Of a stretch of DNA of 64,000 bases, positions 1-64,000 are shown one piece after another; the first letter of the stretch is position 1, and each line of letters opens with the position of its first letter. The position numbers and the translations under genes are program-made. Below the pieces are notes generated by a model. The model was given only the letters and a program-made list of their open reading frames with translations. It had not been told where the DNA came from and did no database searches. The DNA lies in assembly GCA_000320545.1 (NCBI GenBank), contig ADNK01000693.1:9242-73241 (forward strand), written 5' to 3'. This DNA comes from Bigelowiella natans CCMP2755 (taxonomy: Eukaryota; Protista; Cercozoa).

Positions 1-3000
1 CCGTAGCATTTTGAGCAGTTTGGCAATGAGAAGCTCTCCCCCTTCTCCTCCATCCACTGGCAGATTCCACCCCCCCCAAGCCCACGTGATGGCGAGAAAC
101 TTGGCCCTGTTGGCTGCCTCCGGGTCGGATGTTGCTGACTGGAGGTGTAAAATAGCTGGTAGCAGCGGCAGCAGCAGCTCTCCAAAGAACACGGTTTGAG
201 AGAAGAGAGAGCACGGGATCATCCACTGAATGGCGACGTTGGCCATGGAGACCGTTTTCTTATTATCCTCCTCCCCCCCCACCCCTGCTGCTGCTCCTCC
301 TCCTCCTTCTGCTGTGGAGGGGGAGGCAGAGGAAGCTGTTGGGTTGCGGGTTGCGAGCTCCTTCAGGCCATCTGCAAGGGAGGCGACAAGCGCAGTGAGG
401 CCGGTGCTGCCATGCTGCCTTTTATGCGCGACGAAGCTTGCACGCGTCACGGAGACTAGAATGTTACCGACCTCTTTACGTACCAGCTTGTAGGGGTGGG
501 AGAGGAAGTCGCCCTCTCTTAGACGGCTCACCACCCAACCTCCCACATCGCCCACGCGGAAGGAGCATTCATCCAGCATAGCGCGCAACAGCCGGAGGTG
601 CCGGTAGATCTCGGCACTGCTCGATGACGCCTTGGACGATTGATCCCCCTCTCCAACCGCTGCTTCTAGGCTTCTCTTGAAGGGTTGGTGTGCGAGTTGG
701 GCTATCACAGAAGCGAGCGCACGCGGTGTCTCTCGTGTGGCACGCATTGAACAAGCGACGGCATCTTTCCACATGTCGACCGTGTCCTGGTTTCCATCCT
801 TTAGCTAAAAGAAGAGGTGTGTGTAGGGGGGGGGGGGGGGGGGGGGGTCGGTTGGAGGAGGAGTTAGCAACATGATGGCCTCAGTACATTTATTATCATT
901 ATTAGGACTATTATTATAATAACTGCTAATATCATTATCATTACAGTAAAAGCAACAGCAGCAGCAGCTGCAACAACGGCAGGGCTGACACGAATAAGTA
1001 TGCATAAGGTCCTCTTCTCTCTCTCCTCTTCCTCCTCGCTGTCGCTATTACCACTTGCTGTATAGCCGGATTGACAAACCGTGCAAGCACATCGCTCTGG
1101 AGGCTGAAAGACCCCGTCACCAGGTACTGACACATAGCTGCCACGATCTCGGCAGCAAAGCACTGTTTTTCCTTCTCGTCGCTCTTCACTAGCTGCAACA
1201 GCCGCTTCCCCGCATCCGCCACGTAGTCGGTACCCCCAACGACAAACAGGTGCGAGAGAAGACTCACGTGCGACGTGTCGAACGCACTACCATATATCTG
1301 AGGCGTACGGGGAGGAAGTAGCATTGCAATGGCAGAAACAACAACAACAACAACATCAAACAGGGAGAGTAGAACAAAGATACACTACTACAGCAGTCTC
1401 AACATTTCTTCGGCAAGTAATAACTTCGTCAACAACTACTACAGCAGTCTCAACATTTCTTCGGCAAGTAATAACTTCGTCAACAACTACTACAGCAGTC
1501 TCAACATTTCTTCGGCAAGTAATAACTTCGTCAACAACTACTACTTTGAAATATGTTTACTTACCCCGTCAGCCGCTCTAGCAAACTCATGCAGATACCC
1601 AGTGCGCGACCTAAAGACGTTGAAGATGTCCAGAGCAGCCCCCTGCTTCTTCTGATTGGCGGCGTTTGGAGAAAGTCTTGGGTGGTTTTCCTCCAGGCTC
1701 TGAAAGAGGCTCTTCGCGTCGCTTTTCTCTTCTTTATCAAAGACCACAAACGCCTTCAAAACCTTAAAGGACGCCTCCCCGAGCTCCAGGCTTTTGATCT
1801 TGGATTTCTCTAGGAGATGCGATGAAGAGGGAGGCTGGTGAAGGCGGTCGCCGAATTGACGATAAGTCCTGGCATTCCATTCCTTCTCGCCTTTGTAGCC
1901 CTGCATGCTCAGTGTCGATGACGACGATGACGACTCCTTCGTCTCCCCTCCCTCTTGCTTGCTGTCGGTTGGCTCGAATGTGAGCGCTTCATGCGTAGCG
2001 ACCGTGGCCAGTAGCGCAGCAAGGCCTCTGATACACAGCTGCCGCATGGCGAATAAATCACTGACGCATCCTCCGGTGATGAGCGCCATTGCGGCGGGGG
2101 AGGCGATGGCGGGTGCGAGCGATTTCGGTGTAGTAAGCAACAGCTGTATCAGCAGCGACATGGCGACGAGTCGGTATCGCCAGTGTGTCACCGTCCCCCC
2201 CCCCCCCCCCTCCCCACTACCTCCTCCCAAGCCGCTCACAAGCTTATCAACGATTGACTTGACGCGCTTCTGCTCCTCCTCCTTCCACACAGGGAGACAG
2301 AATTTGGAGAGGAGGGCCATGAACACGGCGTGCGTAGCTGCCTGAACCTGCTCCTCCTCGTGGGATTCGCAAACACCGGAGAAGATGTGCGTGACGACGA
2401 GGAGGATGCTGTCAAGGCTGCAAGTAGCCGCCTCTAGCACCTGTGGGAATGAAAGAACTTTCAGAGCGCCCCCGAGCTGCTCCTTACTCGCCGTCTTCCT
2501 CTCTATAACCTGCTGCAGCAGATGTCCCAGGATGAAGCTGCATGCTTCGGGGTACCGCCCAAGCGCAGTGTTGAGACCGTCGTTGGCGGCCTTCCGCACT
2601 TTCTTGAAGTCATTGAGGGATAGTTTTAACAGAGAGCTGGTGATGGCCGTGTGTGCTGCCGTGCTGTATCGCCGGTTGTTCTCTAGGGAGGCCTCGTGGC
2701 GAAGAAGCTCCATGTAGTGAGCGTACTCGACGTTCAGGATTCGGATTTTACAAACCTTCTTCTTCTTCTTGCCCTCCCACTCGTCTCTTCGCGAGCGCCT
2801 CGACTGCATATTCGAGTGGATCTCTCTGAGGAGTTTAGACCGGTTTATCAGCCATAGGTTCACGCACAAACTCAGACTCTCCGCGAGCTTCTCCATCACC
2901 TTTGCGTTTTCTAGCTTGCTATCCCCACCCCCTCCCGAGCCGGAGTCGATGTTCATCATTGTCGCTCCTTCCCCCTCCTTCGTAACCCGCCTTCGCTTGT

Positions 3001-6000
3001 TGCTAGGAGATTCGTCCGAGGAAGCAGCAGCAGCAGCACTCGCCTCCTCCCCATCCGTGCTCAGAACCCCGGCGTTGGTGTCCTCGGCGAGAGCATTGAG
3101 CTTGCTGGTGATCACGGTGCGCAGGGAGCTGTTTCCCTTGGGGAGGAGGGAAAAGTGTTCCCCGCAGCCGACCTTGCAGAAACCGATGGATAGGGATGAT
3201 GATGACGATGACGACGACGACGCACTACTAGTGTGCAGCATGTAGTAGCACTGGTTATGAGGATGGTTGGATCCCGCGGAGAGTTGAGGCCTTTCAGCTG
3301 CTTCGAATTCCATTCCATCGATCGTTGGCTTCTGCTGCTGTTGCTGCAGGGCGTCCGTAAACTCTCCCAGCACGCTGTTCGCGCCTCGCTGGACGCACAT
3401 GACTTGGCACAGCGCGTTGCACATATCATCGGCGCTCACGCTGCTGTTGTCAGGACCTTGCTCCTTTTCTTTTTCTTCTCCCGAGTCCTTGTTCAGGTAG
3501 CGCTCGATGACGTTAAAAGCTGGGCCAAGGGCGAATTCGCACAGATCTGCGGCGATTTTCATGTCGTCGTCGTTGGCGACGTGCCACTTAATTTTGAGGT
3601 CATTGATGTCCTCGCTGTAGCCGCCCCACTCCTGCCAGTGCTTCCATTGACTCTGCTGCCATTTGTCGGGGTCTTGCCCCTTGTACTCGACAGGGTACCG
3701 GCGCGTGAGAGCTCTCAGCACGTTTCGCATGATACGCTGTGAAAAATCGCGGCAGCTGCCGCTGGATGACCCCTTGAAGACATAGAAAATGGCTTTGATC
3801 TTGGTGACGATGTCCTGCTGCTGTTGTGGTTGCAGCTGCGTGATAGGGGCTTGCTTCATCAGCTGCGACATGAGATAGAGGCAGTGCTGTTTTGCTGCTC
3901 CCGGTGTGTCCTCGCGTTCCATATATACCTTGCCGCCTTCGATGTAGGAGCATTTCTTTTTCTTCTTCTTCTTCTGCCCATCCTCTTTGTTCTCCTCAGC
4001 ACTCTCCTGCTGCTGTTTCGAATCACCGCTGCCTGATGCTGTGACAACGATGATTTTGTCGGTGAGTAGGTTGAGGAAGAAGAGCAGCCCCTTCTTGTCG
4101 CTAGGGCTAGATGTCAGTCCGATGGCATGCAGCACACTGCCGAGGTACTTGGAGTTCGGCCAGAAGTCAGCGTCCATGATGCGCTTTGCTACATGGATAT
4201 TGCACAGCTCGCGAAGAGAGGCCGAGAGGGAGGAGTAGAAGGCCCTCACACAGCGGTGGATGAGGGGAAGGGCCATCTTATCCACAGGGTTCTTGTTCGA
4301 ATACCCTTCTTGCTCTCGGATCAACAGCAAGATGCGGTCCAGAAACTGCGGAGCCCATTCCTTCAAGCACATTGTTGCGCGTTGAGCTTCCTCGTCGTGA
4401 GATGGAGGAGGAGCAGCAGCAGCAGCAGATCCTTCGCCCCCCTCCCCCTTTCCCTTCTTCGATTTGACCGCCTTGTACTCCCTGGCATCGATGAGCGGCA
4501 CCGTGTAGAAGAGAAGGGTGTAGAGCATGAGCGTTTTCCCAGTCTTCATAAGGTCTACTGGATCAATTCCTGGCAGCGCCAGCCACAAGATGTCCTCTAA
4601 TCGTGTGCAGCCAGAGGGGTTGATCCTCCTGTTCACAAACGTGTCGCCAAGCCAGCCCAAACAGCTCAGGGCGCTCATCGTGCGATGGCTTTGCGTAGCG
4701 TTTTTCAACGAAGGGATCCTACGCAAGAAGAAGACAACAGCAAAATTGTCGTATGAGATATTATTGCAATAAGTAAATTAACGGTCTCGCTGTATAGTAT
4801 TTATCTAATGGTAGGACTTACATGTGCGGACAGGATATGCTATCTATAACGCACATTAGTCGGAATATTATAGTGGCAGCAGTAGTAGGAAATAGTGGGG
4901 GCAGAAGGAGCAGCGCCCAATGCGACGCACCATTGATCGATGAGGGAAGGGAGCACGGAATCTGGGTTCACACTGCCAACATTCCTAAGGAAGCTCTGCG
5001 TGGCAGCCACCATTTGGAAGGCCTTGGAGTACATGCCCATCGTAGCAATGGGAAGAAGTGTGGCGACGAAGAACTTGCTGATCTGCTCCGGGTAGGGCTT
5101 GCCCTGAAGGAAGAGCTGCTTCCGTCGCGCATAGTAGCAGCCAAGGCCAGAGAGCAAAACGGAAAGGTGTCTCAAGTGAGCACCTGCATTGGAGGGATGA
5201 AATGACGTGCTCGTGATTTGACACAAATTCGATAAGAGCTGCCGGCACTTATCAAGGTGGATGGTGAAGATGATCAGCTTGGCCATGTGCTCGTCCACGT
5301 TTGCACGAGCGGGGTGCATCCCTGTGAGCCACATGAAACGAGCAGGAAACCCGTGCTCCGACCCCTTGTTTGGATTGCCGCGACCAAGGCCAATTCCCTG
5401 CAAATATCGGGAGAACAGGTCTGGTAGGTAGGGGGAGAGGTCAACAACATCAATGTTGTGCTTTGCCAAACGAGCCCATAGCTTGTACCACACAGCCATC
5501 GACACTTTGTCGCTCTTCCAGCGGGATACTTCCATCAACTTCGGCAACCACATCTCGACATTGTTCTTTCCATGTTTTACAGGCAAGAGAAGACATAGAA
5601 GGGCCTGGTGCTTGCTGAACTCGTCAGTGAATGGCTCCAACTTGGGGAGGAAGAGCTCTGTGATTTCCTTCGTGGCGGTTTTCGGGTAGTACATCCGCAG
5701 CTTCTTTCCCAGCTGTACCAAACGGTCGCAGCATATTTTCAGTGTTTGCTGAGGCGAGTTGAAGACACGGTTAGGCTTCCCCTTTCTCGGATCATCGACG
5801 TAGCGAAGAAGAGTTTCGTAGAACGGTTTCCAAGGGAGAGTAAGTCCTGTTACATCCTTCTTCTTAAGGATTTTTGTCAGGCAATACGCCGCTAAAGCCA
5901 TACATTCGGTATGCTGAGTTGCCCATTTAGCGGTGATAAAGCCGTAAAGGATACGTGCCAGCTGTCTCTTTTGGTCGAAAGGGATAGGGTATTTCAAGAT

Positions 6001-6549
6001 GAGGTAGTCTTTGAGGAGGTCTAGGTAGTAATTAACCCCTCTTGAATGCCGGTAGTCTCTGCCGCAAATATCACGCTTCTCGATGACTTTGGGAAGCAAT
6101 CTGATCATATTGTTTGCAGAGCAATGAAAAGAATGTTGGTCAGCGCATTACTTCGTAGCAGTGTGGAGATCCCATGAAACACAGATTCTCCCAGTCGATT
6201 TGCTCGCACGCACGCGTATTTGAAATGACAAATACTGAGCTATAATACTGAGCTATAATACTGACCTTAAAACAGTTGAAAGCATGGACTGTGCGTGAGC
6301 AGTAAGAACAGGGGCAGAGCCAGGAGCGACATTCCGATTAACAGTCAACGAAATGGCACTCCCGTCATCCTTGGATTCTTGAATATGGGGTTATTGAGGA
6401 AGTTAAATGGGCGCGCGCAATGCCAGGCTAGCTCGCTATGCTGGCGCTGTGAGGCTGGGGTGGAGCTCAACTATTCAGCTCAGATTAGGAAAGGAAGGAG
6501 AAGGGGTGTGTGGAAACAAAAAGCACTGACCGTTGGATTTCTGTGACAT
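1..6549 (-). CDS. PSME4: Proteasome activator PA200/Blm10 (PSME4 family), multi-exon, 3' end outside the window
   Basis: Exons at about 6549-6531 (MSQKSN), 6378-6266, 6100-4931, 4718-1565, 1297-1055 and 804-1 join through GT-AG introns. Family-like motifs: LTLPWKPFYETL, FHPSNAG, LALPGID, WHVANDDDMKIA, HWRYRLVA, HPYKLVRKEVG. Long helical HEAT-like protein. Confidence 0.88.
1384..1545. repeat. 51-bp minisatellite, about 3.1 identical copies, in a PA200 intron
   Basis: Unit actactacagcagtctcaacatttcttcggcaagtaataacttcgtcaaca starts at 1384, 1435 and 1486, with a partial copy at 1537. Confidence 0.95.
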
Positions 6550-7266
6550 GAGTACAGAAAGGTGATCCCTGGGTTTCTCGTATACCTGTCCGTCCTCTCA
6601 AATTTATCCTACAGCAATCTTTGGCAGTAGTGTTGAGCGGTTTGGGGTGCTGCCTCAACTGCTCTCCTCTCTTCTCTGTGCCCAGAGTGGTTGAGGTCTC
6701 AGTGTGTTATGAGCAGTATGCTGACTTGCGGAAGGGAGGAAATAGATCAACGCCGTACATTTATTCCCTCTTTGAAGCCTGATTGTATATCTTTATAAAC
6801 AAATAGAAGGCCGTTTGAAGCGCCTTCACAGGTTTAAATTTGAGCAGGCTAGGTTCCGCTCTTAGGTTTGTGGTAGCGTGCTTCCAAAACATGTTGGTGA
6901 TATTGGCATAAAATGCCCTGGGTTTGCGCTTTTAAGACAACTCATATTTTTCCAGCTCGGAAATTCCGATTCAGAATCCCGTTTTGGGTGCCGGTATTTG
7001 CTGTTTGTTGTTATCGTAACCAGTTTCCGTCCGTTGCCACAACGAAACCGAAGATTTCTTTAGGACTATCAGTGGTTTTTAGGTAGTGCGACAAAACTAT
7101 ACGCATGTCTTCACCAAATGACGACACGGATTCACATCTGGTTGACACAGCTCCGCTATCCTTGACCCCACCCCTCTAGATTAGATCTCCTTCAAAATAT
7201 TCGGAACATCGACCTAACATAAGCTCCAGATATCTTTGAAAGGACCGATCTATTGGATTTGCCGAT

Positions 7267-13613
<6,347 letters not shown>

Positions 13614-14486
13614 AGAACAGAGTAACGGTAAGCTAGGGAAAATGTAGTGCTTGGAACTAACAATGGTGCCACCGTGGGTGTCGACTTTCAATTAGACCTC
13701 ATTGCGCAACTGGAGGGTCAAACTTCGTGCTCAGCAGTTTTCTATAGAAGCTGCACTTTAGCAGGAGTATTGTACCCACGATGCTTGTGATTTTAAGCAA
13801 TCATGTTTTGAAACCATTGCACAACTCTTATGTTGCAGTCCAAGCATGTAGCATGGGTGTGTGTGTGTATGTGCGCGCGCGCGCGCGCGTGATGAAGCAC
13901 TTGCGAGCTTGCATCAGCAGTGCTGCTTCTGTCTGATCCGAATCGCATGGACGATTCGTTTCTGCATCACATCGAGTTCAAGCAAACAGAGACATTCAAG
14001 TGAGTATCGTAGCGCATATATGGTCAAGCGAACGACTGCGTACGTAGGGACACAAAGTCAACTCATCAGCGCTTGCGTGACAGCATGTGCATATTGTTTA
14101 CGCGAGATCCATAAATTGATGCTTCATCGCCCTGCGATATGCGTGATGTGTGCATTAAATAACATGTGCATAGCGACGCGAACCTAGCTCGATGTTACAG
14201 CGGTAGATTGAGACTCATGTAGCAGGAGAGTATAGCACAATAATACAATAATGCGGTATGTGCGCAAGGGTTATTACGAAAGCTTTTGCGAAGCACACTC
14301 ACTCTAAACGAGAACTTACTCTAGTAATGGCGGTTGTACAAAATTAATGAAAAACTGATATTTTATCGAGTGTGGAAGGAAATCCACACCGCATACATAT
14401 AACACCTGTTCGCACGTAATAAGTTATATTCATTTGCAACATATTGGTTAAAGTTAACATTCATATCTGATAACCGAGCTGAAATA

Positions 14487-15359
14487 CTATCCAAATGTGT
14501 TCGCCCATCCCCCCAATTCTTTATCGATGAAAGCCTGCAGTACGTGATGATAATGTATGATCAAGATTTGATAATTTGCTCTAGGCCTAAACTTAGTACT
14601 GTGAGACAACGCTACCATGTGGCAGAGAATTATCATCAAAAATTAGAATACGAACGTACTTGTAGGATTAACGCCGCTTGAAACTGATCCCAATCTGTAA
14701 TGCAGCTCCTTGAATCAGGCAAGTTTAATTCTATCTCTGAAAGATGCTCCCAACTGCAATTAAAACGATGATGGTGATGATGATAATGATAATCATGATA
14801 GTAGTCCTGCATTAAAATCAACAAGGCGAAAGAAAGATTTGGCCAATTGCATTTGATGTGGTAATACTGCTGACCTGTGCAATTCTGTAACGCAATTTTG
14901 TATAAAGTCCAAATCGATATTCCTGCTGTCATCCCAAATGCATACGGGAAGACGACCGCAGTCTGAGAAGAAGGAACCAAAGAAAAGTATTTCTGAATAA
15001 TGTCACAGAAACGTATGTAAGTTCGCAGTGACCATTACCTTCTCCCTCCATTGAAGCTGGTGACAATGAAGAAGATGGTGATGATAAAGATTGCTGCTGC
15101 AAAAGCACTTGCTCACACCATGATTCGAAGGTAGTACGCTGCTGCAACAGGACTTCATTATCTTTCTCTTCATCCACCTCCATAGCTGCTTTGTCGCATT
15201 TCTGAATTCTTCTCCAAATGGGCTTGCTAACCACGATTCCTTTTAAAACAATGCAGGAGGAGGAGGAGGAGGAAGGTTAGATCTGAAATCTCACAACCAT
15301 CTTACACAAAACATGCAGACAATACTGAATTATTGAAAATAAAAGTGAGTGCAATTCAC

Positions 15360-15402
<43 letters not shown>

Positions 15403-16278
15403 GTACACACGTAATTATGTGTGTGCGCATGTATCTTTGGCCGTATATGGTATATATTATTAGATTCGTGAAGTGTGGCACCCGTAGCATCATTCTCAGC
15501 AACAATCTTCCATACATCATTCTTCCTGTGAGAAGAGGGCATTAGCTCGATCGATGAGGGATTAAAAAGACTACAAATCAGCAGCATTCGTTTATTCGTT
15601 CGTGGCAACAGCAGTTGATAACAAACAATACCCATGGATCACGCCGCTTGACCTTGTAGACCCTACTACCACAATGGAGTCGAGAGGAAGAGATTCTGCA
15701 GTAGTAAGTAATAAGTCTCCATAAAATATGTTTTCCTTCGACTAATATGTGGCTCTTCATTCCCCCTCCCTCCCGTTTTACAAATGCAACTTTGAGGAGA
15801 GTGAAACTCCCGATTACGCGCTTACTACAACTTGATGTTACACTTGGTCGATGCTGCTACTACTACTATTGCTACTACGTGGTACCATCCCGTAAATATG
15901 TAGCATTGATACGCAGGTATTATTATTCTATCACCTGATAAATAGATGTCTGTAATGGCAACAGAAACTTGCATGTCTTTATCGTAGTCCCACTTATGGG
16001 ATTTGTCTAGATGTCACGAACAATGTAAAAACCTTGACAGCAGCGAGTAGAAAAATCAATTGAAGCTGCAATCGTGGAGGATTAATGAGTAGCAACATCT
16101 AGCAGCAACGTGATAATTGAAGCATGTAATGATTAGGGTAGCCAATGTTATTACCTACATTCTCCTTCGAGCTGAAGATTCTGGTAGGATCATGATATCT
16201 ACCGTCGCTGTTGCCACAGGGTACCAAGCATATTAATGATTGGTACGGTCGTAACCTAATAAAATTGTAATAGATGTA

Positions 16279-16317
<39 letters not shown>

Positions 16318-16426
16318 TGGTCTGATGAAGATTCAGCCCAGATGAAACCACTACCTAGCCGCTACTGAATGCCACTTGTGCTATTTTTACATGATCCGCA
16401 TAACGATACGAGCATCTACCACATCA

Positions 16427-16465
<39 letters not shown>

Positions 16466-17000
16466 CTACGAAGTGACTGGGGCAGCGTGTTATGATCGCT
16501 TCTTTTCGAGGAAGAAGAATTTTCTGGCTGCTCGATAGCGAACGACTACGTCCGATGTTTTTCATCAAACAGCCTAGAATACAAACGAAAATCAGTTTTC
16601 ATGAAAAGAAGTGTTGGGGCATGAAGTAGATCTACCACAACGATGATGATGATGATGATGATTATGACAATAAGGAGAAGGAGGAGGAGGAGAAGGGGGG
16701 GGGGACGGATGATGATGATGATGGGTTTGACTACTCCTCCTCCTGAATTATGATGAGCATTGCTCGTAGATATGTGTCTTATTACCGATGTTCCTGCTGC
16801 TGCTTTGTACAATTAGAAAATCAGAAATCGGTGTGATTTTGCATGTGCGACTACCTTTTAAAGTCACTTTTTCCCAGGTTTCCCCTTCCATGCTTTCAGT
16901 ACGCCCAGATACAGACGACGAATGAATTGATGATCAATCGGGTGAATGCACGTAAGAAAGAATTGACGGGCGGCCATGGTTGTTGACGGGAATATACGTG
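14487..17000 (-). CDS. Multi-exon hypothetical protein with a divergent YqgF/RuvX-like (RNase H fold) C-terminal domain; 5' end uncertain
   Basis: Hand-spliced 3' exons read ESLPLDSIVVVG...GRLPVCIWDDSRNID...DWDQFQAALILQAFIDKELGGWANTFG* (TAG 14489-14487). These resemble the YqgF motifs hVVGxP, PVxxxDER and DxxAAxxILQxxLD. Motif recognition only. Confidence 0.45.
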
Positions 17001-17139
17001 ATTCGATGGCAGAATAGGCAGCAGGATTGATCATGACAGAGCGGAAAATCAGTCAATTACAATCAAGAACCAGATCAGTGATGAAAGAGAAGGGGAAGGG
17101 AAATGTGGCAGTTAGCTGAAGGGAGGAAGCAGAAGAAAT

Positions 17140-20100
17140 ATGCTTTGGCTGGTCACAGTAGTAACTGTCGCGACAAATGCTCTCGCCATCACTGGCCACA
17201 TGATAGGGCAGCAGAAACTAGAAGGCGGATTAATAGATTTTCATCGAAAAGCACCTCACTTGGAGATTGCAGACGAGTACACCGAACTTATTAGCAAATG
17301 TGGCCGTGCAAGACGATGGGAAAGAGCTTTGGAGTTGCTTTACCAGTACCATAACAAGCAAAAGGAGGCCGCCGCTGTAGATTCATCATCAGTGGCAGCA
17401 GTCCTACAGGATGGTGATGAGGGAGGAGGCAAAGGCCCAGTACCACCAGCAACTACGCCGTGTATGGTTCATGCAGCCCTTTTAGCTTGCGTGAAGTCTA
17501 AGAGGCCTCAGCAAGCTCTACAGATAGTGAAATCATTTACAAACGCACCTATTGTTCCCGCCTCTTATAATGCGACCATCGATTCTAGCGGCTTTTGTAG
17601 CGAAAATAAAGACCAAAGGTCCACGCAGCAGCAGCTGCAGCAACGGGATTATATGACTAAACATGAAGCCCTGGGATACTCAGTAACCGATCTCTTCTTT
17701 TCACTTGGTAAAATCAAGGAGATGCTGTCAACTATTGAAAGAATGTCCTCCATCAAAGATGATGGTGGTAGTTCTTCCCCTATGGTGTCGTGGCTGCATC
17801 ATCCAAAAGTATTTGCAATGTGGCTCCGGAGGAGTAGAAGAAGAAGAAAAAGAAAAAACACTAGTTGTCTTAGTCATCATTTGCTGAAACCTTCAACTGC
17901 ACTTAGTACTTTACGGTCTGCTGAGAAGGTGGCGGCTTGGGCAACAGCGTTGATGATGCTAGGCTATTCCTCCTCCTCCTCCTCCTCCTCCTCCTCCTCC
18001 TCCTCTTGGGCTTTAGCCATATCTGCTTGCGCGAAGGGGAGGGAGTGGCAATTAGCGGAGATGTTGCTCAGACGTTGTGTCAAAGCAGCTTCGAAAGAAG
18101 AAGCAACCGAGAGTATATCACCGCAAACACCGGTACTGACTACTTCAGTGAAGCAACGAGAGGAACTCATGATGACGGCAATCGATAAGTGCAAGCTAGC
18201 TATTCTACCATCGATGTACAAAGGCATTTGCGGTGTGGGAAAACGACGATGGCAACGGGCTTTGCAGTTGATCGACGAGGTTGCTGAGAGAAGAACAAGG
18301 AGAATAATACCAAGTAGAAGTAGTAGTAATGATAATAGTAGATCCATTAATAATACCACATCAGTAACTTCTAGCAGCCACGACTCAATAGCGAAATATA
18401 GCACTACTGGTATGAGGGATGACGACATTCCTACTTCTGCTATTCCAACTACTACCACCAATATTTCACGACAAGCGCAGATTCAACAGCAGCTGCAACT
18501 TTCTTCGGATGGATTAGACATCATCAGTGGTGATATGCACATGCACGTTCTTCGCGCTCTTGGCTGTAAGGGTGGGAAAAGATTTTGCCACCACCTCCTT
18601 CATAAGCATCATCATCATGATCATCATCATTATCATCACAGACACCCTAATCATCTTAATAATCTTGTCAACGAACAAATCAGGAATATACAGCAAAAAA
18701 CAGATGGCTGTGGTATAAGCGCATGGCAATACGTTAATGACCATACTTCAAGCCTAGAAGAAGAAGAAGATGAAGAAGTGGAAGGAGAAGAAGACCACAA
18801 GGAAGAGGAGTATACTATACTTGAGGACGAGGAGAGGAAGGAAGATATGCATATCTCTCTCGAAGAGCTCCTCCAGGATAATACTACCAGTCCGCAAACA
18901 ACCTCTCATGGAGCACAAAGACTACTTCTACCACTTCCTAAGATGTTTCTTCGTCATTATAACTACTCTCCCGGCAGGAGGAGAAGAAGAAGAAGAACAA
19001 AGTGGTCATCCCACTACTATTTTCAGCCTCCCAAAGACTATAATATACGGATTTGCGAGTACACAAATCGGAAACGATGCAGAAATGGAATACTAACTCG
19101 CATAAGAGATCATGTAGATGAAAGAATCGCTGCGAATACAGATATGGTTATCACAGGTGGTAATAGAGCTGCTGCAGCAAGAGGGAGGATGGTGAGAATG
19201 CTTCCTCATGGACAAATCCGCTTTAGACCCTCTGATTTTGTTGTTGACGAAGTTGATAGGAGTGGTAGAGTTGTAACCTTGTTGAATGTTGGCAGATTCT
19301 CGAAAATACAAGATCATGATGCTGATGATGATAATGATGATGATGATGATGACACGAGGAGTACGACAATATCGTCGGCAAAAATGAATAAGAGTCAAAG
19401 ACAAAAGACAGCATACGGCTATAGTAATAAAAATAGTAATGATAATAATATTAATAATAATGATACTGCAACAAGATGCCCTCCTATTGGCGATGATAGT
19501 AGTAGGTTGGGGGGGGTTGTGGTGAAGCAGCAGCATATAGCACTTATTCAAGCAACAGTGACGAAAACGCTATCAAAGACCTCCGATGTGATGACCTCCA
19601 TTGCGAAGCAGCTCAGCATTAGCAGCGACGACATTTCTATGTTCGGAAATAAGGATTCTCGTGCTGTGACGACCCAGCATATAGTCATCAAGCTGCCAAG
19701 GGATAAGATTCCTCAACTCTCAAATATATCAATACCAAATGCTCTGATTGGAGACTTTAAAGAAGTCGATAGAGAGGGTAGTAGTATGTAACACTAGTGG
19801 AAAACAGTTATAGTAGTATGAGGATGATTGATATAGCTATTAAATGGATGATGGTGGTGGTGATGGTGATAATGCTAGTAGCCCGACTGCATATTGATGT
19901 TTCCCCAAGTACGGGGATTTAATCGGCGTGTGGTACATATAATATTTGATTTCATGTACTATCGTAGCCACTTTTTCTTTACTTTTGACTTTCAGCATTT
20001 GAAGTGATTTCGCCAGAAATATTTGAAGCTGAATCAGAAAGTAGTCTACAAAGCATTCTCCTCGGTTATTTAGTTTGTTCTCCTCACAGGTTGCTTCGGA

Positions 20101-20163
20101 CGGAATAGAGGAAATAAATTCAAGATTGTTGTGCGCTTTGATAGCCATGATAGTTACAGCAGC

Positions 20164-20194
<31 letters not shown>

Positions 20195-22144
20195 ACAGTG
20201 GCAGAAGTTGTGGCAGCAGCGACGAGGATGCGAAAGATGGTAGAAGCTACAATAATCACGACAATGGCAATCACGATGACGACGACATCAGCTCTGCTAA
20301 GCATAGTCGGCAACGACGATTCTTCAACACTACTACTACTAGTAGTAGTAATAGTTTCCGTGACAATCAGCAGCACGACGATGGGCTCTATGAGAAGCTA
20401 GCACACTCGGTGACTCGAATGGGGTTCATAAACTACTTCGGTGAACAACGATTCTCGATGACCCCTGCTCATTTGGGAAAAGCGTATCTATTGAGAAGGT
20501 AGATGATGATGATGATGATGATGATGATGACTATCATCAACAAGAAGCAGCTGGAAACAAGAGAAACATACAAACACACCATACGCTAAACAGATATCTA
20601 TCACAAATAGCTTCTTCATATACTGTCTTTGTTGTCAATTACATGAAGGTACGTCGATTGTATTCGGTACATATTGTCGCCTGATATTGACGGGGCAGCG
20701 TGGCAGTATGAAGCGTACTATCAGTGGTGGGCTCGGTAGTATTATCCATAATGTTAATGATCCATTGTAATAGAAAGCTAATGGTATTTATGATGTTGAT
20801 GATCCGAAAGAGCAAGAAAATTGCCCCGATTGAATGTGTTGTATAAAGTATTATGTGAGATTTATCATCATCCAAAGAACGACTTAGTAATAATAATAAT
20901 AATAATATTTGTAGTAATATGATGCTGATGATGCTGATGATGGTGATGTGGTGGCAGTGCTGTATATTGACCGTTGCTTCTTACAATCTATCACCCATCG
21001 TTTCACCACTGTTCATTAGGCGGAAAGGACCCATACGAGAAGCAGCAAAAGCAACACTACTCTGCGTTCCAAAGCATATGTCATTTATACAAACCTACGT
21101 GCTGAGCTATATCATCAAGCATGCAGATAAGGGGATTTCATGGGATGATCAATATGGTGGGGCTGGGGCTGGGGCTGAGGAGGAGGTTGAGGAGGAGGAG
21201 GAGGTTGAGGAGGAGGAGGAGGAGAAGGAGCATATATCATCACCAAAACAAGATGATGATAATGATGACGACAAACTCAACAGCCGTTGTGATGATGACG
21301 ATGACGATGATGACTCTGATTGCAATGAGGAGGAGAAAGAAATCCCGTGCCATTACTTGAGAAGAAATCATATCTACGCTCTTTGCAGGTTCGTTGTGTC
21401 CTGATTAGTAAAGAACACACACTATCTGTATTTATTCATTTCGCCTTTGTAGGAGCGCGTTCTTATCGATTCCATGGCAGAGTCGGCAACTTGCAGCAAG
21501 GCACAACAAATAATATTTCGATAAATGAGAGAGGGAAGGAGAGGGATAGTGATGGGGGGGGGAAGAGGGGAGAGAGGAGGGAAGAGTAAGAAATATGGGT
21601 AAAGCGATGAAAGGGAGGGAAGGTCATAAATAGATCCATAATTATCTTGCTTGACGTATGATATATGATATCATTGATGTTGTTCAAGTTAAACAACAAC
21701 AACAACAACATCATTATCATCATCATTATCATCATCATCATCATCATCATCAAATGATGTTCTCCATTCTTCCAGCTCATAATTGCATGGGTGTGATGGA
21801 TGTTGCTGCTGTTGTTGTTGTTGCTGCTGCTGCTACTGATGCGAAACGACGACGACGACGAGCAGGGCCTACCACAGCAGAGTTTGGAACTTCTTGGTGA
21901 CAGAACGTATACATAGGTTGGTTGTTGTTATCATGGTGGTGGTGATGCTACTGCTGCTGCTGCTGGGGGTGATGGATTCAATACAGGAAGGGGGGGGGTG
22001 GTAAGGGTTATGACATACATATTATAATAATATGTGAATGTGTGTTTATATGATAGAAAACATCAGCAATAGATTAAGATGATAAGAACGATGTCTACGA
22101 TGCAAATGGTTAGTGAGTGGGTCTTAATTTGTGGTCTTAGTGTG

Positions 22145-22183
<39 letters not shown>

Positions 22184-22190
22184 CGCTACT

Positions 22191-22228
<38 letters not shown>

Positions 22229-23779
22229 GCTGCGAAGATATGGCTTGCAACTAGTAGCTGGGGATCTCGTCGTCACAAGTAATAGCAGTATTAGTAGTAG
22301 AAGCAACTAAAGAAATTATCAAATTAACAATGACTATTATTGCACACGTGTACAGTTGTTCGTACTGCTTTGAGTGGGCATTGATGTTATTGTTGTTGTT
22401 GTTGTTGTTGTCGTCGTATTTTCCTTGGAACACAATAGGAAATGAAAGTCTTCGGCTAATATGCTACTACGCGCCGCCTGAGCCAGCAGCCTTGTTGTTG
22501 TCACGTCCCAAAGATGGCCATTATTTTGATGGACAAAATGATGGATATGGAGAAGCATGCGGAATTAGTCAAGGAGGAGGGGGAAAGAGATGTAAGGCTA
22601 CAACTTTTGACGATACATTTGAAGTAGCACAAGGAAGAGCTTCACTAAAAGGAGGAGCAACTCGAAAAAGGGGATTAGTACACGGAAAGATGACATCCGA
22701 TGCAAATCTTGGAGATCTTGTTCTTCCTATGCATGGCAGGAAGGTTTGAAGGAATTTCTGAAAATAAAAGCATGTGAGGAGTATTTGACAACCTCGTCGT
22801 TTTACTAAGAAGATCAAGGCTGCTACGCATTTAATAAAACACGCCTCATTTGATTGATGAAGTTATTGTTGTTTTTGCTTGTATGTTATACTCCTCGGAC
22901 GTAGGTTCGGTATCCTACTAATGGAGTCGGTAAAATCGCAAAGGTGTACATGGAATACGACGGCACCTTCGATGCCATGGTCATATATTCTCCGCAGCAA
23001 ATTGTTTTCTTTGGCTCTGATTGTTCTGATAGTTGGTTGTTAAACATGACAACGATGACGACCCATAGGATTGTTGGTGCTGCAATAATGTTGGCATTTA
23101 GTGTTACTGCTATCATCCTCACCATCATCAACAAATGCAACTATCAGACTCTCGAAGGTATTGATCGGACGTTTCTAGTTTGGGGATGCTACAGGAACGT
23201 TATCGGTACTCCGTACAATCTTTCGATAACACGGCATCAGACTTACAACAACAGAAATTGTCGTGGCCGTTGCCGCACTGTACAGGTCATTAGTTACTAC
23301 CAAACGAGACTAGTAAGGAGAGGACGTTCCAAAAGTATCTCCATGAATGATTGATCCACATTGCCGACAATACCTTTATGAAACAGAATAGCAACAGCAC
23401 CGAGATTGGAACAAGGCGAGGGGGACATGATGAAATAGAAGAAGAACAAGAAGGAATGACTAGGGATCTTCTAGATAATACCAATGAACACATTGTAAGC
23501 AGAACGACAAGAAGACGACGACAACGGCGACCAATAAAACAGAAGTTTCAGAGGTACACCTCACCCGATGAAAGGGGTTTGAGAAATCATCAGAAACTCA
23601 AACAGTTTCTTGGAGATTACAATAGTAACCAACCTCCCTCTATCAGCTATAAGAATACAACGAAATTTAGGAAAATACCGGAATCAGAAGATCATACCGC
23701 TGCGTGCTTGCAATTTGTATTAGATAAGGGAAGTTACGCAACAATGCTGTGTCGGGAGCTTGTTAATTGCAATCATTAA
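17140..23779 (+). CDS. PUS7/TruD-family pseudouridine synthase with N-terminal PPR-like repeats and a signal-peptide-like leader
   Basis: TruD motifs in order: GQIRFRPSDFVVDEV, FGNKDSRAVTTQ (catalytic Asp), GNKFKIVVR, GFINYFGEQRF, DLVLPMHGRK|VRYPTN, GCYRNVI, LQFVLDKGSYATMLCREL. PPR-like motifs in the first exon: LISKCGRARRWERALELL, LLACVKSKRPQQALQIV, AISACAKGREWQLAEMLL. Confidence 0.88.
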
Positions 23780-24536
23780 AACATGTTTGAATAACCAAGT
23801 TCATAATGATACTTTGTTCCATATTATGCAAATTAAAGAAAAAATAATTGCCTGTTTAAAAAAAAATGTATCTTTGTACGTGTACACGCGTGAGCACATG
23901 TGCAATTTGCTATTTGAAGAAAAACTAATGCTAATCACTGTTTCACTCTGGCAATGGCAGTGGTTACTGTGTTTCGGTTGGTCTGTTAGATTTACAAGCC
24001 AGATTAAAATTGTATCAAATTAAAGTATCAGAGTGTTCCAATGACGCGTAGCCCTTATTATTGCACACATAATGCGCAGTCAATCAGTGGCTGCGCACAA
24101 ACGATTTGCTGGTGCGACAATTACTTTAAACGCATACCATGTGCTTTATTAACAAGGAGTATCGATTCCAAGATGTATTTTCACAACTGCTGTTTTTGCA
24201 TGTATATGTACGTAGTATTGATTACGTATCCGAATCAACATACAGGTGTGCACTGTTGCTTATATGGCTACGGTTGATGTTAGTATCTTAGATATTGTGC
24301 GCAGCACTCTTGTTATTCGTCTTACAGCTGAAACCGTCGCTTGGTGTGACATAGGCCCAGGCACATATTTGAGCATCCATGTACTCGCAAAAGTAAATCA
24401 AGCACAACGCACAACCCATGATCATTCCTTGCAATAAAAAGCATAGCTCTACTATCATAATCATAACCACCCTCTAATGATTTTTTATGTACATTGCTTC
24501 ACCATCACATACATTATTTCATCAAGGATCATCCTC

Positions 24537-25054
24537 TTAACTACTACAGTAATCATCTATCGATGTTCGACTCTAATGCTACTTCCTGATCTTACAGCTC
24601 GAAACCTAACACAATAATAGTGAAATAAACAAGTTGAAAATCATACGAGAAGGGCAAATAAGCTATGTGGCTCTAGTTTTATTCTCAATGTGTAAATGCA
24701 AAATAAGCTCAAAATCCATTTCTTTTTTAGTTGTTATCGAATATCGATACGTTTTTACCTCTCCCCTTTTGTATCATTTGACAGCAAATCCAACACGGGA
24801 GGGGAGCGTTGGTATCCTATGAACACTGTATGCACTGCGACACCTACCGAGTTGAGACGATAAACACTAATTACAGTAATAACTACATGATGAGGAAACA
24901 TAATGCTTTGTTTCTGGCTGATTCGAATCATACTTGTTAGTAGTCTTATTATTACCAATTGATAGTAATACCTAATGCATGAGCTAATTGACGCTCCACA
25001 GTGACACGACAGTCGCCTGGTGTTTGTTGTTGTTAGATTTGAACAATACATGCA

Positions 25055-25091
<37 letters not shown>

Positions 25092-25924
25092 ATTTCATCA
25101 TCATCGTCGTCGTCGTCCAATATAAATAATCAAAGGATCATAAATAAGCTAACAAAACAACATTAGTTGCTGCTACTACCACATATAGGGGTAGAGTTGT
25201 TGTTGTAAGGTTTGTGTTTTTGTTATTGTTATTGTAGTTGTTGTTACCACATATGTACCTTGATTAGGCAGACCATCAGTGAGAAAAAGGATGTGTCTAT
25301 TGGGTTTTTTGCTGCTGCCACTATTGATCGATGAGGATGATAATGACGACGACGACGATGATGATGATGATGAAGTAGAGGAGTACATCCTGGATCGAGG
25401 ATTCTTCGTTATCAACCCCAACACACACACAGCAAACGTAAAACAATCAGAACGATACACAGCAGCAGCAGCAGTATTGTGATGAAAGAAGGAGAAACAA
25501 CTTTACACATTATATCATCACACAAATCAACAGCAGAAAAATTGTTGTCGTTGCTGTTGTTGTTGTTGTTGTTGTTGCAGTCGTTCTCACTTTTTGAGGG
25601 GTAAGATTTTCAAACTCCATGAGAGCATCCTTAAGAGGATCTTGGTAGTTGGTATAACCATCACAGTGAAGTGCAGCTGCAAGCTCGCATACCTTATTGT
25701 GCCGATGATAATTTAAATATTATGATGAATAAGAGGATGATGATGATGATGATGGCATTTATGAATCTTCTTTACTAACATCTATCACACAGCAATTAAT
25801 ATAATTACCATCATTATCATCAAACGGTCACTGTATTGGTATAAGTCAACGGTGCATCGTATGAATTGTCAAGATCATATACAACAACAACATATTGAGA
25901 GATCACAATCATGATAACATACAA

Positions 25925-26006
<82 letters not shown>

Positions 26007-27284
26007 CACTGTGGCACTACCACCACTGCTACGTGAGTACCTTATCATGATCTCTTGAAAAGAATTGTCCCTTTGGAGTGTACTTTTTACTTTGATGATT
26101 GAACTCGATATAGCTGAGGATGCATAGGACATTAGATCACTATAAGTACCACTTGTTTGTCATGTTAAGCATAGAGGAGGGAGGGAGGGGAGGGAGGGAG
26201 GGAGGGTGTATACGAGGATGAGGGGCATCAGCTAGCCACGCCGATTATAATCATCATGTATATTCCAGAAGAGAATGATGGAGGGGAGGAGGGGGAAGAT
26301 GCATTGTTTATTATGAAGAAGTCTTCAAGGAAGCAACACGTAGTACTATGTATGGCTGCCTCTTTCGGTAGGTTCTTCTTACTATGATTCATATCTACAC
26401 GTGATCATCATACTCTTGATTATCATCATCTGACTACCCTACTCGCATCCAATTCTTCTTAGCAATGTGGATCAACCGTTGTATTACCTGAAGGAGGAAC
26501 AATAAACTCAGTGGGTAATAATAATAACAATAGTAACAATAATAATAACAATAATAATAATAGCTACACTATACTCTATCTGCTACAGCTACTATCGCTG
26601 CTGCTTCTGCCTCCTTTTGTTGCTGCTTGTTGTTGATAATGATATAATACTCTTTCTTTCGGTAAGAATGCCGACTACTAATAAGCATTCCCAATCATAA
26701 ATCATAGCGTATTATTGACAGACCCTCTATTATGACTGACCGGATATGTTCTTTTCCTTAAAGAATCATTCATTAATTCGTTGAATAATGTGTTGTTATT
26801 TACTACCTCAGATGCCCACTGCGCTTTGATTCCATTCATTGAACCAGAAATGTCACGTAAAATAGCTAACTCACCACTTGTTTTCTCAGACGCTCTTTCA
26901 TCAGCAGCAAGCAGCCCCGTGTAATGAATGGAGGGAGGAGGAGGAGGAGGAGGAGACAGCACCATATACACATATAAACAAATATAATACACACACATAT
27001 TAATATATGATACATTAAGGATGCATTTCCTATCATATTTCTGTTGTCCGCCCCCCCCCCCCAGCCCCTCGCTCTCTCACCTTCCTGTTATGACTGTGTT
27101 GTTTTGTCCCATAAACAAATATGGTGTGCTGCTACTGCTGCTACTACTTCTATCAAGTATCACTACCTCTCCATTGATCGTGGTAGTGTTGGCATTGGAT
27201 TTGCGACCCAATTGGCCATTTCTGCAGGTTCGCTATCTTCCATATCACCTTTTATGTACGTAAGTGACAACCACCGAAAGGCAG

Positions 27285-27319
<35 letters not shown>

Positions 27320-29537
27320 ATTATATGATGATATATATTAATATCTAAACTGTAGGACAGAGAGAAAGAGCAACTTCTAGCTGATTATAGCATAATAATT
27401 AGATTACTTATAAAGATGTTATCATTCTCATTTGTACTCTCATTGCATATTGTGAAATCGCTGACTACAAATATAACAATATCTATTGTTCTTTATATAT
27501 CATATCAGTAAAAGCAGCTAGAGTTAGAGTTATCACCAAAGCTCCTCGAGGGTTTCCATTTTCGAGGGACCCCACTAGATGAAGGACCGCCAGTCACCTT
27601 TGCGCGCTGTAAATTGATTAATTTATCAATACTTATTTGTTCGCAACTCATAGAATGATGATAGAAGCAGGTTTTTACATCAGGAAAAACACTTTGTAGT
27701 ATATGTTTTGTCGCCGCATCATCATCATCATCATCATCATCATCATTATTTTCCCACGATGATTGTTAATCAATGTACTCAAAGAGAGTATCTGTACTTT
27801 GAATAAGGCCTTGCCCCTGTTCTTCTTATTCTTTGTTATCATTATTGTTATTTATGTTACAAACTGTCCGTTGGTTTGTCTATGGTTGTTGTTGTCTCAT
27901 TGTTGCCAATGATTAAGATGTGTTTGCTGAACCAACCTGCATTCTCCCTGAAAGTGCATTGAGCAATAAATCCATGTTTTCTATTTGCGAGGAAGAAGAC
28001 TCATACTGTTCCTCCAAGCTCTGATGGTGATGGTGGTGGTGTGATGATGATGATTATGATTATGATGATGTTTACTATTATAATGCTAACGACACACACA
28101 CACACACACACCACATACACATGGAAAACACATGGACCTTCGTTGCTGTATAGGGGTTAGGCCACTGCCTGATGTGCCCGTTTTCCTTATCATCATCTAT
28201 GTTATAATGTGAAAAAGAGAGAGAGAACGAGGGGGGGAGGGAGGGAATTAGCGTGAAACAGCAAGCGCTGTACATAATCTAATTGTCATAATGAATGAAG
28301 TGCGTGATGACAATGATTGGTAGGTGGTGAGCAATCATCATGATCAATACTGTTGACCATTGCTGCTGTCTGTCGGTCGTTCATCACGATGTGTGAGTGA
28401 ATCATCCAAATTTCATCATCATCATCATCATTTGCTGTCTATTCTCCTGCTATTTACAACTACTGGGATTGCTACTATTGCTGGTACTACTACTACTTTT
28501 ACTACTACTACTACCCTTTTCTTTGTCTGCTGCTGTTGTTGTTTCCTCATCGTCCAAGGGGTTATTAGCATCGGTCCCCTCTTTCTCATCACCATCATTC
28601 TTGCCGCTATTCATCGAGTCATTCTGGTGTGCAATTTTATTTGAGGGGAGGATTGTTTGTATAACATCATTTAGTCGTTCAAAGAGGGAGCAAACAAGAC
28701 AATGAGCTAATACAATTGTTATTTATCGTCATCTTCATCGAGTTGTATCACCATCTTGTAGTCTTGCTGTGTCTTATTGAGAATGAAATCGATCATCTTT
28801 TGAAGAGACCTAGTTTGACGATATGGTTCAAGTGGAATGTGTGTGTTATCGTACTACTATCTAGATGACGACGATGATGATGATGATGATGATGATGAGG
28901 ATACTCACACCAATTAAACGAATGTTAGCTAGAAATCATATAAGATCTCACAAGTTGGTTTTACCAACAGGAGGCTAATCGTAATGTTTGTGTTGCGTTT
29001 AAGTAACACCTGCTGCCCGTTTGCTGCTGCTGTTCCTGTTCCTGATTTGCTCCTTCCTTGTTATGCTTCTAAATGACAGTGGAAAAAGGGAGAATCAAGA
29101 CATCAACCATACACATGTTATGTAAACATTTAGCTGGTAGCTTTAGCTAAATGATAAGAAGTGCGAAACACACTGGTTCAATAGGAAGAACAATGTGCAC
29201 ACAACCCCCGCCATCACCAGCATTACTATAAACAGCAGCAGCAGCAGCAGTAGTCCTAAGAACAATTAACTCATCAACTAACCGACTGACTAACCAACCT
29301 CGAGAATATCGAAGTCTATCGTCAATCTAGGTGCCGCAGAAGAAGATGAAGAAGATGATGATAATGACGAATCCTGTGGAAATTAAGGTAAAAACATATG
29401 TATCTAATAAGATACGACTGCGGAATGAAGATGAATATAATTATATGTGTATAGATATATTGGCAGGTAATAAATAATTCTCTATTACGTTAGGAGGATG
29501 AGATGTCATATATCATAAAGGCCCTCTCTTTCTCTCG

Positions 29538-29582
<45 letters not shown>

Positions 29583-29973
29583 CTAAGGTGGCAAGGAAGC
29601 TAGAAGAGAGATCAGGACGAGTGATGAATATCTTTAACACAACACTATACAGCTCGTTTGTAAAACATGCAGCGGTTGGGAGAAAACCATGCACGCAAGT
29701 AGAGAAATCGTTAGTTTTTTGAAATGACTGAGTATACTGCTCCTGCTACTACCACACATGGTTGCTTGTTTGTTTTCTAAATCTTTCACACACTACTGTA
29801 ATCTTCTATATTCTGAGAGTACATGTGGTGCATAGGAAGAAGATGAGGAGACAGAGCTAGAAGATGAACGTTCTGCAATAACATATGAGATGGTGGGTAG
29901 GGAGAGAGTAGCAAGGGCGTGAGGAAGGGGATTAAATAGATAATGAAGAGGACGATGATGATGATGCTGCGGG

Positions 29974-30011
<38 letters not shown>

Positions 30012-30718
30012 GATCAACCTCCATTACTTCCTCCTGCTCCTGGCTCTTCACCCTGTACTCCTCCTCCTTCTCCTCTACTATCATTTTTCATCGTTGTGTT
30101 GTTGTCGCTAGAGGAAGCAGGAGGCGAAGAGGGGGATCCTTGATTGTTGTTACCATTGTTGTTGTTATGAGGATTGCCATCCTCCTCTCCCCCCTCCTTT
30201 CCATCAGTACCCTCATTCCCTGCTGCTGCTGATGATAATGATAATTAAAAAAAATGGGGCGATAACAGTGACAGCCGTCAATCGGAGGAAGAAGCAAACA
30301 GCACCAAAGAACAATGAATGGAATGGTCCTCTTTTCGAAAAAAAGCCAAACGACGGGACAATAACCTATCTCATTTAGGTCAAAGCAGTCTAACAGCATT
30401 AGCATATCAGCATTACCATCACCTGCATTTTCTCCTTCTTTCTTCTTTTTCTTCTCTTCCTCCTCTGTCTTCATATTGTTATTGCCCTCTTGTTCAATTT
30501 TTTTTTCTTCTTCTTCCTCCTCCTCCTCGTCCTCCTCACGGTCCTTAAGAGTCTCCAGGAGCGCATTTATCAGTAATGGAACCTTGGGGGCATTGCATAG
30601 TTATTATTGTGGTGGTGGTGGTAGTAGTAAAACCGTATCAATGCTTTCAGATTAAATACTGTGCCAAACTTGCCTTTACTCCTTGCTCTCATTCCACCAC
30701 TATCACCAACATCTTCAC

Positions 30719-30750
<32 letters not shown>

Positions 30751-30996
30751 CACCATGAAAAGGTAGGGTATGAAGTATATAGTAGTACCTCCTTGTGGAC
30801 TTCTGGAGGCACTCTATACGTTGTAATCAGTGACAATACCTAGCAGCACCGATCAATGAGAACAAGTAAAAGAATAAGAAGAAGAAGAAGAAGATTATAT
30901 GTCTCTCCCTTTCCCCTTTCCCTCTTCCAGTAAAGAATCAAACAGTTTTGCTTGTAATTCATTTTCTTCCTCATTTTCTTTACTAGTTTTCTTCTT

Positions 30997-31027
<31 letters not shown>

Positions 31028-31575
31028 ATCTGCTACTATTCTAACCTTGAGATCCTCCGGAGTTACGTGCATCCTCCCGTTAAGCAATGCATGGGCCTTT
31101 AGCACCTGATTACATAATCACAAGATGATAATTATGATCACAAGATGATGCTCATGATGGCAATCATCACGATGATGCGATGAGAACGAAAATACTAGGT
31201 GTAGGGGATATACACAACAATATAAGCTTTCTCTTCCTCTAGAGATTGAAAATAGATGTGTTGATAAAGTAGTTATGATTAAGGCAAAGGCGTGATTAGC
31301 ATAGCCGTAGAAGAATCCTATCTACTAGTAGTACTAGATGTGTTATCATTGTCGTTATTACTACACCGCCACCTTAACGGTTTTGACAAGCATAGTGCGG
31401 TCGGAGAGTATGTGGTTATGATCCTGCACCTTTTATCATTACAATGATCATCAATCATCATAAGTCAGGGATAGAGAAAATATAAAAATACGACGATGAT
31501 GTGACATTACCATTGTGAATGATTCATCATCCAACATGTCACTGATTGCAAGTACACTTAGCCGTAGTAGTAGTC

Positions 31576-31609
<34 letters not shown>

Positions 31610-32799
31610 AAATAGTAGTCATGAGTCCTCCTCCTATTCCTATTCTCCCTCCCTTCAGCACTCTGAGCTGGTGACAATATCATAAAATGCTGCTACCACC
31701 ACTACTACTACTGCTAGTGCTAATGCTGCTACCACTAGTAATACTCCTAATACTACTTCTACTACTACTCTATCGTCATTTTCCAGTGCTTGTATGAATG
31801 ATAGGAGTAACCGCTTCACTTTAATGGGAACCTTAGTACATCATGATTATCAGGATTAAAGTCGTTATCATTGCTCTCACTCTCCGCCTCTTCCTCCTTC
31901 TCCTCCTCCTCCTCCTCCTCCTCCTCCTCCTCCTCATCATCATCATCACTATCATTAAGATGGCAAATAAGAAAAAGGTAACAATAGTGGGCTGTAGTGG
32001 TATTTGTAATATTCGTAGTATAGTTGTAGTAGTACATGAACGTAAGATGCAAGCTTTTGAGAATCTCTCAAGAGATCTAAATTCATTTGCTGCTGCTGTT
32101 GCTGCTGCCTATACACGACGTTGGATCGGTGAAAGAGAGAATGAGAGAGTAGTACCAAGGTCAGTCGTCATCATTTGCTCACAAAACAGTTTTTGTACGT
32201 ACGTCTGTTTGTACCTCGATTTCTTCCACAACATCATACTACTACTACTACTACTACTTGATAGACTTATTGTGGCTATAATTGGTATTCATGCATGTTC
32301 TTACATTTTTCTATCATCATAATCCTTCTCTTCCACTTCTTCTTCATTCAGCTTGTCATTCTCTTTTAGAAATCCAGAACTTGTCGTAGTTGTCAAATCC
32401 CCAAAGTCGTCCATGAGCTGGTATCAGTCAATGACATTATTATTATTATTAATAATAATAATAGATAGGGACAACAATCAAGTTGCATTGTGATCGATTC
32501 CTCTCAAAGGATGATGTCGTCGTACGTGGGCATGTTGTTTGCATCATCATCATTCGTCATGTTCATCGTTGAAAATATTGTCAATACCTGCAACGCATCT
32601 TCCCAATTGTGATCCTGAATTAAGCTCTTCGATTCCACCTATTCATCAGTTTATTGTCAATACTCTATAAGGAGTCAATCAATAATCAGTCATGCCGAAG
32701 AGAGAGATTACATGGATATAAATCATATCTCCTTTTATCATCTTCCACTTCAATCGTCAGCAAGTCATCTCATCGTATAGCACGAGAAGTTATATAGTG

Positions 32800-32832
<33 letters not shown>

Positions 32833-33955
32833 ATAGTAGTAATGGTAGCAAAGGTAGCACTTACTTGCAGCACAAACCGATCTAAATTGGCAGGGTCTAG
32901 GGGTTCGTTGTAATATGATTCGTCGCTCGATGGATTTCCTACAACAATTAGTGAGTGACTGAGTGACTGATTAATTTGAGAAGGAAGAGGAAGAAAAAGA
33001 TGACCAGGCAAGTAAGTGGATAAATCATTAATTCCTCTTCTTCTTCTTCTTCTTATTATTATTATCATTATTATTTACTACAACCCTGCTACCTGTCGCA
33101 ATAGCGGTCAGAAGAGGAATGCTTTCTCCCTGAAACTTACGTTCATTCAATAACCTAAGGAGGATATTCAATGCCTCGCCTTTAACAACAACAATTTAGA
33201 AGAAGAACATCATCAGATAATTGAAGATATAAAGTGTTGTTGCAATCAATTGTACTACTACTAATACTACAACTAGTACTCGGTGAAGGAAGGAAAATGT
33301 TGTTTTGTGCTTCTTCTTCTTTCTTATCACCAGGAGCACGACTGATATCGTCCAGAACGCACATGTCACAAGTCAAAATTCCACCGCGATTATTCATCTA
33401 ACGTATTGGTGTCAGACATTTATTAGTGCATAGAAGGAGTAACATCAAATATTGACGACTTAGAGTAAGTATAGCAGCTATTGAGTATCAATACATTATC
33501 TAACAAATACTAGTTGTAGCAATACTATTGAAGTAGCAACCTGCTTGATTATTTCTCCTCCAGTCTCATCGTGTGTTGATTTGACCAAAACCTTGCGATA
33601 GATAGTATACAACAAGATTCTTTATTACTCCTCGAAATCACGTTACATATTATTCACAACACTCAAAAAGATTATTATTTTGTTGATCCACTTAGAAATA
33701 GACTACTACTACCGTGTCGCCAATTAGCTCAGAAAGACGTGTATCTCTATGGAATTGATAGAAAAAAAAATCGCCTCCAAACAACGCAGCCGTCGTCTCT
33801 GAAATTGTGAAAAATATGATCATAAGCATAAAATCCAACTCTTTCGTTCGTTTAACAAATGCACTGTGTTTTGCCTCCTCTTCTCTCTCGCTCATCAATA
33901 ACTGCCACTCCTCCTTGCGACGAGTAACAGGCTAGGAGACATGGAGGCGGAGACA

Positions 33956-33991
<36 letters not shown>

Positions 33992-35300
33992 CACGGAAAA
34001 ACATATCCGACAAAATTAACTTTTTTTCGTAAGCTACCTGCAAGCATTGTTTTGCCTGTTCCCGGAGGTCCTTCAACGTAGACATGCTCTCTCGCTAGCA
34101 ATGCGAGTAACACCGCTTCCTTCACGACAGAATGCCCAACCACGCATTTGTTTAATGATTTCTATGTGAATAACATGTACGAACGCCTTAGATTGCGCAC
34201 AAACTACTCTATTTGCCAATCTTCATTAATCCGATTGACGACAAGAAGAAAGACAGAAAGGGACATTGTGCGGCTACCCAAGGAGAACGAAAATAACAAT
34301 CAAAGGCAAAGTCTCATTTGCTAATCTCATTAAATCATAATCACAATTCTTGATCTTTACCGTATAGTCGTTACGATAATGAACAACAATCACATTTGGA
34401 ACCTCCTCGAGTTTCTTACATATTTCTTTTGATTGATTGACACCTTAACTTCTTTCAGCCCAGCGAATATTTCTTTCTCCTTTGACTTAAGCTTAAGAGT
34501 GAGTGTTGGCCGTTTCTGATTTTGTCTCCTGATGAGGAGGATGGATTTGTTGTAAAACATTCCAGATAAGTCAGCTGAACATGACAGACTAATCTCCGAA
34601 GAAGGGCCTCGCTCTCTCCCTATTTCCCCAAAATCAAATATTTTAATTTCGAATAATGAAGCAGCGTAGTTCAATGACACTAATGCTGCATATTGTCTAA
34701 CTAACTACAACATCTCATCATCATCATATTCTCATTGTGTCATCACCATCATCATCATACATGTTGCTGCCCAATGAATGTGAGTAACCAACTGTCAACG
34801 TAGTGCAATATCGTAGTACCTCTTCGAGTGATTTCTGATCAGTATTAAATGTGGTGATGGTGATGGCACTCGGGAATAGCGCCGCAACCCTGAATTTGTT
34901 GCATGTATATTTAGCAAGCCAAGTTGAAACACTGCACCAAATGATGAACAACAACACTACTCACATGGCAACCGATGAACAGCCAGCATTATCCTTCTCC
35001 TATTACGCAATAAACAAACACAAATGCAATAATGGCCGAGGTACAAGAAGAACAATAGATGTTTACTGCAAAACATCCGCATATTGAGTCGTGTGGTGGA
35101 GTATATTAGTCGCTGGGACATTATGTGGTAAATAAACGATTCGGATGATGACACCAAAGTTTCCCCCCTCAAAACCTAATCTCCACAAAGCATGAACATG
35201 TCACCTTTAAAGCACTTGATATGATCGATGCAACAGACGAATCAGAGTTGCTGCCCTCCTATCGTTATTCCGAAGCAGAGCAGTAGAAGCAAAACAGTTA
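24537..35300 (-). CDS. MoxR/RavA-type AAA+ ATPase fused to a C-terminal VWA (MIDAS) domain; many exons, both ends approximate
   Basis: AAA part: VVGHSVVKEAVLLALLAREHVYVEGPPGTGKT (about 34160-34045), QFHRDTRLSELIG, CVLDDISRAPG|EALNILLRLLNER, IATGNP...EPLDPANLDRF, LSDRTMLVK, KAHALLNGRMHVTPEDL. VWA part: ILRDISGSMNG (about 26860-26835), DGYTNYQDPL, ILFLTDGLPN, VAVHTVFIG. Confidence 0.8.
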
Positions 35301-35599
35301 TGTGTTGGATGGATGGACTCGGCAGCAGGGTGGTAGATAGGTAGCTACCACTTACTTACTAGCTGGTGTTTTGGTCAGTGTTGTCTGTCTGGTGCTCTCA
35401 ATATCTCCTCCTCCTCCTCCTCCTCTGATGACGATGATGATGATCAGGGCACGTCGACGTATGTACGAGATGTCTCGGAGATGACGGTATTATTAATGGT
35501 TATTGATGAATGAAGAAACGCCCTACATTTTCTAATAAATATAACATATTTTTGGCATTATGACTAATATTTCGGTTGTTGCTACTGCACGTGTAGATC

Positions 35600-37100
35600 T
35601 ACATCTTAATGATCTACATGAACACAGAATGGCGCTCGAATGCGGCTACAAGAGCGTGCTTCACATGCCCCTCCCGGAGATCGGGGTTCGTTCACAGGGA
35701 TGGTACAAAGTTCGAAGTGGCAGGCCGATTTTGAATAATGTGTAAACTCGGACATTGAAACCTGCATCATGGAGGCTAAGCTTTTCGTTGACACTTGGTT
35801 CTGCGCGTCATGTCGGAAGAGACGTCTCACTTCTGTACTACAGATGTTGAGCGCTTGCTGAAAGAATCGACCGAGATAATCTTACAACATCCACAGAAAG
35901 AGGAATATTTTAAAATTTTGCCGAAGGTCTCTGGACGAGCAAATCAAAAGCTCCAAAAAGAAAGAAGGCACCGTGCAAGAAAAGGTCCAGGAAAGAACTG
36001 TTCACATTAGCAAAGATTGTCGGTTTCAGGTTGAGACTTTCGTCAAAAGTCATGGGTAGGGGTGCTGAAGTCATTGTCCATTGCTTTTCTTCAGATATTC
36101 CTCAAACTCTCGGGGGGCAGTGAACCCTCAGCTTGTTTCTTCAATCTGTTCCTGAGATTCTAGCGAATTGCGCGTGAGTCCAGACGATGGTGATGCGATG
36201 CAGAGAAAGAGCTACACCGACATCCATCGACATCGCCGTGCCCACAGTCTGCGTGGATGCCGTTGGCATGATCGAAGGGCTGATGCTTTCTGTCCTTCCC
36301 CGGGAAAAGCGCAGAACCACAATGTGCTTGCATGTCAAGGCATCACACAAGCGCCATGCTCGTTGGACACGCATGCAGCATGCTGATGACTAGTGAGCCG
36401 AAAATCTGAGCAGCAAAGCGGCTTCGCAATGGATGCTGCTGTGCACGTTGCACGTGTGGGCAAACAAAAACAAACAAATGATGGAGCTTGGGCACAGCGG
36501 CGACCTTCTTTTGCGTGGCGCAGCTGGAGTTTTGCATGCGATTTCACATTGCAAGGCGTCACGCGTGTGAGCAGTGTTCGGCGAGCAATTGCGCAATGTC
36601 CACCTTCAATCAACAATGCAGACGAATTGACAAGTTTGATTTTGAAGATTCAACCTGCACCATCACTTTCTTCAAACAATCTAGCAATGAACGTGTCTGT
36701 CATGGCGTGTTCGGTGCAGTGCAATCAACAACGTTTCCACCACGAGGAAACATTGTGACCGATGTCATTGCTATTCCAAAATTGTTCAAAGCCAATCCAC
36801 TTGCTAGCTTGATGAATCTGTGCAAATTTTTCCGTTTCATTCAGAATCATCAATGGACACTGCAGCCTTTGCGACACCACTAGACCATGCTAGCATGCAC
36901 AAGAATGAACAGCTTTTGGTGATTTTCATTTGCTCATGACACAATGTACTTAGCAGAGGCAAGATCTCGAAGATGAAGATCACATGGTTTGGCGCATGGC
37001 ACAGTGGACGCATCGTACATGTCTAGGTGTTACGCAATTGCGTACAGCAATTTCATCATGTGACATGTACATGTGTCTTTAATTTATCAAAAAGCCCAGT
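35600..37100. pseudogene. Decayed coding-like insertion (possible transposon or viral relic), identity unknown
   Basis: No microsatellites or clear introns. Broken protein-like frames on both strands. Strong TG/CA enrichment at about 36330-37080, with TGA codons interrupting an otherwise open minus-strand frame. Confidence 0.3.
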
Positions 37101-37179
37101 GTCCAAGCAATTCAGAATCATTCAGAGCTTAGCTACATTCATGAAGCAGGATCAACCTTGGATTTTTTAGTACAACAAT

Positions 37180-37664
37180 ACTCAATCTTCTGATCGCACC
37201 AGCACGTTCATAATATTCTCATACCTTCAAAAATACTAAGCACATATCTTTCTTATATTTTCTGGGTACGATAGGTTGTTCCGAAGGGGAGAGAGTAAGG
37301 ACTTGTCTTCACCCATAAACCATCGAATATCATTAGCTTTGCTTTCGTTCCTTTAGATTTATCCGATTTCGCAATGCTAACAAGATATGCAACTTGATCA
37401 GGGATCTCATATTTGAACCCCCAGCTTGACCCCACATCGTGAGGTGCTTAAGTTTATGATAAAACATTTGAAAATAATGACTCCAGTGGTACCACCTATT
37501 GCTGCTGAGAGTGAAAGTCCCCATGCCATAAGCACAACAATCGCTGCACTGGTGATCTTGTACTCCGAACCTTTCCTAGTGATAGTCATAGGATGCTTTG
37601 GAAAAATTATAAATTTTCTTGATGACACAGAATAAGGAGTGATCTGCACACACACTAACGCACA

Positions 37665-37738
<74 letters not shown>

Positions 37739-37861
37739 TGATCATTCGCAATACTTTGGACCAGTGTTGTTGAAAGTAACTTTCTCCTGTTGTGCAAACA
37801 CAGCCGTCATCACTTACAAATGTTGAAGAGATGTGGATTAGTGAGACAATATATTTGAAAA

Positions 37862-37898
<37 letters not shown>

Positions 37899-39539
37899 CA
37901 TAATATATAGTAAATATTCGATACGATTTATTGTGTTTTGTGAATTTTTACTATCAATTCTAAAGCTCGTAATCGTGTGGTATTTAGGGTCGCCTCAGGC
38001 TTTCATCTAAGCTAGGCTAAAAGTAATCTTAATCTCGATATTTTCTTCTCTCACCAAAATGCCCATGGCTATCGTAGTGAAGGCGAAAGCAAGCGTCGCA
38101 ATCCCCAAGAAACGGTGCAAAAGCAGAAGAAGTTTGCGGCCTATAGAAGATGCATGAGTATAAATGGGTCAGTGGGATACTTCTCGTAATATTTAAACAT
38201 ACTCTGATGAGAGATATAGCTTTCGGGCATCAAAAATGCTAGGCCTCCAAGGTACTCAATTCCGTAGAGAGCAATAGTAGCTATTCCAAACCTATCGTGG
38301 AAGCAAAGACGAATAAAGATAACAGAATTTATTAAAGAACACATTATGCTGCTTTTCAAAACTACATAAATTATTACCAGCTATGAGACGAGTACATGTT
38401 TACAATGTCATTCTCGTTATGGAACTTGAACACTGCATACAAACCAACCTGATGCGTGTTATATAAGCATATTCATGATGTCATACAGTTGGCTCTATGT
38501 GGGAGAAAGACGATTTAACACTCACCGAAGCAATTCAAATAAGGTGCAGTTACATACTATCGCCATCATGCGTCACTATGCAGCACAATCCATAATTTTT
38601 GCTCGTTAGCAGAACTGATAGCTGACTCACCGCTGAAAATATCCATGCAGACGTGTGCCAGAAAAGATGCAGCATTTTATTCACAAGTTTTGGTAGTGGC
38701 AAAGCATATGAAAGAACAGCTTGGGTCGCGCAAAAACTAATCGATTTACAATTATCATCAATAATTTGGTTGAGAAATGGTAATGATTTTGATGCTACTG
38801 ACGGTGCTGATGATGACAATGATGATGAAAACGAACAGTGATGCCCATGGAAACAAGGGATAAGAAAATAGATGGCATGAAGTCGCTAAACACAATCTCC
38901 GCTTATGTCCATTCTTAAACGCGCAGTAGCATGATTATTTTCAACGGTGGAAGCTTATTATTTGCAGCACCAAAATCCAGTTGTCATAAGCACTGGATGC
39001 CAGTTAAAAACCTGATAGTTGAAGAAGAGAAAGAATGACACAAACAGTTAAAAACCTGATAGTTGAAGGAAAGACAGAATGGCACAAACACATTGCACGG
39101 CTTTAACACACACATGCTAGAAAGATATTAACGATAGATATTAAGGTCAACCTTAGGTGATTTATTCTCCCAGTTAAACCCTTGTTTTTGGGAGTCTTCT
39201 GCGTTGTAGCTCATCATCCATGCGAATATTAGTACCACGAGCAGTGTTGCGGTAACATGTGCGACGAGCAAAGACGGAAAGTACATATTCCCAAAATCAC
39301 CCTAACATTTATTGCCATTTTTGTCGATATTAATGGAATAGCCGACGAGATAGAAAGAAACCGTTGGTGAGGCACCTTTGCATCTGATAGCTTCTGCTCT
39401 TCGTCCGTAAGCAATCTACAAAATCCAGTTAAAATATTGAAGGTTGTTCCGAAATGTTACACTTCATGAACGGATGATACGCATACCCCTTCTGCTCTTC
39501 TACATCTTGAGCGCACTCATCATGCCCAGACTCTAACAT
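37180..39539 (-). CDS. Cytochrome b561 (trans-membrane ascorbate/ferric reductase family), multi-exon, with extra C-terminal exons
   Basis: Spliced peptides LLVVLIFAWMMSY...GFNWENKSPK|VFNWHPVLMTTG (b561 FNWHP motif, about 39010-38975), KMLHLFWH, FGIATIALYGIEYLGGLAFL, LLLHRFLGIATLAFAFTTIAMGI. Candidate start MLESGHDE at 39539; 3' end approximate. Confidence 0.8.
39001..39088. repeat. 44-bp imperfect tandem duplication spanning a splice acceptor
   Basis: cagttaaaaacctgatagttgaag...acaaa occurs twice in tandem with a few mismatches. Confidence 0.9.
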
Positions 39540-39962
39540 TTTTCTGTGTCGAAATCTGGGACAGTGGAGATGCAAGTACACATGTGCTGGAGCCTAACAA
39601 CGATTTCGCCCCTCTCTCCACTCCTTCCTTTTTCTTCTTCTTCTTCTTCTTCTGTTTGCGACTTAAAATATTTTCTTGTCGTACATCATAGTTACCACCT
39701 ATTTTATCATTTTCCAGACCTGGACTACCTTCTTAATACTACAAAAAGTATTTTTTCCTAGTTTCCTACAATTTAATTTATCTTACAAATGTGATCTTCT
39801 ACATTTTTTCACGACTTAGAAATTTGGTGTAACGAGTGTTGTGTCTCAACTGGTAGATGTTTTTGGTTGGCAGATTGTTGTTGTTGTTTGTTGCTGTTAG
39901 TTAGTTAGTTCCTGTTGTTGTTGCGACTTGAGAATGACCAATACTAAGATACTACTAGCTAA

Positions 39963-39963
39963 A

Positions 39964-39994
<31 letters not shown>

Positions 39995-41487
39995 ATTGTT
40001 GCCGGCCACAGCTCCTCAGCAATGGCGATCATTTTTTTCATCTGAGCAGATACCTTCCCCTCCTCAATTTTCAGTCCCTCGGAAACATTATGACCCCATG
40101 CCAAAGCAATATTGGCCCAATGCTGTTCTATGCCGATTGCAAATTGGAACTCTCTTTCTCTTCGTCTTCTCCATCGGCACTTTTTCACAGAAGCCAGGTC
40201 TAAATTTCCCCCACCGTCATTCACGCCTCCCTGATTGAATGTGTTGCAGCTCGAAGGAGATATGTTCTGAGCTGTACCCGATTCGAGATATTGAAGAAAT
40301 ATGATACAGATGGTCCACCTAAGGGGACGCCAGCAGCATTTGAAGCAGTATTGTTCCCGAAGGAAAGCAACTTAAACGAGATTAAAAACCATACCCGAAA
40401 CAATTTTTCTCTCCTTCAGAAATGCATGAAAACACGCATCCGTGGTGGCTCAAGTATCTGTCAAAGTTTCCAATCTAGACAAAGCCTTAATATCAGCAAA
40501 TTTGCTGCAAAAAAGGAACTCCATCGGTGTGAAGAAGAGATAAGGAGATTACGTTCGCTTGGCGTGCAGCCAACTACAAAGGCGTTCTCCGATACAATTG
40601 TTGCATTCATAGAAGATGGCCGTACATCTCGGGCTGAACATTGGTACAGTGAAATGTCTATGGAAGGCTTAGATCTCCCTGTGAGTGTCTTTGCTCACAT
40701 CCTTGAAATTTTAGCAAAAAATCCAACAAAAGATCTTGAAGCTACTGAAAGGTGGGTGTACCGAACAGTGAGGAGGAATTACAGCTTCGAACCTGGCATT
40801 TTAGTATCTTTGAGCAATGCACGAATGAAATTAGGAAGCTTTCGTCAAGCTGAGACTTTTCTATCAATGGCCATTGATCGCAACAGCAACGTCACTGCAA
40901 AGCATATCAACGATCTTGTTATCTCTTGTGCTAGGGGTGGCAGTTTCGCAAGAGTGGAAAAATGGAGGAATAAATTACGAGAAGAATATATGACGGATCT
41001 TAAACCAATGTCTTTTCTAATAATCATCTGGGCTGCTGCCGAAAAGGAGGTGAAAGAAGACAAAATAATGGCATGGATGCGGATTCTCTTCGAAACATAC
41101 AGTAACCACCCAGATCTTGATAGCGAGCAAGGCCGTGAAACCATCCAAATTGTCGCGAAAAGACTAGGGGATATAGGGAAATGGCAAGAAGCCCGAACAC
41201 TTCTGTACAACGCGGTAGAGGCTGGGATAACTCCAAATGCTGATGCTTGTAGCTATGTTGTCAGGGCTCTTGTGGATGCTGAGGAAATTGACCTGGCGGA
41301 TGAACTCCTCGAAAGAATGATTGAAGCTAGGATGCTTCCAAATACAATTGCGTTCACCTCATATATCAATCACTGTGTACGAAGCAATTCCACTCAAAAA
41401 GCGGAGCATTGGTTGCAGCGTTGTGGTGCTATGAACGCGAAATGGGCAGAAATCTTTCGACGGGTCCCGACGGAGCACTTAGGATAA
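39963..41487 (+). CDS. Pentatricopeptide-repeat (PPR) protein with a predicted N-terminal targeting leader; one intron at about 40198-40249
   Basis: PPR motifs GVQPTTKAFSDTIVAF, GITPNADACSYVVRAL, RMLPNTIAFTSYINHC. The upstream ORF at 39963 splices in frame (CCAG|gt...ttgcag|CTCGA) to the 40291-41487 ORF. An ATG near 40098 is an alternative start. Confidence 0.8.
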
Positions 41488-42630
41488 TTCGAAGTAATAT
41501 TCGCTTACTTACAGACTAATGATAAATATAAGGCAGGAGAAACGACAAAGGTATGAAGTTGATATTAGTTTATCTGCTTCGAGTGTTGTGTGACTACTGA
41601 GTTCCCAGGTATATGTTGATACGGCAACACATGAACATCATTACACGTGCTGTGGGGTGCGTATTTAGATTGGTGTAGGACAAGGTATGATATAGAGTAT
41701 GTATCATCGATCACAGATGTACGAAATAATGCCGGGATGTTTGTGGGCTAGCCATAGTTATCATCATGTTATTGTCAATATGTTTCTATTACTAACAGTC
41801 GATGCTTGCTTGCTAGCTAAAATACTTGCCAAATGCTATGATATTAGTCTCCCAAATAAACCAGGGTATTATAATACGACGGTGTAGTGCTGGCGCCTGT
41901 AAATATATAGAGCAGCATAATACCACGCGGCGCATAAACAACTTTGCTTACATGAGCGGCGTATCGGAGTCGTACGATAATGCTGCTACGCACACATGTC
42001 GTTATGCGTATCTGCATTTATCCACATTTTAGCCATAGTCGAGACGTAGGCTTTATTATTTGCGAGTGAACGAGCGAAATGAGTAAACCTTATAAGAAAC
42101 ATAACTATGTAGCTGTGTATTATGTACGCATGGACAGCAGTGCACGAAAGAAGCATACTGCTTAGTACATAGCCTCAGCGCGCAAAGCACGACGTACATG
42201 ATAGACCAAATTGCAATGCTTTATTTCTCATCATGCATGCAATATGTGACAAAGGAAACATATATATATAAACAAACAGATACAACTTAAGCGCTGTATC
42301 GTAGCCGCTGGATTGCACAGCTACATTAAGATGACAATTAATTGAAAAAATTTAAACATTTCATTACATCCGTCTTATAGCCTCAGCGCACAAGACTAGC
42401 AGAGATTACTTCATATAGTAAACGACGACACAGCAATGCTTGCGCTGTGTGCATGCACGCTGATGTAGTTCATGTACATGTCATATATAATACGCGCGCA
42501 CAATCTATCTTCGTCAAATGATAGATCTGCACAGCATCACAATAAGGTACGTTTCCAGATGTTTTAGCTTTCGCCTTGTGTTCGCAATGAAATTGCGTAA
42601 TGATTTTAGTAAAACGGATTGGCTTCAGCC

Positions 42631-43885
42631 TCACAGCATGCCTTCTGTCTCTAAAGATTGTGGAATCTGAGCCGTTCCTACATTCATAAACTCATGACGC
42701 AGCGATGCCAAATGTTGTGAGCGTTGAAATTGTCGTAACCTACGGGTGACCTCCAGATGCTCTCCCAGGAGGGAAAGAGGTCGGCCGTGAGCATTTGCCA
42801 TATGATTTTCATATGTTTTCTGGCATGATTTCAGGTCCAAATTCTGATAAGCCATCAAAAATGCGGTGGGTGGGGCAATTGAGAAAAGATCACCGATCTC
42901 ATTCCCACCAAATACCAGAACCGACTCATCTTTATGAATGGCTTCGTGTATGAATCTAGCAGCACTCACAATCTCGGAGGCGAATGCGTCACCTGTTTGG
43001 TTGAGATTTAACTCCAAGATACTGATGCCCCTGGCTTCTAATTCAAGCCTTGCCGGGGTGGGTATTGTAGCATTAGCGGTATTAATAATGTGAGTGATCC
43101 CTAGCTGAGAAATTTTCTCTGGGTCGCTCACTTGACGTAGGTTTCCAAGCCAGACCTTTCCACTACTTTCGTCAGTAGAAGTAGAGGTGGTTGGGGTAAG
43201 TGGTAATGGTACAAGGTTTGAGTCTCTGGATCCCCTGCCATTGATTTTGTTATATGGTCTCGAAAAGGACTCACGTAAATTTTGAAGAGCAAGCATACGA
43301 ATATTCGGCTTTGGCAAAGACGATGACTTAATGCGTGGTTGTTCGAAATTTTGTATATCCCTAAGAGCTGCTGCTGCATCCTGTTCATGCCATGATTTCA
43401 ATGTTCTTTTCTGCTTCTTAAAGAAGCAATTATATTTTCTTTCTTGCTCAATGATCCAGTCTTTCAGACAATCAGGCCTCTTATCGTGTTTGAAAACAGA
43501 TTTGCCACACCTTAAACATGGGTAGAGCTTATGTCCCCAAATGAACTCTTTCTTTCCCTTTTTATCCTTTCGCACGACAGGGGGTCTTAGTGCGTAATTG
43601 TCGCAAGCCTTAGGCTCTTGCCAAATCATTCTGCCTTGCATAATCCTTACTCCATAGCAGGTAGCTGCCATGGCACCCACCACACCTCCCCATATGTTGA
43701 AATATTCAAGTCTCATTTCATTGTGGTACGGTTCCCACTCGCGTATCCAAGGTGGAAGAAGCGCTATTGCGGTTATTACAAGGGGAATGTATCCCATGAT
43801 GATATCACTTAATAGGATGAAAGGGGTAGTAGTAGGCTCTCTATGAAAGAACCCCTCTTTGGTCCGCCATTCGAAAACTACTATC
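42631..43885 (-). CDS. Dual-specificity phosphatase-like protein lacking the HCX5R motif, with N-terminal hydrophobic segments
   Basis: DSP-fold motifs VWLGN, LGITHIINTA, AARFIHEA, ESVLVF, AFLM. The active-site position reads VLVFGGNEIG. The frame stays open upstream of ATG 43797 to about 43885. Confidence 0.7.
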
Positions 43886-44170
43886 TAAGATTAAAATTCC
43901 CATGTAATTATCCATAGCGACATGCGAATCATGTCGAAGATTTCAAAAAATACCACTCTGGCTGATTTAGCATGTCTTCGCCCAGAAAAGGCCTTTAAGT
44001 TTGCTGTTAGTTACAAAAGTATGTCGTATCATATAAAACACAATACATTTAGTGTATCTTTCTGAATTTTAATTGCCTGAATTAAGAACTAAACCCGAGT
44101 CGACTCGGCTTTAAAACCAATCGACGTGGACGCCATACTCTCTGGTCTCTGGTGGAGCAGTAGAATAATA

Positions 44171-45884
44171 ATGGCTGCCTCACGAATTTCCCTTATTCGT
44201 ATGCGTCTCGACCTAGCAATTGGCATGATAATACGAAGATGCAGTCGAGCACCAACAGCTTTAGTTCTACCTTTGGTTGCTTCGGGAGGTTACCTTGCAT
44301 GCGTTTACGGCCATGGGGCCTGTGCTAGTGAGCGGCAAGCTGCCTTTACATGCGAGATTTTGGGGAATTCTAACGCTCCCAAAAACCAGCCTATTGTCGG
44401 CCATCATCTTGCTTCTGTGTCGCATATAGATATTGGAAAGGGGAAAACGACAGTGGTAGATAGGGAGGGCTTGATGGTGAAAACGTGGAGAAACAACGGG
44501 ATCGACGACGCCGTGAAATTATTGAGAGTTCCGCCTGGAGAAGTCATCATACGCGTAATTCAAAATCATATGAAACAGCAAACAGAAATGCGCGAAGAAA
44601 CCTGCAAATATATTATTTCTTTCCTTCCTAAAATCGTTCCATGCTATTATCCTTGGTAGGCCGTCTCAAACCGTAATGGCGTCTATGGCCTTACAAGCTT
44701 AGGCCACCTTTTCCACTGGTCAAAGTACACTGGATGGAACCCAACACCCATTGCCATTGACCCTTCCGCAACGATGGCAATTGGCAGCAAGGCTAATATC
44801 AGCAGCTGTGGAAGAGGACAAGAAGGAAAGTTGCTTGATATAGCAGCTGGCGACGCGCATATTGTGTGCTTGTCTTCCGATGGTAGAGCCTACGCCTTAG
44901 GAGATAATACTTTTGGCCAATGCGGGAAACGGCAGTCGTCATCATCCTCAACGTCATCATCTTCCTTCTTCAAATCTAGCACCAGGTAAAAAGGGGGAGA
45001 AAGAGAAAAATAATCGATATAAGATTGACAGATTAAGTAAGATAGACGTTGGAGGATATTTTCAGGAAGCTAATTTCGCGATAACCTATATTATTGTGTA
45101 TACGAAGTAATGGTAGCTTATTTGGCGACGTAAATGAAGATACATCTCATTACTCATCCAGTACGGTGGGAATGGAGAAGAGGAGAAGCATTCGACAACA
45201 ACACGACGAACTTAATAATCTTCTACTTCTTCGCGAGATGCCTATTTGCGCAACAAGAGATGACAACGAAGGTCATATCACTACTTCCTCCTCGTTTTCG
45301 TACATAGAACCAAAGCTTCTTCTTCACCTTCCTAGGAGTCGCAGTTCGGTTTGTTAAGGTAGCTTGCGGAGCAGCACATACACTCTTAGTGAGCGAAGGT
45401 GGAGAGGTGTATGGCTGTGGCCTTGACCGATGGATGCAACTTGGTCATTCCGTAAATTGGCACAATGGATCCTCATTCCAGACGCGTTTACGAAGAATCA
45501 ATAACCTGCATGACTCATGCCTGTTACCAGGCGAGGAAGTAATACAAGTAGCATGCGGAGCAGATCACTCAATGTGCCTAACATCACATGGAAATGTCTA
45601 CACATGGGGTCTACATAAAAATGGACAACTGGGAAGAAGACTCCGAACAAAGTATGGAGAGCCAATGATAGTGAAGGGGTTGCCTCGAAAGGAGCAGCAG
45701 GGAACAAAGAGAGGAGGAGATTCAGAAAGGAGTGTGGTGATCCAAGAGGTCAGAACTCAACAACTGATTTATTGACGGGTTTTTCTATGCAAACCCCTCT
45801 TCCTCTACAAATCTTCTTGCCTTCTCACCGGCCTCCAATACACAAACACACACACACACACACATATGTAATCAATATCTATAA

Positions 45885-45931
<47 letters not shown>

Positions 45932-46206
45932 GTGTGTGTGTGTGCGTGTGTGTGTGTGTGTGTGTGTATTGTTCAATAATCATCTGTGCTTTATCATTGT
46001 AAAAAACGCTCTCCCTCTAGATTGCCAGTGGAAAGGAGCACTGTGTTGCACTTGATAGTAGGGGAGAGTTGTGGGGATGGGGCCGTAACAACTATGGACA
46101 ACTTGGCAGAGACAATGAGCGAATCGTGTGGCAACCTATGCGTATAGCAGCACCAGCAAAAAAAGGTCACAACCATTGTACACTGCTCATATCTCTTGTG
46201 GAATGA
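44171..46206 (+). CDS. RCC1-repeat (beta-propeller) protein with a basic presequence-like N-terminus
   Basis: RCC1 repeats: IAAGDAHIVCLSSDGRAYALGDNTFGQCG, VACGAAHTLLVSEGGEVYGCG..WMQLG, VACGADHSMCLTSHGNVYTWG..KNGQLG, IASGKEHCVALDSRGELWGWGRNNYGQLG. Confidence 0.88.
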
Positions 46207-47144
46207 CTAGTTTGAAGTAATATGTAAACTAGCAAATGACAGGAGAACGTTGGTAATCGGCAAGTTTTATGTAACAGGATGTAACAAGCAAAGGGATAAA
46301 GAAGCGGATTTTTTGTCACCAAGAATAAAGGAACTTCGAATTGAAAAGGTTTATGCTGGAAACTGGGCAACTGCGATTTTACTGCAGCACTGATTGCTGT
46401 ACGCCAGTTTTATACCACCACACTACTCAGAATAAGTAGTGACCTGAGAAAGTGTCTATGGAATAAATGTGCACTGCACTCACAGCAACTATAGCATCAC
46501 AAGTTACATCAGCAAAGGCGATCAAAGATGTTATGCAAATCTAGATGTAGCGATAGCTGGCTAATTCAGCATGCGCAGCAAACAATTACGATACACGAAT
46601 AAGTTATGGCGGTCAGAAGATAGATCAGTAGGATTAGCAAGCAAAACTAAACATGATCTGTTAGATGTTTAACGTCGTGGCAACAACTAACAAACATCTA
46701 CACGTTGACAACAAATGTCATGCACTCACACCGCTGTGCTCGGCTTTTGCATGCAAAGTAGAGATCTATAGATCAGCATGGCAATTAATCTGAAAATTGT
46801 GACCATTGACATGCGTGCGCGTACGTACTGAGTCGTTGCGCTCATCACCAGCCAGCTGGCCAGCTAGCAAGGTTGCAAGCGGCACGAAGGTGTCATTGTG
46901 AATATGCCATTCATATGACAGCAGTTGCAGTTTGGAAGTGTACATGCGTGATTATGGATGCTATATAGAACTGCTACTCGTTAATAGGTGATACAAAAGG
47001 CAGGCTGGGCTCACAGAACATTCATACATTGATGCTGGCAATTTGTTTGGATAACATCGCAATCCTTTTGAACATGCATGCATAAAAAGATAATGGGAAT
47101 GCGGCATAGTCACATGGAAGTCACACAGGTGGAGATTCTCTCTT

Positions 47145-48333
47145 TCAATCTTTTCGTGATGGTGAAAGACCATCTTTTGGAACAGCATATAGCATAGGGA
47201 TCCATGGTACCACATGGCCGTCTATCCGTAGAACCTTCAGTAGAGTGGTGATGTGTATAATGATCATGCAATTATCAGCTATTATTTCAACTAACACATC
47301 CATATAGTAGAGAATGTGTATGCATTTCTCTACCTAACATCAAGTGCTGTGCTCTACCAATGCACTTCCAATCATAAAGAAGCACTTAAAAACAGATGAC
47401 AAGCAGTTCAGTTCTATTTGTTAGACATAAATACCTCCAGCAATGACTGGTTTTCACCAAGCGTAAGCATTTCCATCTCGCTTTGATCATTGTGATGGTG
47501 GCTTTGCTCAACGTTGTCACTCACAGCATCTATACCCGAAGGAAAAAGAAAGACAAACGAAAAGCGTAGTGATGTGAGTAGAAAATAGACAATGGTCCCC
47601 TTTATTTCGATTACCAAGAGAGAGAAGAGAGAAGGAAGGGGGTGGAAGGAAAAAGGGGACGTGACAAAACTGCTGGAAGATTTGTGCATTGGAACTTGAT
47701 GAAAACGACGACGATGTGTGCATCATGATTTGATTCTTTACCTTCATCCCATCCGTCCTGTAATCGAGACACTAGCTGGTCTTTTGTAAGATTAGGAGGA
47801 GGAGGACACTGATTTGACGAAGAAGTTGCTGTTAGTGCCTACGGAGAAGGACGAGTTTATGATATATCAATAATATTACTGGTTAATATTTGTAGTAGTA
47901 GTAGTAGCTGTATATTGATGAGAAAATAGTTTGCAAGCAAATACTATCTATCTTTGCGTATTGGTTGCTCATTACTTTTCTTCGGATACAAAGTTTGATA
48001 TTATCACGGCGATAAATATTTTTTGAGTCCCATGGCAGCCTAGCAGTGCAAGGGTGGATGATGCTCAAGATGGTGATGGTGATGAAGAATAAGAAATAAT
48101 AGAGGGACAAACAAATGAAAAAAAAAAACATGATGGAACATTAGAACAGATTCTCCCTTAATTTCCAACACTTGCTTCTTTATTTCTTTCACTACTACAA
48201 GCACGCATACAACAAAGCAACGAAAGCAGCAGTCAACCCCCTTCTTCTCCTTCTCTTACCTTGGGGAGTGAGTAAAGATGTTGTCGAGTTGTTGGCCTAT
48301 CGTCTAGTATTTTTATTCACGCGCGCGCGCGCA

Positions 48334-48372
<39 letters not shown>

Positions 48373-48467
48373 GAGGGAGAAAGGGGGGAGTGTTGAAAAA
48401 GAGTTTATACGTTACGGAACCAATATTACAACAGTAAATCCTTTGCTCTCTCTCTCTCTCTCTCTCT

Positions 48468-48515
<48 letters not shown>

Positions 48516-51349
48516 ACCGTCCTCTCCTCCCAGCCTTGTATAAGATCAGATTGCTTTGATTCTGGATACAAAATCGCCACGTTCCATGATAAATGATGGG
48601 TAGAGGAGGAGGACGAGGAGGACGAGGACGAGGACGACGATGACACCTAACAACAAATGTTTAATATTTGTGATTCTGTCCATCTTCACAATATGTAAAG
48701 GATGATGATGATAATGATGATGATGATGATGATGATGATGATTATGACGATGACGATGTAAGGGAATGCCTTCACTGATTTTTTTAAAAGGGTTGAGAAG
48801 AGAGGATAAAGGGGGGGAGAACGGAAATTGCAGAAAAATAAAAATAAGAGGTTGTTATTGTTGTTGTTGCTATTGCTGTTGTTCCTAATGGTGTTTTTGG
48901 TGTTCTACGTTATTCGTGCAAAGCAGCTCAGGTTTATAAGCTGCCAGCATCTGATTCATAGGAGCTCCTAGTATAGTAGGGAGTAGTCGATGAAAACACA
49001 GAAGAACGTGTTCATTCGCAAAGGAGAAAATGAAAACACAGAAGAACGTGTTCATTCGCAAATGAGAAATGTAGCAGCAGTAGTGTTCTTGTGAGGCGGA
49101 TTTCAGAAGCTGAAGAAAGACTCGCCCATTTACATGAAACAATAGCACATGTGAATAATGATTATAATTGTTGTTTGGGATGTAGTAGTTATTGTTCTGA
49201 GCAACAACACACTGTAGTCGTAGTAGTAGTGGTAGTAGTAGTAGCAGTACCTATTAGAATCCCCCTGTCTATTATGGCCTTCGTAGTAGTAGTAGTAGTG
49301 GTAGTAGTAGTGGTAGTAGTAGTAGTATCCCAAAACGCCACGAATCGTGAGAAGGAGGAGGAGGATGATGTGAGAGAAGATATGCACACAACCCCATGTT
49401 AAAGAGTAAATGTAGTGAGGGGGGAAGGAAAGACTGTTTACAATTGATTCATCAATCTCCTCTCTGTTGTTCCCTTTCCATCCCTTCCTCCTAATCCTCC
49501 AACCTCTTCTTCCTTTCTCTCCTCCTCCTCCTCCTCCTCCCCCTCCATAGCAAAGCACTACCACCACCACCACACCTGTGCTAGCATTGTCGCATTGAAA
49601 GTAGCCTCAAATTCAATTGTCTTAGTCCTGAGAAGCTTTTCATATATCTCTTCGATCTTCTGCATACTTCGTGTGGTGAAGGTGGTGATGGTGGAGAAAC
49701 AACCAAAGAATAAGCAAAGAAACATAAAGGGGAGAAATTAGGGAGAGAGCGATGAAGTAACGATGTTATTAATATCTATTATCGATAGAAACTGCTCCTC
49801 CTTTTCCTCGAGCGAACATCATTTAATATAATTCCGACGTGAAGAACAAACATTAGGAGAACAAATGCACAATAATCCTGATTACTTCATAAGGTATTAT
49901 TATTATTATTATATATTGTCACATTCTAGAATTGCAGATTCTTGCATTTGTCTCTGTCCTTCTACTGCTATTCTCAAAAAAGGGAGGGAGGGGTATGCAA
50001 CGATATCTTGCTGCTGTATTAAAACCACCACCACCATCACCTGTTTGACTTGCCGCTATTATTATTATTGTCATTCCCCACGGTATGATCATCATCATCG
50101 TCGCCTAAGCAATGGTGGCTAGCGATCTTGCACAAGAGCAATCCCTGCTTGCTGGTAATACATATACATATATTATAAGTATTTAAATTTGATGTAGGCA
50201 GTGTAATGATAACTTTCAGTGCCATAAGTACTGTCGCCGTGAATAAAAAGCGAACCAAAGTTGTTTACTCACATATCCCCAATGTGCATGCACGCCTCCG
50301 CTCCTACAAGAAGTATAGATATTATACCAGCAGGGTTGCGTGTTGTTTTTAAAATTACGGTATCATAGATGTATATGTATATGTCGTAGTAGAAGTGGTA
50401 GTAGTACCCCAAAAAAAGTGAGTTATTATATTCAAAAAAATAAATGTAAAATAGTTATTTATAATGCAGGCTATAGAGAGCGTCATACAGCTCCTCTTCC
50501 TCCTCATCCTCCCCCTCTTCTTTCATCTCTGTACTCCATCATTTATGCACCAGCTTTTCCTTACCTCTTCGTGCAACTTTGTAGATTTTTTTTGAGTAAA
50601 TTTGAAGCTGGTGGGCTAGTTCATGATGACGATGATGATGATGATAATGATGCCGATGTGACTGCTGTCCTTGATTATCGTGGTCACCACCCTTCTTCTC
50701 CTTGGCAGAGTGTTTTCCTTCTTCTTCTCCTTTTTCTTCTTCAGTTCCCTCTTTGATTACCTTTTCCTGCTCTCTAAAGGTTGATATACTCACCAGAAAT
50801 CTCTCACGAATGCTCTCAGGAAGATGTGGTAATATCTGAAGTAGAAATATATAGGTTGTATTAAATGTGACTGCAATCACTCTATGCTACAACAAAAACA
50901 ACAACATGAACAACTACTATTACTGCTGCTGGAGCTGATGCTACAATCAATAGAAAGAGATGTACTTAGAAAAAGAAGAGAGGTGATGAGTAGCAACACA
51001 TAATAACACGCAAGACCGTATTTTGTGGAACTACATTGATAATCTCAGTAAGGTGCGACGTTACGGTTGTTGCGTATTATTACGAGTGTGAATGTGCTAG
51101 GGTGTGTCCTATATCTGACTCTTTTTATCGTACATGGTTCTCAACTTCAACCCAGTAATAATCTATTGCCACAAAAGCATCTGCCATGCATCTAGATTGT
51201 TCAAGATGATGATCATCATCATCAAAGGAAGAAGAAGAAGCAAGTAACAGCTGTTTATAACTATGAAAAAGAACCTAGTTGTTATTTCTGGTGTTTAGAT
51301 ACCATCAACCACGTCCATTCTCCAGATATATACACACATAATATATATA

Positions 51350-51391
<42 letters not shown>

Positions 51392-52950
51392 CGCTCTCCC
51401 TCTTCTTCCTCTTTCCAACTTACTTTTTGTAGTTTCTCAAGTATAGGTTTGCGAGACACCGGTTGCTGTAGCATGCAGCCTAAGGAAGAAGAAGAAGAAG
51501 AAGAAGAAGAAGAAGAAGAAGAAGAAAGTGGTTTATGTTATCCGAAATCAAATTGGAATAATTGTTTGCTTCCCTTCCCTTAGAGTAGTGGAAATTCCTT
51601 TATTCTTTGGCCACAGTATGATGGCAAAATAACAAGGAGAAAAGAAGGAGGAAGGGAATGCAAGGCGAAGACCCTCCCCTCTTATTTGCTCAAACACGCA
51701 CAGCTGCTAACAATAATTTCATCATATTATATCATATCAAAGGAGGAGCTTTCATCATCATCATCATCATCATCTTCTTCTTCTTCTTCTTCCTTATCAG
51801 AGTAGTGGTCTCTCTTCTATGTTGATGTGTGTTACTACTAAACAACCAGAATTGTTTTATTGGTGGTGTGAAGTGCATTCATGATCGCTGTGTCATACGA
51901 GCTTGTTGCCATTCTAAATGATGTATATCGGTTGGTTGCAAGAAGTAAGAGATTACTTATAATTGGTGATGTTCTATCAAGATGCTGCACTACTACGATG
52001 TTTATTAAAGATGGTCAATCTCTTATGAAAGGAGGACTCACTCACCGTAAAGCACCACGGAGTGTAGAGTATAGTGGCGCAGTATCTACCAACAGAATAA
52101 TATCAACATTACTGACGGTTTGCATGTCTTTTAATACGTGCTCTGTTGTGTGATTGTAACAGGTCAATGAAGGACACCCAAAAGTAACAGTGAAGAAGAC
52201 TAAATAATAATGATGATGATGATGATGATGATGATGATGTAGTATCTCCAAAAGGGCAAAACTCACAGCGTAAGCAACATCATAACATAACCAACCAACC
52301 GTATTCTCTATTCAGTAGTTTTTTGCCAATGTCTTGTTTCCTCTCACCCGATTTTGCTTTTACTCTCTTCTCCTCCTCCCCTTCCTCATCATCCTTGCCA
52401 TCAATTTTGCTGTCTTGGAATCTAGACAGAAGCTTTTGGCGGTGATGGAGGATCTTTGGATATGAACAAACCCAATACATTTATGTTTTATTATCATTAT
52501 GAGTCATCATCGGCACATACTGTGATGTAGAGGTGTTGTACAGCTGTTATAAACAGGGAGGGAAGGGGGGGGATGGGTTTATATTAATTTATGCACGTGA
52601 TACACAAATAGTCATGGGACTCATCATCGTACCTTCTCTATTGCAGCGTGGGTTTCAATGCCTTTTAACTGCGTGAAGGAGGGGGAGGAGGGGGAGGAGG
52701 AGGAGCAGGAGGAGCAGGAGGAGGAGGTGGTGGAGGAGGAGGAGGAGGATCATAGTTACTAGACATGCTTCATATGGAGAGATTATTGTGCTTTCTTTTA
52801 CATAAAATTCTGATATGATTAAATCAGATACTTGATATTTGTTGATGATTGTGTTGAAATGGTTTGTGGAACAACCAATGCCACATCTCCAGATCCCTTG
52901 CTCTGATATACCTTCTCATCCTTACGCTAGTAGAAGTAGAAGTAATAGTG

Positions 52951-52983
<33 letters not shown>

Positions 52984-53139
52984 ATAGCAAAGGTAGAAGA
53001 ATGAGAAGAAGAAGAAGAAGAAGAAGAAGAAGAAGAAGAAGAAGGAGAATACCAATCGGCGATAAAACATTTGTTGTTGTGCTTTCGTTCGTGAGAATTT
53101 GTAGTAGTTGCAATAGAGAAGACTACTCGAATTCTTTAA

Positions 53140-53180
<41 letters not shown>

Positions 53181-53302
53181 TTATATGTTCTTCGAGTAAT
53201 AGGTAGAAATTGTGAAAAATCCGCAGTAAATAGTATACATATGATGTCTTTCACTATGTGCACCACCGCCACCACCACCACCCTTCCCGGCACAACTATT
53301 AT

Positions 53303-53334
<32 letters not shown>

Positions 53335-53610
53335 TCAATATTGCCGTTTATTATAAATGGTAGCTTCAATGCAGAGGTAATATCAACCCTGGGTGGAATC
53401 TTGATATTCGTGATGTTGGGCAGCACCTCCCTCAATATCTACGGAAAAAGAAAATTGAGAAAAACAATGGTTGCATACGACAACATCTTTCGCAAATGAA
53501 TGAATAGGATTTTTTTGTTTCAAAACATTTGTACTGTAAGTAGTAGTTAGATCCCTCTATTGTCGCAAAATTAGAGGTACTAGAAGTAGTCAACAGTAGT
53601 AAATAGTAGT

Positions 53611-53642
<32 letters not shown>

Positions 53643-54345
53643 AGTAGTAGTAGTAGTAGTAGTAATGGTAGTACCGCTTTGGAGAGATTGGTCGTAATCT
53701 CGAAAAGGTCCTTCTTTCGCTGTGCCACCACGCCATCTAAAAGAATGAGATCATCATCATCACCATGATTTCATGGTTATAACAGACAATAATAGGAGAT
53801 GCCGATGAGGGCGTAAATCTTTCAATTTACACGGTATTTACCAAAGTGAAATTACACAAGTCGTCAATAAAAAAATAGTAGACAGAGAAGTTGATGAAAG
53901 AAATAACTACCGGTGTCATCATCACCTGTATCATCACCTTAGTGCTACCTACCACTGCTGCTACTGCTGCTACCACCACAACTGCTACTACTACTACAAC
54001 TATTACTGCTCCTACTATTGCAAAAGGTCTGCTGCTTCCTCCTCCTCCTCCTCTTCCTCTTCCTCTTCTTACCCATTATCGGCGTATTATCCAAATCAGT
54101 GATAGACCTTTGGATTACTTCTTCACCCTCTGATGATGATTATAGAGCACGGTAGTAGTAAGTAAGAACCAGGAACATCACAAATAGGACACACTAATCG
54201 AAAATGATGCTAACTGACATTTGGTTGTTTGTTTCTATACTCTATATTCGCTGTTGTCTGTGATTATCGTGAACTGTTATTTTTATATTGAGGAGACAAG
54301 TGACCGACTTTTCTCCTGTTTCCTCAATATACTTCTCTCTCTGTG

Positions 54346-54387
<42 letters not shown>

Positions 54388-55583
54388 GGTCTCTGTACTG
54401 GTGCGAGTTTACGTGTACGGCTAGATATCTCAATATATTTGTAGCGCACAAACTGTGTGTGCGTGCGCGCGTTTGAGAGAGGGGAAGGGGGGGGAGTGCG
54501 TGTAAGACTGAATGTTCGGGAAAGTAGTACTCCTAGAGCTGTTGAGATAGTTCTCCGCTGCAAGTTCACGAGCCTTTCTGATCTCCTTTTCTGACATCTC
54601 ACGTCTTTTTTCTGGGGCAAACTCGGGGATTACCTCTAAACACACACAAGCACACGCGAACGTGCACACATTTCAATGCATATCAGACGCTCGTCTTCCG
54701 AAGGAGCAGCCTCACAAACTATTATAGATGGTATTATACATAATATTGTGCATGTGCATGTGTGTGCATGTGTGCATGTGTGTGTGTGTGTGTCCTTGCA
54801 CTGACGTATGGATATACCCCACTTCTTATTCTTCATTTAAGTTTATGTAGTAGTGTTATGTTACCTGACATCCGCTCAGTATTTTTCGTTGGATCGAAGG
54901 TACTGCGGAATTCCAAAACAATAAATACAACAATTAAATGTCTCCCATCAACCAAAGAAATGCTGTCGACTTAGATATACAATAGATTATTGGCTGTTGA
55001 ATGCGCGGTGAAGTTGCTGCTGCTGCTGCTGCCCCCAAACCCTCTAGCAGTCCCCTGTTGTATTTGTGGCCACCACCACGACTGAATTACATTAAACTTA
55101 CTTGTTTGGATTCAGCGCTTCAGTGAACAAGTACTGCCCCGTCGTCCTAGCTCGTTGCATCATGTTTAGTAGGATCCCTCCCGACTATTGAGATTATTAC
55201 ATGTGGTTCTCGCGCACGTTGTTTTGCATCAATGCTCAGTTGAATGTTCAATGTTCAATGTACATGATGATCATGGTGATGTCAGGAAGCACAAAAACAC
55301 GAGGAGACAAGAAGTCACCTCTCTGGGGTCCATCGAGCATAGTTCCTCCCACGACGCAAGCCCTGTTGATAATTACAGGGCTGTGAATTGTAGAAGTAGG
55401 AACGAAAAGTGTATTTCAAGTTTCTCCAAAAAGACAAATATGTTGATGGTTTATCGCCGGATGAGCAGCATTTTGGCTTGGCGAGCATTTGTGATTTCCC
55501 GCTTTGCGATAACAGAGGTTGCCTTGCTTCGGGTTGTTCTGTTGTTCAGTCGACGTTGCAGTTGTCGATCAGGGTCGGCCATG
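47145..55583 (-). CDS. TTC4/Cns1-like TPR plus wheel-domain Hsp90 co-chaperone with a long N-terminal region (could be two genes)
   Basis: TPR exon ACYSNRCLANLYLRNYKK (about 51480-51425). Wheel-domain-like motifs WNVAILYPESKQSDLIQGWEE, LPWDSKNIY, LLE|VLRIDGHVVPWIPMLYAV...RKD* (stop 47147-47145). Same-strand exons continue to about 55400-55600; start uncertain. Confidence 0.68.
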
Positions 55584-55627
55584 CATAATGCGCACTGATG
55601 ATTGTGCTCCAATGCTCCTGACACCAT

Positions 55628-55889
<262 letters not shown>

Positions 55890-56214
55890 TCGCTGTTTTT
55901 TCCCCGAAGAATACAAGAATTATTATTATCTAAAAAAGATGGGCAGAGGTGGTTCGCCGGTTAACAAATATTCGAAGTCATACCAACTATATCATATAAT
56001 AATAGACTCAAAAGCAATGAGCAGGTGAACAAATCGAATGCTACAGACTTACGGATATATTATTTATGATACTTCGTAGATAATAATTATCCTTGATCAA
56101 ACGTGGAGAAAGTGTAACGACAAACAGTGTAACGACAAACAGTGCAACGCCTAGCTAGGCTGCTGGTTTGTTCACCACATTATTATTACTACTACAAGAG
56201 AGAGAGGGATCTCC

Positions 56215-58080
56215 ATGGCCTCCTCCTCTTCTTCTTCTCAAAGGCGTCAACGCCAATTCACACACGCTTGGTCTAATCGACGCAAACATAATGCTGTGGG
56301 GAAGTTTATGCATCGGGTTGAGTCAAAAACACACCTAATGGAATCAGTCAGCGCCAGGCGGAAGAAGCAGGACATCATCCAAAGACGCTCCAATCCAACA
56401 GTGATGATTCAAAGGAATAGCATGGATCCCATACACGAAATCAAGGGAAATCCAGGCTACCAAGGGTATCAACACCAGACACCACAACAGCAGCAAAATA
56501 TGGCAGGGGGGGCATCTTTCCACCAGCGGAACAAGAACACATTCTCTTCCTTTCCACGGGATTCGGTCTCAGACATAACGACGCCTGGGAGTGAAGCTCA
56601 TATTCATGAAATGAAAAAAATCAATAATAACACCAAATCTCACCCCCACTTGAATAGCATGGCAAAGCAAAGCCTATCGTCGAAAGAAACGTCAATTATA
56701 CGACCAGATGAGCAGCGCCAAAATGCACCAACAACAGTGAACAACCACGGGAACAACTCAAAAAAGGGATCGTTTCGAATCGCGCCCGAAGGAGATATCC
56801 ACCATTATCAACGTCACCACCCGAGTACAGCGAGAGCTATGAGTTCTCCCTACTATAATCACAACGAGGTAGTGGGGGGGGGGAATTCTACTCTCTCCTC
56901 CAGCGTATCCAATCTGAGTACTGTCATGGGAATCAGCACAGGAGGTGCAAAGAATAACTGGTTGATCAGACCTACTCCAAACCAACGCAAACCACCCCTT
57001 AATAAAAAGACGTCAGCGGGGAGTGATAAGAATCATCAGAGTAACTCAAGCATGGGACCGAAAGATGGGAGAGGAACAAGTGGTCACAGTAAAGACCCCA
57101 GCACCGATAATGGATACTATGTAGACGGTCAGCAGCAGAAAACGTACAAAAATTTGTCTAATCAAGAAGATATGGGAGCCTTCTCAGAAATTAATCAAGG
57201 GGAGAGGACGAATCGAAAAAGGCGAGATGTGAAGATCAACAATCCCCATCGACAAGCATCTTCATCGTCACCGGGGAAGTCTCCATCGCGTAGGTACACA
57301 CATGAGGAGCCAGGACTACTTCAAAGACGTGTTCTTTACACTGAAAAGCAGGTTAAATTGGTCGATGAGTTCAAGAAGGCAATGTCAAGAGATATGATGA
57401 AATATAGGGCAGAAATTTTTGGTCAACTTAACGACAGATGCAAGGTGATAGAAGAACGCATATCCGACCTCACCCAATCGATTAATGTCCAAAAGATCCA
57501 TATTGAGAAGCTGGAGCGAGAAACTAAGCTCAATATGGAGAAACTTCAATCAGATATCAAGAATCAGGCTGCTGCTTTCAGTACAAGCCTCAAGAATTTA
57601 GAACAGAAGATCGATAGTGGAGCGATGATATTCTCGGGATCCCAAACATCAGGATTCCGCGATCTCTCTGATCAGATGAAAAACCACTTCTTCAGCGGTA
57701 TCTTAACGATTACAATGCTGGCTTGGGGCTTATGCGACGGTGTATACTCTTTATTCAGCAACATATTTAATGGGAAGAAACGGCGAGATCTTTCCGAGTC
57801 TTCGATAGCGCCTGCTACTGCTTCTTCTCTGCTGCAACGAAGCAGCTCAATCTTCACCCATGGGAGCACAAAATTAAGATCTAGTTCTGCCCGCAACTCT
57901 CACTATCATGGCCGTGATGTGGACATCGGTGGAGGCATACGAGAAAGCAATACTGGATTTGGTGCTAGACGAGCGGATGTCAATTCTACAGGGGGAACCG
58001 CAGATCTCTTTCTGTCAAATACATCCACGAAGAACAGGGCGGTGCCGTTTGGTGGACGACAATGGACACAGCAACGATAG
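56215..58080 (+). CDS. Intronless hypothetical protein, 621 aa: disordered N-terminus, coiled coil, one hydrophobic segment
   Basis: Uninterrupted 1866-nt ORF that is not repeat-derived. Heptad-like region IEERISDLTQSINVQKIHIEKLERETKLNMEKLQSDI. Hydrophobic FFSGILTITMLAWGLC. No family recognised. Confidence 0.7.
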   Translation: MASSSSSSQRRQRQFTHAWSNRRKHNAVGKFMHRVESKTHLMESVSARRKKQDIIQRRSNPTVMIQRNSMDPIHEIKGNPGYQGYQHQTPQQQQNMAGGASFHQRNKNTFSSFPRDSVSDITTPGSEAHIHEMKKINNNTKSHPHLNSMAKQSLSSKETSIIRPDEQRQNAPTTVNNHGNNSKKGSFRIAPEGDIHHYQRHHPSTARAMSSPYYNHNEVVGGGNSTLSSSVSNLSTVMGISTGGAKNNWLIRPTPNQRKPPLNKKTSAGSDKNHQSNSSMGPKDGRGTSGHSKDPSTDNGYYVDGQQQKTYKNLSNQEDMGAFSEINQGERTNRKRRDVKINNPHRQASSSSPGKSPSRRYTHEEPGLLQRRVLYTEKQVKLVDEFKKAMSRDMMKYRAEIFGQLNDRCKVIEERISDLTQSINVQKIHIEKLERETKLNMEKLQSDIKNQAAAFSTSLKNLEQKIDSGAMIFSGSQTSGFRDLSDQMKNHFFSGILTITMLAWGLCDGVYSLFSNIFNGKKRRDLSESSIAPATASSLLQRSSSIFTHGSTKLRSSSARNSHYHGRDVDIGGGIRESNTGFGARRADVNSTGGTADLFLSNTSTKNRAVPFGGRQWTQQR

Positions 58081-59552
58081 ACGGCAGCAGATGTACTATT
58101 TACTGATCCTAAAGCATGTTGTAAATGTAGCAACAGCAACTCACATATCCATGTCAGATCTGATCGGGGCACCCACCGGCCTTCTCACGGGTTGCAACAT
58201 GCACCAATTAAATGTCGTCCCTTGACGGTTTGATAATCATTCTGGCTGCTATGCATGTCAGATTCGAACACCATCTAGACCATGCATTTCACTCCGATCA
58301 ACGCAAACAATGTGCATGCTTCGCAAGGGAAATGAAAGGCTTCGATTCTTGCGCGTGGATGACACTGCTTGACGGCAGTAATACGATACGAAGCCGCGCA
58401 CCAATCTAAGTCACCTAGCTCATGAATGCAATGATTATTGCAGCACATGTGTGTGCAAACCTCAACATGTTCATTTGGCACATGCATGGCGGAAAAGGAA
58501 TGTGATGATTGATGCACGCATGTCTGTAACTTACGCATTCAAATGCACGCCCAGACGTGTAGATGCGCGCAAGCATGCATTACCAACTTGTTGTGATTTT
58601 GTGTGTGGCCATTATGGCCTGCAATAATTGCACACCGCAAGCGTGTTCAAGCAACGTGCATGATTGTGTGCAGTTGATCACAACTATCACTGTACGTACG
58701 TGGCTACAGATCATCACCGCATCTGCTGTCTCACATGTGCATAGCCATTAAAGGCTATAGAGCTATATACCACACATATGCAAGCATGTAGCTAAGAACA
58801 CGTGCATTGAGCTACACATGTTCGCACAGTGTGCACGCTGTGTAGCCATTGAAGGCTGTAGACATGCTCTGTCTCTGCATGCAGATCGGCGCAACAGTTA
58901 TAATAGTTCATTCTTGTGACGCAACAAACGGTCGACATCGCATCGCTACGTACATGCATGCACATCATGCATGCAGTCGACTGCACATTCCCATCACGTG
59001 ACAACGGAGTCTGCGTGCTGCGCTGCTGCGCAACAACGTAACCATGACCCACACATGCAATAGTAATGTGTCACGTTGTGTGTGTGTTGCACATGTCACA
59101 TTGCATGCTGTGTCTAGATGTCACAACTATGCAGGCTAGCTAGCAGGGCTCACCACCATCTAATCTAGTACAATGTGTACGTATAAACACCACAGCAATG
59201 CAATCCGAACGTACGCATGCTGCGCGGGCACCACCACATGCACGCACTAAGACAGTGATCCCGGTGTTGCAGCGAGCGCGATGTAGAAGTTTGAATGCAT
59301 GCTTCCCAGCACATGTTTGCGTGTTCATCTAATACACAATAGCACTTCCATAGCATAGATTTGTGTGATTCGTGTACTGTCGGCCGTCAACTGGCATACG
59401 ATACTGGATATTCACGCTTTCGCGTGTCCACACATTCCCCTACATACTACGTACGTGTAGCTATATAGCCCTATCGTGCGGGTACATCTTGGAAATGCTT
59501 GAGAAAATGAAAAGCTGGCAACAGCAATGGCGTCATTCACAACCTTTTCCTT

Positions 59553-60608
59553 TCACGCCTTCATCTCATTAGGCTCAGGATAGCCACAAATCATGTTACG
59601 CGGGAAGACTTCCTTCATACGCTTCGGTTTGTTAGATTTATCGAACTTCTTATTCATGAGCTTGATAAAATCTACAGTAGAATCATCATCGAGGATAATC
59701 AGGAAAGAATTAGAATACTGCAGGAAGTAGTTTATGCGGCACATATAAAATAGAAAACATAGGAAATGATGGTTGCGATCTATCCCATATAGAGTAACGT
59801 GAAGAATAAAGTTTGAACGGTGTCCCAAAAACAGTAGGTAGCTGCTACTAGCTACCATAAAAGAGCACACCTTACTCTGATATTATTATTAATTATTATT
59901 ATCATTATTATTATTACCATCTCTGGACAGTGTGAGGCGAGGATTATTTTTTTTTTCTTCAGCAACTGTAGTGGACATGAAGCCATTGTAGTCATGACCA
60001 GGATACAGTTTACATTCCGGAGGGAGACTGAAGATTTTATTCTGCACTGAGTCATAGAGCTGGCCAGGATTACCCTACAGGAAGAAAAAGAACCAAAAAA
60101 TGCATATGATGAGGAGGAGAAGCTTAATTGTACTTTGCATATGGAAATATCTTTCGGTTGAGGTGCGACAACTGTCAAATGCAAATGCAGACAAACATTC
60201 TACCAAAGTGCAGTTGGCTGGACGCTGTGGTGGAAGTAGCAAACTACGGCAACAAGACTAGTGAAGCAAAATTCAGTACTACCTCCTGGAAATCTGTCCG
60301 TCCACAGCCATTGATAAGAAGTGCATCACCTGTAAAGGCTGCAAAATCACCAGCGATGACGTATGTTACGCATCCAGCTGTGTGTCCCGGTGTCGACCGA
60401 ACTTTTATTCTCACGGAACCGATTTTAATTTCTTCACCATCTTTTACCTGATGATTCATAGTGTATGAGTAGTATCAGGTACATGGGTGTTTGTGCTATA
60501 GCCCAAAAACCCAATATGTTGCAGCAAGACGTATGCTGCATCTAATTGTGCATATTTTTAGCAAATTTGTATGGACAGAGTGTACAGTTAATTTAATTTG
60601 GGATTCTC

Positions 60609-60644
<36 letters not shown>

Positions 60645-60714
60645 CAATCATTTTTTGAGTAAGTTTGTATTGTAATATCGTAAGCTTCTATTACCAACGT
60701 TACTGCTACTACCA

Positions 60715-60755
<41 letters not shown>

Positions 60756-61465
60756 CACTATTCTACTACTACCTCTACTACAAGTTCTACTAATCCTGCA
60801 AGCTACAACTTACCTTTCTGTTAGCTCTTGCCTTTGAGGCTTCAGAAATAACACTTTTAACCGTTGGGTTCTTTGTTATAATTGTTCCGGATCCCGTGAT
60901 ATGATCAGCATGCACGTGGGTATTTAAGCAGTACCTAGACGACAAAGGGAGGTTTTCACTTATACTTTTCTTTAGTGTAAGGTAATGATGATGGCACAAA
61001 GTTGTCTCTAGACTAGTCTTCATCAACATCATGGAGGTAGGCGAGTATTATGCGTTGTCCGTCGTCGTTTTACTTGAGTGTATAGCCCGCTTTCTTGATG
61101 AATTCTAGATCACGCTCCACCTATGAGTGACGACGACATAGGATACAGAAATTGCAAGTTGTGTGGCATTTAAATTGGACCAGCTCTCCATTCAATTTTT
61201 GGAATCTGTATGTTACCGTGACAAGAACAGGATCAATGAGGCAGCATTCCTTCGTAGAAGGACACGCAACGACATAAGTGTACGTTGACTGGAACAAAGA
61301 ACACAACGTCATGAAGCATACAAATACAACAAAAAAAGACATCCGGATTTTTAACATCAATTGCGAAATATGTATCCAGAGGAGATTGGACATCGTACTA
61401 ACCGAATTCTTCTCGAAAAGTTGTCTAATGATCGGCCCGGAAGGCTTGGAAGCTGTACATCCCAT
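59553..61465 (-). CDS. ETHE1: Persulfide (sulfur) dioxygenase, metallo-beta-lactamase fold, about 7 exons
   Basis: Spliced: [21 protein letters not shown]|[18 protein letters not shown]|VERDL..|[16 protein letters not shown]..|[32 protein letters not shown]|[38 protein letters not shown]|..NMICG. All hallmark ETHE1 motifs are present. Confidence 0.96.
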
Positions 61466-61811
61466 GATGCTGCGGATTTACAATAGTTGAGTTATGCTAT
61501 GTTGTGCTACAAGCGTAGCTCTTATTATGGGGAATTTAGAGTTTCAATAGTTGTCGCAGGTAGGAATTCGGTTCGGATTGGCATCGACAACCTGAAGTGG
61601 GTATCAGCGTTCGTGAGTGTAAAAATTATCCGATCTCCTTTGATAGATCTAGATCTAGTACTCGTATGCAACTTTCTTCAACCTTAGGAGGAACAAAATA
61701 CCAACAAAATAGCCTCAATTCCACGTCTACGACAATAATAATATCCAGCAACCCCTAGACCCTAGAACCATCAACTCGTGCGGAAGACGCCGCTTCAGTG
61801 CAGAGGCAGAC
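61466..61811. promoter_or_regulatory. Putative bidirectional promoter and 5' UTRs shared by ETHE1 and SUOX
   Basis: 346 nt separate the two divergent ATGs. Inferred from geometry only; no specific motif identified. Confidence 0.6.
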
Positions 61812-62744
61812 ATGCAGCATCGGTTGCGCACCTTGTATCGATGGGGACGGAGGGCTTCGGCAATCATAACGCATCGGCGCTTATCTTTATTCTCAAGAGG
61901 TATGACAGCTATTTGGATCAAGTTTATTACTTGTACGAATAACATTCATGTACATAGGATCGGCGAGCGTCATCGCTGGAGCAGGAATTGTTGGCATGAT
62001 GACGATGAATAACTATGCAGAGGTTAGCTGCACACCTGTTCTCTACGTATTATATTACATGACATGAAATATGGAAACGAGATCGCTCTCATTAAGCATT
62101 TTTGAAGAAGTTTCACTGATCCTGAGTTTGGCACAGTCAAAGGCACGTATGAAGGACGAAAAGAACTGGCCAATCTATAAGGTTCGTATGTTTTGCAACA
62201 CCATTTTCCCTCCCAATCTATAAGGTTCGTATGTTTTGCAACACCATTTTCCCTCCCAATTTCATTTTGGTAGGATAGAGAAGGAAATGGAGGTACTTAC
62301 TTACAGCAGTAACCCTGCAGCAGCAACTTCTGCAGCAATCCAAAACTCATGTACTAATAAGTTGATCATTTTCATCATACACTGCAGCGCTCCGAAGTCG
62401 CACAGCATAAAACAAAGGATACGCGTATCTGGGTCACCTACAAGTAGTGCTGCTTTTTATAGCAACACACATTTTTGCTTGTGCTGATGCCAATTATGGA
62501 AACTAATTCCATTTTCTAAGCTTCATCCAATTTCTTTTCCAACCTTTCCTTACCTATCGAATGCCCTCCGCCTCACCCCATCGATATTGTCTTCTTAGTT
62601 TTATTGTGTTGCGTAGGGATGGAGTTTACGACATTACCGACTTTATAGAGCAGCATCCTGGAGGAATGACCCGGATAATGCTCGCAGGTAGTAAACTAGG
62701 TTTAGCTGTTGATATATATGAAGTGGAAGGAGAAACAGTATCGT

Positions 62745-62776
<32 letters not shown>

Positions 62777-63165
62777 CAGTGGTAGCAGCGTTTGTGGTGG
62801 TGGTCATGGGAGTGAGGGCGGCTATTATGTTCTCTTTCTAAGATCATAGCATGAATCTAGTAGTAGTAGGATTTTCCGTTGCAACTTGAGTCTGCTGTTA
62901 CTGCGAACCATCATCAATTTGGGATTATTACTACATTTACATTGGAAATGATTTATCATCAGCTGGAGGCGCGATTGACCCCTTTTGGGCACTGTATCAA
63001 CAGCACATGGTTGACAACGTCCTCAGCATCCTCAAGGAATATAGGGTACTACTACTACTACTACTACTACTACTACCAGTAGTAGGAGTGGCAGCAACAA
63101 TTAAAAAAGATTTCACACTTTTTTGCGATGCATATAAAATGTTTACGTATTCATAAGATATATAT

Positions 63166-63214
<49 letters not shown>

Positions 63215-64000
63215 CATTATAATGAGGTGTCTTACCAGGCTGTCGTACATTTATAGAAGCAACCATTTTCCTTTTATACGAGTCTTCATTTTCCTTTTAT
63301 ACGAGTCTTCATTTCCCTCCTGCTGCTGCTGTTGCTTTGAGTTAGATCGGAAGTCTTTCTACGGAAGAAGTCAACACCCTACAGAAGGACATTAATGATC
63401 CATACAAAAATGACCCTGAACGACACCCAGGTATGTATGTATGCATGCATGCATGTGTGTGTGTGTGCGTGCGTGTGTGTGTATTGGTTCCAAATGAAAT
63501 AGCACTTCTCCTCCTATCATCGCTTCGTAAGGAATATGCATGATGACACCATCACTCTCATCATCATCATCATCACCAATAATATTAATTATTATATTTG
63601 CGACTGGGCATAGCCTTGTTGGTCCACAAACAGAAACCATTCAACGCTGGAACCCCACCACAGCTTATCCCTGACAACTTCTTGACCCCTGCGTAAGTAA
63701 GCAGAAGGATGATAGCAGCCGTGAAGAAGAAGAAAACAACGAGTTATATGGAACGGCTGATCATGCACATCGACTTATTGCCCCCACCACCACCTTCACC
63801 AAAATACGACAAAATGACATGATGAGTGCTTCATTGACGTTATCATGTACTATCTGCTATGACTTCTTCACGTTCAGTTTTGAATGTATGCGCTGAAACT
63901 CATTTTTAATGTCATTTCGATCATCGTCATCATTATCATCACCATCATCATCATCATCATCATCATCACAACCCTCCCCCCCTCCCTCCTCCTCCTCCTC
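61812..64000 (+). CDS. SUOX: Sulfite oxidase, animal/fungal type (cytochrome b5 plus molybdopterin domain), 3' part outside the window
   Basis: Arg-rich presequence, then hydrophobic VIAGAGIVGMM. b5 domain IYK|RSEVAQHKTKDTRIWVTYK|DGVYDITDFIEQHPGG..IMLA|AGGAIDPFWALYQQH..LKEYR|IG. Moco-domain start DPYKNDPERHP|ALLVHKQKPFNAGTP..FLTP. Confidence 0.94.
62170..62260. repeat. 43-bp perfect tandem duplication spanning a SUOX splice donor
   Basis: ccaatctataaggttcgtatgttttgcaacaccattttccctc occurs at 62170 and 62213. Confidence 0.93.

Follow-up and report, generated by a model that had tools for sequence, protein, structure and literature searches.

The locus and its transcript

The minus strand of the window (the whole 64,000-nucleotide stretch of Bigelowiella natans DNA that we analyzed) carries a real, expressed, single-copy nuclear gene of this chlorarachniophyte alga, which produces one mRNA from 37 exons. 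A public transcript contig of 3,031 nt (L017, JGI sample 3300017095) aligned to the minus strand at 35446..24467 with only 2 mismatches over its 3,031 nt, and all 36 introns, ranging in size from 75 to 449 nt, were bounded by GT..AG. The contig contains one ORF (nucleotides 152–2941) encoding a 929-amino-acid protein, hereafter P0159, and its 5′ UTR has stops in frame just before the ATG. An earlier note, made from the DNA letters alone, had described an intron-rich gene at 24537–35300 with no clear intergenic gap between its AAA and VWA portions. That span was about right (the true CDS occupies 34989..24557), and the single ORF, with both domains spanned by L017, established that this is one gene. 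When P0159 was compared with the 91-Mb assembly, every significant match fell at this locus, indicating a single copy. A Norrisiella sphaerica MMETSP transcript product (P0151, 988 aa) was collinear with the locus and covered both the AAA and VWA domains.

24467..35446, minus strand: whole transcription unit, 37 exons (spliced alignment of L017 to the window)
35446-35360 and 35258-35205, minus strand: 5′-UTR exons 1 and 2 (same alignment)
24557..34989, minus strand: CDS of P0159, exons 3–37, ATG at 34989, stop codon ending at 24557 (L017 ORF placed through the exon table)
34444..34989, minus strand: exons 3–5, basic leader, residues 1–60 (composition and low pLDDT)
34038..34161, minus strand: exon 6, N-terminal helix and Walker A GPPGTGKT, residues 61–102
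33331..33397, minus strand: exon 9, Walker B LDDISRAPG, residues 148–170
32588..33179, minus strand: exons 10–12, post-Walker B helix, sensor-1 ATGNP, Arg finger in LDPANLDRF and end of the core, residues 170–240
32938-32865, minus strand: the sensor-1/Arg-finger exon
30789..32417, minus strand: exons 13–18, low-complexity insert, then RavA-type lid (AAA_lid_8), residues 241–379
31429-31373, minus strand: SDR sensor-2 of the lid
28138..30582, minus strand: exons 19–26, long helix, then acidic Ser/Asn/Gly-rich linker, residues 380–639 (composition and pLDDT)
27167..28020, minus strand: exons 27–29, conserved, family-specific pre-VWA segment (GG.PR.W ... W ... P.LPR), residues 640–718
24557..26894, minus strand: exons 30–37, VWA domain, residues 718–929 (homologues, motif alignment and predicted fold)
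26894-26807, minus strand: exon 30, MIDAS DISGS
25692-25591, minus strand: exon 33, MIDAS GYT
25403-25259, minus strand: exon 34, MIDAS TDG

Because P0159 is 48–50% identical to bacterial proteins, which exceeds its identity to most other eukaryotic members of its family, bacterial contamination or an assembly chimera had to be considered. However, the gene has 36 spliceosomal introns and a matching spliced transcript, sits within a 64-kb eukaryotic contig, and has an orthologue in a second chlorarachniophyte transcriptome. We rejected contamination on the strength of the introns and cDNA, and regard its probability as negligible.

Protein layout and family assignment

P0159 consists of a basic leader, a MoxR/RavA-like AAA+ module whose lid is of the RavA type, an acidic linker, a pre-VWA segment and a VWA domain; each element listed in the earlier note (minus-strand exons encoding an AAA module, lid, acidic linker and VWA domain with intact MIDAS residues) was recovered. 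Also as claimed there, the protein has one AAA module, comprising an AAA_5/bpMoxR stretch at residues 56–239 and one AAA_lid_8, and its predicted structure contains one AAA+ alpha/beta core with a lid. The Walker A, Walker B, sensor-1, Arg-finger, sensor-2 and MIDAS (DxSxS/T/D) motifs are all intact in P0159, and its AAA+ and MIDAS motifs are conserved in alignments of 22 and 62 family members. The lid region (exons 13–18) additionally has the family motif TTYRVPPEVH, and across A2, the 62-sequence alignment, columns G679, P681, W704, P713 and R718 of the pre-VWA segment are invariant. The linker, of roughly 260 aa (39 E, 33 S and 28 N among 275 residues counted), is predicted to be disordered, with pLDDT <50 across most of residues 430–649. 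A poly-Ser loop is inserted in the VWA domain in exon 34.

Four Pfam models matched P0159: bpMoxR (69.7 bits), AAA_5 (67.0), AAA_3 (44.9) and AAA_lid_8 (32.3). No Pfam VWA model reached its cut-off on P0159 (VWA_3 scored 20 bits versus 27), and the VWA assignment was made from the predicted fold together with homologues and the motif alignment. The best solved relatives were the MoxR protein 2R44 (1.9e-13) and RavA (1.5e-8) in the sequence search, and again 2R44 (TM 0.71 by target) followed by RavA in the fold search with the predicted model. 2R44 (Cytophaga hutchinsonii CHU_0153) is a MoxR proper of the MRP subfamily, which at 331 aa comprises the AAA portion only, with its VWA partner encoded separately. 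Its Walker B is Asp-Glu, as in MoxR and RavA, whereas that of P0159 is Asp-Asp. The RavA-ViaA system of Escherichia coli resembles P0159 in having a MoxR-class AAA+ motor with AAA_lid_8 and an SDR sensor-2 paired with a VWA/MIDAS domain, but RavA and ViaA are two proteins and P0159 is a single chain. Moreover, the RavA model scored only 39.7 bits on P0159 against a cut-off of 681, the alignment ended after the lid, leaving RavA's triple-helix and LARA parts unmatched, and the VWA domain of P0159 is not of the CoxE/ViaA type.

VWA8, which is mitochondrial (PMC10743472), and midasin (Rea1/Mdn1) are also eukaryotic proteins in which MoxR/dynein-related AAA+ modules are joined to a C-terminal VWA/MIDAS domain. 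They differ from P0159 in having two and six AAA modules, respectively, in chains of 1,900 to >4,000 aa. A fragment of either was rejected, in agreement with the earlier note, since P0159 has one module within a 929-aa ORF that the cDNA showed to be complete; VWA8 is thus set apart by its architecture.

The classic protein of photosynthetic eukaryotes that combines a single AAA module with an acidic linker and a VWA domain is ChlD/BchD, which the earlier note had overlooked. If P0159 were a chelatase D-type subunit (ChlD/BchD or a cobaltochelatase relative), it would link a catalytic subunit to an AAA+ partner for metal insertion into tetrapyrroles. Like P0159, ChlD/BchD has AAA+, acidic linker and VWA/MIDAS in the same order in a single chain, and it is nearest by protein-language-model features, with ChlD-like clusters being the neighbors of the Hondaea homologue (scores 0.94–0.95). 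TIGR02442 also matched weakly (22–29 bits), and in Myxococcota a fused gene with a divergent AAA adjoins an AAA-only paralogue, reminiscent of the ChlD/ChlI pair. However, those bit scores fall well short of the family cut-off of 779, and chelatases belong to another AAA+ subfamily with AAA_lid_2 as their lid, rather than the AAA_lid_8 of P0159. The BchD-ChlD model located the genome's genuine ChlI and ChlD exons at other sites but did not match the P0159 locus, the bacterial neighborhoods examined had neither an H-type nor a CobN-type partner beside the gene, and the 91-Mb assembly had no AAA-only paralogue of it. Based on the profile scores and the lack of a BchD-ChlD match at the locus, we rejected a ChlD/BchD identity, and consider a chelatase D-type role in the broader sense quite unlikely. 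By these comparisons of profiles, fold and architecture, P0159 is neither RavA, ChlD, VWA8 nor midasin; it is a member of a distinct, unnamed MoxR–linker–VWA family that is already in the databases, rather than a new fusion.

Bacterial relatives and the age of the fusion

The earlier note had proposed that a bacterial motor–adaptor pair was fused in a eukaryote, taking prokaryotic MoxR ATPases to act with separately encoded VWA proteins. Neither part was supported: fused MoxR-vWA genes had already been noted (Zhang and Aravind, 2012; PMC3495828), and our searches recovered fused homologues of 630–710 aa, with E values between 1e-171 and 1e-138, from Tectimicrobiota/Entotheonella, SAR324, Dadabacteria, Thermodesulfobacteriota, Nitrospinota, Poribacteria and Myxococcota. 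Relatives were encoded in 237 bacterial species genomes, and database labels on the fused proteins included 'ATPase RavA', 'MoxR-like ATPase' and 'AAA family ATPase'. These bacterial proteins are collinear with P0159 over their full length, at 48–50% identity in aligned columns, and have in common with it the Walker A, Asp-Asp Walker B, sensor-1, Arg finger, lid motif, pre-VWA segment and MIDAS. P0159 differs in having a basic leader of ~50 aa, ~260 aa of linker inserts, the poly-Ser loop and the 36 introns.

Alternatively, the eukaryotic lineage might have acquired the MoxR motor and the VWA adaptor as separate bacterial genes and joined them afterward. Indeed, some close relatives of the fused bacteria have the same family as two adjacent genes, split exactly at the linker, and characterized MoxR systems are mostly two-gene pairs (PMC3893208, PMC9976466). 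Against this, the nearest bacterial relatives are already fused and collinear throughout, the collinearity extending to the lid-to-linker motif and to the pre-VWA segment, and the split-form AAA proteins nest among the fused bacterial ones in our trees, which were unrooted products of quick searches with long branches and heterogeneous composition. Given this nesting, fused forms are widespread in bacteria. The same unrooted trees are compatible with the eukaryotic sequences lying inside or beside the fused bacterial clade, without proving it. We therefore consider a eukaryotic fusion very unlikely. Because full-length, collinear fused homologues are common in several bacterial phyla, these sequence comparisons indicate that the fusion is inherited and older than the eukaryotic gene, not created in this eukaryote.

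The bacterial neighborhoods contained no linked client gene, the family gene being found alone amid housekeeping genes (for example YceG, ProB, GST and GyrA). This setting, in which no beta-propeller or effector genes flanked the gene, also bears on whether P0159 is a component of a bacterially derived conflict (immune) system of the MoxR-vWA-beta-propeller type, as its top Pfam model, bpMoxR (69.7 bits), might suggest. With AAA_5 scoring nearly as well (67.0 bits), no match to PADLOC models, and the gene single-copy and conserved in the eukaryote, such a role is highly improbable.

The family is not unique to Bigelowiella natans. Eukaryotic members were found in Norrisiella, Hondaea (two tandem copies), Durusdinium, Artemidia and EukProt/MMETSP entries, among other diverse protists, placing it in at least four supergroups, and it is already annotated in public databases, with some members labeled "ATPase ravA" or "MoxR-like ATPase". 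In addition, two metagenome contigs had the family gene beside eukaryotic neighbors.

The leader and a proposed mechanism

Residues 1–40 of P0159 contain 10 K+R and no D or E. N-terminal extensions that reach 35–60 aa past the bacterial start, basic and nearly devoid of acidic residues, occur in six eukaryotic lineages, and suggest work in mitochondria. The earlier note had raised organelle targeting as a possibility, and a mitochondrial-type leader is plausible: judged by composition, that of P0159 resembles a presequence, and the protein is probably mitochondrial. The same protein might instead be active in the cytosol or in the plastid/periplastid compartment, since Norrisiella's orthologue has an atypical leader (Ser/Pro-rich, not Arg-rich) and residues 1–33 of P0159 are disordered in the predicted structure (pLDDT <50). 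Plastid targeting in chlorarachniophytes, however, depends on an ER signal peptide containing a hydrophobic core, which the basic P0159 leader lacks, and the heterotrophs Hondaea and Artemidia have the family with similarly basic leaders. A site outside mitochondria is thus the less likely alternative, although one to which we assign appreciable weight.

We consider it likely that P0159 is an inherited MoxR–linker–VWA fusion that acts as a hexameric remodeler, probably in mitochondria, with its VWA/MIDAS domain recruiting a client. By analogy to RavA-ViaA, NorQD and CbbQO (PMC9976466, PMC3893208), the AAA+ modules would form a hexameric ring, as in other MoxR ATPases, and the tethered VWA domains would grip an acidic residue of the client through the MIDAS metal site, such that ATP-driven movements of the ring could remodel the client or assist cofactor insertion into it. 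The template is provided by NorQ-NorD and CbbQ-CbbO, MoxR hexamers with a client-engaging VWA/MIDAS adaptor, whose clients are cNOR and Rubisco, respectively (PMC9976466). These are two-gene systems adjoining their client genes, whereas the bacterial MoxR–linker–VWA genes stand without one. The invariant Asp-Asp Walker B suggests slow, switch-like hydrolysis, although it could alternatively make hydrolysis weak or absent.

Gene structure and transcript evidence

Translated on the minus strand, the 24–36 kb part of the window yielded many short stop-free pieces with low-complexity, microsatellite-rich DNA between them. Followed from one GT..AG splice site to the next, successive pieces read as a MoxR-like AAA+ core, then an acidic stretch, and then VWA pieces, with the following features recognized by exon translation:

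34161-34038, minus strand: Walker A, GPPGTGKT
between the Walker A and Walker B exons, minus strand: FFFYQFHRD
33397-33331, minus strand: Walker B, LDDISRAPG
after Walker B and before ATGNP, minus strand: LLNERKF
32938-32865, minus strand: ATGNP and LDPANLDRF
after the LDPANLDRF exon, minus strand: lid with SDRTML and ALLNGRMHVTPEDL
farther downstream of the lid, minus strand: acidic stretch, then VWA pieces with DISGS, GYT, and TDG

Trinucleotide runs and microsatellites of the (GT)n/(CA)n and (GA)n types crowd the introns and some exon edges (33950-34010, 25880-25990, 27290-27330, and 29980-30020). Within several of the coding exons there are homopolymer tracts of Ser, Glu, Gln, or Asn.

Because single exons of this gene encode 17–70 residues each, searching them one by one against family and PDB collections was almost uninformative: Pfam scans of single stop-free pieces gave a borderline bpMoxR/Mg_chelatase match for the Walker A exon and none for the other pieces, and the Walker A exon by itself returned generic P-loop matches among PDB sequences. 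Against 1.84 billion representatives, the top match of the Walker A exon was a 908-aa protein with 80% identity across the exon, and ~20 more matches of 650–935 aa combined AAA_5/bpMoxR, AAA_lid_8, and a C-terminal VWA. One member of the 90% cluster of the 908-aa protein, P0151 (the product of a Norrisiella sphaerica MMETSP transcript), was collinear with the window from 34161 to 24560, spanning both domains. A word search with P0151 then recovered two proteins matching the window exons at ~95–100%, namely P0160 (jgi/Bigna1/130919) and P0159 (929 aa). The label of P0160 points to Bigelowiella natans, or a strain almost identical to it, as the source of the genome.

P0159 originates from an intronless 3,031-nt transcript contig (L017, JGI sample 3300017095) with an ORF at 152-2941. 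Spliced onto the window, this transcript comprised 37 exons running from 35446 to 24467, with all 36 introns (75–449 nt) bounded by GT..AG and 2 mismatches over its 3,031 nt. In-frame stops immediately upstream of the ATG in the 5′ UTR and a terminal stop show the ORF to be complete (CDS 34989..24557, minus strand), and the transcript contains no second long ORF. The spliced alignment and the lone long ORF therefore indicate that one mRNA encodes both the AAA+ and the VWA domains. The earlier note had read the locus as one gene without a clear break between these domains and had called for cDNA to check it; the transcript spans both in a single frame. The gene is single-copy in the assembly. 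A suspected paralogue on contig C2910 proved to be ClpB.

The public Augustus model, P0160 (917 aa), skips both the Walker A exon (34161-34038) and the MIDAS DISGS exon (26894-26807), and its precomputed Pfam list consists of AAA_lid_8 only, whereas the transcript-derived P0159 fits the genome exactly. The public model appears to be wrong, and a correction is due for this locus.

Domain composition and comparison with known AAA-VWA proteins

The 929 residues of P0159 divide as follows:

residues 1-60: basic leader, with 10 K+R and zero D/E in the first 40
residues 61-240: AAA+ alpha/beta core
residues 241-287: low-complexity insert
residues 288-379: RavA-type lid (AAA_lid_8, 32.3 bits), with an SDR sensor-2 and the family motif TTYRVPPEVH
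residues 380-427: long helix
residues ~430-649: acidic, Ser/Asn/Gly-rich linker, predicted to be disordered
residues 650-718: conserved pre-VWA segment, GG.PR.W ... W ... P.LPR
residues 718-929: VWA, with MIDAS elements DISGS, GYT, and TDG and a poly-Ser loop

Three MoxR-class Pfam models scored above their cut-offs (bpMoxR, 69.7 bits, cut-off 27; AAA_5, 67.0, cut-off 22; AAA_3, 44.9, cut-off 27), each matching P0159 in a single stretch, and the lid surpassed the AAA_lid_8 cut-off of 22.8 bits. The chelatase-type lid model, AAA_lid_2, scored 19.9 bits, under its cut-off of 22.7. By sequence, the nearest solved relatives were 2R44, the MoxR proper of Cytophaga hutchinsonii (1.9e-13), and RavA (1.5e-8). 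An AlphaFold model built on A2, our 62-sequence family alignment, had a mean pLDDT of 72.6 with 401 residues above 90, and in a Foldseek search this model again matched 2R44 best (2.2e-17, TM 0.71 by target), followed by RavA and then MCM. P0159 carries a MoxR-class AAA+ module, and both the profile matches and the predicted model contain one AAA stretch and one lid, in agreement with the single MoxR/RavA-like module described in the earlier note. Walker A, Walker B, sensor-1, the Arg finger, and sensor-2 are all present and conserved in the family, with Asp at the position of the Walker B glutamate.

Beyond the acidic linker lies a VWA domain whose MIDAS is intact, as had been noticed from the exons: D732, S734, S736, T802, and D865 (of DISGS, GYT, and TDG) fall on invariant A2 columns. 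Within the predicted model, strands alternate with helices across residues 715–929, with block pLDDT mostly 82–96 outside the poly-Ser loop (residues 829–852, pLDDT <50), and no solved VWA structure was matched by this region. Among Pfam VWA models, VWA_3 alone matched P0159, and its 20 bits fell short of the cut-off of 27; the Pfam VWA cut-off was reached by the homologues P0163 (26.0 bits, cut-off 23.8), P0217 (29.5), and P0053 (31.9).

The Asp-Asp Walker B is common to all 62 members of A2, in which D163 and D164 (encoded at window 33397-33331) are invariant, whereas the corresponding residues of MoxR 2R44 and RavA are Asp-Glu. An Asp-Asp Walker B is characteristic of AAA+ proteins with slow, switch-like action, DnaA among them, and by this analogy ATP hydrolysis in the family may likewise be slow or switch-like.

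Comparisons with known families set P0159 apart from RavA, ViaA/CoxE-type adaptors, ChlD, VWA8, midasin, and defence systems. The RavA equivalog model (NCBIfam NF010054) scored 39.7 bits (cut-off 681) and covered residues 61–206 only; the phmmer alignment with RavA stops at the lid, leaving the post-lid triple-helix and LARA regions of RavA unmatched. The ViaA/CoxE-type VWA model (VWA_CoxE, PF05762) matched neither P0159 nor P0151, and in the bacterial homologue P0217 it stayed at 17.1 bits, under its cut-off of 26.4. For ChlD/BchD, subunit D of magnesium chelatase, a genome-wide search with TIGR02031 (BchD-ChlD) matched contigs C1890 (ChlI) and C856 (ChlD exons) and not the MoxR-VWA locus; in the Atlas, the homologue from Hondaea lies near ChlD-like clusters, a proximity based on features only. 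VWA8 and midasin carry at least two tandem AAA+ modules per chain, and the earlier note had named a fragment of either as one finding that would overturn its reading. The single AAA stretch and lid within a complete 929-aa ORF argue against such a fragment, as do full-length bacterial homologues of 630–710 aa. VWA8 is set apart here by module count and ORF length, the word search having been limited to proteins of at most 1.75 times the query length, a range that excludes 1,900-aa proteins. As for the MoxR-vWA-beta-propeller conflict system to which bpMoxR refers, no vWA, propeller, or effector neighbours were found in three contexts or around 80 bacterial loci, and the PADLOC defence models gave no match.

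Fused and split relatives in bacteria

P0151 and an MMETSP member, used as word-search queries, retrieved many bacterial proteins of the same architecture (E 1e-171 to 1e-138), which in A2 are 48–50% identical to the algal protein. Motifs common to the family include REHxYxEGPPG, FFFYQxHRD, LDDISRAPGE, NEPLDPANLDRF, TTFRVP, GGxPRxW, ILRDxSxSM, and HILFxTDG. Full-length collinear homology and these shared motifs place P0159 in an unnamed family of fused MoxR-linker-VWA proteins of the Tectimicrobiota/SAR324/Dadabacteria type. A scan for the family pattern, covering a single genome for each species of bacteria and archaea, gave 237 stretches with relatives, every one from an uncultured lineage: Entotheonellaceae/Tectimicrobiota, Nitrospinota, Poribacteria, Dadabacteria, Thermodesulfobacteriota, SAR324, Lambdaproteobacteria, and Myxococcota, plus a few bins labelled Spirochaetia or Ignavibacteriales. 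The recurrence of same-architecture single-chain proteins across these lineages means that the fusion exists in bacteria.

Two adjacent genes take the place of the fused one in several Thermodesulfobacteriota/Dadabacteria, one Leptospirales bin, and one Zymogenus bin (loci L072, L076, L077, L084, L099, and L101, and also L054). The first of these genes encodes a ~320-aa AAA+lid protein ending just past the FRVPEE motif, and the second encodes 265–410 aa with the acidic linker at the start and the VWA at the end, so that the break falls exactly at the linker. Split AAA proteins sit among fused ones on short branches when the tree is built from the AAA part only, and their nesting points to repeated fusion or fission, or to assembly frameshift errors behind some of the splits. 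The split at L054 (Entotheonella DD2), whose relatives are fused, may be a frameshift. A further arrangement occurs in Myxococcota MAGs (L063, L068, L071, and L078), where the fused gene, its AAA part strongly divergent, is directly followed by a well-conserved ~320-aa AAA-only paralogue, a layout reminiscent of ChlD plus ChlI.

The bacterial genes stand by themselves in housekeeping surroundings; they neighbour YceG, ProB, GST, and GyrA in Thermodesulfobacteriota/Dadabacteria and have a short-chain dehydrogenase downstream in Tectimicrobiota. Clustering the ORFs around 80 bacterial loci in search of a client gene returned none and recovered housekeeping synteny of the lineages only. These neighbourhoods look like lineage synteny rather than an operon with a client.

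Eukaryotic members, origin and possible role

Published work assigns the MoxR ATPase family to bacteria and archaea (PMC3893208) and gives it a separate protein as VWA partner (PMC10743472), and the eukaryotic AAA-VWA proteins named in these papers are midasin, VWA8, and ChlD. Fusion of prokaryotic MoxR and vWA genes is known to occur sometimes (Zhang & Aravind 2012, PMC3495828). Our literature search, which included Bigelowiella, RavA/ViaA homologues, mitochondrial proteomes, and fused MoxR-vWA, found no description of a eukaryotic single-module family. The compact protein reported here is a genuine algal nuclear gene with transcript evidence.

Besides occurring in several little-studied bacterial phyla, the MoxR-linker-VWA family extends to protists from at least four supergroups. 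Named eukaryotic members come from Norrisiella and Bigelowiella (Rhizaria), Hondaea fermentalgiana, Durusdinium trenchii (within a mis-fused gene model), and the diplonemid Artemidia motanka, with several further EukProt/MMETSP entries, and two member-bearing metagenome contigs have eukaryotic neighbours such as kinesin fragments. H. fermentalgiana has two tandem copies, one named "ATPase ravA" in databases and the other "MoxR-like AAA family ATPase". These paralogues (727 and 744 aa; L106, BEYU01000074.1) lie on the same strand ~730 bp apart and are flanked by genuinely eukaryotic genes (Exo84, Cpn60/TCP1).

Our trees, which carry warnings for long branches and composition, place the non-myxobacterial bacteria in one group in a full-length quick tree (support 91), with eukaryotes and Myxococcota on the opposite side and the eukaryotic backbone unresolved. 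A single eukaryotic clade was not rejected by the AU test (p = 0.545), the constrained tree being better by 1.44 log-likelihood units, and in the AAA-only tree the chlorarachniophyte pair is closer to bacteria. On these phylogenies, the eukaryotic gene could have been gained once or several times. The earlier note had proposed that a bacterial motor/adaptor pair was fused within a eukaryote and was possibly organelle-targeted. The single gene, its bacterial derivation, and a plausibly organellar location stand; the place of the fusion does not, because bacteria already carry the fused form, and the family proved to be widespread and already annotated. Judged from these homologues, the fusion is one that the alga inherited rather than made.

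Eukaryotic members extend 35–60 aa past the bacterial start, and in six lineages these extensions are basic, with hardly any acidic residues. Such leaders would fit mitochondrial presequences, and not the signal-peptide-led plastid route of chlorarachniophytes. The supplementary data of two proteome papers contained no mention of an experimental localisation for a diplonemid orthologue. By analogy with the two-protein systems RavA-ViaA, NorQ-NorD, and CbbQ-CbbO (PMC3893208, PMC9976466), the AAA+ modules would most likely form a hexameric ring with six tethered VWA domains, whose MIDAS would recruit a client for ATP-dependent ring movements to remodel or to assist in cofactor insertion. A tentative extension, which we consider rather unlikely to be correct, is that the family represents an old, undescribed mitochondrial maturation or remodelling factor, gained once from a fused-gene bacterium (nearest to former 'deltaproteobacterial' lineages, SAR324, and Myxococcota), kept in scattered Rhizaria, stramenopiles, dinoflagellates, and diplonemids, and lost from animals, fungi, and plants. 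Eukaryotes would then have a third MoxR-derived AAA-VWA machine alongside midasin and VWA8, with a client of its own, perhaps a respiratory or metal-cofactor enzyme.

The family is a candidate organellar factor absent from standard model organisms, with modest practical gain until a client or location is established. It supplies a naturally tethered motor-adaptor pair, handy for structures of VWA/MIDAS on MoxR rings, together with natural split and fused variants in near relatives and an invariant Asp-Asp Walker B.

Elsewhere in the window, further long open frames encode 1,061 and 422 aa (1541-6108, minus strand), 398 aa (40291-41487), and 388 aa (42631-43797), and Rfam and tRNA scans of the whole window gave zero matches. 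The G+C content is 52–56% in the first 6 kb versus ~40% in the remainder.
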